Assembly: GCA_910583555.1 (NCBI GenBank)
Contig: CAJTXO010000019.1
Span: 5,379-69,378, forward strand
Source: an uncultured Eubacterium sp.
Lineage (GTDB): Bacteria; Bacillota; Clostridia; Lachnospirales; Lachnospiraceae
Length of the DNA stretch: 64,000 bases
Direction: 5' to 3'
Shown: positions 1-64,000 of the stretch, piece after piece
Layout of the letters: each line of letters opens with the position of its first letter
Numbering within the stretch: position 1 is the stretch's first letter
Translations under genes and position numbers: made by a program
The notes under the pieces: model-generated
What the model saw: the letters and a program-made list of their open reading frames with translations, nothing else
The model's database searches: none
Told to the model about the DNA's origin: nothing

Positions 1-100
1 TTAATCGTTATTTTGTGTTATATTGGTAGAAAACAAAGTTGGCGCAAATATTTTTTACTCAATATTTTGCAAACGTTTTCGCTTCAAAAAGGAGGACACC

Positions 101-1189
101 ATGTCTCTACAAGAAATTGCCCGGCTTGCCGGAACATCTGTCTCCACCGTCTCCCGCGTATTAAATAATCCGGCCCATCACTGCAACAACCCCGGATTAG
201 CGGATCATATTTGGAAGATCGCGGATTCACTCCACTATGTTCCGAATCCCGCGGCCCGCCGCTTACGCCTTGGCAGCACCGACATCGCAGAGCCGTTTAC
301 CGTTGACATTTTTCTGGCCCGCTTTGATTCCATCGACAAAGATGCCTTTTTCCGTGAACTTTTCTGGATCCTCAAAGAGGAACTGATACAGAACAACTGT
401 GTGCTTGGCGAGATACAAAATCCGCTTGACATGACGGAGCTTTCAAACAGCGGCTCCGCCCCGGATCATGTGCCATATAAACCCGTACAGAAAGTCCAGT
501 CCGAAAAGTCCAGCCACTCCCTGGCGTTTATTGCGAGAAAACCAAATACAGGACTCATCATTTTAGGCAAATGCCCGCCCCGGTTTGTACCGATCGTCAA
601 AAAGCGCTATGCTTATCTGGTCGGCATCGACCGCAATCCGACCGAATATGAATACGACGAGGTTGTGTGCAACGGTCAGGCAGCCGCGGAACTGGCCGTC
701 GAGCATCTGATCGGCCTCGGGCACAAAAACATCGCCTACATCGGTGACTGTACATATGAAACGCGCTATATCGGCTATTATCAGGCACTGATCAACCACA
801 AGATCGCATTAAATTATGAAAACATATACCCGACTGACCAGACACAGGAACAGGGTTTCCATACGATGACCGCCCTGCTCGACTCCCCCCGCCGTCCGAC
901 CGCCATCTTCTGCGCCAATGACTGCACAGCCCTCGGCGTTCTGGACGCGCTGAAACGGCACAAAAAAAGAGGGTATTTTCCCTCTATTATTTCCATAGAT
1001 AATATAAATGATTCGCAAAAAACCGTGCCGATGCTGACAACGATCGACATTCCCAAAAAGGAAATGGGGCATCTCGCTCTCACTCTCCTCCTCGACCGCA
1101 AAAACGGCCATCACCATGAAAATGTCCGCCTGGAACTGCCCTGCCGACTGGTCAGCCGCGAAAGCTGTACTCCCCCGCCGCGCCCGTGA
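101..1189 (+). CDS. LacI/GalR-family transcriptional regulator
   Basis: ORF 23..1189. The N-terminal HTH MSLQEIARLAGTSVSTVSRVLNN is typical of LacI family, and the C-terminal part looks like a sugar-binding fold. The ATG at 101 is preceded by AAAGGAGG (88-95), so 101 is preferred over 23. Confidence 0.85.
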   Translation: MSLQEIARLAGTSVSTVSRVLNNPAHHCNNPGLADHIWKIADSLHYVPNPAARRLRLGSTDIAEPFTVDIFLARFDSIDKDAFFRELFWILKEELIQNNCVLGEIQNPLDMTELSNSGSAPDHVPYKPVQKVQSEKSSHSLAFIARKPNTGLIILGKCPPRFVPIVKKRYAYLVGIDRNPTEYEYDEVVCNGQAAAELAVEHLIGLGHKNIAYIGDCTYETRYIGYYQALINHKIALNYENIYPTDQTQEQGFHTMTALLDSPRRPTAIFCANDCTALGVLDALKRHKKRGYFPSIISIDNINDSQKTVPMLTTIDIPKKEMGHLALTLLLDRKNGHHHENVRLELPCRLVSRESCTPPPRP

Positions 1190-1312
1190 CGCCATGCTGT
1201 GTGCACTTCCCATGCTCCGTCAGTCCGGCATCCCAAACGTTTCCTCTTTTCCCGCCCTGAAATCCGAGTGCAAAAAACCAGCGCGAATACTCGCGCTGAT
1301 CCCCTAAATCAT

Positions 1313-2068
1313 TTATTCACTCCACAGTCCATCTCGTTCCACTCTGTCCCAATCGACACGCAAGGCATCTACTACTTTGCCATTGTAACCGACCTGCTCC
1401 TGCTTCGAAATATATTTCTGTTTCAGCAAGCCGTCCAATGCCATTTTTACCCGGTCTTTTGAAACGCGGTTGTAATCAGATACGCTGTTGATCGTCTTCC
1501 AATACGTAACAAGTGTCCTCGGTTTATGCCGCAATCGGCTCAAACTAGCAAATATCAACTCATTATAATGATCTTTTTCCTGCGATTGTCTCGGCATTTC
1601 CACATAACTCGTGGAAACGGATTTTAGATGATTACTAAAGCCAAACTTCACTCCATAAATGATCACTTTCTTCCCAAGTTCTTTCAAATATTCTGCCACT
1701 TTTAAAAAATGTGCATCACCCGTAAACAATATAAAGACATCGGGGCTTTTCTTCTTCGCTGCATAGCGGTAAATATGATCCAGCATGATGACATCCGTAA
1801 AATCTTTGTCCACACCCGTTTTATCACTGGCTGTGTGCACGACGCCTGATGTCATTTTCTTCAGTCGATTTAGGTCCTGCTCGATATTTGGCTCCGAAAA
1901 GTCGCCAAAAACGTATAAATCCTTCAACCTAAATTCGCCTTTCAGTTCTTCCAGCCATTCTTCCACGTTAGGCTTCATCTGAAATGAATTAGAATATCCG
2001 TAAAACCAATGTTCATAATCCACAAATGCAACAGCGCTGGATTTGCTCCCTCTTCCAAACATTTCCAC
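1313..2068 (-). CDS. NYN/LabA-like (PIN-like RNase fold) domain protein with C-terminal winged-helix-like region
   Basis: 251-aa ORF. The pattern VAFVDYEHW...DFTDVIMLDHIY...VFILFTGDAHF...GKKVIIYGV matches the NYN/DUF88 layout. RBS GGAGGG lies upstream of the ATG. Confidence 0.7.
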   Translation of the reverse strand: MEMFGRGSKSSAVAFVDYEHWFYGYSNSFQMKPNVEEWLEELKGEFRLKDLYVFGDFSEPNIEQDLNRLKKMTSGVVHTASDKTGVDKDFTDVIMLDHIYRYAAKKKSPDVFILFTGDAHFLKVAEYLKELGKKVIIYGVKFGFSNHLKSVSTSYVEMPRQSQEKDHYNELIFASLSRLRHKPRTLVTYWKTINSVSDYNRVSKDRVKMALDGLLKQKYISKQEQVGYNGKVVDALRVDWDRVERDGLWSE

Positions 2069-2098
2069 CCTCCTTTCTTCTCTTATTTTTTGCTGTCC

Positions 2099-2166
2099 AA
2101 CAGTATTCTGTACTGTTTAACAGTGTTTTTTACTGTTTAAGCAGTGTTTTGTACTGTTTAAGCAGC
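2099..2166 (-). repeat. Array of ACTGT/ACAGT palindromic units (three tandem 20-21-nt copies) in the NYN gene leader
   Basis: AACAGTA-ttctg-TACTGTT is followed by TACTGTTTAACAGTGTTTTT (2111-2130), TACTGTTTAAGCAGTGTTTTG (2131-2151) and TACTGTTTAAGCAGC (2152-2166). Confidence 0.8.
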
Positions 2167-2191
2167 CTCTGGCGGGTTCTCCGCCTGAATC

Positions 2192-2220
2192 ATTATATCA
2201 CAACAGCGGCGATGACGCAA
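2192..2220 (-). promoter_or_regulatory. Putative sigma-A promoter of the NYN gene (TTGCGT-17-TGaTATAAT)
   Basis: On the minus strand, TTGCGT (2215-2220), a 17-nt spacer ending in TG, then TATAAT (2192-2197). It lies about 125 nt upstream of the start codon at 2068. Confidence 0.5.
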
Positions 2221-2267
2221 GGCTCATGCTCGAATGATCTACCGGCTGCGCTTTTTCCCTGCTTCAA

Positions 2268-2903
2268 CTACGTTTCTTCCTGCTCCATCCGCGCCCGCCG
2301 CCGCTCATCGACCACGATCCACTCATCCAGCGTCAGCGGTGTGTAATCGGAGAACATACAAAAACAGTTTATCATCTGGCACGGGATCGGTTCGGCCTGA
2401 TCTGCCCCCCTTGCCCGGTACATCGTCTGTCTCGTCAAATGGATAAACCGGTTCACGAGAACCTCATCCTGCGTGTTATGAACATGCCCATAAAGCATAT
2501 ACGTAAGCGGCTCCCCATGCTCCCCCTTCCGGTACTGCCCGTTATAACAAAAAATAGGATAATGGCTTAAAACGACCTTCCTCTTATTATCCCTCAGTTC
2601 CTCGTAAGGCCGGATCCACTGGAAGAGCGACGCGTCAAATTTCCGATGCCGGATCACATGATCGTGGTTGCCTTCAATCAGGTACAATCTGCCGTTTAAC
2701 TGCCTCAACAACCCGCTCGTCTGTTCCGCGTTCCCCAGGGACACATCGCCCAGGATCACCACGTCATCCCCCGGCCTGACTTTCGCGTTCCATCGTTCCA
2801 ATACATACGCGTTCATTTCCTCCACCGACAAAAATCCCCGGCAATCCATGTTATCGTTCAGTCCCTCGTGAAAAAAATGCAGATCCGCAATATAGTACCG
2901 CAT
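2268..2903 (-). CDS. Metallophosphoesterase (calcineurin-like phosphoesterase family)
   Basis: 211 aa. Motifs: MRYYIADLHFFHE, VVILGDVS, IEGNHD, and GH near the C-terminal part. Confidence 0.8.
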   Translation of the reverse strand: MRYYIADLHFFHEGLNDNMDCRGFLSVEEMNAYVLERWNAKVRPGDDVVILGDVSLGNAEQTSGLLRQLNGRLYLIEGNHDHVIRHRKFDASLFQWIRPYEELRDNKRKVVLSHYPIFCYNGQYRKGEHGEPLTYMLYGHVHNTQDEVLVNRFIHLTRQTMYRARGADQAEPIPCQMINCFCMFSDYTPLTLDEWIVVDERRRARMEQEET

Positions 2904-2920
2904 AGGTTTCCTCCATCGCT

Positions 2921-3310
2921 TTACTTTTGGTTTTTGCGGCTGGCCGCTTTTTCCATAAATGTTTCTTCCTCCACGATAAATCTCTCATGGACCGCTTTTC
3001 CGATGCAGCCCGTTTCGTCATACGCCCGCACCTCAAAAGTCAGCTTCCTGCCGTCCACCCGCACCAGCTCACTCTCACACGTAACTTCCATTCCGAGCGG
3101 TGTCGGCGCGTCATGCGTTACTTCGAGACGGATGCCAACCGTCCCGTATCCCGGATCCAGCGCAGACGCCACACTTTTCCATGCCGTCTCTTCCATGAGC
3201 GCGATCATGGCAGGTGTGGCAAATACTTCGAGCGACCCGCTCCCCACCGTCTTTGCCGTGCAATCTTTATTTACGACCTTTGTCTGTTTCCCCTTGATTC
3301 CTGTTTCCAA
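2921..3310 (-). CDS. Hotdog-fold thioesterase family protein
   Basis: 129 aa. Contains TVGSGSLEVFATPAMIALMEETAW...GIRLEVTHDAPTPLG, typical of small thioesterase-superfamily proteins. Confidence 0.7.
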   Translation of the reverse strand: METGIKGKQTKVVNKDCTAKTVGSGSLEVFATPAMIALMEETAWKSVASALDPGYGTVGIRLEVTHDAPTPLGMEVTCESELVRVDGRKLTFEVRAYDETGCIGKAVHERFIVEEETFMEKAASRKNQK

Positions 3311-3405
3311 CCGTTTACCTCCTTTCTGACCTTTTTTTCTCTTTTATTTTCCACGATAGAGAAATAAAAGTCAATGAAAAAATGCAAATTTTTTAAAAAA
3401 ACATC

Positions 3406-3434
3406 TTGACATTTATATTCTCCTATAATATAAT
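3406..3434 (+). promoter_or_regulatory. Consensus sigma-A promoter for tRNA-Pro/Gly unit
   Basis: TTGACA (3406-3411), 17-nt spacer, TATAAT (3429-3434). tRNA-Pro starts at 3466. Confidence 0.75.
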
Positions 3435-3465
3435 AGATTTTGCGTTGTGGAAATACTAATCGCAA

Positions 3466-3540
3466 CGGGGTGTGGCTCAGCTTGGCTAGAGTGCTTGATT
3501 TGGGATCAAGAGGTCGCAGGTTCGAATCCTGTCACCCCGA
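3466..3540 (+). tRNA. tRNA-Pro (anticodon TGG)
   Basis: Cloverleaf read by hand. Acceptor CGGGGTG/CACCCCG, anticodon stem CTTGA/TCAAG with loop TTTGGGA, T-loop GGTTCGAATCC. No encoded CCA. Confidence 0.9.
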
Positions 3541-3599
3541 TTCATGGAGCCACCGTTCCATTCATATAAATATGATGGCAATTTATTTGCCAGACACAT

Positions 3600-3670
3600 G
3601 CGGGTGTAGTTCAATGGTAGAACACCAGCCTTCCAAGCTGGATACGTGGGTTCGATTCCCATCACCCGCT
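3600..3670 (+). tRNA. tRNA-Gly (anticodon TCC)
   Basis: Acceptor GCGGGTG/CACCCGC, anticodon stem CCAGC/GCTGG with loop CTTCCAA, T-loop GGTTCGATTCC. Followed by a T6 run. Confidence 0.9.
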
Positions 3671-3763
3671 TTTTTCAATGCCGCAAACGGCACGGATTCT
3701 CCTTCCCAAACACCAGATAAATATGATGTTTTTGAAAAACGGAGAAAAATAGAAAGAAAAATA

Positions 3764-3792
3764 TTGACATCCGCACCAATTTATGATAACAT
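3764..3792 (+). promoter_or_regulatory. Sigma-A promoter for tRNA-Arg/His/Gln unit
   Basis: TTGACA (3764-3769), 17-nt spacer containing TG at 3784-3785, and -10 TAACAT (3787-3792). Confidence 0.6.
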
Positions 3793-3821
3793 TTGACAGT
3801 ACGGATGAGTACACTTAATGC

Positions 3822-3895
<74 letters not shown>

Positions 3896-3955
3896 TTACG
3901 GCGCAGCAGCGCCGGATCCATGCAGATGATTTACGTATGGACTATTACCTTTCAT

Positions 3956-4030
3956 GGTGGGTATAGCGCAGTTGGTTAGCGCGTCAGATTGTGGCTCTGA
4001 AGGCCGTGGGTTCGAATCCCATTACCCACC
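3956..4030 (+). tRNA. tRNA-His (anticodon GTG) with encoded G-1
   Basis: Acceptor GTGGGTA/TACCCAC. An extra 5' G (3956) sits opposite discriminator C (4030). Anticodon stem TCAGA/TCTGA with loop TTGTGGC. Confidence 0.9.
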
Positions 4031-4057
4031 CTTTCCTATCAGTTTTATGTAGGACAT

Positions 4058-4129
4058 TGGGCTATCGCCAAGGGGTAAGGCATAGGACTTTGACTCCTAC
4101 ACTCGCTGGTTCGAATCCAGCTAGCCCAG
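4058..4129 (+). tRNA. tRNA-Gln (anticodon TTG)
   Basis: Acceptor TGGGCTA/TAGCCCA, anticodon stem TAGGA/TCCTA with loop CTTTGAC, T-loop GGTTCGAATCC. Confidence 0.9.
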
Positions 4130-4233
4130 GATAAAAGCATTCGGGAAATTTTCTGATCTAAGATTGGGAAAACCTAAAAAGAAGCATCTTCCCAATGATG
4201 GGTGTTCATCGGGGGAGATACTCCTTTTTTTAT

Positions 4234-4881
4234 TTAATCACAGTTTTCTTCTTCATCCTCATCACTGAGCACCGATTTTCGAGAAGTAAGCATCTCCTCG
4301 GTAAAGTAGTTCCGGTCCACTCTACCACGGATCCCTTCCACTCTTCCAGCATCCGTATACTGCCAACCGGCCCAGCGTTTCCAGTGATTGCGCATATCCG
4401 GCCGCGCAACTCCGTAATCGGCGATCCAGAGCGGATACACCGCGAGCCTCGCGTCAAACGTATTTGTTGCATTGTTGGCGTCGCTGTAGATCGCGACCCG
4501 CTTGCCCGTCACCTCCCTCAGCTCCTGGAGAAAAGCAGTGGAAACATCATTGATCTGATCTTTCGTCAGGCTGTCGAAGGACTCAAAGTCCATGACTGGA
4601 CAGCCGTGATAGACCTTTCCCCATATGACATCCGCGAAATGCCTCGCCTGTGCCCGCGCCTCTTCTTCGCTGCCCGCGGTCACATAGTGGTAAAAACCGA
4701 TCTTCAGCCGGGCCTTCCTGGCCTCCCTGTAATTCCGTTCAAAATCAGGGTCGATATACGATACCCCTTCACTGGCCTTCATGTAAACAAAGCGGATCCC
4801 TGCCCGCTTAACCTCCTGAAAATCAATGTCGCCCTCCCAATGGCTTACATCAATCCCCTCGATTCTCCGTTCCCTTCTCAT
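4234..4881 (-). CDS. GH25 family muramidase (lysozyme)
   Basis: ORF 4234..4929. IEGIDVSHWEGDIDFQEVKRAGIRFVYMKASEG...FYHY is the GH25 signature. The ATG at 4881 (MRRERRIEG) has a GAGGTG RBS and avoids overlap with hisC. No signal peptide is visible. Confidence 0.8.
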   Translation of the reverse strand: MRRERRIEGIDVSHWEGDIDFQEVKRAGIRFVYMKASEGVSYIDPDFERNYREARKARLKIGFYHYVTAGSEEEARAQARHFADVIWGKVYHGCPVMDFESFDSLTKDQINDVSTAFLQELREVTGKRVAIYSDANNATNTFDARLAVYPLWIADYGVARPDMRNHWKRWAGWQYTDAGRVEGIRGRVDRNYFTEEMLTSRKSVLSDEDEEENCD

Positions 4882-4925
4882 CACACACCTCACTGCCGCC
4901 TTTACTCCAGTATATGATGAAAAAA

Positions 4926-5996
4926 TCAAAATGTGCCTGTAATTTCACGGACCGCCTCAAGAAATCGATCCATCTGTTCCTCCGTCCCCACTGTGATGCG
5001 CAGGTAATTTTCAATGCGCTTCTTACTAAAATACCTCACATATATATGCCGCTGTTTTAATTTCTCAAAAATCTCTGTTGCCGGTACCGTGTGGTGCGAA
5101 ACAAAAAGAAAATTTGTCTGGGATTGTTTGACATCAAATCCCATCTCACGCAGCGCTTCTTTCACGCGCTCTCTCGTCCTCATCACTTTCTGCAGGTTTT
5201 CCTGAAAGTACTGCTCGTCTCCCAGTGAAGCGATTCCCATACGGATAGACGCAGTATTGATCGTATACGAATTGATGGATTCTTTTACGTCATTCAACGC
5301 CTGTATGAGATTCTCGTTCCCCATCGCGTAACCGATGCGCATCCCCGCCAGAGAGCGGGATTTTGAATACGTGCGCACGACGAGGAGATTATCATACTTC
5401 GAAATCAATGGCAGGACAGTCTCTCCGCCAAAATCCACATAGGCCTCATCGATGATCACGACGACGCCCGGATTGGCACGGATCACGTCCTCAATCTGCG
5501 AAACCGTCATGCCGATCGAAGTCGGCGCGTTTGGGTTCGCGATGACAACCCCGCCATTTTCCCGGTCATAATCGGCCGGGTCGATCGTAAGGTCAGGCCG
5601 CAGCGCCATACACGCAAATGGAATGCGGTAAACCTCCGCCCAGACCGGATAAAAAGAATAGGTAATATCCGCAAAAAGAATCGGCTTGTCCGCATTAAAA
5701 AAGGTGAGAAAAGCCAGCGAAAGCACATCATCCGAGCCTACGCCGACAAATACCTCCCTCTCCGAAATCCCGTGATACGCTGCCAGACTCCTCACCAGAC
5801 TGCCCGCCGAAAGTTCCGGATACAGGGAAAAAGCGGCCGGATCCAGATTGTGACAGGCTTCAAATACAGCCGGTGACGGCGGATAGGGATTTTCATTGGT
5901 ATTTAATTTGATCATATCTGTTTCATTTGGCTGCTCGCCCGGTACATACGGCGTCACCCGGCGCACATGAGCAGTCCATTCAGGTCTTTTGTCCAT
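4926..5996 (-). CDS. hisC: Histidinol-phosphate aminotransferase
   Basis: ORF 4926..6047. Motifs LNTNENPYPPSP and YSKSRSLAGMRIGY (PLP lysine). The ATG at 5996 (MDKRPEW) is preceded by GGAGG. Confidence 0.85.
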   Translation of the reverse strand: MDKRPEWTAHVRRVTPYVPGEQPNETDMIKLNTNENPYPPSPAVFEACHNLDPAAFSLYPELSAGSLVRSLAAYHGISEREVFVGVGSDDVLSLAFLTFFNADKPILFADITYSFYPVWAEVYRIPFACMALRPDLTIDPADYDRENGGVVIANPNAPTSIGMTVSQIEDVIRANPGVVVIIDEAYVDFGGETVLPLISKYDNLLVVRTYSKSRSLAGMRIGYAMGNENLIQALNDVKESINSYTINTASIRMGIASLGDEQYFQENLQKVMRTRERVKEALREMGFDVKQSQTNFLFVSHHTVPATEIFEKLKQRHIYVRYFSKKRIENYLRITVGTEEQMDRFLEAVREITGTF

Positions 5997-7218
5997 CTTT
6001 ACCTCCATCCTCCGTACCCAAAGAATAAATATCCGCCAGCTTTTCAAACGCCGGCAGCGCCCGCACGATCATATCATAACTGACACAGTATGCGATGCGC
6101 ACATATCCCGGACACGCAAATGAACTTCCGGGAACGACGAGAAGGTTTAATTCTTTTGCTTTCGCCGCGAACGCCGCATCATCCGGCTCTAAGGATTTCA
6201 CGAACAGGTAAAAAGCCCCGTCCGGACTGGCGCATTCGTAGCCGTATTTCCTGAGATGTTCCACTAACAGCAGGCGGTTGCGGTCATAACTTTCCACATC
6301 CACTTTCGCGTCAATACATCTGGCAATCACTCGCTGCTGGAGCGAAGGGGCGTTGACAAATCCGAGGATTCTCGTGGCCACGTTTGCCGCCGACATGATC
6401 CGGCCGGCATCCACCGCCTCGTCTGGAATGACGAGGTAGCCGATGCGCTCACCGGGCAGAGAAAGAGACTTGCTGTAGGAATAACCGACAATCGTATTCG
6501 CGAAATATTTTGTAACATAAGGTACTTTTACGCCATTATATACGAGTTCCCGGTACGGCTCATCCGAAATCAGATAAATATCCGTCCCGTATTCTTCCTG
6601 CTTCCTCGTCATAGCGTCCGCCAATCCGCGCAGCACCTCTTCGGAGTATACGACTCCCGTCGGGTTATTCGGCGTATTGATGATGACAGCTTTCGTCCGC
6701 CTGGTGATGCGGCGCTCAAATTCAGGCAGATCGGGCATAAACGTCTCCGTATCGGGCGGAACGACTACCGTCGTTCCACCCACATTTGCCACATAATTCC
6801 TGTATTCCCCGAAAAACGGGGCAAATACGATCACTTCGTCGCCGGGATCCACAAGCGCCTTCAGGATCACATTCAATCCCCCGGCCGCGCCGACCGTCAT
6901 CACGATATTCTCTTCGGTAAAATGGGTTCCGTGTTTTTGATTCAGGCTGTCTGCTACGGTCCTTCTGACATCCTCATAGCCAGAATTATTCATATACCCG
7001 TGCAGCTCATTCGGCTTCTCATTTTCGATAATGTCGATCACCGCCTGCCGCACCTCTTCTGGCGGCTCCACGCTCGGATTCCCGAGGCTGAAATCAAACA
7101 CATTGTCCTCTCCGTACTCCGCCGCCATCTTCTTTCCTTCCTCAAACATGGCGCGGATTACGGAACTCCCATTTACCAGCTCTTCCATCTGCTTTGCAAT
7201 CATTGAAAAAATCTCCAC
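5980..7218 (-). CDS. Class I/II PLP-dependent aminotransferase (aspartate/alanine aminotransferase-like)
   Basis: 412 aa. Motifs FSLGNP, NTPNNPTG and YSYSKSLSLPGERIGY. The start could be M1 (7218) or M6 (7203). Confidence 0.85.
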   Translation of the reverse strand: MEIFSMIAKQMEELVNGSSVIRAMFEEGKKMAAEYGEDNVFDFSLGNPSVEPPEEVRQAVIDIIENEKPNELHGYMNNSGYEDVRRTVADSLNQKHGTHFTEENIVMTVGAAGGLNVILKALVDPGDEVIVFAPFFGEYRNYVANVGGTTVVVPPDTETFMPDLPEFERRITRRTKAVIINTPNNPTGVVYSEEVLRGLADAMTRKQEEYGTDIYLISDEPYRELVYNGVKVPYVTKYFANTIVGYSYSKSLSLPGERIGYLVIPDEAVDAGRIMSAANVATRILGFVNAPSLQQRVIARCIDAKVDVESYDRNRLLLVEHLRKYGYECASPDGAFYLFVKSLEPDDAAFAAKAKELNLLVVPGSSFACPGYVRIAYCVSYDMIVRALPAFEKLADIYSLGTEDGGKDGQKT

Positions 7219-10200
7219 TTATTTGATCTTAATGGTTATCGTTTTCTTAACTTTCTTAACTTTTGCCGTTACTTTTACCGTTCCTTTTTTCAGCGCTTTC
7301 AGTTTCGCCTTATTCGCGCCCTTCGCCGTGACTTTAGCAAGTTTCTTCTTATTCACTGACCATTTTACTTTGCCGGAAACATTTTTCAGCTTCGCTTTGA
7401 GTGTAATGGTCTTACCTTTCTTCACGGTTTTCTTTGCCGTAATGGAAATCGACGCTTTCTTTGCGGTCGTCTTCGGTTTTGGCGTACTCGTCGGCGTGTT
7501 GCTCGGCGCCGGTGTCGGCACATTTCCTGGTACGGATGGGGACGGTACAGGCGTAGCCGGCGTGTCAGGCGTCGGCGTATCATTCGACGGCGCGTCCACA
7601 CCCCTCAAAATCTTGACCGTATACGTTTTCGAAGTCTCATGGTCTTCGGCAAATACTTTCAGCGAAAGGGTCGTCGTATCCTCTGTCAGCAGATAATCCA
7701 GCTTTCTTCCGTCATTTACGAGGGCATCGTTGATATACAGCAGTCCGTAACGGTCCGCGATGTCAAATTTCAGCTTCGTACTTCCTGTTCCGGCCGGAAG
7801 ATATACGGTAAAGGTATCGCCTTCACTGCGCACTTCTCCGTTGCTGCTCGTCACTGCAGTCAGCACCGCGTTTTTATCAAAGTTTTTCGTCATCGAAAGA
7901 CCGCCGACCAATCTTGCGCTGTCTTCTGTCGCCGATGCACTCTCGAACTTCACAGTCACAACCGTGTAGGATGTTTCCACACCCTCGTCATCTGCCACGG
8001 AAATCGTCTTCAAGGCAGCCGCCAGCACATCTGCCGGAATCTCAAAATACTCCATGAAAAACTGATCGTCGCCTTTGTAATCAAGCGTCTTTTCCGCGAT
8101 CACCTGATCGCCGACCGAAATCTTCATCGTCTTGCCATTGTCCTCTTTGGCGAAACGGCAGAGTACGGAATTTGTCTTGTCCTTGTCAACGATGAAATTG
8201 TACATGAAATAACCGCCTGCTTTGGCACAGCGGGTACTTCCGCCATTTTCGATCGTACCTGCCATCGAATCCTTCTCCTGCATCTGATGGATGACATCGT
8301 TTTCGTACTGTCCATATCCCGGCTGGGTGGAATCCAGCATACTGGAATTTACCCTTCCATTCTGTTTTCCTTCGAGGATCGCGCCCTCATCGGCCACGTC
8401 AAACGGGCTCTCAAAATACCAGTAAATCCCGTATCTCTCGTCATTTAACGTATTAAATGGCACAAACGTCAGGCCATCTTCAAAGTTTTCCTCCGCATTG
8501 GTGCCTGTCATTTTAAACGTAAGCGTATCCGCGGATTCATCTTTCACCAAATAGCTGTCGATGTTTTCGATAAATTCATCCATGGAGAGCATTTCCTGAA
8601 TGGAAAGTGTCTCGTTGGCAAACGGAGTAGCAGCCTGCGAATCACCATACTTCATCGTAATATCCTTTTCCTCTGAACCTACCACCTTATAAAGCGGTGC
8701 CGTCAGGCTCGCTCCTGCCCATGTCGTTTCCTTCATGCGCTTTGTACCGAGTTTCGCGGCCAGAACGGTCGGTCCGTACTGGAAACCATATACCGTATTG
8801 TTGTCCGGCAGCCCCGCAGCCGTCACGGCCATCGGATACTGAATCGTCACCTCATCGTTTTCCTTCCACTCACGGCTGATGGATATGTAGCCGTTAGAGG
8901 CCGCATCTTTGATCGTCGTCCCGTTTACCTTTACTGTCACCTTGCCACTGGCCCAGTCCGGCACACGCAGCGCGATCACTGCGTTCTGCGACGCGCCGTT
9001 CAGCATATGAACCCTCAGCGTCGCCACATCCGATTTCGTCACATCCGATTCCTGCGTGATCTCCATGTTCTTCTCTTCCCATTTTACTTTGGAAGCGACA
9101 TACTGGTTTACGACCAATGTATTGTCATTGTGGAAATAGATGCTGTCGCCAAGTTTCGTAAAGTTCTCCATCCCGCTGCCGGTACAACACCAGTACATGT
9201 TCTTTGCCGGATCCGGATCACCAAATGTCTTAAAGTATCCGGTCGCCATCGGGATAAAGTAAGCAGCCGCCCCTTCTTCCGATTTCACAGCTCCCATGAT
9301 CGAGTTGCGCAGCGTCGTCTCATAGTAATCGGAATACTTTTTCTCCCCTGTCACTTTGTACAGCTCGCGCGACAATTTCAGCATATTGTGGGCACAACAG
9401 CTTTCACAATTCGTCTTCGTACGTGTCGCATCCAGCTTCCCTGCCTCACGGAAGTGCTCCATCACACTCACGCCTCCGGTTATGTAGGAATAGTAATCCA
9501 CTGCCACATCCCAGAACTTCTCTGCGTATTTCAGATACTTCTCATCTTCTTCTGTCGCCTCTCCCCTTGCTTTTAAGACGGTATATCGTTTTAACGCTCC
9601 GACAAATTTCGGAATCGCCGTATTTGCATGCTTTCCATTCAATGTGTTTTCATCTCCGGCAAGCACTGCTTCCAACACTTCACGTTCTGTTACACCATTA
9701 TTGTTTACCTTCACCCGATCCTCATCAAACTGGTGGGCCGCCTCTAAGTGGTTCGGATCACCAGAGTAGAAATACAGATCGTACATGCAGTCATTCATCC
9801 CGCCATACTCGACACTGAGTACACGTTTTCTAGTCGCATCGTTCCACTTACTAACGCGGTTATACACCCATGTTCCAAGTTTCTTCGCTGTCTCCAGCGC
9901 TTCCTCATTTCCAGTGAACTTATACGTATCTACCAATCCGGCTACCATTTTGTGCATATTGTACCACGGCACCCAGATTTCAGTCGTATATCCGACTTTC
10001 TCAACCACATCAAACTGATACTCCACATTGTCTTTCTTGCTGATCTTTGCTCCGAACAAAAATCCCGTGTCCAGCTTATCCTGGCATTCCTTCAGTCCGG
10101 AAATGATGTCGTCCAGTTTCTGTTTCAGTTCCTGGTCGCCGGTCGCTTTCACTCCCTGCGCGCATGCAGATAAATAATGTCCGACGCAGTGTCCGCCAAG

Positions 10201-10785
10201 CAGGCTGTCTTCCCATCCTTTGTACGGATTTTTGCCTTTCGTGTCCAAACCGGCTGTTTCACGGAAACGGGATAAGATGCGGTCATTGTCAAATTTCTTC
10301 AAAAACTCGATATCAGAACTCTGTGCCGCCAGATAATACGGATCCGTAACCGCTACATCATCCAGGTCAAACTGTTTGAGGCCGGAAATCGAATCCTCTG
10401 CCAAAACAGTAAACGAAAATAGTTTCTTCGTCGTTAAATCATTCATTGAAATCGTAGCCTCCAGTGTAACTTCCTCATCTGGACTTCCCGCAGACGGCCG
10501 TTTCACCGTTCCGTCGGTTGCGATCGTCCCCGCCTTGGAAGAACTCCATGTAATACTGCTTCCATTTTTCCCTTCCGTTGGCAGATCCAGGTTCGAAATG
10601 ACTTGTTTGTTCTTAAATTTTAACAAACTCACATCCTCATTGAACGCCGCCTTACTATCCGCCGATTCCTCGGCCGCCAGCACGTACGGTACCTCACTGT
10701 ACGGAACGGACCCGAGAACGAGCGCCCCCCCTAGCAAGACCGCCATACCACGGCGCAAAAGCCTATGCTTCTTATCGTGTATCAT
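7219..10785 (-). CDS. Secreted GH127/GH146-like (DUF1680, beta-L-arabinofuranosidase family) glycoside hydrolase with Pro/Thr linker and C-terminal Lys-rich Big_2-like module
   Basis: ORF 7219..10911. The ATG at 10785 (MIHDKKHRLLRRGMAVLLGGALVLG is a signal peptide) has a GGAGGTA RBS. The Cys motifs NCESCCAHN and YWCCTGSG match the Zn/Cys catalytic site of the HypBA1 family. The tail is PTPDTPATPVPSPS followed by a K-rich Ig-like module. Confidence 0.7.
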   Translation of the reverse strand: MIHDKKHRLLRRGMAVLLGGALVLGSVPYSEVPYVLAAEESADSKAAFNEDVSLLKFKNKQVISNLDLPTEGKNGSSITWSSSKAGTIATDGTVKRPSAGSPDEEVTLEATISMNDLTTKKLFSFTVLAEDSISGLKQFDLDDVAVTDPYYLAAQSSDIEFLKKFDNDRILSRFRETAGLDTKGKNPYKGWEDSLLGGHCVGHYLSACAQGVKATGDQELKQKLDDIISGLKECQDKLDTGFLFGAKISKKDNVEYQFDVVEKVGYTTEIWVPWYNMHKMVAGLVDTYKFTGNEEALETAKKLGTWVYNRVSKWNDATRKRVLSVEYGGMNDCMYDLYFYSGDPNHLEAAHQFDEDRVKVNNNGVTEREVLEAVLAGDENTLNGKHANTAIPKFVGALKRYTVLKARGEATEEDEKYLKYAEKFWDVAVDYYSYITGGVSVMEHFREAGKLDATRTKTNCESCCAHNMLKLSRELYKVTGEKKYSDYYETTLRNSIMGAVKSEEGAAAYFIPMATGYFKTFGDPDPAKNMYWCCTGSGMENFTKLGDSIYFHNDNTLVVNQYVASKVKWEEKNMEITQESDVTKSDVATLRVHMLNGASQNAVIALRVPDWASGKVTVKVNGTTIKDAASNGYISISREWKENDEVTIQYPMAVTAAGLPDNNTVYGFQYGPTVLAAKLGTKRMKETTWAGASLTAPLYKVVGSEEKDITMKYGDSQAATPFANETLSIQEMLSMDEFIENIDSYLVKDESADTLTFKMTGTNAEENFEDGLTFVPFNTLNDERYGIYWYFESPFDVADEGAILEGKQNGRVNSSMLDSTQPGYGQYENDVIHQMQEKDSMAGTIENGGSTRCAKAGGYFMYNFIVDKDKTNSVLCRFAKEDNGKTMKISVGDQVIAEKTLDYKGDDQFFMEYFEIPADVLAAALKTISVADDEGVETSYTVVTVKFESASATEDSARLVGGLSMTKNFDKNAVLTAVTSSNGEVRSEGDTFTVYLPAGTGSTKLKFDIADRYGLLYINDALVNDGRKLDYLLTEDTTTLSLKVFAEDHETSKTYTVKILRGVDAPSNDTPTPDTPATPVPSPSVPGNVPTPAPSNTPTSTPKPKTTAKKASISITAKKTVKKGKTITLKAKLKNVSGKVKWSVNKKKLAKVTAKGANKAKLKALKKGTVKVTAKVKKVKKTITIKIK

Positions 10786-11029
10786 TACAATACCTCCTTC
10801 AGTTTTTTGCGTTACTCTGCACCTGAACAGGCACATATTTATGGATAATATTATAAACCAGTTCCGGCATAAAATCAATGGCAGTTTTTGTTCCGCGCAA
10901 TGGTGTGCCAAAGTACTGTAAATTCCTATAGAAATTATTTGAACGATATGCTATACTTGAAAGGCAGTTATCGCAGTTTTGTTCTGCCGGTAATGGCAGA
11001 CACTCAAATCAATCTATTGGAGGTGGCTT

Positions 11030-11470
11030 ATGGCAGACGTACATAAGAAAGGACTAAATGCAGAACTTATCAGAGACGATTTAGAGAACTGCTGTTTAAA
11101 TGAAACGGCATGCGGTCAGTGTAAAAAAGAGGCGTGTACGATAGGTTTTGCGAAACAGTGTATACGAGAATATATGAAAGAACCTAAAAAAGAAGTTCCG
11201 GGAGGCACTGACCATATACCGATCACGGATTTTAAATTGTTTGATGAGACAGAATTAGAGACCGCGATCGCGCACATTTTAAAAGAGTGCAAGGACTGCA
11301 AAGAGGATCACACTGAAAACTGTATCATCAATGTCATCCGCAACTGCTACGAAGTCGGCCTGTTCGGAAATGCGCATCCGTATGAGGGAAGCGCCCTGCA
11401 GTACCTGATGTTTCTCAAATCCGAGTTCCCGGAAAAATCTTCCCGTATCGCGGATATTTATATGTCGTGA
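11030..11470 (+). CDS. Hypothetical Cys-rich cytoplasmic protein
   Basis: 146 aa, GGAGGTG RBS, ten Cys residues arranged as CC-x5-CGQC-x4-C-x7-C ... CKDC-x7-C-x7-C. No recognisable family. Confidence 0.6.
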   Translation: MADVHKKGLNAELIRDDLENCCLNETACGQCKKEACTIGFAKQCIREYMKEPKKEVPGGTDHIPITDFKLFDETELETAIAHILKECKDCKEDHTENCIINVIRNCYEVGLFGNAHPYEGSALQYLMFLKSEFPEKSSRIADIYMS

Positions 11471-11510
11471 ATACGTATGGCTCAAAAAAACATTTACAAA
11501 AAAAACAGAC

Positions 11511-11547
11511 AACGGCAGGAGTAACTGTGATCTCCTGCCGTTTTTTC
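11511..11547. terminator. Bidirectional Rho-independent terminator
   Basis: Stem AACGGCAGGAG / CTCCTGCCGTT with a 10-nt loop. An A-run precedes it and T6 follows it. It sits between convergent genes. Confidence 0.8.
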
Positions 11548-11574
11548 TAATCTCAATACAATCCGCGTATCCTA

Positions 11575-13239
11575 TCACTCATAAAAGATACTTTCGAACG
11601 CGTTTACCGTGCCATACCCCCATTCCCGGTTCGGATACCCCTCCCCGCGCTGGTCTGCCCCGCGGATCAAAAGCTCACGTACAGAATTACCGCTGATGAC
11701 AAAGTTAGAATACTGCTGCATATACAAAGCCGCGATCCCCGTCGTCAGCGCAGCGGCCACCCCCGTTCCGGTCATGCTTCCATAATTATTTTTGGGAAGC
11801 GGGCCATACAGCCTTACACCGGGGGCCGTCACATCCGGTTTGACGATGCCGCTGGGCGTAAACCCCCTGCTCGCCTGAAGAAACAGCGCCCCGTCCGCGG
11901 GATCGTACGCGGAAAGCGAGATGGCGCGCCTGCTGTTTCCCGGCTCGCAGATCGTCACGTTCGGATCCGGCCTGACAAACGTCGTTTCCCCGTAAAGGAA
12001 CTGGGTGATTGGCAGCCACATATGAAAATCCACCTCCGCTTCCTCTGAATCAACAAGGATCTTCCATATACCCGCCTTGCTGTCTTCAAAACGGAACATG
12101 ACGACCTGGTCTCTCGTCTGCTGCTGTTCTTCGCCTCCGAGTACTTCCAACAGCGTATTTTCTACCGTAAAAAGTTTCCTTACCTTCGTGTGTGTCGTCG
12201 CCCGGGTGATCCCAAGCGTCGTGCCGGCGGGGGACACAACATCAAACCGCAGGATGCCGGGCGTTCTCCACCACAACTCACAAACGAATCCCTGGCTGGA
12301 CAATTCCACATTGATGTCGATTTCCTCACGTTCTTTCGTCAGATGATAATGGTGCCTCGCATTCCCTTCATTTCCGACACAGGTCACAATGCTCACACCC
12401 GAAAGCATATTCATATAATCGATCATGCTGCACAGAGGGATCTCCCCGTCATGATTTCCCAAATTCCCCCCCATACCGATACAGATCGCCACCTGTTTCT
12501 TCGTCTCCTGCGCCACGCGCAGAATATAGGAGATACCGCACATGATATCATTTTCCTGAAAACACGGCACATCGCTTGGAACCCGGTAAAACTCACGGTA
12601 ACTGTTTTTTGCTTCCTTACATTTCACGATAACCAGTTCGGACAACGGCGCAACACCCGAAAAATCCTGCTGCCGCATCTCATTTCCCGCGGCAATCCCC
12701 GCCAGAAACGTACCGTGCCCGTTTTCATCCCTGGATGGGATGAGGGAGAGCGGCTCTTCATCCCGCAGCGCTTCGTTGATGTCCTCCTGCGTAAATTCCC
12801 TTCCGTACTGGAACCCTTTCACATCACCGCCCTCCCGGATCGTCTGATCCCAAATGGAATGGATCCGCGTCGTATTATCCGCGTTGAGAAACGCTGGATG
12901 CGTAAAGTCAATCCCCGTGTCCACGATTCCCACTAAAATCCCCTGTCCGTACAAATCCAAATACGGCTGTCTCCGTATCTTGGCGACACCGGAAGCCTCC
13001 AGCGCCTCATCCGCCATCAGACCATAGACATGAGGGATCGTTCCGTATCCAAAACGGCCGATGCTCTCGCTATTGATCTTCTCCTCCTGCTTATATATGA
13101 TTGCCCGGAAATTATCAACCTCCGTAATGCAAAGAGGATTATACCGCTGTTCGATGATCTCTTTTCCACTGAACGCACTCACGATATAATCCAAAACGTT
13201 TTCCGAATATATTGCTTCTCTGCATGTCATGATCCACAT
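11575..13239 (-). CDS. S8 (subtilisin-like) serine peptidase, Csp-like
   Basis: 554 aa. The triad motifs are VGIVDTGID, NGHGTFLAG and GSMTGTGVAAA. There is no signal peptide. Size and lack of export resemble clostridial Csp germination proteases, but that link is inference. Confidence 0.75.
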   Translation of the reverse strand: MWIMTCREAIYSENVLDYIVSAFSGKEIIEQRYNPLCITEVDNFRAIIYKQEEKINSESIGRFGYGTIPHVYGLMADEALEASGVAKIRRQPYLDLYGQGILVGIVDTGIDFTHPAFLNADNTTRIHSIWDQTIREGGDVKGFQYGREFTQEDINEALRDEEPLSLIPSRDENGHGTFLAGIAAGNEMRQQDFSGVAPLSELVIVKCKEAKNSYREFYRVPSDVPCFQENDIMCGISYILRVAQETKKQVAICIGMGGNLGNHDGEIPLCSMIDYMNMLSGVSIVTCVGNEGNARHHYHLTKEREEIDINVELSSQGFVCELWWRTPGILRFDVVSPAGTTLGITRATTHTKVRKLFTVENTLLEVLGGEEQQQTRDQVVMFRFEDSKAGIWKILVDSEEAEVDFHMWLPITQFLYGETTFVRPDPNVTICEPGNSRRAISLSAYDPADGALFLQASRGFTPSGIVKPDVTAPGVRLYGPLPKNNYGSMTGTGVAAALTTGIAALYMQQYSNFVISGNSVRELLIRGADQRGEGYPNREWGYGTVNAFESIFYE

Positions 13240-13311
13240 CCTCTTTCCCCGCCATTTCTATCAATATATTAGGAAAGAAGTCTGTCCTATGACATTTCTC
13301 TTGATTACGAA

Positions 13312-15057
13312 TCAAACTGTAAATTTCCGCATATGCTCATCGATCGTCTGCGCCACATCGTTAAGCTGTTTCGCATTGTCCGACATATCATCGATGACCT
13401 GATTCACTTCCTGAACCGATGCGGAAGTCTCTTCCGTTCCCGCCGCGTTTTGTTCCGCGATCGCCGTCAGGCTCTGGACGACATCTACCACATTTACTCT
13501 GGCGCTGTCCATGCCCTCCGTTTTTTCGTATATTTTCGTTATTCCACTGATTGAATTATCAATTTCCGCCTGAACTTTGGCAAACATGCTCCCCGTCAGA
13601 TCTACCTTCTGAACCTGGGAATCCATGACCGTTTTCACCTGATCCATCGTTTTTACTGCTTTCGCCGCGTCTTCCATAAGCGAATTCGTGATTTGCTGCA
13701 CTTTCATGGCAGACTCATTGGACTGCTCCGCCAGTTTCTGGATCTGATTTGCCACAACCGCAAAGCCTTTCCCCTGTTCTCCGGCACGCGCCGCTTCAAT
13801 CGAGGCGTTTAGGGAAAGAAGGTTCGTCTCCTCCGCGATCGAAGTGATCAGTTCGATCGCATCCTGAATCTTCATCGCCGATTCATTCGTCGTATTTGTC
13901 TGTTCAAAAATCTGCTCAAATGACTCTTTTACTTCCGCGTTTATACTTTCCAGTTCTTTCAGGGTTTTCACTGCCTCCGTACCAGATTCATGCATGCTCT
14001 CCACATTCGCGCGCAGTCTCGCCACTTCCTCGTTCGTTTCCTTAACCATATCACCGATCACGATCACACTCTCGGTAGCCGCCTGCGTATCGGATGCCTG
14101 GGACGACGCCCCCTCCGCCATATCATGAATCGCATGGTTGATCTGACCGATCGTCTGTGCTGTCACCGTGGCATTTCCACTCAAGCTGTCTGAAGACTGG
14201 AACAGTTTCTGGCTCTGTTCCTGCAGCTCTGTCACAGCGTTTCTCAACTGATCCTGAACGCTGCATACCGCCCGCGTCATCAGTCCTATCTCGTCACGGC
14301 TGTTTCGCAGTTTATCAATCTCCGGCACCCTGGTAAAATCCAGATTCCCCATACGGGAAACAATGCCGGCGATCTTCCGGAGCGGACGGAACATGAAATG
14401 AAAACCGAAAAACGCGATCACTAATCCGATCACCGTAGCGATGATTGCCGATACGGCCATCACGTTTCCTACAAAATTGACCGTCTCCATCACTTCATCC
14501 TCACCGGCGGTAACAACAAACAGGAAACACCCGTTTGGATTCGCATAATAGGCCGCGTATTTCGTATCGCCTTTAAAATCATACGATACGATCTTTGATT
14601 CGACATCTTTTCCCGCCTGAAGGTCCGCGGCCGCCTGGGATACCACTTCATTTTCCACCGGCTTCCCGATCTTCTCTTTATTCGGATGATAACACATGTT
14701 GCCATCCGGTGTCACAACGTATGCGTAACTGCCTGAGACGCCTTTTACTTCCACATTTTGAAACAGTTCTTCCAGTTTTTCCGCGGAAAGACCTACGCCC
14801 ACGCCATAGGAATAAACCTCCAGATCCAAAACCCGGCCATTCGTTTCCGCAAGGTCATACATATAGTTCTTAGTCGTGTCCTCCATAAGCTGCCGTACCT
14901 TCGGCATCGCAACAATGATCGTAGTAGCCGCGGTCAATACGATCATCGCAGCTACAAAAATAATACTTTTAAATTTCAATGGCAGGCCTACATGGTTTGC
15001 CTTCGTCTCTTTATGGTGCTTGTTCTCTGTTTCTACCTTCTCCTTATTCCGTCCCAT
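13312..15057 (-). CDS. Methyl-accepting chemotaxis protein (extracellular Cache-like sensor, HAMP, MA domain)
   Basis: 581 aa. It has two TM segments and the conserved signalling hairpin [37 protein letters not shown]. Confidence 0.9.
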
Positions 15058-15072
15058 AATAGGCGTCCCCCT

Positions 15073-15576
15073 TTAATTCTCTCTCTTCCACGAGAGCCTG
15101 TGCAGATTCCCTTCCGTATTTAACTGCTGAAATCCCTGCTGGCGCAGTGCTTCATAGAGCACGATCGCCACCGAATTTCCCAGGTTCAGGGAACGAATGT
15201 CCCCCAGCATCGGAATCCGAATCGCTTTTTCCTCATTTTCCACTAGCATATCCTCGGGTATTCCCGCACTTTCCTTCCCGAACATAATGTAGCAGCCATC
15301 CTCGTATCTCACATCCGAATACACGCGACGTGCCTTCGTCGTAGCCATATAGACGCATGCTCCCGGATTTTTCTCCTTGAAGTCTTCATAACTATCATAT
15401 ATGATATAATCCAGTTGATCCCAGTAATCAAGTCCGGCACGCCTCACCTGCTTCTCCGTAATCTGAAACCCCATCGGCTCGATCAAATGAAGCCTTGCAC
15501 CAGCAGCCACGCATGTCCGTCCTATATTTCCTGTATTCGCCGGTATTTCTGGTTCTAATAATACAATGTTCAGCAT
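15073..15576 (-). CDS. trmL: tRNA (cytidine/uridine-2'-O-)-methyltransferase TrmL (SpoU family)
   Basis: MLNIVLLEPEIPANTGNIGRTC is the TrmL N-terminus. The track ORF start at 15585 is a TTG, so the ATG at 15576 is preferred. Confidence 0.85.
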   Translation of the reverse strand: MLNIVLLEPEIPANTGNIGRTCVAAGARLHLIEPMGFQITEKQVRRAGLDYWDQLDYIIYDSYEDFKEKNPGACVYMATTKARRVYSDVRYEDGCYIMFGKESAGIPEDMLVENEEKAIRIPMLGDIRSLNLGNSVAIVLYEALRQQGFQQLNTEGNLHRLSWKREN

Positions 15577-15581
15577 CGTTC

Positions 15582-16049
15582 TCAACCCTGTTTGAGCGCC
15601 AGATACAATTCCACCGTCGTATCCTCAAAACTAAGCGGGACACAGAGGTTTTTGGCATACGTATTCGTAAAACTCACCTGCCCGTGGGATAATGTGGGGG
15701 GGGTAATATCGATACCGATCCCATTCGCTGAAAAAACAGTAGCGGCATTTCCCATAACCATATTTCCCAGTTCACTGAGCGCACTGGCTGCAAATTCATC
15801 AATCTCCTTTACATCCGTCATACACATCTTTGAAGCGATCCCGCACGCGCTCTTCTCTGACATCGCCATGATCACCTGACCACGCATCTCTCCCGTCACG
15901 CCGATCATGATCACCCATGTATTCGGATCAAACTTTGCTTCCTTTAACGATGGCTTATGCATCGATGCATCCACAAAGCACATATCCTGTAGTACTTTTT
16001 TGGCCGCCATTAAAAAAGGATTTATATGTTCTGCATTCAGTGTAGCCAT
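15582..16049 (-). CDS. cheX: Chemotaxis phosphatase CheX
   Basis: ORF 15582..16103. The ATG at 16049 (MATLNAEHINPFL) and the ...ELGNMVMGNAA... motif are typical of the CheX/CheC family. Confidence 0.75.
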   Translation of the reverse strand: MATLNAEHINPFLMAAKKVLQDMCFVDASMHKPSLKEAKFDPNTWVIMIGVTGEMRGQVIMAMSEKSACGIASKMCMTDVKEIDEFAASALSELGNMVMGNAATVFSANGIGIDITPPTLSHGQVSFTNTYAKNLCVPLSFEDTTVELYLALKQG

Positions 16050-16145
16050 AATTTCCCTTTCCCCTTTCTGTAGTATCGTACTGCTTTCCACCCTAAATTC
16101 CAACTATAAATAGTGCTAAAAATCCTAATTTTAAGTATATCATGT

Positions 16146-17303
16146 TTACTGCCATCTGTCTATAAATTTCTGTATCTTTTCCAACGCCCTTTTCAGATCG
16201 TCGATCGAATACGCGTACGAGATCCGAAGAAATCCTTCGCCGCATTTGCCGAACGCGTCGCCCGGCACGACCGCCACCCGCTGTTCCTGTAAAAGTTTCG
16301 TCGCAAACTCCTCGCTCGACATGCCGTATTTACCAATATTAGGAAATACGTAAAAAGCCCCGTACGGCTCAAAACACGGCAGTCCCATCTCATTTAATTC
16401 CCGGACGAGGAACCGCCGTCTCTGATCATAGGACTCGCGCATCCGCTCCACATCTCCCAAGCCGTTGCGGAGTGCTTCTATGGCAGCGTACTGGCTCGTC
16501 GTAGGCGCGCTCATGATGACATACTGGTGGATCTTCGTCATCTGGGCGATGATCTCCCTCGGAGCGGCCGCGTACCCCAGGCGCCACCCGGTCATGGCAA
16601 ATGATTTGGAAAAGCCGTTGATCACGACCGTTCTCTCCGCCATTCCCGGCAGACTGGCGATCGACACATGTTTTCCCTGATAGCTCAGTTCCGAATAAAT
16701 CTCGTCCGACATGACGAACAGATCATGTTTTTTTACAATGTCCGCGATCACCTGCAGTTCTCCCGCCGACATGACAGCTCCCGTCGGATTGTTAGGGAAC
16801 GGCAGGACGACCATTTTCGTTTTATCCGTGATCGCCTCTTTCAGCTTTTTCCCCGTCAGCTTAAATTCATCCTTTTCCTCCAGCGACACGCGGACCGGCA
16901 CACCGCCGGCCATCTTCACACAGGGAACATAGGAAACAAAGCACGGTTCGGGTATGATCACCTCGTCGCCCGGGTCGAGCATCGCGCGGAACCCGATATC
17001 AATAGCCTCACTCCCGCCGACCGTCACCAGTATTTCGTCCGGCCCGTACGGCAGTCCGAACCGCTCAGACAGATATGTATGGATTGCTTCGCGCAGCGGC
17101 AGAAGCCCTGCGTTTGACGTATAATAAGTCCTTCCTTTTTCCAGCGAATAGATGCCTTCCTCCCGGATGTGCCAGGGCGTATCAAAGTCCGGTTCCCCGA
17201 CACCGAGTGAAATGACATGTTCCATCGTATTGGCAACGTCAAAAAAGCGGCGTATGCCGGATGGCTCCAGTTCCATAACGAGTTTTGACAGTGGATTTCT
17301 CAT
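16146..17303 (-). CDS. Class I/II PLP-dependent aminotransferase
   Basis: 385 aa. Motifs LGVGEPDFDTP, PNNPTG and NGFSKSFAMTGWRLGY. Its ATG overlaps the stop of the upstream Lrp gene (ATGA). Confidence 0.85.
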   Translation of the reverse strand: MRNPLSKLVMELEPSGIRRFFDVANTMEHVISLGVGEPDFDTPWHIREEGIYSLEKGRTYYTSNAGLLPLREAIHTYLSERFGLPYGPDEILVTVGGSEAIDIGFRAMLDPGDEVIIPEPCFVSYVPCVKMAGGVPVRVSLEEKDEFKLTGKKLKEAITDKTKMVVLPFPNNPTGAVMSAGELQVIADIVKKHDLFVMSDEIYSELSYQGKHVSIASLPGMAERTVVINGFSKSFAMTGWRLGYAAAPREIIAQMTKIHQYVIMSAPTTSQYAAIEALRNGLGDVERMRESYDQRRRFLVRELNEMGLPCFEPYGAFYVFPNIGKYGMSSEEFATKLLQEQRVAVVPGDAFGKCGEGFLRISYAYSIDDLKRALEKIQKFIDRWQ

Positions 17304-17788
17304 GGCGCGATCAACATCCTCTCATCTTCATTACTCTCTTTTACGAGCGGCAGTCCATGTTCTTTATATTTTTTCAGCACAAAATACGTGGCCGTGCTCA
17401 TGATCGACTCCATCGGCGCGAGTTTTGTCGTAACGAACCTCGCGACCTCCTTCATGCTCTTCCCCTCGATCATGACAGTCAGGTCAAAACCCCCGCTCAT
17501 CAGGTACACGCTCGCGACCTCATCAAACTGGTAGATCCGCTCCGCCACCTTGTCAAACCCGCGCCCGCGCTGGGGCGTCACTTTTACTTCGATCAGCGCC
17601 GTCACGACTTCGTTGTCTGTCTTTTCCCAGTTGATAAGCGCCGGATAGCCGCAGATCACCCCGTCTTCTTCCATGCTCCGGATCGTCTCATTTATCTCTT
17701 CCGGCGTCGAATCCAGCATGGCGGCCAGGTCTTCCGCCGTCATCCTCGCATTTTTTGATATATTCCTTAATATTTTTTCCTGAAGCAT
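17300..17788 (-). CDS. Lrp/AsnC-family transcriptional regulator
   Basis: 162 aa. An N-terminal wHTH (ILRNISKNARMTAEDLAAML) is followed by an AsnC/RAM-type C-terminal domain. Translationally coupled to the aminotransferase. Confidence 0.8.
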   Translation of the reverse strand: MLQEKILRNISKNARMTAEDLAAMLDSTPEEINETIRSMEEDGVICGYPALINWEKTDNEVVTALIEVKVTPQRGRGFDKVAERIYQFDEVASVYLMSGGFDLTVMIEGKSMKEVARFVTTKLAPMESIMSTATYFVLKKYKEHGLPLVKESNEDERMLIAP

Positions 17789-17813
17789 AGGCCCCTTCCT
17801 TTCTTTATCCTGA

Positions 17814-18800
17814 CTACGGCTGATCCGGCGCAGGTGGAACTAAAAATCTCGTTTCCTCCCCGTTGACGATCACCCTGTCGCGCCCGTCCGTCGCCGTCCC
17901 GATGACTGCTGCCGGAACACCTCTTGCGGTCAAATGTTCCGCCAGTGCCGCGCCGTTTTTTGTTCCCGCCAGCAGAACGCCGTCCGACGCGATGAGATAC
18001 GGATTCCTGTCAAAATATTCACAAATTTCTATCGTTTCCTGGCGGATCGGAATCTTTTTCAGATCCACCCGGACGCCCGTCCCCGATGCCTCGGCCATCT
18101 CCCACAGCGAGCCAAAGACGCCTTCCGCGCCTACGCTGCATAACGCGGCCGCTCCGCATGAAACAGAGGCTTCCGCCGCCGCCGCGCAGCTCATTTCCCG
18201 GACGCCGTCCGCCGCCCGATCAAGAAAATCCTGAGAGAAACGAGCGCGCAGTCCGCTCCTTTCCTCTTCTATGACCAGTTCTGCCGCCCCGGTCTGCCCG
18301 GCCCATTTCGTCATCACCAGATCAAACCCCGGCTCCAGATTTCCGCTGCGCACATCGGTTTTTCCTGGCACAAAGCCGGTTCCCGACAGGGAAATAACCG
18401 GCTCTGACAGTTCTTTCAGCACTTCGGTGTGGCCGCCGAGTATGTCCACCTGATACGACGAAGACAGCTGCGCCAGTTCACGCATAGCTGTTTTTATCAT
18501 AGGTTCAGTGTCCGCTGCCGGCAGATACAGGTCGACGAGCATACCGGCGAGCTGTCCGCCCGCCGCCGCCATATCATTTGCCAGCCGGTAAAATGCCCTT
18601 TTTCCCGCCCGTTCTGCATTTCCTTTCACGGAAACAGACGCGGCAAGCAAATGGTTCTTTTCCCCTGTCTTTTCCCCGACCGCGAGCCTGCCGAAACTTT
18701 CGCCGGCCGCCGGGCCCTGCACGAGATTTCCGCTTCGATACGTGATCTGTTTGAGAACGGAACGTTTGAGAACCGTCTCTGAAATCTTTCCTGTCCGCAT
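17814..18800 (-). CDS. AIR-synthase-related (PurM-like fold) protein
   Basis: ORF 17814..18941. The ATG at 18800 (MRTGKISETVLKRSVL) fits after the stop of the upstream gene. The N-terminus and Gly-rich segments resemble the HypE/ThiL/PurM superfamily. Confidence 0.6.
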   Translation of the reverse strand: MRTGKISETVLKRSVLKQITYRSGNLVQGPAAGESFGRLAVGEKTGEKNHLLAASVSVKGNAERAGKRAFYRLANDMAAAGGQLAGMLVDLYLPAADTEPMIKTAMRELAQLSSSYQVDILGGHTEVLKELSEPVISLSGTGFVPGKTDVRSGNLEPGFDLVMTKWAGQTGAAELVIEEERSGLRARFSQDFLDRAADGVREMSCAAAAEASVSCGAAALCSVGAEGVFGSLWEMAEASGTGVRVDLKKIPIRQETIEICEYFDRNPYLIASDGVLLAGTKNGAALAEHLTARGVPAAVIGTATDGRDRVIVNGEETRFLVPPAPDQP

Positions 18801-18828
18801 GGCGCATCCATCCTTTTTTGTCACATCA

Positions 18829-20475
18829 TCACGGCGTCGTCCCGGCATCCTGCCCGCTCCCCGGATTTTGAGCCGCACCCGGATCCTGTGCTGCTCCGGC
18901 ATCCTGCCCTGTCTGGGAACCCTGGCCCGCCTGAGAAGCATCGCCGCCTGTATTTCCTGTCGTGTTACCCGCCGTATTTCCTGAATTTCCGCTGTTTCCG
19001 CTGCCGCCGCTGCTGCCCGTTCTGCCAGATGTGCTATCGCGCTGCGGCGTTCTCGCGCTCGGCTTCTTCGTCTCGCGCGGTTTTTTCGTCGCTGCCGGTT
19101 TCGGCGTCTTCTGCGGCGCTTTCATGGAACCTTTCGTCACATACCGCGGCGAAGCGGAGTACGTGCTGGAATTGATCTGCGTCTTCGTTTCTTTTCCATT
19201 TTCCGTCACGATCTTCCACAGTTTTGCCTTGTAACCGGTATGCGCTTCCTGCGTCACTGTCATATACGACTCCGGTTTTGTCTTATCATATGTCACCTTA
19301 TCGGCTCCTGGCTCGATCGTATCAGTCACTTCCGATTCAAAGCGGATCTTACGATCAGAACTTCTCGTCTCCTCTCCGTATATCGTAAACGAGATCGTCC
19401 CGCCATATGTACCGCCCTGGATGTAAACCGGTACATCGGTATCATTTTTGAACTTAAAGTCTTTGTAATCACCGGCGATCGCCGCATCCATCGACGGTTT
19501 CACATAACTGACCACCATCGAGTGCGGACTCCTCTCCGCGATTTCGAGTTCCGCCCGCAAAACGGCGTTGTACAGCGTCGTCGATACCTGGCAGACGCCT
19601 CCGCCGAGACTGTCTTCCACTTTACCATTATTGTAGGACGCCGCTTCGTAATATCCGTTTTCCTCTGTCAGCGGCGAAATCGTATCATGCACCGAAAATG
19701 TCTCGCCGGGATAGATGACCGACCCGTTTATGAGCCGCGCCGCATTGGCAAGATTTTTCGAGCGGTTTACATTTCCCGCGCTGAAATTCGTGGAAAATGT
19801 ACCGATCTTGTCTTTACATTTGGCCGCCGCTTCATACGAAACCTTCGGCTGTTCCACTTTTACATTCGCCGTGACGCGGATCACGTCCTCGCCCTGTGCC
19901 TCATCGATCGCCTGCTTGATCTGCTGGCACGTTTCATCCACATCGAGACTGACGCCTTCCCTCGACTTTGTATAGACAAAATTTCCATCTTTCATTTTGA
20001 CCGTGGCGTTTTTTGCCTCCTTGCACAATTTCCGGCATTTCTTTTTTACAAATTTTTTCAAAACACTATCGTCGAACGTCGCCTCGATCGGATAGCTGAT
20101 CTTCCCCTGGGACGCTTCTTTGATCTGCTTGTAATTTTCTATCATCGTCCCGCTTTTTCCGACAGACATCGCATTTTCCAGAAAATCGCCGGCCGAGAAC
20201 TCATATCCGAGCTCGCCAACTGTGGCAGACACGGTCTGTCCGCTCACATCCACTTCCACGACCCGGTTCAAACGGCCTTCCGCATAGGCGTTGACGGCCT
20301 GCTGCGCCTCTTCTCCGGACATGCCGCCGATCTCGATCTGACCGACCCTTACCCCTTCACAGATCACGCCGTCCTCGGGCTTGATCCGTCCGTAACTAAT
20401 GAATACATACGCCGCGATCAGGGCAAACATAAATACGATAACAGCCGCGGCTGTCAAAAAACCTTTTTTCTGCAA
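18829..20475 (-). CDS. VanW-family protein with N-terminal TM anchor, C-terminal G5-like domain and low-complexity tail
   Basis: 548 aa. GGGVCQVSTTLYNAVLRAELEIAERSPHS is the VanW core. GYKAKLWKIVTENGKETK looks G5-like. The tail is rich in G, S, T and Q. Confidence 0.8.
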   Translation of the reverse strand: MQKKGFLTAAAVIVFMFALIAAYVFISYGRIKPEDGVICEGVRVGQIEIGGMSGEEAQQAVNAYAEGRLNRVVEVDVSGQTVSATVGELGYEFSAGDFLENAMSVGKSGTMIENYKQIKEASQGKISYPIEATFDDSVLKKFVKKKCRKLCKEAKNATVKMKDGNFVYTKSREGVSLDVDETCQQIKQAIDEAQGEDVIRVTANVKVEQPKVSYEAAAKCKDKIGTFSTNFSAGNVNRSKNLANAARLINGSVIYPGETFSVHDTISPLTEENGYYEAASYNNGKVEDSLGGGVCQVSTTLYNAVLRAELEIAERSPHSMVVSYVKPSMDAAIAGDYKDFKFKNDTDVPVYIQGGTYGGTISFTIYGEETRSSDRKIRFESEVTDTIEPGADKVTYDKTKPESYMTVTQEAHTGYKAKLWKIVTENGKETKTQINSSTYSASPRYVTKGSMKAPQKTPKPAATKKPRETKKPSARTPQRDSTSGRTGSSGGSGNSGNSGNTAGNTTGNTGGDASQAGQGSQTGQDAGAAQDPGAAQNPGSGQDAGTTP

Positions 20476-20529
20476 TTAAAGTCCTCCCTTGCACATTTTC
20501 TAATCCTGTATTAAACTATAAAAGGAGCA

Positions 20530-20628
20530 TCAGTCCACATAAGGTAATAAAATTCCTGCCAGCATCGCCAGAATGAGCAACGCGCAGATAATAACAGCTA
20601 CCATCCGCTGTTTTTTGCGGTTCATCAT
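20530..20628 (-). CDS. Possible 32-aa hydrophobic micro-protein (MMNRKKQRMVAVIICALLILAMLAGILLPYVD)
   Basis: Not in the ORF track because it is under 60 aa. GGAGG lies 9 nt upstream of the ATG. It has a basic N-terminus followed by one TM helix. Confidence 0.4.
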   Translation of the reverse strand: MMNRKKQRMVAVIICALLILAMLAGILLPYVD

Positions 20629-20670
20629 GGTTCCCTACCTCCTTACTAAAAATATTTATATACTGAAAGG

Positions 20671-21321
20671 ATGAATAACATGTTTTCAAATATTCCTATT
20701 CCCTCAATTTTTATATGCTTTCTGATCTTCTGCGCCTGGATCTACTATGAAAGACACAAATCCACGCGTGAATACGAGCGCAGATCCCGCGAGTTCTGGG
20801 ACCGCGAAGACGAGGCAAACCACACAAAAAATAAAGATATTTCGGGCCTCCCCCTGATCGCTCCGGATGTGGAACGTATCCCCATGCCCGAAACCGATGA
20901 CGAGAACATCTGCTATTATCAGGAAAAAGTCAAAATCAGCCTGGCAAAACCGATGATGGATCTGTCCGCCTATACAAACACCGATTTAAAGTTAGCATAT
21001 GGCACGGGAAATTTCAAGACTTTATCCGAATATGACGAAAATTTTAATGTTTTTTTAATGAATCTGTCAAATCTCGGAAAGGCGTACCGCACAGCCGGCA
21101 TGCTGCCGGAATCCGCCGGCGCGTACGAACAGTGCATCGCCGCCGGCTCGGATAAGTCCACCGATTATAAGTCCCTCGCCTACGCGTATGCCATGACGGG
21201 AAACCGGGGAAAACTCGAGGAACTGATCGCCTCCGTCGGGCAATCTGACCTGCCAAAAGGGGCAGCTCTCGCCGAAGCGATGCGCGCCATCCTGAATGAC
21301 CCGGCGGTTTATGAGGAATGA
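20671..21321 (+). CDS. Hypothetical membrane-anchored protein (N-terminal TM, helical/TPR-like C-terminus)
   Basis: 216-aa ORF with one N-terminal TM segment (IFICFLIFCAWIYY). No catalytic motif recognised. Confidence 0.6.
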   Translation: MNNMFSNIPIPSIFICFLIFCAWIYYERHKSTREYERRSREFWDREDEANHTKNKDISGLPLIAPDVERIPMPETDDENICYYQEKVKISLAKPMMDLSAYTNTDLKLAYGTGNFKTLSEYDENFNVFLMNLSNLGKAYRTAGMLPESAGAYEQCIAAGSDKSTDYKSLAYAYAMTGNRGKLEELIASVGQSDLPKGAALAEAMRAILNDPAVYEE

Positions 21322-21385
21322 ACCCGCGGCTTATCCGGCTGTGCTTCATATATGACCAGGCGGCTTATCGGAATGAACCCGCGGT

Positions 21386-23170
21386 TTATGACGAATGGCC
21401 CGGCCATGTTCCGCGGCGCAGAGCCGTGACTTTCGCACTGTGATTTAACGGATCCCGGTGACGGTAATCAAACACCAGCGAATACGGCGCCGTTTCCCGC
21501 ACCTGTTTTTCCTTAAACAGCTTTTTGAAATCGAGCGTAAACTCCTGCACATACACCATATGGAACAGCTGTTTTGCCGCATAACCCTCATAGCCGGAAA
21601 GAATGTCCGGCCGCTCGGCCTCCCGTTCCAGAAACTCGCGCACAGAGCGCACATATTCTTTTTCCCTCAACCGCGCGAACGCGGGCGGACTCTTTACGTA
21701 TTCCCTGAGATACAGATCAAACGTAAGCGTCTGGCGAAACGCTTCCTCCCTGTCCGCCAAATACTCTGTGACATACTGCCACAGCCATTCATAGCGGGCG
21801 ATCCGGCTGTGCTTCCTGCCAAAACCGCCCTCTCTCTCATAATAGTTCCCCAGGCTCTCGAACATGGAAAACGCGTCGCTGTGGCACTGTTCCAATAACA
21901 CCATCGTGGCCTGGAACTGAAAACTATTATAATATATTTCGACCATCTCTTCAACCCGCTTAAGTGCCCGTATGTCATCATAGGACATCCAATGTGTGCC
22001 CAGCACCTCATACGGCGGACGTTTTCCATACCTGATCCCGTACTCTTCCGCCATTTCTTCCATATAGGAACCTTTGAGAATTTTCAGGAAACCGAGCTGC
22101 AGCTGGTCGGGCGCCATCGCGTACACATCGTTAAAGGACCGGCGAAACGAGGCGGGATCCTCATGTGGAAGACCCGCGATCAGGTCGAGGTGCTGGTGGA
22201 TGTTATGATTTTCACGAACCTTCGACAGGTTGTCCGCCAGTTTTTCTATGTCCATCTGTCGTCGGATCGCCCGGATCGTATGAGGATTCGTCGACTGGAC
22301 GCCGATCTCGAACTGGACAAGCCCCGGACGGAATGTGCGGAACAGCTGAAAATCTTCCTCCTTCAGCAGATCGCCCCCTATTTCAAAATGAAAATTCGTC
22401 GTCCCATTATCATGTTCCCCGATAAACTGCCAGATCCGATACGCGTGCTCGTGATGGCAGTTAAATGTGCGGTCTACAAATTTGACCTGCTTCACGCGGT
22501 GTTCCAGAAAAAACCTCAGTTCCTGAAACACGAGGGAAAGGCTCCGTCTTCGCACACCCTTTTCGATGGACGACAGGCAGTAGCTGCATGAAAACGGGCA
22601 TCCCCGCATCGTTTCATAATAGAGGATGCGGTTCTCCAGCCCGCTCACATCGGCGTACGGGAATACAAGTCCGTCCATCGGAAGCGCCTGTCTCGGCGGC
22701 GTAGCGTATACGCCGTTTTCCGTGCGCAGGCACAGTCCCGGTATCTGAAGGTAATCGTCCGTTCCGCCGCCCTTCTCAAAATAACATGCCAGAAATTCCC
22801 GAAACGTTTCCTCCCCCTCACCGATCATAACGGCATCGACAAACGGATTCCGCCGCAGAACATCCGGGGCGTCGTAAGAAACCTCCGGCCCTCCGAGCAC
22901 GATCACCACATCCGGTAAAATGCTGCGCAGATCGGCCGCCACATCGAGTACATACCCGATATTCCAAATATAGCAGGAAAACCCGACCACCGCCGGCGCA
23001 TGGCGATAGATCCCCTGTAAGATCTCCTCCCGCCGGTGATTGATCGTATACTCCGCGATCCCGACCCTCCCGGCATACGGCCCCGCATTGGCCTTCAGCG
23101 AGTACACGGCCAGGTTTGAATGGATATACTTCGCATTAATGGCTGTCAGCAGTATATTCCCGTTCGTCAT
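21386..23170 (-). CDS. B12-binding-domain radical SAM protein (DUF4080-type)
   Basis: 594 aa. The N-terminus looks cobalamin-binding (ILLTAINAKYIHSNLAVYSL), followed by the radical SAM cluster motif CPFSCSYC. Confidence 0.8.
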   Translation of the reverse strand: MTNGNILLTAINAKYIHSNLAVYSLKANAGPYAGRVGIAEYTINHRREEILQGIYRHAPAVVGFSCYIWNIGYVLDVAADLRSILPDVVIVLGGPEVSYDAPDVLRRNPFVDAVMIGEGEETFREFLACYFEKGGGTDDYLQIPGLCLRTENGVYATPPRQALPMDGLVFPYADVSGLENRILYYETMRGCPFSCSYCLSSIEKGVRRRSLSLVFQELRFFLEHRVKQVKFVDRTFNCHHEHAYRIWQFIGEHDNGTTNFHFEIGGDLLKEEDFQLFRTFRPGLVQFEIGVQSTNPHTIRAIRRQMDIEKLADNLSKVRENHNIHQHLDLIAGLPHEDPASFRRSFNDVYAMAPDQLQLGFLKILKGSYMEEMAEEYGIRYGKRPPYEVLGTHWMSYDDIRALKRVEEMVEIYYNSFQFQATMVLLEQCHSDAFSMFESLGNYYEREGGFGRKHSRIARYEWLWQYVTEYLADREEAFRQTLTFDLYLREYVKSPPAFARLREKEYVRSVREFLEREAERPDILSGYEGYAAKQLFHMVYVQEFTLDFKKLFKEKQVRETAPYSLVFDYRHRDPLNHSAKVTALRRGTWPGHSS

Positions 23171-24992
23171 CCGCGATACCTCCTGTCAACTTATTGTACC
23201 GGTTTACGGCGATTCCGGCCCCCAAAAGGCACCAGTAAACCGGCGCCACCGCAACGGTAGAGTCGTTAGCCAGTCCGGTTACGAGATAGCCGAACGTACC
23301 GAGCAGGATGCCGATCCCCAGCAGCTCGCCGCGGCGGTATCCCGTTTTCCGGAAATACAGCTTCATGCTGGCGGCAAAATAGAACATATACAGCGCCAAA
23401 AATGCCAGCAGGGACAAAAATCCCGTCTGCACCCAGATCTGCATGAACATATTATGCGGCTTCGTGACAACGGACCCGTCATAACCAACGTTTTTCATAG
23501 CGATATAATCATCATTGGGAAATTCGAAAACAAATGTATTCGGCCCCGATCCGATCAGCATGTGGTCTTTCAACAGCGGAAATGTCCGCGACCAGATATA
23601 CCCGCGGCGGCTCCCGAAATGCTGGTTCTGTTCAAATCCCACACTCTCGATATGGCGCAGTTTATCCTTCTTGCCAAACGGATTTTTTATATAGAACACG
23701 CGCTGCGAAAGTCCCGGCCCGGTATACGTTTCGACCGACGGTATGACCGTATAGGACCTCCCAAAAGACGGTGTTTCCACGATAAACGCATCGGTTTCTT
23801 CTCCGTCTATGTCCACCTGTTCCGGGCGGAGCTGGATCTCCTCAAACCGCGCGTCCCCAAACTTCACCAGTTCCCCTTCTTCATACACCTCGACCGCCGT
23901 CCCGCGGTCGTCCGCCGCCGCAAAATGATAGCGGCCGCCGCCCTGTTCACACGTAAGTTTCAGAACATCGCCCCCCGCGGTCGTGACGACCAGCGCCCCC
24001 TCCCGGGATTCCATACTCCTGACTGCAAACCGGTTCGGGGTCGGATGGAAGATCTTATTCACGCCGTATGTAAAAACCGGCCGGTTTACGCAGACGACAA
24101 CCGCCGATGCCAGCACGCAGACGCCTGCCCCGACCGCCACTTTTTTCCTGCTCACACCGGGATCCGCAAGCACAAACGCGAACGCGAGCAGAAGCGATGC
24201 CGCCACTCCGATGCACCCTGTCACGGACTCGGAACCGATCAGCATGAGCAGAAGTCCCGCCGCCGTTACGATGGCAAAACGGTTTCGCATCCCGGACATG
24301 CGGCCGCCGCGGCTGATCACGGAAAGCACGATGGGCAGAACGAGCGCTACATAGGAACCGACATAATTCGGATTATATAAAGTAGCGTAAACCCGGCCTA
24401 TTTCAAAGTTAAAAGTAAATTTAAGCTTCTTTTTTATCATAAAGTTCATAACTGCCTGTCCGGCCCCGGTACGGAAAAAATCATGCCCGCAGTACTGGAA
24501 TACGCTTAAAACGGTCATGACAAATACGCAGGACAGAAATACGCACAGGAATACGCGGATCTGCGTCCTGCCTTCCAGCAGAAAAATGGCAAAAAACAGA
24601 ACGACCACGTACGCCGTTATGATGATCACGCCCTCCCACTGCTCATATCCGCCCCAGACCGCCATATCACCGTGCTCCGACAGCACGGCTGACAGAAGGG
24701 ACAAAAGGAAATACAGCAAAAGGGGGATAAAGTACTTTCCCTCGATGCGCCCCTGCCATCCGCGCTCCTTCCCCGCCAGCTGCCTGGCGGCCACATAGAG
24801 CGCCAAAAGACCGCACAACAATATGAGCATCTGCCCCTTCCAGTATAAAAAGAAATCATACGTTGCTTCGGAATCAGCAAACCACGGATATTCCTTTAAC
24901 CCGATGCGGTAATAACACGCGCTGACGACCAGCGGCACAACACCGGCCACCAGCGCCAGCAGTACCGCCCCGATCCATTGTTTCGACTTCAT
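23136..24992 (-). CDS. O-antigen ligase/polymerase-like polytopic membrane protein
   Basis: ORF 23136..25028, ATG at 24992 (MKSKQWIG). About 10 or more TM helices plus a large extracytoplasmic loop, with a Wzy_C-like region. Overlaps the downstream gene by 35 nt. Confidence 0.6.
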   Translation of the reverse strand: MKSKQWIGAVLLALVAGVVPLVVSACYYRIGLKEYPWFADSEATYDFFLYWKGQMLILLCGLLALYVAARQLAGKERGWQGRIEGKYFIPLLLYFLLSLLSAVLSEHGDMAVWGGYEQWEGVIIITAYVVVLFFAIFLLEGRTQIRVFLCVFLSCVFVMTVLSVFQYCGHDFFRTGAGQAVMNFMIKKKLKFTFNFEIGRVYATLYNPNYVGSYVALVLPIVLSVISRGGRMSGMRNRFAIVTAAGLLLMLIGSESVTGCIGVAASLLLAFAFVLADPGVSRKKVAVGAGVCVLASAVVVCVNRPVFTYGVNKIFHPTPNRFAVRSMESREGALVVTTAGGDVLKLTCEQGGGRYHFAAADDRGTAVEVYEEGELVKFGDARFEEIQLRPEQVDIDGEETDAFIVETPSFGRSYTVIPSVETYTGPGLSQRVFYIKNPFGKKDKLRHIESVGFEQNQHFGSRRGYIWSRTFPLLKDHMLIGSGPNTFVFEFPNDDYIAMKNVGYDGSVVTKPHNMFMQIWVQTGFLSLLAFLALYMFYFAASMKLYFRKTGYRRGELLGIGILLGTFGYLVTGLANDSTVAVAPVYWCLLGAGIAVNRYNKLTGGIADDEREYTADSH

Positions 24993-25023
24993 AAACAGTA
25001 ACTCCCGTGTAACTTCCTCCACA

Positions 25024-25056
25024 AACAAAGGGACGAAACCGCTAACTGTTTCGTCC
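25024..25056 (-). terminator. Rho-independent terminator after the hydrogenase gene
   Basis: Stem GGACGAAAC / GTTTCGTCC (25031-25039 / 25048-25056) with a T-rich tract following on the minus strand. Confidence 0.65.
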
Positions 25057-25083
25057 TTTGCGTTTTATGCTGCAACCACCCGG

Positions 25084-26589
25084 TTATGGCAATTCGATCT
25101 CCGAATATTCTTTCGGCGGAAGCGCTTTGGTGGAATCCTTCACGAACTTCCTCACCGCCTGCGCTCCCTTGGCGACCGGTATATTCGTTCCCGCTCCGGC
25201 CACACAGCCGCCAGGGCATCCCATACCCTCGATCAGGCATCCGTCCTTCTTGCCTGCCTTCGCCATTAGGAGCATCTTCTGACACTCGCTGAGCCCCTCG
25301 ACGTGCTCGATGAGCACCTCGGTGTCAGGATAATATTCATTGATACATTTCTCGATGGCGTTCGCCACGCCGCCGGCCACACCGTAACCACGGCCGGCTC
25401 CTGTCGCGTCATGGATCGGCTCCTCCGCCTCATAGGTCTCCATGTCGATCCCTTTTGCCTCAAAGATCGCCGCCAGTTCTTCAAACGTAATAACGAAATC
25501 CACATCGCTTCGCACGGTTTCACGCGCGGCCTCCAGTTTTTTGGCCGCACATGGCCCGACAAAGACCACCCTCGCGTTCGGGTGTTTCTGCTTGATCGAA
25601 CGCGCCGTAGCCACCATCGGCGTCAGTGCGCTCGAAACCGCCTCCAGCATATCCGGCGGAAGCGTCTGCTTCGCCAGCACCGACCAGGCCGGACAGCACG
25701 ATGTCAGAAGGAACGGAAGTTTTCCCGTCTTTACCTCGTGCACATAATGCCTCGCCTCCGTGATCGCGCCGATGTCCGCACCGAGCGCCACCTCGTATAC
25801 TTCCGCGAATCCGATCTCCTTTAATGCAGATTTAATTTTCCAGAGCCGCACATCGGTGCCGAACTGTCCAATGACAGCCGGCGCCAGTTCCACGATAACC
25901 TCGTCACCCTGTTTGATCGCGCGGGCAAGCTGGAAGATCTGGGATTTGTCCGCGATCGCGCCAAATGGGCAGCTCACCATACACTGGCCGCATTTTACAC
26001 ATTTATCATCATGAATGCGGGCGCGTCCGTGCTCATCGCTGTCGATCGCCTTCACGCCGCAGGCCGCCGCGCACGGGCGAACCTTTTTGGCAATAGCGTC
26101 GTACGGACAAATGGCCTTACATTTACCACATTTCACACATTTGCTCTTATCGATCACCGAACGGCCGTTTTCCATGCGGATCGCGCCGACCGGGCAGACC
26201 TCCTGGCACGGATGCGCGACACAGCCGCGGCACTGGTCCGTCACTTCGTACGCATTATCCTCACACATGGCGCAGGCAGACGGAATGACCTGCATCAGCG
26301 GCGGCTCATAATATTTATCCGCGATGTTACTCTCGCTGAGGCCGCTCGTAATATGTACCGGCTGGTTTTCAGGGCGGAGCGACATGCCCATCGCCAGACG
26401 CACGCGCTCTCCGGCGATCGCGCGCTCGCGGTAAATACTGTCTCGGTACAACGGCACATCGGACGGCGTGATCTTGTACGGAATCGCCTCAATATCATCT
26501 TTGATATTGTCTGACTCAAACGCCACCTTTGCCACTTCCGCAAAAACCTGTCTGCGGATTTTTGTAATCGGGGTTTCAATTCCTCTCAT
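25084..26589 (-). CDS. Monomeric [FeFe]-hydrogenase with N-terminal 4Fe-4S ferredoxin domains
   Basis: 501 aa. Two CxxCxxCxxxCP ferredoxin motifs. H-cluster motifs TSCCPAW, GPCAAKK and EGMGCPGGCVAGAG. Confidence 0.8.
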   Translation of the reverse strand: MRGIETPITKIRRQVFAEVAKVAFESDNIKDDIEAIPYKITPSDVPLYRDSIYRERAIAGERVRLAMGMSLRPENQPVHITSGLSESNIADKYYEPPLMQVIPSACAMCEDNAYEVTDQCRGCVAHPCQEVCPVGAIRMENGRSVIDKSKCVKCGKCKAICPYDAIAKKVRPCAAACGVKAIDSDEHGRARIHDDKCVKCGQCMVSCPFGAIADKSQIFQLARAIKQGDEVIVELAPAVIGQFGTDVRLWKIKSALKEIGFAEVYEVALGADIGAITEARHYVHEVKTGKLPFLLTSCCPAWSVLAKQTLPPDMLEAVSSALTPMVATARSIKQKHPNARVVFVGPCAAKKLEAARETVRSDVDFVITFEELAAIFEAKGIDMETYEAEEPIHDATGAGRGYGVAGGVANAIEKCINEYYPDTEVLIEHVEGLSECQKMLLMAKAGKKDGCLIEGMGCPGGCVAGAGTNIPVAKGAQAVRKFVKDSTKALPPKEYSEIELP

Positions 26590-26663
26590 GCTTCTCTCTC
26601 CTTTATCCTAACATCAGTCTCATGTTTGTATCAGAATAACACATATCGATACGAGCCGTCAAG

Positions 26664-28127
26664 CTACTCTTTCACACACGGGAACTGCACAAAGAAACAC
26701 GTTTTCTCCACTTCGTCGCTCGCAACCCATATTTTCCCATGATGGCGGTCGGAAATGTGCCTGGCCACCATTAACCCGAGCCCGGATCCATCCTTATTTC
26801 CGTTATTATTGCCGCGGTAAAACTTTTCGAATATCGTATCCCACTCCGACTTCGGCACCGGTATCCCCGTATCCTCCACAGACACGGTAATGAGTTCTTC
26901 GCTCCGCCTTATATCAACGCGGATCTCCGTATCGTCATCGGCGTATTTGACCGCGTTTTGCAGCAGGATCAGAAACAGCTGGCGGATCCTGTCATAATCC
27001 CCTTCGATCAGCGAACACTCGTCCTCGTAATCCAGTACGGAAACAATGTTCTTTTCCGCCATCAGGATACGCATGCTGCGGAGCGCGTCCTGCATGACGG
27101 CGATCACATTCAATACCTCTTTATCCAGTTCAAAATCAGGGTTCTGCATTTTTGAGAGGATCAGAAGATCCGACACGAGCCGCTCCATCCCGGCGCACTC
27201 ATTGAGGATCCGGTCGTAGTACTCCTTCCGCTTCGCCTCATCTTCCACATAGCCGTCAGCCAGCGTTTCCGCATACCCTTTTACAACCGTGATCGGCGTG
27301 CGCAGTTCATGGGAAACATTGGAAAAAAAATCCCGCCGGTTCTGCTCGAGATCGTCACGGAATTTCTCCGCCTCGACGAGCTTTTCCGACAATATATCCA
27401 TGCTGTCCGCCAGCATCCCCAGCTCATCTTTGCGCCGGATCTCGGTCTTCTGCGCATACTCCCCTTCCGCCATCCGCAGCGCGATCTCCTTGATGCGGAT
27501 GATCGGCCTCACCAGCTGCTGAGAGAAAAAAGCAGCTATGAGCAGGGAGATCAGCAGCGCAGTGATCACGCTTAAAAACATATATTTCTGATATTGAACG
27601 ACCGATCCCTGTCGGTAATCCATTTCCCCGTTTACGAGAACAATACCGACATTTTCCCCTCTGGCATTTTTGACCGGGGTCGCCAGATGCATCATATCCA
27701 TCCCATAAATACTGTCATATCCGCTGTAACTCCGCGTCTTTCCGCTACAGGCCTCCTGGATCAGCGCCTGCATGGCCTCTTCTTTCACCGTCCATGTGCG
27801 GACATCGACATTCGTGTACGCCTCGTCGAGCGGCTCATCCGCCGACGGATTCGCCAGGATCCAGATATCCGTATTCCGGAATTCCCCAAAATCCTTGAGC
27901 GCGCTGAGATACGTAAAAAAATCCTTACTGTCATCCCCCGTCACGGCGTCACTGACCCGTTCCGACACACTCTGGGCGATGCTTTTCAGTTCTTCCTTAT
28001 AGACGCCCATGATATTATGTCTGTTGAACCGCGTAAATACAAGGCCGGCAACCGCTGTCAGCGACACGAGCGCCAGCGCGAAATAAATCCCGACCCGCCA
28101 AAAAATTTTTCTCACAACAAACTCCAA
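26664..28127 (-). CDS. Sensor histidine kinase (2 TM, HAMP, HisKA, HATPase_c)
   Basis: 487 aa. H-box FFSNVSHELRTPIT, plus N and G boxes (LLQNAVKY, GSGLGL). Confidence 0.9.
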   Translation of the reverse strand: MEFVVRKIFWRVGIYFALALVSLTAVAGLVFTRFNRHNIMGVYKEELKSIAQSVSERVSDAVTGDDSKDFFTYLSALKDFGEFRNTDIWILANPSADEPLDEAYTNVDVRTWTVKEEAMQALIQEACSGKTRSYSGYDSIYGMDMMHLATPVKNARGENVGIVLVNGEMDYRQGSVVQYQKYMFLSVITALLISLLIAAFFSQQLVRPIIRIKEIALRMAEGEYAQKTEIRRKDELGMLADSMDILSEKLVEAEKFRDDLEQNRRDFFSNVSHELRTPITVVKGYAETLADGYVEDEAKRKEYYDRILNECAGMERLVSDLLILSKMQNPDFELDKEVLNVIAVMQDALRSMRILMAEKNIVSVLDYEDECSLIEGDYDRIRQLFLILLQNAVKYADDDTEIRVDIRRSEELITVSVEDTGIPVPKSEWDTIFEKFYRGNNNGNKDGSGLGLMVARHISDRHHGKIWVASDEVEKTCFFVQFPCVKE

Positions 28128-28134
28128 TCCCGCC

Positions 28135-28824
28135 TCAGACGTTTACTTCAAATTTATAGCCGAGCCCCCATATCGTCTTGATCTCCCAGCCCGGATGTTC
28201 CACCTTGTCCAGTTTCGCCCGCAGCCTTTTGATATGCGAATCCACCGTACGGCTGTCGCCGAAATAATCCTGCCCCCACAGGCTGTCCAGCAGGTTATCC
28301 CTCGTGAACACCTTGCTCGGATTTTCCGCGAGGATCCACATCGTCTCCACTTCCTTTTTCGTCATCGGGATCTTCTCCGCCCCGACAAACACACTGTACG
28401 CCTCGATATTGATCGTCAGGTCGCCGATGGCGATCACTTTCTTATCCGAACTTTCCTCCGTGCGCCCCATCCGGCGCAGCACGGCACGCACCCTCGCCAT
28501 GACCTCGCTCGGGCTGAACGGCTTGACAACGTAATCGTCCGCTCCGATATCCAGCCCCATCACCCTCTCATAATCTTCTCCCTTCGCCGTGATGAGGATG
28601 ATCGGTACTTCAGACATCTCACGGATCTTTTTGCACACTTTATAGCCGTCCATTCCGGGCATCATGATATCCAAAAGCACAACCGCCGGATTGCACTTTT
28701 TAAATAATTCAAATGCCTCGATCCCGTCTTTCGCCTGAACCGGTTCAAACCCCTCTTTCGCGACATAAGTCCCGAGAACTTCCCTTATATCTTCATTATC
28801 ATCTGCAATTAATATGTGCTGCAT
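28135..28824 (-). CDS. OmpR/PhoB-family response regulator
   Basis: ORF 28135..28842, ATG at 28824 (MQHILIADD) with a GGAAGGAG RBS. Receiver domain plus a Trans_reg_C wHTH (RTVDSHIKRLRAKL). Confidence 0.9.
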   Translation of the reverse strand: MQHILIADDNEDIREVLGTYVAKEGFEPVQAKDGIEAFELFKKCNPAVVLLDIMMPGMDGYKVCKKIREMSEVPIILITAKGEDYERVMGLDIGADDYVVKPFSPSEVMARVRAVLRRMGRTEESSDKKVIAIGDLTINIEAYSVFVGAEKIPMTKKEVETMWILAENPSKVFTRDNLLDSLWGQDYFGDSRTVDSHIKRLRAKLDKVEHPGWEIKTIWGLGYKFEVNV

Positions 28825-29018
28825 CGCCAACTCTCCTTCCAATTCATGCTATTTCAAAAATTATAACATATTCATACCATTTATCTATGTTTTTTTTGTG
28901 ACATTTTCTATATCCCTTTCAAAAACTGTGACAAATTTATGCCACGGCTTGATGATACACTCATGATAACAAATCTATCAGTAAAAATTTCTATTATTAA
29001 TGAAAGGATGGATTTATT

Positions 29019-29663
29019 ATGAAGCATAAATTTTATTACGGCGTTCTCATTTTTGCCCTCATTTTTTCGGCCGCTGCCCTTTTTCGGCCCGTGGCTGGAA
29101 GCTGTGCAGCCAAAAAGACGAAAATGAACGTGAAAAAACTAACTCTCACGAAAAACGATACCTATACACTGCGCGTATACAACTTAAAAAAGAAATACAC
29201 CGTAAAATTTGTCTCCGCTGACGACAGCATTGTTTCCGTCAATGAAAATGCGAATAAGAAGTCAGCCGTGATCACCGCCGTTAGTCTCGGAACGGCACAG
29301 GTACGCGCCAACATATACAACCGCAAGGATAAGCTGGTGCGCTCGTTGAAAACAAATGTGAAGGTGACACCGTTCGCCGTCAGCATCAAGTTTGCCAAGA
29401 AAAAAGTAAAGCTGGCTCTGAACGACACGACGAAGCTGTCCATTATCATCAAGCCGCGTACTTCCCATGAAGTCCCGCTGTTTGAGTCATCCAACCCGGA
29501 TGTCGTCACGGTAAACTCTAAAGGTATTATAACCGCAATCGCCCCGGGAAATGCAATTATTACGGCGACGCTCCTCTCCAGCGGTCAGAAAGCAGAGTGT
29601 GACGTGATCGTGGTTGTTCCTCCTTCACCTACCCCGGATCCACAGCCGGAACCACTTGAATAA
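29019..29663 (+). CDS. Secreted protein with two Big_2-like Ig domains
   Basis: 214 aa with a signal peptide. Two repeats have the SSNPDVVTVNSKGIITAIAPGNAIITA-type Big_2 signature, and the first is Lys-rich. Confidence 0.7.
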   Translation: MKHKFYYGVLIFALIFSAAALFRPVAGSCAAKKTKMNVKKLTLTKNDTYTLRVYNLKKKYTVKFVSADDSIVSVNENANKKSAVITAVSLGTAQVRANIYNRKDKLVRSLKTNVKVTPFAVSIKFAKKKVKLALNDTTKLSIIIKPRTSHEVPLFESSNPDVVTVNSKGIITAIAPGNAIITATLLSSGQKAECDVIVVVPPSPTPDPQPEPLE

Positions 29664-29694
29664 TCGCTTTTTCTCTTTTTTCTTTTTCAAACAG

Positions 29695-29729
29695 AACAGG
29701 CGGCAAGGTTTGATCCTTTGCCGCCTGTT
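29695..29729. terminator. Bidirectional Rho-independent terminator
   Basis: Stem AACAGGCGGCAAGG / CCTTTGCCGCCTGTT with loop TTTGAT. Followed by TTTTG. Sits between convergent genes. Confidence 0.8.
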
Positions 29730-29788
29730 TTGTATCAACGCGTATGAAGCGATCGCCTGTTCCGCGTCAACCCTGTCCGCATCACAGA

Positions 29789-31903
29789 TCAGTCGTAAAT
29801 CTTATAGTAATCAAAATCTACATATCCGCCTGCTTCCTGTGTCGCGTAATTGAACAGCCATGTTCTGGCTCCCATAAATGTCGTATTCGTTGAGAACGCC
29901 ATTTTCAGTTCCTTGCCAATCTTTGTCCAGTTCGTTCCGTCAAGGCTGTAGAAGAAGTTTGCTTTATCTCCGCCCTTAAAGTTGTACTCGATCTTGAGAT
30001 AAACGTCTGTCGTGTCTCCCAGTTCAACCTGTTCGTTGTCCACCGCTTCTTTCATAAACTCATTTCCGGACTGCGTGATATATTTCTTGCCGGTCTCGTC
30101 GCATTTCACGCCGACCATCGCGCCGTGGTCAGCCACAGCTGCCAGTCCGGCATAATCGCCAGCCTTCATGTTTGCCACCGAGATCTTCGTTTCCGATTTA
30201 CATGTCGGGCCATACGTACGCTGTGTGAGCGAGTTATGGGCGAGGAACAGATTTTCTACCGTGCGGTCCGTCGTCAGCCGCAGATACCCCGGATTTGCCG
30301 TCACAGACCAGAATTCATTCTGCGGATTGTGGTTCCACTGCCATACGAGTTTCAGCTTCTCACCTTCCTGATAGGTGAAGTCATCTTCGCCCACGAAATA
30401 ATTCTCGCGGCCGCTGTCATTGAGGTTGATCTTGATCGATTCCTTTGCCGTGCTCGGATGGAATACCCCGTCTTCGTCATATGTTCCCATCATCGGCCAG
30501 TCTTTATAGCTCTTTCCATCCTCATCGGTATAATCCCAGTTTACCTGTACGATCGACGGGATACGGCCGACTCCATTATAATCCTGGAACAGGAAGCCAT
30601 ACCAGTCACCATACGGCGTATCCACAACGCCTCCCTGTGCCAGTCCGGCACCGCTGGCTCCGCAGCCGCCGCGGTAGATCACCTGCTCTTCCCAGTCTCC
30701 CGGTTCCAGTGTCTTCGAGCGGTAGCACACTTCGGTACGCAGCCACTGCTCGGTCGACGCGATAATGAACAGATAATAGTACTCGCCGATCTTATATGCG
30801 TGCGCGCCCTCCCAGAGCGTCCATTTATAATCGGTAAATTTGGATCTATTGAACATAACAACCGACTTACCGACATTGTCTACTGAACCCGTCTCATCGT
30901 TCAGTTCAATCTGCTGCATCGTACTTCCGGAAAATACGTACATCTTTCCATCGTCAAACAGCAGTCCCGGATCGTGGAACTTATTCTTTGTGGCATATCT
31001 CGTCCACGTTCCCTTTTCGATGTCCGTCGTCGTGTAGACGTAAAATCCGTGATCGTTGCTGTTAAACGCCACGTAATATTTACCTTCATCTTCATTGTAC
31101 TTGAGCGAAGCCGCCCACGAACCATGTTTGTACATGTTGCTGCCGCCTATCAGGTTCGTCATATTATCGTTCTCAAATGTGTCATAGACATAATTCACGA
31201 TCTCCCAGTGCACCAGGTCGGTAGACTTCATAATCGGCACGCCCGGACACATGTTCATCGTCGTGCTGACCATATAGAAATCCCCCCCGACACGGATGAT
31301 ATCCAGGTCCGGAATATCGGAATACAGCGTCGGATAATCAACCGTCACCAGATTGTTCGGATCAAGCGGCGGGATGGTAGCCGGCCCTGCGGATACATCG
31401 GGCTTCTGATCCGGCGTTCCCGAACCCGTCGGCGGCTGGTCTGGTTTCCCTGACTCTGCCGGTCCATTCGGCGCTGTCGAGCCTGCCGGTGGCTGCGGCT
31501 GGTTTGTCGCTGCCGTGGAAGCAGCGGGCGGCTGGACCGTTACCTTCGGATCCTTATCCGACTTGGCCGTCGTCACTTTTACCGTTACGGTTCCCAGCTT
31601 TTTCTTTGCTCCTTTTCCTTTTTTGTAGGAAACGGTGATCTTCGTCGTTCCTTTTCTCTTTCCAGTTACTTTTCCTTTCGCGTTTACCGTGGCAATCTTT
31701 TTGTTCTTAGACTTAAATGAGATCTTGAAATTCTTTTTTTTCTTGATTCCAATCGTCTTACTCTTTTTTACCTCCACGGTAATCTTCTTCGTTGACAGTT
31801 TCGGCTTTGCAGCGGCCTCTGATGCTCCTGCCGGAACAAGAGTGGTCAGTACCATAGCGACCGCAAGGCCTGCTGCCGTCAATCTGCCGGTCCTTTTCTT
31901 CAT
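29789..31903 (-). CDS. Secreted GH43 glycoside hydrolase (arabinofuranosidase/xylosidase family) with N-terminal Lys-rich Big_2-like module and C-terminal beta-sandwich domain
   Basis: ORF 29789..31921, ATG at 31903 (MKKRTGRL) with a GGAGGTA RBS. GH43 blocks: DIIRVGGDFYMVSTT, PIMKSTDLVHWE, WAASLKY, HDPGLLFDDGKMYVF and EGAHAYKIGEYYYLF. Confidence 0.85.
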   Translation of the reverse strand: MKKRTGRLTAAGLAVAMVLTTLVPAGASEAAAKPKLSTKKITVEVKKSKTIGIKKKKNFKISFKSKNKKIATVNAKGKVTGKRKGTTKITVSYKKGKGAKKKLGTVTVKVTTAKSDKDPKVTVQPPAASTAATNQPQPPAGSTAPNGPAESGKPDQPPTGSGTPDQKPDVSAGPATIPPLDPNNLVTVDYPTLYSDIPDLDIIRVGGDFYMVSTTMNMCPGVPIMKSTDLVHWEIVNYVYDTFENDNMTNLIGGSNMYKHGSWAASLKYNEDEGKYYVAFNSNDHGFYVYTTTDIEKGTWTRYATKNKFHDPGLLFDDGKMYVFSGSTMQQIELNDETGSVDNVGKSVVMFNRSKFTDYKWTLWEGAHAYKIGEYYYLFIIASTEQWLRTEVCYRSKTLEPGDWEEQVIYRGGCGASGAGLAQGGVVDTPYGDWYGFLFQDYNGVGRIPSIVQVNWDYTDEDGKSYKDWPMMGTYDEDGVFHPSTAKESIKINLNDSGRENYFVGEDDFTYQEGEKLKLVWQWNHNPQNEFWSVTANPGYLRLTTDRTVENLFLAHNSLTQRTYGPTCKSETKISVANMKAGDYAGLAAVADHGAMVGVKCDETGKKYITQSGNEFMKEAVDNEQVELGDTTDVYLKIEYNFKGGDKANFFYSLDGTNWTKIGKELKMAFSTNTTFMGARTWLFNYATQEAGGYVDFDYYKIYD

Positions 31904-32081
31904 GGAAATACCTCCTATCATTTACCTTCGTCTGATGCTTCGGTGCCAGGGCAGGTCAATCCCTCCCCATTTGCCACAAAACACCCATACAACGTACATA
32001 TATCAATTATAGCAAATAATACACACGAATACAAGAGGTTTTTGCCAATTCCATAAAGTCCCTAAAACAGGAACAAATCAC

Positions 32082-34631
32082 TTAATCTATTCCTGTCACC
32101 TGATAATCCTGCTCTTCTACTGCTTTGCGTAATACATCATTTGACACGTCTTTTGTCAGTGTCACCTCAGCCGTGCCATTCTCATGGCTCACCGCGGCGC
32201 TCTCCACACCGTCCAGCTGTTCCAGACACTTCTTTACTCTTGCCTCACAGTGTCCGCACATCATTCCTTCAATCTTCAATGTCTTTTTCATGATTTTTTT
32301 CTCCTTCTCTGTTATATATTTTGAGTTCTTTCTGCTATGCACGTCAAGCCAGTTCAGGCGCAGGGCATTACTTACGACACAGAAACTGGAAAGTCCCATG
32401 GCCGCCGCCCCGAACATCGGATTGAGCTGCCAGCCAAAGAGCGGGATCCACACGCCGGCCGCCAGCGGAATGCCGATCACATTGTAAATGAACGCCCAAA
32501 ACAGGTTTTCATGGATATTTTTCAGCACGCCGCGGCTGAGCCGGATCGCCGCTGGCACATCCGACAGACGGCTTTTCATCAGCACGACGTCCGCCGCATC
32601 GACAGCGACATCCGTCCCTGCCCCGATGGCGATTCCGATATCAGCTCTCGTCAGGGCCGGAGCATCGTTGATGCCGTCCCCTACCATGATTACTTTTCCC
32701 TGTGACGCAAAACCTCGCACCTGTTCCTCTTTTCCGTCCGGCATCACACCGGCGATGATCTCATCCACGCCCGCCGCGCTCCCGATGGCCTTCGCCGTCC
32801 GCTCGTTGTCGCCTGTCAGCATCACGACTTTCATCCCCATTTGCTGCATATCGCGGATCGCCTGCGGACTATCCTCTTTCATAACGTCGGCCACGGCGAT
32901 ACAACCGAGGAGCGTGTTATTTCTCGCGAAGTACAGCGGCGTTTTCCCCTCGCCGGCGAGGCGGTCACTCGTCTCGAGAAGCTCTGCCGGGATGTCCGCC
33001 ACCGTCTCGATGTACTCCTGTTTTCCACCTGTGATCCGGTCATTCCCGATCATTCCCTGCAGTCCGTTTCCCGATACGGCTTTGAAGCCGCTGACTGCTT
33101 CTTTGGGCACACCGCGGCTGCTACCGTATTCTACGACCGCCTTCGCCAGCGGATGTTCGCTCATGCACTCGAGTGCATAGGCGTTTTTGATCAAATCGTC
33201 CTGCAGATCCTCGGACGCCGCGATGACATCGGTTACTTTCGGTTCGCCGAGTGTAATTGTCCCAGTCTTATCAAGCACAACGATCTGTGCCTTTCCCGTT
33301 TCTTCCAAGGAAACAGCCGTTTTAAACAATATCCCGTTTTTGGCTCCCATTCCGTTTCCGACCATGATTGCCACCGGGGTAGCCAGTCCGAGCGCGCACG
33401 GACAGCTTATGACGAGCACCGAGATCCCTCTGGCCAGCGCGAAACCGAAACTCTGCCCGGTCATCATCCAGACGATAATGGTAACCGCAGCGATCGCCAT
33501 TACAATAGGAACAAATACACCGGATACCCGGTCCGCGACTTTGGCTATCGGCGCTTTTGTCGCCGCGGCATCGCTCACCATCTGGATGATCTGCGAGAGC
33601 GTCGTGTCCTCGCCCACCCGGTCCGCCTGACACGTCAGAAAGCCGTCCTGATTGATCGTCGAGGCCGAAACGGCGTCGCCTTCCGCTTTATCGACGGGAA
33701 TACTCTCGCCGGTCAGCGCCGCCTCGTTGACAGAACCGTTTCCTTTGACAATGATGCCGTCCACCGGAATGCTCTCTCCGGGGCGCACGACAAACAGATC
33801 CCCTTTTTTCACCTGCGCCACCGGCACTTCCTGTTCCGTGCCATCCACGAGCAGCACCGCCCGCTGGGGCGCCAGCCGCATCAGGCTTTTGAGCGCATCG
33901 GTTGTCCGCCCCTTCGAACGCGCTTCCAGCGTTTTCCCCACCATGATCAAGGTCAGGATCGTGGCGGCGGATTCAAAGTACAATTCATGGACGTAGTGGT
34001 GCATATGCGCCAGATCTCCGGCCGTCAGCGCATAAGACATGCCAAACAGGGCGTACAGGCTATATCCATACGCCGCCCCCGCACCGAGCGCCACGAGCGT
34101 GTCCATGTTCGGCGCCCTGTGCCAGAGTCCGCGGAATCCACTGATAAAAAAGCGCTGGTTGATGACCATGATCGCGGTTGTCAGCAGGAGCTGGATCAAG
34201 GCGAGCGCCATTTGGTTATGTTCCAGCACTTCAGGCAGATACCACCCCCACATCATATTCCCCATCGAAATGTACATGAGCACGACAAGAAGGGCGACGG
34301 ATACGAGCAGTCGCGCGCGGAGTCTGGGGGTATCGTGGTCCTCGAGCGCGCTGGCTGGGTCGGCGGGAAGGGTGTCCCCGCTGGTGTCAGTTGTACCACC
34401 CGGGTTTATGCCGGTGGTATCGCCTTTTTGCCTGTTTTTCGGTTCCGCGTGATAGCCGGCATCTTCTACGGCTTTTATAATAAGGTCGGCCGGCGCGGTT
34501 CCCTCTACGCCCATTGAGTTGGTCAGGAGGCTTACCGATACCGATGATACGCCGGGTACTTTGCAGACTGCTTTTTCGACCCGGGAGCTGCATGCGGCGC
34601 AGCTCATGCCTGTTACGTGATATTGTTCCAT
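32082..34631 (-). CDS. copA: Copper-translocating P1B-type ATPase with N- and C-terminal HMA domains
   Basis: 849 aa. Motifs GMSCAACSSRVE, CPCALGLATP, DKTGTIT and GDGINDAP. There is an extra C-terminal GMMCGHCEARV HMA domain. Confidence 0.95.
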   Translation of the reverse strand: MEQYHVTGMSCAACSSRVEKAVCKVPGVSSVSVSLLTNSMGVEGTAPADLIIKAVEDAGYHAEPKNRQKGDTTGINPGGTTDTSGDTLPADPASALEDHDTPRLRARLLVSVALLVVLMYISMGNMMWGWYLPEVLEHNQMALALIQLLLTTAIMVINQRFFISGFRGLWHRAPNMDTLVALGAGAAYGYSLYALFGMSYALTAGDLAHMHHYVHELYFESAATILTLIMVGKTLEARSKGRTTDALKSLMRLAPQRAVLLVDGTEQEVPVAQVKKGDLFVVRPGESIPVDGIIVKGNGSVNEAALTGESIPVDKAEGDAVSASTINQDGFLTCQADRVGEDTTLSQIIQMVSDAAATKAPIAKVADRVSGVFVPIVMAIAAVTIIVWMMTGQSFGFALARGISVLVISCPCALGLATPVAIMVGNGMGAKNGILFKTAVSLEETGKAQIVVLDKTGTITLGEPKVTDVIAASEDLQDDLIKNAYALECMSEHPLAKAVVEYGSSRGVPKEAVSGFKAVSGNGLQGMIGNDRITGGKQEYIETVADIPAELLETSDRLAGEGKTPLYFARNNTLLGCIAVADVMKEDSPQAIRDMQQMGMKVVMLTGDNERTAKAIGSAAGVDEIIAGVMPDGKEEQVRGFASQGKVIMVGDGINDAPALTRADIGIAIGAGTDVAVDAADVVLMKSRLSDVPAAIRLSRGVLKNIHENLFWAFIYNVIGIPLAAGVWIPLFGWQLNPMFGAAAMGLSSFCVVSNALRLNWLDVHSRKNSKYITEKEKKIMKKTLKIEGMMCGHCEARVKKCLEQLDGVESAAVSHENGTAEVTLTKDVSNDVLRKAVEEQDYQVTGID

Positions 34632-34670
34632 ATGATCCTCGCTTTTTTACTGGGTGGATGGGCGGCTGCT

Positions 34671-34973
34671 TTATTTCATCAGTTTCTGAAGGACAGCCAC
34701 CAGTTCCTCGACAGACTCACTTCCGCCATCCCGGATATCATCCGTGACACACGTGCGGATGTGGTTTGCCAGCAATACTTTGTTAAAGCTGTTCAGGGCC
34801 GCGGTGATGGCAGATACCTGAGTCAGGATGTCGATGCAGTAGCTGTCTTTTTCCACCATGTTCTGCACGCCCCGCACCTGGCCTTCGATCCGCTTCAGGC
34901 GGTTGAGAAGGTCTTTATATTCCTGCTCGTCTCGTTTTTTTATTTTATGCGTCTGGCAGCAAGCTTTTTCCAT
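34671..34973 (-). CDS. csoR: CsoR-family copper-sensing repressor
   Basis: 100 aa. The RLKRIEGQVRGVQNMV...YCIDILTQ pattern is present, and the gene lies immediately upstream of copA. Confidence 0.9.
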   Translation of the reverse strand: MEKACCQTHKIKKRDEQEYKDLLNRLKRIEGQVRGVQNMVEKDSYCIDILTQVSAITAALNSFNKVLLANHIRTCVTDDIRDGGSESVEELVAVLQKLMK

Positions 34974-35189
34974 CTGTTACTCTCCGTTCAAAATCAATCC
35001 ATCAATAGTTTCTCCATTTAATGCGGGCCTATACCCTGCAGGTTATACCCGATGGGCCACGCCCTGCTCAAAGCAGGATATTTGCATTTATCTCTACTCT
35101 AATCTCCTGCCTCTAGCTCCAAAACACGTCAGGTATCCCATGCCTGCATGAAATACCTGACGTGTAGCATTTTCTGCATCATTTTTCTC

Positions 35190-35218
35190 ATTATATACCC
35201 CCTGGGGGTATATGTCAA
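35190..35218 (-). promoter_or_regulatory. Consensus sigma-A promoter with CsoR-type palindromic operator filling the spacer
   Basis: On the minus strand, TTGACA (35213-35218), a 17-nt spacer and TATAAT (35190-35195). The 21-bp perfect palindrome ATATACCCCC-T-GGGGGTATAT occupies 35193-35213. Confidence 0.7.
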
Positions 35219-35299
35219 GAAAGGATGTTTCATTTTTACTGTTCTTTAATGTTCTATTTAATGTTCTTCACTTCTCCCTCAATTCTCCCTCACTTCTCT

Positions 35300-36136
35300 T
35301 TACTGTTCTTCCTGTTCTTCCTGTTCCTTCATCTTCCGCGAAACAATCCGGACCAGCTCTTCTTCTGGAGTTTCCGGACATCTGCGCAGAACACGGTCGA
35401 GGATTTCGATCACTTTTTCCAGATACGCGATCGAGTGTCCCTCGCGGATCAAATGCTTCAATACATCAGTCAATAAACCGTATGAAATGCGGCCGGGTAC
35501 GGCCCCGCTGACCAGCACGGGGTATTTGATCTGCAGATTGTCGGTCAGTTCTTTGACCAGCTCCTGATTCAGTATATGGGCGTAATTATCCTGTACGGCT
35601 TTGCCCAGACAGCCGCAAATATAGTCACAGGTATACTCGTCCACAGATGTGAGCCGCTCAAAATACAGTTTGCGGCGGTAGGATACAATCTGAAATTCGT
35701 CTGTTTCCAGTTCTAGTTTATCCCGTACCCGTACGACCGGCATTAAGATTCCCTCTGCGGCCAGCTTTTCGCGCTGTTCTATTATTTTCTGCATGTAGGC
35801 GTCGTTCATGAAGATCGGTACCAATTTTTCGCCGAAGATCAGTTCCAGTGGTTCCAGACAATTGCGGAGACGGCTCCATACTACTTCATGGCGTCGGTCG
35901 GGGTTTTGGCTTTGTCCCGGGGGATTTTTAATCGATATGTCTAATAGTTCATCTGCGCTGATCGCCAGAATCCGGCAAACTTCGGTTAAGAGGGAGAGAT
36001 CGGGCAGGCTCTGGCCGCGCTCCCATCTGCTCAGTGCCTGCGGCGTCACACCGATTCGGGCGGCGAGCTGCTCCTGTGTCATATTGTTGTTTTGACGAAG
36101 CCGGGAGATCCGGTTTCCAAAATGTGTTTGATCCAT
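35300..36136 (-). CDS. XRE-family HTH protein fused to an FlhA-C-terminal-like (FHIPEP cytoplasmic) domain
   Basis: 278 aa. The N-terminus IGVTPQALSRWERGQSLPDLSLL is a Cro/C1 HTH. The rest (LMPVVRVRDKLELETDEFQIVSYRRKL... LVKELTDNL..PVLV...ISYGLLTDVLKHLIREGHSIAYLEKVIEIL) follows the pattern I recall for FlhA cytoplasmic domains. Confidence 0.6.
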   Translation of the reverse strand: MDQTHFGNRISRLRQNNNMTQEQLAARIGVTPQALSRWERGQSLPDLSLLTEVCRILAISADELLDISIKNPPGQSQNPDRRHEVVWSRLRNCLEPLELIFGEKLVPIFMNDAYMQKIIEQREKLAAEGILMPVVRVRDKLELETDEFQIVSYRRKLYFERLTSVDEYTCDYICGCLGKAVQDNYAHILNQELVKELTDNLQIKYPVLVSGAVPGRISYGLLTDVLKHLIREGHSIAYLEKVIEILDRVLRRCPETPEEELVRIVSRKMKEQEEQEEQ

Positions 36137-36141
36137 CGCTG

Positions 36142-36327
36142 CTACCTCCTTCTGGGGTTATGCATTTTTATTGGTCTTCTTTTAGTATAGCAGGGATGGG
36201 GGGATTCGTAAAACAAGAGGTGGTTGAGAAGGAAGTCAATTTTATTCAGTCTTTTTCCCTCTCTTGTCATTTTTCTGGTCAAACGCAGATACTTGATGCG
36301 TTCTCCTACCGTATTGTTATCTAACAT
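36142..36327 (-). other. Short ORF with XRE-HTH-like N-terminus only (possible remnant)
   Basis: 61 aa. MLDNNTVGERIKYLRLTRKMT resembles the start of an XRE HTH and then degenerates. It ends 5 nt before the next gene's ATG and lies at the GC/AT transition. Confidence 0.3.
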
Positions 36328-36544
36328 TGTAACACCACCTATTCTATCGTTTCCGTATGTCTCCGATTATAGCACAACAGGTGATCCGCTCCACATCATA
36401 TCACTATACATCGCCTATTTGTTACTATACACCCCAACTTCCTTCCTTTCTTTTTATTAATTGTATTGATCTAAGACTAATAGCAATTAGTTAATGATGA
36501 CTTGTTTTCTCTGCAAATCAACTATTTAACCAGAGTATTTTCAG

Positions 36545-37590
36545 CTAATTAGTATTTGAGTTTTCACAACGATTTTCATTAACACTAATATTTATCTGCT
36601 TACTCCAATAATCATAGAATCGTTTTTTTCTATTTAATAGCTCATTCAAGACAATTAATGACGTCTTTTTTATTAATGCGCGTGCAATGGCAATTCTTTG
36701 TCTTTGTCCTTGAGACAATTTAATTCCTCTTTGCCCAATTTCTGTATCATATTTTTCGGGTAATCCTTCTACAAAGGAATCAATATCAGCCATTTCTGCC
36801 ACTTGCTTTATCTCATCTAATGAGGCATCTTGCTTACCTATACAAATATTATCTTTTATAGACATATCATACAAAAACAATTCTTGAGGCACGACTGCTA
36901 TTTTTTGCCGCAAAGTACTTAACGAATACTTCGCAATCGATTTATTATTGATAAGTATATCTCCCCTAGATGGATGATAGAATCTTTGGAGCAGCTTTAT
37001 TAGTGTAGATTTGCCTCCACCACTTGGTCCAACAATCGCAACTGTTGCACCTTCTGGAACCTAAAAGAGACACCATCAAGTACTTGTTCGCCATTGGAAT
37101 ATGCAAATTTAACATCCTTAAACTCAACAGAAATCGCTCCTTGCCCTATTTCTTCACCTTCTCAATCATTTCTTCTTCCAATTCCATAATTTGGCATAGA
37201 TCTTCAGAATTAGCAATCGCCCCATGAAGTTGACTAATTGCAGTTACTATTCTACCAAATATCTCTGACACAAATCCTAATAAAGTTGTAAAAGCCACAC
37301 ATGCGCCTATTTGTATTTTACCTTCAAACATCAAAAAGAAAACAACTACCAAACCAACAATATAAGCAATATCTTGAGGTGCATTTTTCATTAAATTTCT
37401 GCTAGTTTCAACTATAACCTTTTTAACATCAAGTTGAACTTCTTTCCTACATAATTCACCACAATTATTGATTGTATCTTTTTTTATAAATTCTAGCAAT
37501 ATGATTTTCTTCATAAAAGGAATATTTAAGATATGTAGCTTTTCTCAATACTTCCCATCGCATATTAGTAACAACTGTTTCATTATTCAT
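36545..37590 (-). pseudogene. Decayed ABC exporter (fused TMD-NBD, bacteriocin/multidrug-exporter type)
   Basis: Four defects are visible. (1) Only an N-terminal stub remains from the ATG at 37590. (2) A TMD C-terminal piece (37146..37514) is in a different frame from the NBD. (3) The NBD frame reads ...LDGVSF-TAG-VPEGATVAIVGPSGGGKST...LSQGQRQRIAIARAL..LIVLNE. (4) Walker B Asp is replaced by Asn and the canonical tail is lost. Only about 1.05 kb remains, versus about 1.7 kb expected. Confidence 0.8.
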
Positions 37591-37713
37591 AAACTTACCT
37601 CCGTATGATGGTATCAAAAGTTGAAACTAAACTTTTGATACTGATAATAGAAATTTGACAATATCGGGGATCATTATACGGGTGTCCGCCGTGTCTTCAC
37701 AAATTGGGGAAAT

Positions 37714-38142
37714 TCATTTTAATACTTCTTCCATCCTCACGCTCTTATATTCGAGCGCGTTACCAACTTTCGCCCGAAATTTTCGAAAATTATTACTATT
37801 GACTTTATGTGCGCGGACTTTACTGCACACAATGCGATATAAAATTATATACCCTGATAATTCTGCACGAAACATGACTTCCGCACTCTCTAATTGCGGA
37901 ATCGCCTCGTCAATATTACTACCCTTCAATTCAATAAAATACGCCTTTTTTAAGCTGTCATTTAGCAGCAAAAAATCACAACACTTCTTATTTTTTACCA
38001 ATTCACCATCCAGCTTATATTGCCGAACCTCATATTTTCCATGTGAGTTTGTGGCACGATGCTCCCTTTTTACCCTTTCGTCCCTCGATACAATAATCTT
38101 TTGATCTTTCTTACATCTTGATTTCTCATTTTGTAATAACAA
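37714..38142 (-). CDS. Small PD-(D/E)xK-like (restriction-endonuclease-fold) protein, candidate effector
   Basis: 142 aa. TTG start at 38142 with GGGAGGG 8 nt upstream. The motif CCD56FLLL...YFIE71LK73G is followed by a helix IDEAIPQLE. It lies 30 nt downstream of the ATPase gene, on the same strand. Confidence 0.55.
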   Translation of the reverse strand: MLLQNEKSRCKKDQKIIVSRDERVKREHRATNSHGKYEVRQYKLDGELVKNKKCCDFLLLNDSLKKAYFIELKGSNIDEAIPQLESAEVMFRAELSGYIILYRIVCSKVRAHKVNSNNFRKFRAKVGNALEYKSVRMEEVLK

Positions 38143-38172
38143 CCAAAATCCCTCCCTTTTTCATTCTCATTC

Positions 38173-39456
38173 CTACCTCATACCTAACCCTACCATGTCA
38201 TCAAATTCCTGATTGATCTCATCCGCTGCCCCATCGATCACCTCATTCTTTATTGATTGAAACTCACTATCCAAACAGCATTCCACTTTTCCCCTACTAA
38301 GAAAGTAGGCCATAAAATCCGAATATAAGATCCATTGATACTCGTTTACAATCTTCGACAATTTGTCTTTCGGTACTTTTCCGCTGATGTTGTTCGCATA
38401 CAATAGGTTATTCAATTCCCCCAGTATATAGGGACTATGTGTCGTTACAAGCATTTCATTTCCATTATTTTTTACCGCCGATAGAAACTGCATGATCTTC
38501 TTCTGCGTTTCCGGAAAAAGATGAGATTCTGGTTCCTCTATTATAAAATACGCTTTTCTATTATTTAAGATCTGATAAAATAATACATTTAAAATCCATA
38601 CCACTTCCTGTTGACCGGAAGAAGCAAAATTAAGCTTTACGTACTGAGAATCAGAAACCTGCAATCTTTCTTCTCCTTCTATATTCCGATATTCACCCTT
38701 TAAAATATCCCTCATCAATGCCTCTACGGACCGAAGATATTCTCTATCAATTTTTTTATCTGTTAATAATATCTGATTCTGTATCATTTGATCATAACCG
38801 GTTGAAAAAAGTGTCTTTAGCTGCAAAATCCTCTCCAGGTAATTTTGTGTACAATAATCCAATGTTCTTTTCTGTGCATCATCCATCGAACTATATATAT
38901 AGTTAAGTTGAGAACTCAATAATGTGATCAAACTGCGCCCTGCTGGAATATAAATAATTTCACTTGTATCTTCAAAAAACGTTTCAATCTCTTTTTTGAC
39001 TCCAGCGCATTGATTCTGCCAAAAATCAAACAAATCCATTTTATCCAATTTATGAAGAAAATTTCGAAATTCTTCACTCAGGTCTATCCAAATATAATTT
39101 AGACTCAACGCACTATCCGTTAAGGAAAGCCGGATCCATCGCGTAGGTGTAAAATGATATTCCAAATACATATCATTTCTCATACACCATGTAGAACCAA
39201 ATGTCTGTAGAAAATTTGAACGTATTTCACGGATAAAACGATTTTCACACGACATTTCCATCTGATCAAAGCCACTTAATAATTTATTTTTGCGCAACAG
39301 TGCTAACAATAAATTCTTTATATTTTTAAAGAAAAAAATACTTTTAGCCAGCGTGCTCTTTCCTGATGCCTGTGGTCCTGTCAAAACCATAAATTCTTTA
39401 ATAGAAACCTCACAATCACTGATGGGACCGAGCTTGTGAATTTTTATTTTCTGCAA
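38173..39456 (-). CDS. ABC/AAA_21-like (SMC-head type) ATPase, candidate defence-system sensor/motor
   Basis: 427 aa with a TTG start at 39456 (GGAAGGAAG RBS). Walker A GPQASGKST, Q-loop region IYIPAGRS, signature-like FASSGQQE, Walker B AYFIIEEPESHLFP and H-loop VTTHSPYIL. Confidence 0.75.
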   Translation of the reverse strand: MQKIKIHKLGPISDCEVSIKEFMVLTGPQASGKSTLAKSIFFFKNIKNLLLALLRKNKLLSGFDQMEMSCENRFIREIRSNFLQTFGSTWCMRNDMYLEYHFTPTRWIRLSLTDSALSLNYIWIDLSEEFRNFLHKLDKMDLFDFWQNQCAGVKKEIETFFEDTSEIIYIPAGRSLITLLSSQLNYIYSSMDDAQKRTLDYCTQNYLERILQLKTLFSTGYDQMIQNQILLTDKKIDREYLRSVEALMRDILKGEYRNIEGEERLQVSDSQYVKLNFASSGQQEVVWILNVLFYQILNNRKAYFIIEEPESHLFPETQKKIMQFLSAVKNNGNEMLVTTHSPYILGELNNLLYANNISGKVPKDKLSKIVNEYQWILYSDFMAYFLSRGKVECCLDSEFQSIKNEVIDGAADEINQEFDDMVGLGMR

Positions 39457-39535
39457 TAGCTTTACTTCCTTCCAACTTAATTAATGATACAAGAGAAACA
39501 AAACACCTCGATATTTTACAACGAATTTAGTATAG

Positions 39536-39559
39536 CAAAAAAGGCTGCACCATGCAACC
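39536..39559 (-). terminator. Rho-independent terminator after membrane-protein gene
   Basis: On the minus strand, GGTTGCA-tgg-TGCAGCC followed by T6 (plus-strand A-run 39536-39542). Confidence 0.7.
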
Positions 39560-39573
39560 TCTTTACACATCAT

Positions 39574-40563
39574 TCATCCCAACCCACCCCCAAAATGCCT
39601 CTCCATCCTTGCCACATCTTCCTCCGTATAAATATAAATCCGATAAAACTTACAAACCGCCAAAATGATCACATTCACAAAAAACAAGATCGCGATATAT
39701 TCATAACGAAACGCAAGAACATTCGTCATGATTAATAAATCCGCAACCCCGCATATCGCATAAGAAGCACCTCCCGCCAAAACCACAACCAGCCCGATCA
39801 CCACCGGCAAAACCCATACCACCCCCACCACAACTCCCGGCAGACGATCCTTCTTCACCAACAACCGATTCAAAAACATGACCATATTCCCCAACGTAAA
39901 CACGCCGATAAACCGAAAGAGAAACACGATCCTCATAATCTCATAAAGCGAAAAATCCCCAATATCCCCAACACTCACTCCCGGGTACTCCCCTCCCGAA
40001 AACCCATAAACGCCAAAAAGCCAAAAAAACTCCGGCAAATAAACGACCCCAACGACCCACAGCGCATTCCGCAGCTGCTTCACCACCCCTTCTTTCTTCA
40101 CCCGATCATACATGACCGTCATTCCTATCACTGCCAAAATCGCCTGAATATAATGTACGTAATCATGATCCACGCCAAAAAAATCCCGAAACCCTTCCTG
40201 GTAAACCAGCAACGGCACCGCTCGCGTTTGCGAAAACCCTTCCGCGCCCGAAAGTTCCGGCGGCACAGAAACGTGAACATACCCTTTATCATCTTCGTCC
40301 TCCGTCAGATATGCCGTAACCCTCGTATGCTCCAGATCGTTCATCCAGTCGATCTGCTCCATGAGCCGGTCGTAATCTCTATCCGGTATCGAATCCCTGT
40401 TTTTACTTATTTCCCTTCTCGCCACATCATACCGCATCCCTTCATAATCCGACAAAATCCCGCGGTATTCTTTCTCCTCCCCCGAAACAAAAAAAGATCT
40501 GCATGTCCAAAACACAGCCTGTATAGCCAGCGTAACGATACAAAATATGACGATCTTCTTCAT
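39574..40563 (-). CDS. Hypothetical polytopic membrane protein
   Basis: 329 aa. It has an N-terminal TM, an acidic extracytoplasmic region of about 110 aa, then about 6 TM helices. RBS GGGAGG. No family recognised. Confidence 0.6.
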   Translation of the reverse strand: MKKIVIFCIVTLAIQAVFWTCRSFFVSGEEKEYRGILSDYEGMRYDVARREISKNRDSIPDRDYDRLMEQIDWMNDLEHTRVTAYLTEDEDDKGYVHVSVPPELSGAEGFSQTRAVPLLVYQEGFRDFFGVDHDYVHYIQAILAVIGMTVMYDRVKKEGVVKQLRNALWVVGVVYLPEFFWLFGVYGFSGGEYPGVSVGDIGDFSLYEIMRIVFLFRFIGVFTLGNMVMFLNRLLVKKDRLPGVVVGVVWVLPVVIGLVVVLAGGASYAICGVADLLIMTNVLAFRYEYIAILFFVNVIILAVCKFYRIYIYTEEDVARMERHFGGGLG

Positions 40564-40641
40564 GAACCCGCCTCCCTTTCCATACCATTTAGATAAACCA
40601 ATATGTAAATCCAGTATAGCACAGCACCGGTCGAATGTACA

Positions 40642-40677
40642 GAAAAAACCGAAAAGGCCCCGGATTTCTCCAGGACC
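40642..40677 (-). terminator. Rho-independent terminator after giant surface-protein gene
   Basis: On the minus strand, GGTCCTGGA-gaaa-TCCGGGGCC (two G-U pairs) followed by TTTTCGGTTTTTT. Confidence 0.7.
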
Positions 40678-40711
40678 TTTCTTTCACTCTATCGCACCCT
40701 CACCCTGATTT

Positions 40712-43700
40712 TCACCTTCTTCGACCCACCCGGATCACAACTTGCTTTTCGCCTTTCTTCTTTCCTTTCAAAGTCAGCATCACTTTCTTTTTCTTCGCCG
40801 AACTCTTCACGAGCCTGACAAGTTTCGAAGAAACCTTAACGGCATCCGTCACCGCTTTCTTATTATTCTGCGCCTTGACCGCAAGGACAATTTTCTTCTT
40901 CCCGCCCTTCTTTAAAACAATAGTCTTCTTTTTCAGCGAAAGCTTCTTCACCTTATTCTGTACTTTCACTTTGACTACAGCCTTTACCACACTGCCGCCC
41001 GCATTTTTCGACTGCAATACCAGGGAAGCCGATGACCCCCTGACAGCCTTCTTATTCGCCGTGATCAACACTCCGGATCCTGTCAGCTTCGCGGAAATCT
41101 TTTTATTCCCGGATACCGATGCCGTCACTTCCGCCGGTTTGCCGGCAAAAGGAGCATCCACCTCCGCGCGATATGCCACCTTCACCGATTTGCCCGGCGC
41201 GATCACTACTGATTTCTTTCCGGGCACGATCGCTTTCGTACCCGAGGCATCTGCTGTCGTTCCCGTATTACGATCTCCCGGCACCTGAGAAAGTCCCGGA
41301 TCCTGTTGCGACGGTGGCTGCGGCATTCCCGTCGGCAGCGCCGGATTCGGCGGTGTTACCCACGGGGCTGGCGGCGCACTTGACGACGGTTTCCCTGTCG
41401 GTGCCGCTGAAGACGGCACTGACGGAGACGCACTCGACACCGGTTTACCCGAAGAGGTCGGCTTGCCTGTTGTCGTCGGCTTGTCTGTAGATCCCGGCTC
41501 ACCTGAGGCTCCCGGCTTACTTGAGGCTCCCGGCTTTCCTGATGCTCCCGGCTTTCCTGTCGCCCCCGGCCCCTCCGTTGCCCCCGGCTTTCCGGAAACC
41601 GCCGGGAAAGCGGACCCTTCTGGCGCCGCGCTTGCCGGCGCTGTCGGTAACGCGCTAGACGTCGGTGTTTTTGACGGCTGCGGCCCGGAACTGCCAGATA
41701 CGTTCACATTCACCGAAGCTGCCAGTCCCGAATTCAGATAATACGCATAAACGGTAGCTGTCCCGTCGCTTTTTCCAGTCACAACACCGTTTTCATCGAC
41801 TGGCGCGACATCGGGATTCGTAGAATAATAGCACACCTCTCCCGCCACGTCATTCCATGGCGCCGCTTTTGCCTGGAGAGCTGCCGTGCTGCCGCCCGTG
41901 AGTTCGATATCTCCTCCGTCACCGATCTGCGCGCAGACCGGTACGGAAGACGACAGTTTGACATGCGTCTGCGCCGTGATCTTTTCCTTTTCCTCTTCAC
42001 GGACATTAAGCTCCAGATCAATGATGCCCCGCTCATTAAAGTCATCTACTCCCGGAGTAAACGGAATCTCCAGTCTCTGCTCCTCTCCTGACGCAAGCGC
42101 CGGTATTTCGATCTCACCGTATTCCCTGACCGGATCCCCGTTCTCATCCAAAGCGCCGAGTGTACCCTTCCCGGGCTTCGACGCCGCATTTCCTGCGTTT
42201 GTGATAACGGTCTCCACATATGGCGCGTCATCTTTCCACACGATGTCCGTCTCATTAAACTGGAGGCTGCTCTTATATGGCACCTCGCGGATACATTGTG
42301 CCTGTTTGCCGCTGCCTGCCGACACCCCTGACTCCGTCACTGTAACTTTTATACTCGTATCGGCGAGATTTTCCGGGATCACCCACGGTACGGTCACTTC
42401 TGTGCCCTCACCTGCATCGAGCGCCACGTCCATATGGTTCTGCTCCGTATTGATCACGGTCTCCACGCCATTCGTGATCTGGCTTACGGTGTAATCAAAC
42501 CCCTCGGCGGGCAAAAGCCCGTTATTCACTACTTCAAAAGTAATATCATCCTGTTCCCCTGCGGCAAGTCTTGACGGAAGGGTAATACCATCCTCTTCTA
42601 CCCCTAAAGATGAAAACGGGTTAAACTCGATATTCACCAGCTTGTTCGTGCCGTAACGGATCGCGCCGTTTTCATCGATCCACTGGTCAAAATGATTTGA
42701 CACGGCGCTGACGCTGCTGTCTGCCGCCATATAAAGGTCAAGTTCATCGATCACTTTATTCCGGTCTGTGATCTGTACCGCTTTTCCAAAGCCCCAGTCT
42801 CCGCTGCCGGAAGCATCCGCATTCTCTATTCCCCTCTTATATCTTACGCCGAACAGCTCCACTCCGGTGGAACTCTCTTCCGCGCCGAAATCGGTATAGA
42901 ATAGATAGAGATCGTCGCCATTTGACGTAAGGGTATAGGAGGACACACTTGTCATCCGCTCTTCGGAACGGGCAATATTCGCATGATCCACGCGGAACTT
43001 CTCATTTGCCAGCTCTTCGTAGATGCTGTCCTCGTAATGTTTCTCATCCATGCCGAGTTCCACAGCACTCTTCTTATACCAATCCTGATTTAGCTTGTTC
43101 TGGCTCTCGATATGCCCATTGATGAAAACTTCTTTATTTACTGTGACCTGTTCCGTCGTTCCGTTTTCCGGCGATACCGTTTCCTGTTTTGAAGTGTCAA
43201 ATAACGCCTCTAATATTTCCGAGACATTCGTGATGTTGATGACATAACCCTCCCTCAGCCAGGTCAGGTACAATGTGCCGCCCAGCTCCGTCAGTTTTGG
43301 ACTTGACTGGCTGACGCTGTCTCTCGTGATCTGGATGGGGTAGTATTGTTTATTTTTCGTTATATTGTAGATGGAAATAAACAGCTCCCTATCCGCATCC
43401 GAATATAAATCCCGGTCCTCATCGATCGTATACGTTGATATCATATAGGTATCGCCGTTTACTTCGGCCGTCGCGGAATGATGATCAAAAACAAGAGGGT
43501 CGCTCAGCGTATCATGGCAGATCGTTACGAACGTTTCCTCATCCTGCATTGTTTCCGTCTGGTAATCATATGTTTTATACGCCATCGCCGAATACACTTT
43601 TTCCACATCGAGCAGATCTGTCTCCTTTTCTACCGTGGCAAGATCGCGTTTCATATAGCTGACATAAATGTTCGTGCCGTCCATATTGATTTGAGGCGCC

Positions 43701-46700
43701 AGATTGAAGTAATTATCATCTACAAGTGTTACCTCTTCTCCCATCGTTTTTGCAGCGATATCATATACTGCCAGGGAAATACCCATCGCATTTAATTTCT
43801 GGACAGAGGTATCGGTATCCGTAAACGCACGATTGGCATCGGCCCATGCAACGATCACCTTTCCGTCTTTTCGCAGCACTTCCGGCGCCGCGTCCACCGT
43901 GCCGTCATTTGCTACTATTTTCGGCATCGACCAGGCGGTGCCGTCATGGACAGCATAGTACAATGCCTGATCGTTCGCCGTATCCGCGCCGCCCCTGCTG
44001 CCCAGAAATACGACCATTTTCTTTTTATTCTCATCATCGAGCGCTATGATCTTCGGCCGGGCGTGTTCTGTCGCATTGTCCAAAAGCGTCTGGAACTGTA
44101 CGATCTCCATAGCGGCCCGCCGCTTTGCGCCGCTGCTGCCGAACGTCTCCATCTCGGATGTTCCGCTCGAATAATCGTGCCGTGTGACCGTCTCGCCATC
44201 CCCATACTCTTTCAGCACCGGATCACTCTGGACATCCGCTGACGCCGCTCTCTGTTTTGACTTTTTACTGTCCGCCGAAAGAAGACCGCCGAAGAAATTA
44301 TAAATTGTCCGGCCCTCCAGCGAACCCCATCCCTTCGTTACGGAGTAGAGGTTCACGTCGATGGAAAAGATCAGCAGGTCCACGCCGATCCCTCCCGTGG
44401 AGCCGATCAGCGCGCCGCTCGGCGAGCCCTCCGTCAGTCCGATATCAAACTGCAGCTTCAGCGTCACGTATCCCCTCGCCGATAAAATACCGCACAATCC
44501 AACCCCGGCCTGCGCCTTTCCGGAGAACATAAGGCTGAATGACGACTCCGGATCTCCGAGCCGCTCCGCTAAATTGCCGCCGTAACTGTTGAAATCGCCT
44601 GCCGTGAGCGCCTCCCGGCCATTCTTCGTCGTATAGGCCACCGTACAGTTTCCCTGCAGCGTCAGCGCGAAATTGACAAAGGCCGGAACGGTGGAAATCA
44701 TCGTATAGGCGGTTTTATTGAAGGTAAAAGTGCCTCCCACGGCGACGGAACCACAGGAAAACGTGTACTCATCCTTTACCGGGTTATAGACGAAATCAAA
44801 CGCCATGACAAACGCCACCTCGACGTTCCAGGCACTCTTATTCATCCCCGCCATCGTTTTCTTTGCCTTGCTGTTCTTATCTTTGCGGATCGCCTTCAGC
44901 GCATTATCCATCGCCTTCTTTTCCGCTTTCAGGTCGCCCTCGCCAAATTCTCCACTGGCTTGCGAATCCTCATACATGCCAAGAAGGATCGTTTCGGCTG
45001 CCGCATCCGACTTCGTCTTTTTTGCCTTCGTGACATTATTATGGAAGTTACTGTAAGCCTGCCTCTTCTGTGATGCGGACAGATTCGGGAGATTGCCGAG
45101 CGAGCCATCCACCCCGACCTGGAGCGTGTAGCCTGTTTTCTCATTATCCCACCACGTCTTGCCAAATGTGAGCAAGCCGGAATCCGCCTCGCCCGTCGCG
45201 TTACCGATGAGCGGGACATTGACTGCTGACGACTGCTTCATTTCGAATGACTGCGCCACCGCATGTTCGTTTTCCACATAGAACACAAGTCCTGTATCCC
45301 GGTCCGGGTACTCGATGGGGAAAGAACCTCCGGTGATCGGATTTCCCTCATCATCCCTAATATCATCCAGTATGAAATTCCCATCCTCATCATAGTGTCC
45401 GTTCTGTCCCACATCTACCCGGTAACTCCTGCTGCTCACGAGCCTGACCTTGATCCGGTCGCCATTATGCAGGTTTTCCGGCATTTTGGGAATCCTGCAC
45501 TCAAAGGTATTGGAATTGCCCTCGCTTTCCCTTACCCGGTACTCATCGGTCTGACCCGTCGCCGTGTAAACCGTGAAGACAGCTTCCTTGATTGAATCCC
45601 TGCCCGGGTCTGCCTTTGCCGTGATCACCAGCGCGTCATCGTAAATGCGCACAGAATTTTGCAGATTGTTTGCTTTCGCGTTATTCTCATCTCTCTCATA
45701 GCGATAAGAAATACTTGTTACTTTGGGCATATCATGGGGGTAATGAATCTCCGTATTGCCGCTGTTGACCATGTATCCCCCGGCTGCCGCCTCATATGTA
45801 TCATCCAGTTTTACATCGGCGATCTGCCCAAAGGAAGCGCCATCTGTCATAAGCATGGGGATGACGTCGCCGCTTACGCCGGTTATGCCGGACATCTCAT
45901 ACACGCCATTTTTCCCCGGCGTTGTACAGGCCGTATCGATCAGCGGCGTCCCGTTATTATCCTTTGTCTGCCCTCCCTTTCCGACAGACAGTGTATAACT
46001 GCTGACCGGAAGTTTTTTCACGGCAAGTCCGTCACTGCGTATCGGCGGATAGGCAGACACAAGCGTGCCCTTCACGGTATATTGTCTGAGCGATGACTTT
46101 AATACTTTCGATACGCCGATCACGATGATATTATCCTCCGCCTCGGCGGCCGCCGTAAACGGAAAATACTGGGTGGTATACGTCGTATTTGCCGTCTGGA
46201 ATTTCACCGTCGGCCGGTAGACATAGCTGTCATCCTCACCCATGCCGTCTTTTGCCCGGATGTTCAACACATAGTCCTTATTTGGCACCGGTTTCATTTT
46301 CTCGGCAACAGGTCCTTTCCCCGGCTGCAGATTTAAAATGTTCTTACCCTTATCATTCGCTTCGAGCAGGGACTGGTCGATCAGCCCGGCGATCTCAAAA
46401 CGGGAAGCGGCGTCATCGTCCGCAAACCGGATTTCGACTTTGTTATCGCTTTTCATGACAAGCGGGCGGATCCAGTATTTCTGAAAGGACTCCAAAAACA
46501 GATCCGACCCATCCATGATCGTATTAAATCTCTTTCCGTCAGTGGAAACCTGATAGCCGACGCAGTCATATCCTTCCTCCGCCGCTTCACCGGAGAGATC
46601 GAGGCTGTCGCCGGCGTGGAACGTATATTCCCTGCCTGCCTTTAAATCCTCGTCGGAAAAATGTCCGCCTGCCGCCCCTTTCGGATTCAGGACTTCCACT

Positions 46701-48385
46701 TTCACATCATTGTAGTCGATCACCGGCTTGAAATTCAGTATCTGCTTATAACCATATCCCTCCTCGCGCACGCCCTGCTGGATCTCGCTGATCCACTGCA
46801 GGAAATACGCATCGTATGGGATGGTATCCAGATAGTTCGTCACCTTTTCGATCTCTTTGTTTACCTCTTCCGTCCGGAAGCCCGCGCCGTTTTTCGACTT
46901 CATCCAGCTTATAAAATCCTGCGGATAATTTTTCGTCACCTTCTGTTCTACATTTCCCGGATCCAATGTGATCTTATACCCCGTGATCTTGCCGAACTTT
47001 CCAGATCTGCCGTTCACATACGTATCACCCACGCTGAATACGAGATTGGACTGGCTCTCATCCCTGTTCGCGTAAATATCCCGCGATCCCATGTCGCCGT
47101 TCCATACCTGCGCGCCGCATTCCACACTGACCTGTACCGGCTCAGCGGACACACTGGAATCTTTTGTACCCGTCCAGTAGCTGAGCGCGTTGGCCGCCTC
47201 CAGAGATACATTGAACTTCCTGTTCATCGCGCACAGGCCATAAAATTTTACATAAGATCTTGGCGTTTTTCCGCCGTTTTCCGCGATCTCAACGGCCGCT
47301 TTTACGATCTCCCCTTCTTCACATGCTTTCAGATCGTCCAGCATGACCTGAAAACGTCCGCTTCCGGCCACGTCCATCTCGATCTTCTTCTCTGTCTCAT
47401 ATGGCGCAAAGGCCAGTGTCTCATTTTTTTCCTCATAATTTGTCCCGGCCTGCGCCGTGTCCCCGCACGTGCGCACCGTCATATCACAGATCGAGTACTC
47501 CGCCCCCGTCCTTTTCACCGTGAGCACCGCTTTCCCGTCCGCGGCCCGGTATTCCGGTTGGGAAAAGGAGATTTTGGAGTGCTCCGCCTTCTCGTCGTCC
47601 TCGATTGAAATGGCACATGTCGTCACCTGAAAGATCTCCGCCCCCTCCGCGTTCGCCAGCAGAAGCGAAAATCCTTCGGTTCCCTCGCTCTTTTCGTCCT
47701 CCAGTATACGGAACCTGACTGTTTTGGACTTTTCTCCCGCATCAAACGTGATCGTGCACTTACTGGAAGCGTCGATATTTTCCATCGTATCGCCCACTAA
47801 TACATCGGACATCGATTCCACAAAGCTTTTTTCCTCTATCTCGCGAAGTTCTCTCGATGCTACGCCCGTCTGCGCTTCCTTTTTGGCGGCAAGGGCACTG
47901 ACTTCGCTCGCGCTCTTCCCCTCGCTCCTGCCCGCGGTGCTTTGAGAGGCGGCGTCCGGCAGCTTATTACCATCGTCTGCGGAAACCTGTCCTTTCACAT
48001 ACTTTTCCAAAAGCGTCTTCCCGTCCCCGCTCTGCTCCACATCCTCCATCACTAATTCATAGTCCTCACCGTAAACGGCAGACATATCGAGCGTTCTCAC
48101 CTCGACGGACGCCGCGCTGTCAAAGTCTCCCTCGCGGTATACGCGCACCTCGTACTCGCCCCGCTCTTTCACCGTAGCAGCCGCCGTGCCAAAATAGATA
48201 CAATTTCCCTCCGGCAGGCTGTCGGCGGGCAGCCGCGACGCCTGAAAGCAGACTGGACTTTTTGCCCCTGCCGCAGCCCGCACATCCGGCGCCACGCCCT
48301 GGCCAAACGGCAGTACGAGACTCGCGCACAGCAGTATACTGACGGTCTTCTTTCCAAATCCTTTCCATTTTTCCTTTACGTTCAT
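40712..48385 (-). CDS. Giant (2557 aa) secreted multidomain surface protein: signal peptide, Calx-beta repeats, large uncharacterised core, beta-propeller-like region, CARDB-like repeats, Big_2, collagen-like G-K-P-G-A linker, Lys-rich Big_2-like tail
   Basis: Uninterrupted ORF. The signal peptide is KKTVSILLCASLVLPFGQG. Calx-beta-like segments include VRTLDMSAVYGEDYEL and FDAGEKSKTVRFRILEDEKSEGTEGFSLLL. CARDB-like segments include ITFEVVNNGLLPAEG and VITNAGNAASKPG. The Big_2 segment is YYSTNPDVAPVDENGVVTGKSDGTATVYA. No LPXTG, SLH or CWB2 motif was seen. Confidence 0.85.
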   Translation of the reverse strand: MNVKEKWKGFGKKTVSILLCASLVLPFGQGVAPDVRAAAGAKSPVCFQASRLPADSLPEGNCIYFGTAAATVKERGEYEVRVYREGDFDSAASVEVRTLDMSAVYGEDYELVMEDVEQSGDGKTLLEKYVKGQVSADDGNKLPDAASQSTAGRSEGKSASEVSALAAKKEAQTGVASRELREIEEKSFVESMSDVLVGDTMENIDASSKCTITFDAGEKSKTVRFRILEDEKSEGTEGFSLLLANAEGAEIFQVTTCAISIEDDEKAEHSKISFSQPEYRAADGKAVLTVKRTGAEYSICDMTVRTCGDTAQAGTNYEEKNETLAFAPYETEKKIEMDVAGSGRFQVMLDDLKACEEGEIVKAAVEIAENGGKTPRSYVKFYGLCAMNRKFNVSLEAANALSYWTGTKDSSVSAEPVQVSVECGAQVWNGDMGSRDIYANRDESQSNLVFSVGDTYVNGRSGKFGKITGYKITLDPGNVEQKVTKNYPQDFISWMKSKNGAGFRTEEVNKEIEKVTNYLDTIPYDAYFLQWISEIQQGVREEGYGYKQILNFKPVIDYNDVKVEVLNPKGAAGGHFSDEDLKAGREYTFHAGDSLDLSGEAAEEGYDCVGYQVSTDGKRFNTIMDGSDLFLESFQKYWIRPLVMKSDNKVEIRFADDDAASRFEIAGLIDQSLLEANDKGKNILNLQPGKGPVAEKMKPVPNKDYVLNIRAKDGMGEDDSYVYRPTVKFQTANTTYTTQYFPFTAAAEAEDNIIVIGVSKVLKSSLRQYTVKGTLVSAYPPIRSDGLAVKKLPVSSYTLSVGKGGQTKDNNGTPLIDTACTTPGKNGVYEMSGITGVSGDVIPMLMTDGASFGQIADVKLDDTYEAAAGGYMVNSGNTEIHYPHDMPKVTSISYRYERDENNAKANNLQNSVRIYDDALVITAKADPGRDSIKEAVFTVYTATGQTDEYRVRESEGNSNTFECRIPKMPENLHNGDRIKVRLVSSRSYRVDVGQNGHYDEDGNFILDDIRDDEGNPITGGSFPIEYPDRDTGLVFYVENEHAVAQSFEMKQSSAVNVPLIGNATGEADSGLLTFGKTWWDNEKTGYTLQVGVDGSLGNLPNLSASQKRQAYSNFHNNVTKAKKTKSDAAAETILLGMYEDSQASGEFGEGDLKAEKKAMDNALKAIRKDKNSKAKKTMAGMNKSAWNVEVAFVMAFDFVYNPVKDEYTFSCGSVAVGGTFTFNKTAYTMISTVPAFVNFALTLQGNCTVAYTTKNGREALTAGDFNSYGGNLAERLGDPESSFSLMFSGKAQAGVGLCGILSARGYVTLKLQFDIGLTEGSPSGALIGSTGGIGVDLLIFSIDVNLYSVTKGWGSLEGRTIYNFFGGLLSADSKKSKQRAASADVQSDPVLKEYGDGETVTRHDYSSGTSEMETFGSSGAKRRAAMEIVQFQTLLDNATEHARPKIIALDDENKKKMVVFLGSRGGADTANDQALYYAVHDGTAWSMPKIVANDGTVDAAPEVLRKDGKVIVAWADANRAFTDTDTSVQKLNAMGISLAVYDIAAKTMGEEVTLVDDNYFNLAPQINMDGTNIYVSYMKRDLATVEKETDLLDVEKVYSAMAYKTYDYQTETMQDEETFVTICHDTLSDPLVFDHHSATAEVNGDTYMISTYTIDEDRDLYSDADRELFISIYNITKNKQYYPIQITRDSVSQSSPKLTELGGTLYLTWLREGYVINITNVSEILEALFDTSKQETVSPENGTTEQVTVNKEVFINGHIESQNKLNQDWYKKSAVELGMDEKHYEDSIYEELANEKFRVDHANIARSEERMTSVSSYTLTSNGDDLYLFYTDFGAEESSTGVELFGVRYKRGIENADASGSGDWGFGKAVQITDRNKVIDELDLYMAADSSVSAVSNHFDQWIDENGAIRYGTNKLVNIEFNPFSSLGVEEDGITLPSRLAAGEQDDITFEVVNNGLLPAEGFDYTVSQITNGVETVINTEQNHMDVALDAGEGTEVTVPWVIPENLADTSIKVTVTESGVSAGSGKQAQCIREVPYKSSLQFNETDIVWKDDAPYVETVITNAGNAASKPGKGTLGALDENGDPVREYGEIEIPALASGEEQRLEIPFTPGVDDFNERGIIDLELNVREEEKEKITAQTHVKLSSSVPVCAQIGDGGDIELTGGSTAALQAKAAPWNDVAGEVCYYSTNPDVAPVDENGVVTGKSDGTATVYAYYLNSGLAASVNVNVSGSSGPQPSKTPTSSALPTAPASAAPEGSAFPAVSGKPGATEGPGATGKPGASGKPGASSKPGASGEPGSTDKPTTTGKPTSSGKPVSSASPSVPSSAAPTGKPSSSAPPAPWVTPPNPALPTGMPQPPSQQDPGLSQVPGDRNTGTTADASGTKAIVPGKKSVVIAPGKSVKVAYRAEVDAPFAGKPAEVTASVSGNKKISAKLTGSGVLITANKKAVRGSSASLVLQSKNAGGSVVKAVVKVKVQNKVKKLSLKKKTIVLKKGGKKKIVLAVKAQNNKKAVTDAVKVSSKLVRLVKSSAKKKKVMLTLKGKKKGEKQVVIRVGRRR
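41493..41600 (-). repeat. Six tandem 18-nt in-frame repeats (CCCGGCTTTCCTGNNGCT) encoding G-K-P-G-A-S/T hexapeptides
   Basis: The units start at 41493, 41511, 41529, 41547, 41565 and 41583, all inside the giant gene. Confidence 0.85.
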
Positions 48386-48494
48386 CCTATCTCAACTCCT
48401 CGCATCATAATCTTTATTTGTGGTTTCTGCACATCTCAAGTAGTCCTGATGGACTTATTTTATCATAATTCCATCCGCCCCCGACCGGCATTTC

Positions 48495-48525
48495 ACAAAG
48501 GAAAACCCGCATTATACAAAGGAAA
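48495..48525. promoter_or_regulatory. Candidate LytTR-type binding site: two perfect 10-bp direct repeats ACAAAGGAAA, 21-bp start-to-start
   Basis: Copies at 48495-48504 and 48516-48525, with an 11-nt spacer. They lie in the divergent intergenic region between the giant gene and the LytTR two-component operon. Confidence 0.5.
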
Positions 48526-48549
48526 TTTCTACATATCCCGACAATGGCA

Positions 48550-48577
48550 TTGACAATATGGCAAAACATGTTAAAAT
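48550..48577 (+). promoter_or_regulatory. Sigma-A promoter of the LytTR two-component operon
   Basis: TTGACA (48550-48555), a 16-nt spacer ending in TGT, then TAAAAT (48572-48577). Confidence 0.6.
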
Positions 48578-48662
48578 ATTTTGAAGGATGGCAGGCGTTG
48601 TGAATGTGAACCAACGAAGTGATCCGCGATACGACAATGATAAACAAAAAGGAATGGTTGAT

Positions 48663-49397
48663 ATGCTGCTTCATATTGCCGTCTGCGATGACGACGAGAA
48701 CGATCTGAACTCCCTCTTATCACATCTTTCTGCTGTCTGCGCTGACCTTGAACTACTCACACAGATCGATAGCTTTACGTCCGGGGAGCACTTTCTTTCC
48801 GCATGTATTGCCAAAAATTATGATATTGTTTTTATGGATATCTACCTGAACGATATAAACGGAATTGATGCCGTGCGGGATGTCCAGATAAACTGGCCGC
48901 AGACGAGCCATTACGTATTTACGACCATCAGCAGCGAGCACGCCATAGAAGCCTTTAACCTGAACGCCGCGCACTACCTCGTAAAACCGCTGAAACGCGA
49001 AAAAATAAGGGAAGCCGTAGAGCGCTGTATTTCTTTTTATCCCGCCAAAAATAAAAGAAGCCTGGAAATAAAAACAGGCAGAAAACAGATTTCGATCCCG
49101 ATGGAGGATATTACCTATATCGAGGTGACAAATACGCGCTGCGCCGTGCACACACAAGATCGCAGCTTTCAGACCTACACCTCGCTAAACGCCCTGTTTA
49201 CTTTGCTTGATGAGGACTTATTTCTGCGCGTGCAGAAAAGTTTTGTCGTCAATATGGCGTTTATCGATTCTTTCTTTTATGACCATATTGTATTAAAGGA
49301 TGGCACTGAGATTTCCATATCCAGAAACAAGCGGACGGAACTGAAAAAACAATATCAGGACTTTTTATTTAGGTTTGTAAGGGGGCACGGATCATGA
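48663..49397 (+). CDS. LytTR/AgrA-family response regulator
   Basis: ORF 48588..49397, ATG at 48663 (MLLHIAVCDDDEND) with an AAGGAA RBS. It has a receiver domain (DIVFMDIYL) and a C-terminal LytTR domain (ITYIEV...RVQKSFVVNM). Confidence 0.85.
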   Translation: MLLHIAVCDDDENDLNSLLSHLSAVCADLELLTQIDSFTSGEHFLSACIAKNYDIVFMDIYLNDINGIDAVRDVQINWPQTSHYVFTTISSEHAIEAFNLNAAHYLVKPLKREKIREAVERCISFYPAKNKRSLEIKTGRKQISIPMEDITYIEVTNTRCAVHTQDRSFQTYTSLNALFTLLDEDLFLRVQKSFVVNMAFIDSFFYDHIVLKDGTEISISRNKRTELKKQYQDFLFRFVRGHGS

Positions 49398-50767
49398 TCA
49401 TTTTTTTGCAGCTATTCGCGGGAGCGGTCGTCGACCTCGCCCCTTTTGCCCTGTTGTGCGCGTTTCCCTTTACCGGGTATTTCCGTCTGCCGCGCCGGAA
49501 AAGCATTCTCATCACCATTTCCCTTATCGTCGGATCCGCCCTCGCTTACGCCGCGGCGGGAACGTACCTGGCCTTTATCCTTCCCTTTGATAACCGGCTC
49601 TATCAGGCGATCAGCGCCGTCTTTATCTGCTGTACGATCGTCTGCTTTTTCTGGTATCTGTACGCCGTCCGGGCGATCTGGCAGAAGAAAGCGTTTATCT
49701 TTCTATTTGCCATGACAAGCGCGCTATTTATCAATTCCATCTGCAACTGCATCCTGAATTTCCTGCCGGGGCCGGGAAGCTGGATTCCCGATACCCCGAT
49801 CACGATCGCGGCCGCGCTCATCTCCAATGCGGCGGTCGTCCCGTTTTTATGTTTATTCCTCAAATATTTTTATCTGCCTGTCGAAGACGGGATGAGCGCC
49901 AAAGAGATCGGATACCTCTCCATTCCCCTGCTGCTTCTGTTCACCACGTTTTTCGTCGTATTTTCCTATGTAGACTTTATCTATATCATCTCAAATATAA
50001 CTGCGCTTTCCTTATATTTCGGCCTTCTTCTCACCGTATTTCTCCTGTACGGCGTGATCTTTAAAATGTATTCCCTCGCCCATGAAAGATATCTGGCCGA
50101 TGAAAAATACGCGCGGTCGCAGTACCAGGAAGAAATCCGCGGCGAACAATACAAGCGGATTTACGAAAATATAGAGAACAGCCGTAAAATGCGGCACGAC
50201 CTGCGGCATCATATGGTGATCCTCCAGGGTTACCTCGAGTCCGGCGATCACGAAAAAGCGAGAGACTATCTGAAAAGTATGGAGGATCATAAGATCGTAA
50301 AATACTGCAGCAATCCGGTCGTCAATATGCTGATCAGTCATTATAGCGATCTCGCGAAAGCGCAGGATATCGCGTTTTCGATCCACGTCCATATCCCGGA
50401 CAAACTTGCGCTGCCGGATACCGACCTCTCCGTACTGGTGGGCAATCTTCTGGATAACGCCGTCAGCGCGGCCGCCACCGCGGCGGAGGCAGACCGGGTG
50501 ATCCGCCTGAACATGAACTGTTCCGGGAAAATGTTTGGCGTTACCGTTGATAATGGCTTTGACGGGGAAGTGAAGCAAAATGGCAGGGAGTATTTCTCCA
50601 CAAAATCCGGCGGCCAGGGGCTTGGCCTGAAAATACTGGCGGATATCGCGGAGAAATACGATGGCGGAGTGGAATTTACCCATGAAGCCGCGATGTTTCA
50701 TTCGTCGGTCATGCTGCGGCTGCCTCCCGCTCCCGCCCGCCCTCCATTACATACCGATCCGCAGTGA
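49394..50767 (+). CDS. AgrC/ComD-like GHKL sensor histidine kinase (6-7 TM N-terminus)
   Basis: 457 aa. H-box RKMRHDLRHHM and ATP-lid motifs NLLDNAV and GGQGLGLKI. The start overlaps the response-regulator stop (ATGA). Confidence 0.85.
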   Translation: MIIFLQLFAGAVVDLAPFALLCAFPFTGYFRLPRRKSILITISLIVGSALAYAAAGTYLAFILPFDNRLYQAISAVFICCTIVCFFWYLYAVRAIWQKKAFIFLFAMTSALFINSICNCILNFLPGPGSWIPDTPITIAAALISNAAVVPFLCLFLKYFYLPVEDGMSAKEIGYLSIPLLLLFTTFFVVFSYVDFIYIISNITALSLYFGLLLTVFLLYGVIFKMYSLAHERYLADEKYARSQYQEEIRGEQYKRIYENIENSRKMRHDLRHHMVILQGYLESGDHEKARDYLKSMEDHKIVKYCSNPVVNMLISHYSDLAKAQDIAFSIHVHIPDKLALPDTDLSVLVGNLLDNAVSAAATAAEADRVIRLNMNCSGKMFGVTVDNGFDGEVKQNGREYFSTKSGGQGLGLKILADIAEKYDGGVEFTHEAAMFHSSVMLRLPPAPARPPLHTDPQ

Positions 50768-51247
50768 GGCAAACAGGCAGAAGGAACAGAAAAAGATGAG
50801 AACAAAACATCCGGAGAGATCCCGAAAAAAGTGGTTTCTCCATTTGCCGCGCACGGAAGCCAGCGGCGAGACACCAGTCATCTGGTACACCAGATACATC
50901 AAAAACGTCATGATCACCATATAGACCGCGTTGCGCAGTAGCGCTTCCGCCACGAAGATCAGCACCAGATGTGTCATCAGATACGCCGCGTCCCCTTCAT
51001 ATAGGTGTTTTTGCGCCAATCCGATCAGATATGCCGTAAACGGCCCCGTCATCGCTGACAGAAAGGTAACGGTGATCTGTGGATTTTCCGACAGGAGGGC
51101 CGAAATATCACCGCCTCCCGGAAACATGCGCAAATATCCCACCGCCACAAGCGGCGCCAGTGTCAGAAGGGTTTTAGCGATCGCAAACCATCTGTCTTTT
51201 GCGTGAAGATCTGCCGCGATCCTGATCTGTTCCTTTTTCTTTGCCAT
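50747..51247 (-). CDS. Hypothetical 4-5-TM membrane protein, third gene of the alpha-glucoside operon
   Basis: 166 aa. The ATG lies 23 nt after the GH4 stop, with a GGAGG RBS. Its 3' end overlaps the convergent kinase gene by 21 nt. Confidence 0.6.
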   Translation of the reverse strand: MAKKKEQIRIAADLHAKDRWFAIAKTLLTLAPLVAVGYLRMFPGGGDISALLSENPQITVTFLSAMTGPFTAYLIGLAQKHLYEGDAAYLMTHLVLIFVAEALLRNAVYMVIMTFLMYLVYQMTGVSPLASVRGKWRNHFFRDLSGCFVLIFFCSFCLFASLRIGM

Positions 51248-51270
51248 AGCCCTGCCTCCGATCCAATCTC

Positions 51271-54766
<3,496 letters not shown>

Positions 54767-54810
54767 AGATGTAACACATCCCTTCTATCGTTATTTGCCA
54801 GTGTCGTGTA

Positions 54811-54862
54811 TAGTGTACTGTACCGTTCACATTTGACTGAAAATGAACGGTACAGTACACTA
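54811..54862. promoter_or_regulatory. 19-bp perfect inverted repeat (TAGTGTACTGTACCGTTCA / TGAACGGTACAGTACACTA) with 14-nt spacer, 45 nt upstream of the PTS start codon
   Basis: Arms at 54811-54829 and 54844-54862. A third TACCGTTC half-site lies at 54911-54918. Confidence 0.6.
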
Positions 54863-55070
54863 TTACTATTGGCAAAAGGGCGGAATAAAATTCTTATAAA
54901 GCGCAAAAAATACCGTTCCATACGCCCGCTGTTCTCCCTCATAGACAACCGAAATCTAATTTACTGTCAATCATCAATATAGTACCAGTTTTCATCAAAA
55001 TATTACAAGCTTTCTCAATGCAATTCGTATACTATATACTTATAAAATCTAAAAATGAGGAGGTAGTAAT

Positions 55071-58000
55071 ATGAGACAGATGCTAAAGAGAATTTTGGCA
55101 TATACACTCACGGCAGCTATGGTATTACCGGCGATCGGAACCAGGCCGCGGACGGTGGCAGCAGAAGACACCTATGCACCCACAATGACTGTAGATATGA
55201 CAAATGAACTGGGCGACATCATGCATGGCGCTTCCGGATTTCTTTACGGAATAAGCAGTGAAGATGTCCCTACCATGAACCTGATCACGCCGTTAAAGCC
55301 TAAAGTGCTGGCTACAAAGGGGGCGCTTGGCACGGAACATCCCTATGCGGATGCTCTTGACGTGGCAGAAACATTTCTTGAATCAGGCGGACAGATGGTC
55401 CAGATGTATAACAGCAACTTTTATGCTATTTTCGGGCCTAAGCAGTATTATCAGGACTATGTTGTGCAGTTGAAAGAGGTTATTGTTCCGTATGTTACGG
55501 AATGGAAAGACAACTGGAAGAAAAAGCACCACCATGACCCGGAAACGGGACTTGACGATCTGGGGCTTAATATTGATAAAGCGCTTGTCTATCTTCCTAT
55601 CAATGAGGGAGACTCAAGAAGGAGCAAAGTTGACGGCGAAGATTTCAGGCAGGTATTTGAAGCATACTATAAAGCCATAACAGAGGTTGATCCGCTTGCA
55701 ACCGTCGGCGGTATGAACCCGGCAGAGTATTCATGGACACACGTTCCGCCGGAGTGGCAGTGGGACGGCTGGCACACATGGCTCAGTTATCTCTATGACA
55801 ATAACGCATTACCTGACGTAATTACATGGCATCAGCTAGAAAGAAATGAAAACAGATACAAAAATGATATTGATGAATTTACCCATCTCAGAAATATATT
55901 TGCCGGCGAGGGAAACGAAGACGTGCCATACGGAAAAGTAAATAATGTCAATGTCAATAAAATTCCGGCTGACACCCCTCCTATTGTAATAAATGAAATA
56001 GCACAATCCGACGAATGCGGTGTTCCGGGAGCGCTTGTCAGCTGGCTGGGACGCTTTGAGGACGCACAGGCTTACGGCTGTCTGCCGTTTTGGCATCAGG
56101 CAGATAACCTGAACGACCTTGCCGCCGATGCGAACGAAGCAAACAGCGCATGGTGGCTTTATAAATGGTATGCAGACATGGAAGGCCAAAGGTTAAAAAT
56201 CACGACTGACGATAAGTATTCCGGGTTATACGGCGTTTCAACAATTGATAACAAACAAAAAAAAGCAACTACTTTATTCGGCCTCGGAAGCGAAGACGGA
56301 GATGCAAAAGTTATTTTGAAGGATCTTGATAAAACAGATACGTTTTCCGCAGCCAAAAAGGTTCATGTAAAAATTGATGCCGCCTATTTCAAGGGCTTTA
56401 ACAGCGCAAGCGAACCGGAAACCGTACTTGAAGGCGCCGTTGCCCTTACTGACGGAGATCTTGTTATTGAAATGAAAGATACGCTGCGTTCCACAGGATA
56501 CAGGCTGACGGTAACTCCCGCACAGGAAAATGAAGAAATAGGAAAATTGAAGAGCGGTCCATTTCATGCAATATATGAGGCAGAGGAAGCCGAGAGAGTC
56601 GGAACAGGACAGCTTGGAGTAGTGACAAGCACGAAATATTTTCTGTCAGGGGCTCGTGTGAGCGAAGCGACAGACGATAAAAATCAAATCGGCGGCAGCG
56701 GGCTTAACAATTTCAGCCAAAACAGGGGGTTAGAGTATCAGGTTGAGGTTCCTCAAACCGGAAGATATAAACTTGAGTTTATATACGGAAACCAGGTCGG
56801 AATGAATCGGGGAAGCGAAACGAAACATAAGCCTGAAAACCGTAAGCAGCAGCTGACCATTGACGGCGAAACTTCTGATATGATACTTAAAAATACGATG
56901 GAAAAAGAGTGGACGGCAATCTATACCCGATATGTTGACTGGGAAAAAGGAAAGCACAGCATAACAATTATGGGAGATACGCCGACAGCGGAAAGTAATA
57001 TCATGCAGGATGCCCTGCACGTTACAGCCGCCTCGGAATCCGCAGAAGAACCTACCGTGTATAACAAAGTATTTGAGGCAGAAGAAGGCGACTTTTCATT
57101 TAACGCCCTTCATCCGGGAGTAAATCCTGCGCAGATCAAAAAGGATATCGCAGGATATACAGGCAGCGGTTATGTCAGCGGGCTTGATAAAAAAAGTGTA
57201 GAAGACGGCGGCGGAATCCGATTTAATGTCGTTGTAGAAAAAAGCGGACTTTATCATATTGATTTGAGATACCGTTCGGAGCTTGCAGGAAAAGCAACCA
57301 TATATACCGGTAATGCAGCAAGAGTATTTAACGGCAATAAAAAGGAGATTGGCGTTACAAATACCAATGGTACGTGGATGAACAGCGAAGTTGCCGTGTA
57401 TTTACAAAAAGGAGTTAATATTATTGATGTTGACGCCACGGTGGATATACAGCTTGACAGCCTGCATGTGAAAGAGTGGAGCGAGGAAAAAAATTATTCT
57501 CAGGAATTTAATGCCGTTGATGCTATTCCTGCAAGTGCAAAAACGACGGACATCGAGTATGATGTCTGGAGTGTAAGATGGAATGAGGATTATAAGGATA
57601 CGATATACGCCGGATTGCTTAATGGCGCAGAACCATATGCAACCCAAAATACCGTTGACAAAATTGCAGATTCCGAACTCACTCCTGATGGAGAACCGGT
57701 TTCTTACGTTGTGGGACGCAGCCTTTCGGGTGATGAAAATGCAGAAAACGATGTTGACAAATACCTTGAGTTTGAAGTTTCCGTACCAAACGCCGGCATC
57801 TACGCCATGCAATTATTCCATTCGAATGATGAGATTTTCGGAACACATAGCTACAATACGAAAATCATCGATAAATTTGCCAATATTAAAGTAAATGACG
57901 AGGCGGCCAAAAGGTACTTCTTCATTAACACGATTTCCCGTGATACCTTTAAGGAAAAAACGGTTTATATCGATCTGAAAGCGGGAAAAAATAAAATCAA

Positions 58001-58835
58001 AATATTCAACGATAACAGTTGGAAGGTTATGAAGGGGCTCGATGACGGACAGGCAAAAAAAGCAGGACTTCCTGACTGGAGGGTTGCGGATCCGAAAGAA
58101 GAACCAGACAAAAATTACAGCAGCTTTTATTTTGATAAACCGGGGAATATACCGATTGTAAACTCACTGCCTAATTTCAGTAAATTTGTAATAACTCCTG
58201 TTTTTGTAGGAGGGACAGCCATAGAAGGAGTTCCTAAAGAGAATGACGGCAAACCAGAGGAAACTTCTAAACCGGTAGTAACGTCGAATCCGGTGGAGCC
58301 CCCTGCTCCGGTTACGGATCTGAAAAAAGGAAGTTCGTTTACGGCGAAGGACATTTCCTATCACGTTGTATCAGTCAACGCTGACAAGAAAACAGGAACC
58401 GTAAAAGTTGACAAGGTATCCACAAACAGTAAATTAAAGAAAATAACGATACCAGATTCGGTTTCTAAAGACGGATGTACTTTTAAAGTTGAAAAGATTA
58501 CGAAGAATGCATTCAGGAACAATAAAAAGGTTACTAAGGTTAAGATTGGAAAAAATGTTAAAGTGATCGAAGACGGCGCATTCAGCGGCTGTAAAAAACT
58601 CCATTCGGTTGTTACTGGCGCGTCGCTTTCTAAAATCGGGAAAAACGTATTTGCTAATGACAAAAGCCTGAAGATAATCGACTTAAGGAACAGTAAGACA
58701 TTAAAGTCTGTTGGCTCGGGAACCTTTAAAGGCATCTCAAAAAAAGCAATGATAAAGGTGCCAAAAGGAAAAATAAAAGCATATAAAAAGCTTTTGAAAA
58801 AGGGAGCGTTAACAAAATCAGTTAAACTAAAATAG
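55071..58835 (+). CDS. Secreted multidomain carbohydrate-active protein: putative clan GH-A catalytic domain, three CBM6/35-like modules, C-terminal BspA-type leucine-rich repeats
   Basis: 1254 aa with a GGAGGT RBS and a signal peptide. Candidate acid/base and nucleophile motifs are LPINEGD and IVINEIAQ. There are three modules of the YEAEEA...G.YKLEFIY type. The LRR_5-like tail is ITKNAFRNNKKVTKVKIGKNVKVIEDGAFSGCKKL. Confidence 0.6.
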   Translation: MRQMLKRILAYTLTAAMVLPAIGTRPRTVAAEDTYAPTMTVDMTNELGDIMHGASGFLYGISSEDVPTMNLITPLKPKVLATKGALGTEHPYADALDVAETFLESGGQMVQMYNSNFYAIFGPKQYYQDYVVQLKEVIVPYVTEWKDNWKKKHHHDPETGLDDLGLNIDKALVYLPINEGDSRRSKVDGEDFRQVFEAYYKAITEVDPLATVGGMNPAEYSWTHVPPEWQWDGWHTWLSYLYDNNALPDVITWHQLERNENRYKNDIDEFTHLRNIFAGEGNEDVPYGKVNNVNVNKIPADTPPIVINEIAQSDECGVPGALVSWLGRFEDAQAYGCLPFWHQADNLNDLAADANEANSAWWLYKWYADMEGQRLKITTDDKYSGLYGVSTIDNKQKKATTLFGLGSEDGDAKVILKDLDKTDTFSAAKKVHVKIDAAYFKGFNSASEPETVLEGAVALTDGDLVIEMKDTLRSTGYRLTVTPAQENEEIGKLKSGPFHAIYEAEEAERVGTGQLGVVTSTKYFLSGARVSEATDDKNQIGGSGLNNFSQNRGLEYQVEVPQTGRYKLEFIYGNQVGMNRGSETKHKPENRKQQLTIDGETSDMILKNTMEKEWTAIYTRYVDWEKGKHSITIMGDTPTAESNIMQDALHVTAASESAEEPTVYNKVFEAEEGDFSFNALHPGVNPAQIKKDIAGYTGSGYVSGLDKKSVEDGGGIRFNVVVEKSGLYHIDLRYRSELAGKATIYTGNAARVFNGNKKEIGVTNTNGTWMNSEVAVYLQKGVNIIDVDATVDIQLDSLHVKEWSEEKNYSQEFNAVDAIPASAKTTDIEYDVWSVRWNEDYKDTIYAGLLNGAEPYATQNTVDKIADSELTPDGEPVSYVVGRSLSGDENAENDVDKYLEFEVSVPNAGIYAMQLFHSNDEIFGTHSYNTKIIDKFANIKVNDEAAKRYFFINTISRDTFKEKTVYIDLKAGKNKIKIFNDNSWKVMKGLDDGQAKKAGLPDWRVADPKEEPDKNYSSFYFDKPGNIPIVNSLPNFSKFVITPVFVGGTAIEGVPKENDGKPEETSKPVVTSNPVEPPAPVTDLKKGSSFTAKDISYHVVSVNADKKTGTVKVDKVSTNSKLKKITIPDSVSKDGCTFKVEKITKNAFRNNKKVTKVKIGKNVKVIEDGAFSGCKKLHSVVTGASLSKIGKNVFANDKSLKIIDLRNSKTLKSVGSGTFKGISKKAMIKVPKGKIKAYKKLLKKGALTKSVKLK

Positions 58836-58890
58836 CGATAATATATGGGCAAGAGGTAGTAAAGCTGTGGGTTTCATACCCTGGTAAACA

Positions 58891-58917
58891 GGGGGCCGTC
58901 GGGAAATGACGGCCCCC
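58891..58917 (+). terminator. GC-rich hairpin downstream of the CBM/LRR gene
   Basis: GGGGGCCGTC-gggaaat-GACGGCCCCC, followed only by a weak T tract (TTCC). Confidence 0.45.
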
Positions 58918-59075
58918 TTCCAATTCCATCAGATTAGGATGCTCAAACAGCCAGATGCCTTCCTTCCCCTTGCTCCAGTTCACCAGCCACTCGTGAATCT
59001 CCTCGTGTGCATTGATGACTGTATTCTTCCCCGTAGTGGCCATGGAGAAACTCCTTTGCGCGTAAAAACGTATTT

Positions 59076-60551
59076 TCATTTCTTAATGATCCACTGGCCC
59101 TTCTTGGTGGAGCCGACTCTTTCTAAAAGTCCTTCATTTTGTAGTTGTTTCAAAACATACTTTACTCCGCTCCTCGACATCCCTGTTTTCTCCGCGAGTT
59201 TTATCTGTGTGATAAAAGGATTTGAGCTGATTTCATTTATGATTTTTTCACATGAACTGTTGCTCTTTATCATTTCTAGGCTAGTTTCTTGGTCAGTTTC
59301 TTGGCTAGTTTCTTGGTCAGTTTCTTGGTCAGTTTCTAGGTTAGTTTCTTGGTCAGTGCTATTTTCACTGTCACTTAACGCCCTGTACAAATTTATTCGC
59401 AGCGCAGTCTCCATATCAACAAACTCCGGCTCAGGAAGTCCATACTCCTTCATTTCCTGAAACAGTCTCGGAATACCGGTACCCCAGCCTTCGATCAGAT
59501 TCATATAAGAAAACGCATGCGCCAGAGCCCTGTTTCTGATTTGAGAATAACCTTCTTTCATCCTATCAATAGTAACTCCCGGCATCAAACCTCCCGGTGA
59601 CGTGATTTCCAATCGGTCGTCGTAAATAGCAACCTGAATATGTGATGATTGCAGGAAACTGCAATTCATCACTGCATTAATGATAATCTCACGAATACTG
59701 TCCGGCGGCAGTTCGTAAATGTCCTTACGATAAAGGCCTTCAATTCTGGCTCCAAGACGGATGTTCCTCAGAACAAACTTAAATGCCTCCTCAACCTGCT
59801 GCCACAACGGGCCTTCATAATCACGCTTATCCACAAATACTGCACGAGTCGTTCCCTTAAACATGCCGCATTGGATTTTTGACAGAAAAACTTCCTGTCC
59901 CGTCAGGAAAATATATGCATTGGTCGGATGAATAACACCCTCTTCGTCCTCCGCCAAAACACCCCAGTTCAGCAGGATATTTTTTGTCACCTCCTTCACC
60001 GACTGACGCTGCGCAGCGTTTTTACAATTAGCAAGAGCAACACCTTTCATATCAGCACAGAGTTTCTCAATGTCCTCCTCGGATACGGACAAATCTCTAC
60101 GAATAACGGTATCATAAGAGCGCCCCTCGGACTCGTAGTACATCTCCTTCGTCATTTCCCTGTCAGCTTTTCTGGAAGTTCCTGACACTCGCATATAAAC
60201 GCCGTCCGTAATACCATCTTGCTTGATGTAGTAGGGTTTCTGCTTTCCTGCGCTGATCTCAACAATGATAATGGTTTTCCCGTCAATCGTCTGCGGGTAA
60301 ACATCCGGCACGATAACCGGCTCACATCTATCCGATATTGCATTTGTAATGGCATCCATTTCGCGGAAAACGCAGTCCTCCGGAATACCGACGATCTCCC
60401 TCGTTTCGTCGTCAATGCCGAAGACAATACGTCCGCCTTTTCCATTGGCAAAGGCAACAACGGACTTCATATATTTTATGCTTTTCTCCGGTCTTTCCAC
60501 CTTGAATTCCACATTTTTAGACTCACCAGCAAGAATCTCTTCTCTGGTCAT
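59076..60551 (-). CDS. AlbA_2 (Schlafen-like) / HATPase_c_4 / wHTH protein (often annotated 'putative DNA-binding, RecG-like ATP-binding')
   Basis: 491 aa. The N-terminus GESKNVEFKVE...VAFANGKGGRIVFGIDDETREIVGI is the AlbA_2 signature. The middle has ITSPGGLMPGVTIDRM...IRNRALAHAF..IEGWGTGI. The C-terminus is a wHTH. Confidence 0.75.
   Translation of the reverse strand: MTREEILAGESKNVEFKVERPEKSIKYMKSVVAFANGKGGRIVFGIDDETREIVGIPEDCVFREMDAITNAISDRCEPVIVPDVYPQTIDGKTIIIVEISAGKQKPYYIKQDGITDGVYMRVSGTSRKADREMTKEMYYESEGRSYDTVIRRDLSVSEEDIEKLCADMKGVALANCKNAAQRQSVKEVTKNILLNWGVLAEDEEGVIHPTNAYIFLTGQEVFLSKIQCGMFKGTTRAVFVDKRDYEGPLWQQVEEAFKFVLRNIRLGARIEGLYRKDIYELPPDSIREIIINAVMNCSFLQSSHIQVAIYDDRLEITSPGGLMPGVTIDRMKEGYSQIRNRALAHAFSYMNLIEGWGTGIPRLFQEMKEYGLPEPEFVDMETALRINLYRALSDSENSTDQETNLETDQETDQETSQETDQETSLEMIKSNSSCEKIINEISSNPFITQIKLAEKTGMSRSGVKYVLKQLQNEGLLERVGSTKKGQWIIKK
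59272..59355 (-). repeat. Seven tandem 12-nt in-frame repeats (GTTTCTTGGTCA) encoding (T/S)-(D/Q/L)-Q/E-E tetrapeptides
   Basis: Units start at 59272, 59284, 59296, 59308, 59320, 59332 and 59344. The peptide is TDQETNLETDQETDQETSQETDQETSLE, lying between the ATPase-like and wHTH domains. Confidence 0.85.
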
Positions 60552-61042
60552 ATTGCTACCTCCATAAATACTCGTCTGCTTTCAAAAGCTGCCCAAAAGC
60601 TATACTTAACATTTCCACGTTCTGTCTTTACTATCCTATGATCATTCGTGTAAGTCAAGAAAATTCTCATGCCACAGGCTGGGTCTGATTTCTTATATCT
60701 TATTCACTTCATAAATCCAATAAAACTGTCTTGGATGTAAACAACCGATCATATTATACTTCAACAATTTGGAAACTACAAGGGGGTTCTTGAAAAAAAC
60801 GTGAGCTGGTACCAATCACTCAATCCAATCGTGCTTTTCATCCCAGTCCAACGCATTGATTTGCTGCATTTCACCTCATTGTGATACATATAGGCGGTAT
60901 TGATCAGGCGAACTCCCCACTTTAGTGCTTCCAAATTGGAAACAAAACTGTATTTCGTCTGGAAAAAATATCAGGTTTTTACCCCGATGGCGGAAAAATT
61001 GCTTGCGAAATTGCGGGTGGGGTAAAACAGGACATTAAACTT

Positions 61043-61222
61043 ATGGAGATTTTGCCAGAGAGTGAACAATTTTTCGCTTTGGAGTTCATCAAAAAGTTAG
61101 TGCTCGCATGGGATCCTGATTTTACAAAACTCACACCTTCAGAGCGAGAAGAACTGGAACAGGCAACAAAGGAAATTGAAAACGGGGAAACCGTATCACA
61201 TGACGCAATTAACTGGGATTAA
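61043..61222 (+). CDS. Possible 59-aa acidic protein (antitoxin-like C-terminus ...ENGETVSHDAINWD)
   Basis: The ORF is below the track cutoff. The frame is open upstream to 60926 without an ATG, so it may be a remnant. Confidence 0.3.
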   Translation: MEILPESEQFFALEFIKKLVLAWDPDFTKLTPSEREELEQATKEIENGETVSHDAINWD

Positions 61223-61565
61223 CGGTCGGAAAAGTGAAAAAATATTGATATTCCCTCAAACTGGGCATATTTTGAAACGGATGCATCAGACAAAATGGCT
61301 GACTTTTTTTGTGTGTCCAACTGTATATTGGGGCTTAGAATACTCATACAATATGGAAGTTAGGAATGAAGATACAAAAGCAAACTTTCTGGGTGCAGTG
61401 AATATGGAAAAAGGGTTGGCGAAACCTTTGAGATTGGTTTGAAAGGTGAAAAAGTAGTCTTAGCAGAATAGGCCCCCCATTTATATGGGAGCCTCTCTAA
61501 TGATACGCATATTGGTATAATACTTAAGGAAAGTATCAGATTCAGAGCAGTCAAAAAAGAACAGC

Positions 61566-62510
61566 TTATGCAAAAGATAAACTGCTCTGAATGTGATTCT
61601 TTCCAATTGTACCAATCCGCGGAACTTTAGCCGGGAGCTGTATGGGGATAGTATCCCTCACAGAAAACCCAAAACGGAATATCAGGACGGTCGGCAGCAC
61701 AGAATACGTACAGATTTTCCTGGTCCGCCTGTTTTTGGGCATGCTCCGCAGGCCTTCCGGCGGGAGGCCTGAAAAAAGTATGGCAGTACCGTGTATCAGG
61801 ATGGAGGGGCATAGTGCCTTACAATCTGTTTCATGGTGCGGCATCCGCATCTGGGACACAGGCAGATGTCAAAGGGGAAAAAACAAGGGAGCCGTTTTGG
61901 TAAAGGGAAGAAAGCTCCGCCATATATTTGCCCTTGAACTTGTCTCGCAGGACTTTTACCGGGATAAAGAATTTACCGGTGGATCTACGGATCTTTCCAT
62001 CACTGGTAAGCCCGCCCCCGGAGACAATGCAGTGCATGTGCACATGATAATCAAGTTCCTGGTTCCATGTATGGAGGACCTGGATGATCCCGGGCGCTGC
62101 CCCGAGCCATTTTTATCCGCAGACAGTTCCAGGACCGTTTCGGCGCAGCACTTGTGAAGAATGCCATACAAAAGCTTCTGATTGCAGCAGATAAGGGGAT
62201 TCAGCTCATGCGGGAGCGTGAATACCACATGGAAATAGGGGGCATCAATGACCTCGGCCCTTCGTTTGTCCACCCAGATTTCCTTCTGGGCTGCCTGGCA
62301 GCTGGGGCAGTTGCGGTTACGGCAGGAATTATTGTGTATTTCCAGGTGGCCGCATTCCGTACACTGGCTGACATTGTACCCGAGGCTGCCGGATCTGCAG
62401 TTTAAGATGGCCTGGGAGGCTTTCCGCTGGACTTCGGACTGGCAGGGCCCGGCGGAAGAAAAATCCTCATAGGAAAACTGCCATATTTTCTGGATTTTCA
62501 GGTCAGCCAT
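61566..62510 (-). pseudogene. IS91-family (Y2/HUH rolling-circle) transposase, frameshifted and internally deleted
   Basis: The N-terminal zinc-binding region (CTECGHLEIHNNSCRNRNCPSCQ) and YFHVVFTLPHEL are intact from the ATG at 62510. A frame break in an A5 run near 62100 follows LSADK and moves to WLGAAPGIIQVLHTWNQELDYHVHMHCIVSGGG. The C-terminal CPRCGC motif is in a third frame. Only about 315 codons remain. Confidence 0.75.
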
Positions 62511-63369
62511 GTTTATTTTCTCCTTTCTGGTCAAAAGGACTGACAGCGCTACGGATGCCGCCGCCGGCAAGATGGACATAGACCGTCGTGGAATTCAGGG
62601 ATTTATGTCCAAGCAGGGCCTTAATGGTAAGCAGGTCTGTGCCATTCTCATAAAGGTGTGTGCCAAAAGCATGCCGGAACGTGTGGCAGGAGAAACGGTG
62701 CGGCCACCCGAGCTCAGCTTCTTTGGCGGAGATAAACTGGTTGGCCGTATAGGAAGCCATGGGACGGGAAGGATCGTCACGGTTGGGGAAAAGGAGCCCG
62801 GAAGGCCTGCCGTATTCAAGCCAGTAACACGTCAGGATATCAAGGGTGTTTTTTGCGAGGATGGCAAAACGGGACAAGCGGTTTTTGGAGGAACGGATAT
62901 GCATGCGCATGGAAGACCGGCTGATGTCCCCATAATGCAGCCGGCAGACTTCACCGATCCGGAGCCCCGCAGAATACATGAGGGCAACGATGGCCTTATG
63001 TTTCAGATTGGAAAAAGAATCAATAAAAAAGAACACTTCCTTCTGTGAAGGGACATAGGGAAGGTATTCATCAAACCTGCGCATGGGCAGCTGGGTGTCA
63101 TCCCAGGGCCTGTGGAGGACATAGAGGGTAAAGAAACGCAGCTGGGAAATGGCGCAGTTGATGGTCCTGTCAGAGAGGTTTCTAGAACGCTGCAGCCAGC
63201 GGATGAAGCCGCGCAGGTCATCCCATGAGACATCTTCGGGAACCTTGTGAAGGACAAGGGAAAGATAATCGAGATAAGCCCGGATATAAGTACAGTAGCT
63301 TTTAAGGGTATGGTCAGTCAGACCGCGCAGGGAGATCATCTCCCGGAAAGAATTCAAATATTTGTCCAT
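62503..63369 (-). CDS. Tyrosine recombinase (phage-integrase family) associated with the IS91-like element
   Basis: 288 aa. Catalytic residues are in context: LRIGEV (R), HTFRHAF (HxxR), GHKSL...TVYVH (H, Y). The stop overlaps the transposase ATG. Confidence 0.85.
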   Translation of the reverse strand: MDKYLNSFREMISLRGLTDHTLKSYCTYIRAYLDYLSLVLHKVPEDVSWDDLRGFIRWLQRSRNLSDRTINCAISQLRFFTLYVLHRPWDDTQLPMRRFDEYLPYVPSQKEVFFFIDSFSNLKHKAIVALMYSAGLRIGEVCRLHYGDISRSSMRMHIRSSKNRLSRFAILAKNTLDILTCYWLEYGRPSGLLFPNRDDPSRPMASYTANQFISAKEAELGWPHRFSCHTFRHAFGTHLYENGTDLLTIKALLGHKSLNSTTVYVHLAGGGIRSAVSPFDQKGENKHG

Positions 63370-63693
63370 AATGGAACCTCCTTAAATTTGGTGTCTGGCA
63401 ATGCTTCATGAAAAAAGGCCGGGCACCCGGAGGAGGACGGACAAAAAAACAAAATATGTAGTTGTTGGATTTTAAAAAATATGGTAACATAAGCATAGCA
63501 GTTTTTGTTTTGTTTTAAGTTGTCTTGTGGTGATTCAATAATAAAACAAATATACAAAAACTGCTACCTTTATTTTAGAAAAAAGGGTAAAAATTTGATG
63601 AAAGTTGGCAAGCTGCCGCGTAGCGGCTTGGTACAATAAGTGCAGGATTTTTAGTATTTTCAGTTCAAAAATTTTGCACTTGGAGGCCGGCTT

Positions 63694-64000
63694 ATGTATA
63701 AAAAACCAGATTATGCCCAGACCGACATTTATGATTTTATCCTTCCCTTCGGCGGGCATCTGGATGAAAATAACCGGTGGGTCATCCTGAGAAGATCCAT
63801 CGACTGGAAGATCATACATGAGGTTTATGAAAAGAATTTCGACAATAAGAACACCGGCAACGTAGCCCTTTCAGCCGAGATCGCATTTGGATCGCTGTAC
63901 ATACAGAGAAAACTATCACTGACGGACAGGGAACTTGTGGATCAGATCAGCGGGAATCCGTACATGCAGTATTTCATCGGTCTTAAGGAATTCCGTACAG
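63694..64000 (+). CDS. IS1182/IS5-like (DDE, DUF772 N-terminal domain) transposase, 5' part (runs off window)
   Basis: ATG at 63694 with a GGAGG RBS. MYKKPDYAQTDIYDFILPFGGHLDENNRWVILRRSIDW...LTDRELVDQISGNPYMQYFIGL matches the conserved N-terminus of this transposase family. Confidence 0.75.
   Translation, partial: MYKKPDYAQTDIYDFILPFGGHLDENNRWVILRRSIDWKIIHEVYEKNFDNKNTGNVALSAEIAFGSLYIQRKLSLTDRELVDQISGNPYMQYFIGLKEFRT

Follow-up and report, generated by a model that had tools for sequence, protein, structure and literature searches.

The window analysed here, a 64,000-nt stretch of DNA from an uncultured Eubacterium sp. (Lachnospiraceae; contig CAJTXO010000019.1, positions 5,379 to 69,378 of the forward strand), contains two adjacent genes that an earlier note had read, from their motifs, as a candidate undescribed defence cassette consisting of an ABC-type ATPase and a small PD-(D/E)xK-like protein. 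This raises the question of whether the pair is a new kind of system or belongs to a family that has already been described, and how it would act. The features of the locus are as follows:

38173-39456, minus strand: ATPase gene, 427-aa ORF with a TTG start
37714-38142, minus strand: nuclease gene, 142-aa ORF with a TTG start
38143-38172, minus strand: intergenic spacer of 30 nt that carries the Shine-Dalgarno sequence of the nuclease gene
38156-38150, minus strand: this Shine-Dalgarno sequence, GGGAGGG, 7 nt 5' of the TTG start
39473-39465, minus strand: Shine-Dalgarno sequence of the ATPase gene, GGAAGGAAG, 8 nt 5' of the TTG start
39457-39573, minus strand: region 5' of the operon, read from the sequence
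39560-39535, minus strand: hairpin followed by a T-run, within the operon's 5' region
39537-39529, minus strand: TGCTATACT, which by sequence reading resembles an extended -10 element
37611-37641, no strand: perfect 12-bp inverted repeat GTATCAAAAGTT / AACTTTTGATAC with a 7-nt loop
36181-39537, no strand: AT-rich islet of ~3.35 kb, delimited by the GC profile and a 12-mer repeat
36545-37514: fragments of an ABC-exporter pseudogene inside the same AT-rich islet
35300-36136: XRE-type regulator, a neighbour of the pair
36142-36327: XRE fragment, likewise a neighbour

Reading the ORFs of the window bore out that the two genes are co-oriented and 30 nt apart, an arrangement that implies a single predicted operon. 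Upstream of it, the hairpin with its T-run is probably the terminator of the preceding 329-aa gene, and TGCTATACT is a putative extended -10 promoter element of the operon; a consensus scan of the operon's 5' region returned no call for TGCTATACT as a promoter. Downstream, the inverted repeat lies 73 nt 3' of the nuclease stop codon and may serve to terminate transcription or to delimit the cassette, and five independent metagenome contigs stop ~89 nt beyond the same stop codon. GC content is 0.31-0.38 over ~36250-39500 compared with 0.45-0.60 in the flanks, which gives an islet of ~35% GC. The islet is bracketed by the 12-mer TTTAGTATAGCA at 36181-36192 and 39526-39537, with no further copies in the window (two matches versus 0.17 expected), and these copies may be a target-site duplication or merely two alike -10 elements. 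The pair had been described as sitting alone in an AT-rich islet; the AT-richness was confirmed, but the pair is not alone, since the pseudogene fragments share the islet with it. Neither integrase nor phage genes were found near the pair at this site.

The 427-aa protein contains every motif of the complete ABC-type ATPase set that had been listed for it, i.e. Walker A GPQASGK33ST, the ABC signature SSGQQE (residues 279-284), Walker B FIIEEPESHLFP (residues 304-315, with E307/E308), and the H-loop TTHSP (residues 338-342, including H340), followed by a C-terminal extension (~350-427). In agreement with the proposed AAA_21/AAA_15-like character, Pfam returned AAA_15 (5.5e-23) and AAA_21 (1e-14), and PADLOC matched PDC-M29A (4.4e-24, covering residues 304-423), PD-T4-4_A (4.5e-23), and PDC-M47A (1e-18); a search of PDB sequences yielded generic ABC ATPases only. 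In the AF2 model (pLDDT 85, pTM 0.88), the C-terminus folds as a beta/alpha module (363-426), and the closest solved folds are PtuA (9n69 and 8eea) and AriA (8v45), at 11-16% identity and a TM of ~0.4, together with a likeness to Rad50/SMC heads. The protein is thus an AAA_15/AAA_21 ABC ATPase of the OLD/Septu/PARIS kind.

For the 142-aa protein, a minimal PD-(D/E)xK core had been proposed, and this assignment gained support from conservation, modelling, and fold comparison. Its motifs CCD56FLLL, YFIE71LK73G, and Q83LE place D56 by strand 57-61, E71 and K73 in strand 66-73, and Q83 in helix 77-91. Across a family of ~2,000 cluster representatives at 50% identity, D56, E71, and Q83 never vary and at least 90% of the sequences retain K73, which holds down to 28% identity; N32, D45, and R103 are likewise conserved. 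Foldseek searches with the AF2 model (pLDDT 95.1) returned nearly exclusively PD-(D/E)xK nucleases, with Hjc, NucS/EndoMS, Can2, and T7 endonuclease I as top matches, at scores that are individually weak (best PDB match E 0.018, TM ~0.3-0.45), and the best viral match is annotated as 'PD-(D/E)XK nuclease superfamily protein' (8e-4). Searches of the small protein against Pfam, NCBIfam, PHROGs, and PADLOC did not go beyond sub-threshold matches (NOV_C 0.069, Cas4 0.018), and PDB sequences searched with a profile of the nuclease family yielded no match. By its conserved core and modelled fold, the 142-aa protein is a divergent minimal PD-(D/E)xK nuclease, the activity of which is predicted.

Comparing genomes showed that the two genes belong together, a point on which the earlier note had asked for conserved co-occurrence. 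The ATPase gene lies directly upstream of the nuclease gene in 78/78 testable loci, each from a different species (species-level genomes, mostly of gut Clostridia; a lower bound of at least 78), and in these relatives the genes overlap or are at most ~45 nt apart. The two proteins also co-diverge (mirror-tree r = 0.94, a value reached by 0/2000 Mantel permutations). No third gene or regulator recurs beside the pair in the 78 loci, and the XRE regulators and the pseudogene, which had been cited as supporting context, are not conserved companions. The flanks are mostly housekeeping genes, and an informal comparison of the 78 loci revealed no clustering with other defence genes. The pair exceeds its flanks in AT content at 73 of 75 loci, is patchily distributed over many different, unrelated chromosomal sites, and forms a self-contained AT-rich module with a horizontally acquired signature. 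At the window site the pair is fixed in every strain examined: all contigs carry it at the same place, no empty site was found in conspecific strains, and both ORFs are intact and identical in 6/6 strain contigs compared by DNA. Numerous homologues exist for both ORFs, which are therefore no chance reading frames. The small protein occurs, exact, on 147 contigs, and among species-representative genomes the scan found nothing near-identical for the window's own species. Calls of a 180-aa ATPase in some assemblies were considered as natural ATPase-null alleles and rejected as a gene-calling artefact, because the underlying DNA is 100% identical to that of the window.

An operon of this composition has been catalogued as 'OLD-ABC ATPase + Novel REase' by Krishnan, Burroughs, Iyer, and Aravind (NAR 2020), as cited in PMC12137116, where it is re-surveyed in Supplementary Table 5, with Anaerovibrio lipolyticus SHI83489.1 + SHI83462.1 given as type example. 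The same work (Nat Microbiol 2025; PMC12137116) established WonAB of Vibrio cholerae as an abortive anti-phage defence system. We took the WonAB sequences from its supplementary tables and built member profiles exclusively from the sequences published in Tables 4 and 5. These HMMs picked exactly the two genes under study among the 601 ORFs of the window (ATPase, 285 bits, E 3e-86; nuclease, 78 bits, E 1.3e-23). In BLASTP comparisons, the ATPase showed 35% identity to the Geobacillus OLD-ABC ATPase (E 1e-65), 33% to the Gloeothece member (E 4e-59), and 25% to WonA (E 2e-29 to about 1e-28), the latter alignment running essentially end to end up to residue 402/427, C-terminal extension included. 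The nuclease is 36-37% identical to published members (E 1e-22 and 9e-15), with BLASTP giving 37% over 136 aa for the Gloeothece protein (E 1.4e-22); its similarity to WonB, which covers the catalytic core, is 39% over 75 aa only, with an hhalign probability of 98.7% (E 3e-16).

The kinship extends to the residues on which WonAB depends. Mutagenesis revealed WonA K34, R182, E300, and H333 and WonB K71 as essential (PMC12137116), and these align with K33, R174, E308, and H340 of the ATPase and K73 of the nuclease, i.e. every residue found essential in WonAB is conserved in the window pair. The C-terminal ATPase extension of the family, proposed as a docking surface for the nuclease, is likewise found in the window ATPase by BLASTP, PDC-M29A, and the AF2 model. 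Published members and the window pair share the same proteins, gene order, and sizes (WonB has 140 aa, 16.1 kDa, compared with 142 aa here, and the A-then-B order is common to both), and the published nucleases share with that of the window an N-terminal IV(S/A)RD...RE(H/Y)R..N and a core CDF/Y...(F/L)(I/V)ELKG...Q. An N-terminal CxxC of several published members differs in the window nuclease, in which the first Cys is Ser (S8-x-C10). While WonAB resides on the WASA-1 prophage of V. cholerae, downstream of a regulator, and is spread mainly among Gram-negatives (PMC12137116), the window pair sits on the chromosome of Gram-positive gut anaerobes and lacks a conserved regulator. Among the rows listed in the published tables, the scope of which is complete genomes in RefSeq, there are no close relatives of the window clade, which forms a gut Lachnospiraceae/Clostridia branch of the 'OLD-ABC ATPase + Novel REase' family.

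These comparisons place the pair in the 'OLD-ABC ATPase + Novel REase'/WonAB family and make it likely that it is an anti-phage defence operon, a function predicted by homology. The defence role put forward by the earlier note is thereby backed through homology to an experimentally validated system. Its description as undescribed or a new family did not hold, given the 2020 catalogue as cited in PMC12137116, WonAB in 2025 (PMC12137116), and the PADLOC candidate PDC-M29: because the family has been on record since 2020 and gained experimental validation in 2025, the pair is a new gut-Clostridia member of a known system and reveals no new kind of system.

Why PADLOC passes over the pair became apparent from PADLOC-DB v2.0.0, in which PDC-M29 and PDC-M47 (A+B) are candidate systems; the window ATPase matches both A models. 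The window nuclease did not match PDC-M29B at E up to 1, so that PADLOC v2.0.0 would miss the pair. Scanning 55 divergent nuclease relatives brought the link to light: 24/55 match PDC-M29B (best 2.3e-12) and 12/55 match PDC-M47B. WonA and WonB show the same PADLOC pattern as the window family (PDC-M29A, PDC-M29B), with PDC-M29B as best match of WonB (1.2e-9). Because WonB and these 24 relatives match the model, the miss in the window reflects model sensitivity and is no sign of non-homology. Assignment to an already-named system, given in the earlier note as grounds for refutation, applies in substance, but PADLOC v2.0.0 itself makes no call. No mention of PDC-M29 was found in the literature searched.

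Other ATPase-nuclease systems are more distant. PD-T4-4 of E. coli (Vassallo et al. 2022, PMC9519451) is a validated two-gene system of an ABC ATPase and a small nuclease, and its organisation is akin to that of WonAB according to the WonAB authors, with an ATPase that departs in its inserts and C-terminal extension (PMC12137116). Its nuclease is at most marginally related to the window family: PD-T4-4_B did not match the window nuclease and matched only 1/55 relatives (0.0066). Septu PtuAB, retron-associated PtuAB, PARIS AriAB, Gabija, and OLD likewise combine an OLD/AAA_15-type ABC ATPase sensor with a nuclease effector. The effectors of Septu, retron-associated PtuAB, PARIS, Gabija, and OLD are HNH or Toprim proteins, in contrast to the PD-(D/E)xK effector of the window; neither window protein contains an HNH domain of the Septu PtuB type (Pfam) or a Toprim/DUF4435 domain (Pfam, PADLOC, NCBIfam).

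By homology with WonAB, the ATPase would dimerise head to head via its ABC sites and serve as infection sensor and switch. Infection would lead to ATP binding and hydrolysis, which would license the nuclease, and the licensed nuclease would halt growth by shutting down translation; infection would therefore abort ahead of progeny formation. The target of the nuclease would probably be tRNA or rRNA and not bulk DNA. The same parts could also work in a restriction-like manner, with the ATPase recognising foreign DNA ends or structures and the nuclease cutting phage DNA, as its restriction-endonuclease fold and its DNA-cutting structural neighbours (Hjc, NucS/EndoMS, T7 endonuclease I, MunI, BspD6I) would allow. 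PtuA, AriA, and Rad50, to which the ATPase is most closely related among solved structures, work in nucleic-acid-sensing complexes, and the window pair is merely 25-39% identical to WonAB. However, active WonB causes growth arrest, nucleoid compaction, and loss of translation, leaving genomic DNA intact (PMC12137116). Among the related ATPase-nuclease systems, PARIS, retron-Eco7 PtuAB, and OLD have all proved to be tRNases. Direct DNA cutting hence appears unlikely.

In a further reading, the pair would be a toxin-antitoxin or addiction module, with the nuclease as toxin and the ATPase as antitoxin, that mainly stabilises a mobile element. A compact two-gene operon with a potentially toxic small partner, the AT-rich, horizontally acquired signature with scattered insertion sites, and the Pfam label of AAA_21 ('putative AbiEii toxin, Type IV TA') would fit such a module. 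Yet WonB is toxic only when WonA is present and catalytically active (PMC12137116), which rules out simple antitoxin sequestration; moreover, no mobile-element genes lie beside the pair in the window or recur across the 78 loci, and in the window's species the pair is chromosomally fixed. We regard this reading as very improbable. That the genes serve housekeeping DNA repair or recombination, or are a non-functional remnant decaying beside a pseudogene, has a next to negligible probability: the Rad50/SMC-head likeness of the ATPase, the degraded ABC-exporter gene in the islet, and the housekeeping flanks in other genomes are outweighed by the patchy distribution over unrelated insertion sites, the lack of a near-identical match for the window's species among species-representative genomes, the intact and identical ORFs in all six strain contigs, catalytic residues that are invariant (K73 nearly so) across the cluster representatives, and the defence function of the validated homologue WonAB (PMC12137116).

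Through membership in the WonAB family, a 'hypothetical' gene pair frequent in human-gut Clostridia (at least 78 species-level genomes) acquires a name and a mechanism that can be tested. The pair also exposes a blind spot of PADLOC v2.0.0, in which the PDC-M29B model misses the Lachnospiraceae-type nuclease branch, and provides Gram-positive comparative material for the trigger and substrate of WonAB-type systems. Because identity to WonAB is low (25% for the ATPase, 39% over part of the nuclease), target and trigger may differ in the window pair. A stronger version, in which the Lachnospiraceae-type clade would form a branch of its own within the WonAB superfamily, functionally distinct in trigger or substrate, and some gut phages may exploit it, strikes us as rather doubtful. 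The wonAB qPCR primer did not match the viral contigs. In one bona fide phage contig (L098), a nuclease homologue stands on its own at 7974-8453, with catalytic residues intact and without the ATPase, and could act as a decoy or in counter-defence.

The two genes of the cassette, encoding a 427-aa ATPase (gene 1) and a 142-aa small protein (gene 2), are located on the same (minus) strand with a gap of 30 nt, as the earlier note had described, and all motifs quoted there were present with the residue numbers as given. Both genes start with TTG preceded by a strong Shine-Dalgarno sequence. The GC profile of the window revealed a GC content of 0.31–0.38 over ~36250–39500 compared to 0.45–0.60 on both sides, and the pair itself has 35% GC versus 52% in its flanks. 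While this confirms the AT-rich islet, the two genes are not alone in it, as had been claimed: its downstream part also contains an ABC exporter pseudogene, whose fragments correspond to part of the membrane domain, a Walker A-like segment, and an ABC_tran segment with LSQGQRQR, and which may have arrived jointly with the defence pair. The features of the locus, with both genes as in the ORF list, are as follows:

35300–36327: XRE-type regulator and XRE fragment, beyond the exporter fragments
36181–36192 and 39526–39537: two copies of the 12-mer TTTAGTATAGCA, bracketing the AT-rich islet exactly
36545–37514, minus strand: ABC exporter pseudogene, three out-of-frame fragments
37611–37641: perfect 12-bp inverted repeat, 73 nt past the nuclease stop codon
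37714–38142, minus strand: gene 2, small nuclease ORF, 142 aa
38173–39456, minus strand: gene 1, ATPase ORF, 427 aa
40712–48385, minus strand: giant protein, 2557 aa, with an N-terminus resembling a signal peptide and a repeat region rich in Pro, Ser, and Gly

The 12-mer occurs just twice in the 64-kb window (spacing 3345 nt; 0.17 matches expected), once upstream of the XRE gene and once upstream of the ATPase operon. Read on the coding strand, both copies are TGCTATACTAAA and look similar to an extended -10 element; they may have arisen by target-site duplication or reflect a coincidence of promoter sequences. Five independent metagenome contigs (L089–L093) all terminate ~89 nt beyond the nuclease stop, which suggests either variation between strains or, downstream of the cassette, a repeat that breaks assemblies. 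The giant protein showed weak domain matches to Calx-beta and Big_2, and its gene-call length ranged from 2557 to 2770 aa across other strains.

Searches of gene 2 against Pfam, NCBIfam, PHROGs, and PADLOC matched no curated family; the PD-(D/E)xK families NOV_C and Cas4 were matched only below threshold. An exhaustive profile search showed that gene 2 belongs to a large family of ~140-aa stand-alone proteins: 2,062 cluster representatives scored E ≤ 1e-3, and 669 of these E ≤ 1e-10. Residues C55, D56, E71, K73, Q83, and R103 are invariant among relatives with at least 42% identity; down to 28% identity, N32, D56, E71, Q83, and R103 remain so and K73 is retained in at least 90% of sequences. 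In the very confident AF2 model (pLDDT 95.1, pTM 0.90), D56 opens a strand (57–61), E71 and K73 lie on the strand 66–73, and Q83 on the helix 77–91. Foldseek scores were individually weak (best PDB E = 0.018), with nearly all top matches being PD-(D/E)xK nucleases (Hjc, NucS/EndoMS, Can2, T7 endonuclease I, BspD6I, MunI, and Mus81) and the best viral match labelled 'PD-(D/E)XK nuclease superfamily protein' (8e-4). The model and these matches bear out the previously proposed PD-(D/E)xK fold of gene 2.

Gene 1 matched AAA_15 (5.5e-23) and AAA_21 (1e-14) in Pfam. Its AF2 model (pLDDT 85, pTM 0.88) shows an ABC head, in which a large insert of helices and beta strands separates Walker A from the signature motif, and a folded C-terminal module. 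The closest solved structures were PtuA of Septu and retron systems, AriA of PARIS, and Rad50 (TM ~0.4, identity 11–16%), and no closer relative was found among PDB sequences.

The cassette had been proposed as undescribed, which does not hold. WonAB, carried by the V. cholerae WASA-1 prophage, consists of the OLD-type ABC ATPase WonA and the 16.1-kDa variant PD-(D/E)xK nuclease WonB, which are both needed against ICP1 and Vequintavirinae (PMC12137116, Nat Microbiol 2025). Its authors placed it among the operons termed 'OLD-ABC ATPase + novel REase', a family that they report in 0.96% of genomes and that, as cited there, had been identified in the ABC-ATPase survey of Krishnan et al. 2020 (PMC12137116). 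Gene 1 aligned end to end with WonA (25% identity, E 2e-29), and its K33, R174, E308, and H340 coincide with the four essential WonA residues K34, R182, E300, and H333 (PMC12137116). Gene 2 aligned with WonB at 39% identity across 75 aa (98.7% probability in hhalign, E 3e-16), placing K73 on the essential WonB K71 (PMC12137116). Members from Table 5 of that study are much closer to the pair than WonAB, namely the ATPases of Geobacillus (35%, E 1e-65) and Gloeothece (33%, E 4e-59) and the nuclease of Gloeothece verrucosa (37% over 136 aa, E 1.4e-22). HMMs built solely from published members in its supplementary tables (6 ATPases, 9 nucleases) matched only genes 1 (285 bits, E 3e-86) and 2 (78 bits, E 1.3e-23) among 601 ORFs of the window, and N32, D45, D56, E71, L72, K73, and Q83 were invariant in the joint nuclease alignment. 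Membership of the pair in this family is nearly certain, making it a Gram-positive, gut-Clostridia addition to a known family with a validated member.

The nuclease N-terminus varies within the family: several published members, e.g. from Gloeothece, Desulfonema, E. coli, and Geobacillus, carry CxxC or CxxxC, the corresponding residues in the Lachnospiraceae-type clade are S8-x-C10, and WonB of V. cholerae lacks Cys at this position. Some members may have a metal site there that is missing in others.

PADLOC recognised only the ATPase. The top specific matches of gene 1 were PDC-M29A (4.4e-24, including C-terminal residues 304–423), PD-T4-4_A (4.5e-23), and NsnB, whereas gene 2 matched none of the models; PADLOC v2.0.0 is blind to the nuclease of this clade. 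Among 55 divergent gene 2 relatives, 24 matched PDC-M29B (best 2.3e-12), 12 PDC-M47B, and one PD-T4-4_B. WonB has its best match in PDC-M29B (1.2e-9) and WonA matches PDC-M29A (3.7e-23), which links the candidate name PDC-M29 to the family of WonAB.

In three homologue look-ups, the small gene lay in unrelated neighbourhoods and was each time directly preceded by a gene for an AAA_15/AAA_21 ATPase. Scanning a single genome per species yielded 80 loci, mostly from Lachnospiraceae and otherwise from Oscillospiraceae, Peptostreptococcaceae, Selenomonadales, Synergistes, Gastranaerophilales, Prevotella, and Bacilli. A full-length ATPase homologue was encoded directly upstream on the same strand in all 78 loci with upstream DNA, pairwise identities of ATPases and nucleases were strongly correlated (r = 0.94; 0/2000 Mantel permutations as high), flanking families were shared by at most 8 of these 78 loci (the recurrent ones being generic ABC-transporter paralogues), and the pair was AT-richer than its flanks in 73/75 loci (mean difference 9.6 GC points). 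These observations show that the two genes form a self-contained module that moves horizontally.

Every contig examined from the window's own species carried the cassette at the same site, with identical DNA in each of six contigs compared. The best match in the species scan reached only 66% identity, so the representative genome of this species seems to lack the cassette or its contig, which may hint at presence/absence variation beyond that seen in metagenome contigs. In some assemblies (conspecific contigs L101 and L103; proteins P0391 and P0399) the ATPase is annotated with 180 aa; their DNA matches the window at 100% identity, so the short length is a gene-calling artefact arising from the TTG start rather than a truncation.

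The earlier note was right about the anatomy of the cassette and, as homology with validated WonAB suggests, about its role in defence. Beyond homology, essential-residue conservation, strict linkage, and co-divergence, which are direct results of this analysis, we infer the mechanism from WonAB, where defence is abortive and WonB toxicity, which requires active WonA, shuts off translation while genomic DNA remains intact, suggesting an RNA target (PMC12137116). In line with the predicted binding of WonB to dimerised WonA C-terminal extensions (PMC12137116), the ATPase dimer would act as sensor and switch, with the nuclease docked onto its C-terminal extensions and licensed by ATP binding and hydrolysis. 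The nuclease would then shut down translation, probably by tRNA or rRNA cleavage, and arrest growth; this arrest of translation is the least secure part of the explanation. If the target were tRNA, this would agree with the theme emerging for PARIS, retron-Eco7 PtuAB, and OLD. A defence function of the pair is likely, and a WonAB-type anti-phage operon is its probable overall explanation. Cutting of DNA in a restriction-like mode is rather unlikely: the Foldseek matches of gene 2 include DNA-cutting enzymes such as BspD6I and MunI, but genomic DNA stays intact under WonB toxicity. Still less probable is a toxin-antitoxin or addiction role, as WonB is toxic only in the presence of active WonA. 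A housekeeping or decayed function is hardly credible given the invariant or nearly invariant nuclease residues and the unrelated insertion sites of the module. The Lachnospiraceae-type clade of this WonAB family is widespread in gut commensals, where its role in defence is predicted.

Homologues were also found in other arrangements. In P0120 (187 aa, from a 592-bp metagenome contig), an N-terminal segment with helicase motif I of the ResIII type (DETGIGKT) continues in frame into the last two-thirds of a small-nuclease homologue; this chimeric ORF probably arose by rearrangement or deletion. The contig IMGVR_UViG_3300011006_000098 (L098), a genuine phage contig with Terminase_3 and P22-like portal genes, encodes a solitary small-nuclease homologue (7974–8453, plus strand; 37% identical) that retains D, E, K, and Q, with IELKRKK in place of the family IELKGS. 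No ATPase was found anywhere on this 12.6-kb contig, and the homologue may act as a decoy/anti-defence protein or else be an orphan nuclease. Another contig, from human faeces and deposited as phage without annotation (L099; MT836320.1, 'UNVERIFIED Bacteriophage sp.'), carries the full pair at 4576–6275, with identities of 44% for the ATPase and 41% for the nuclease.
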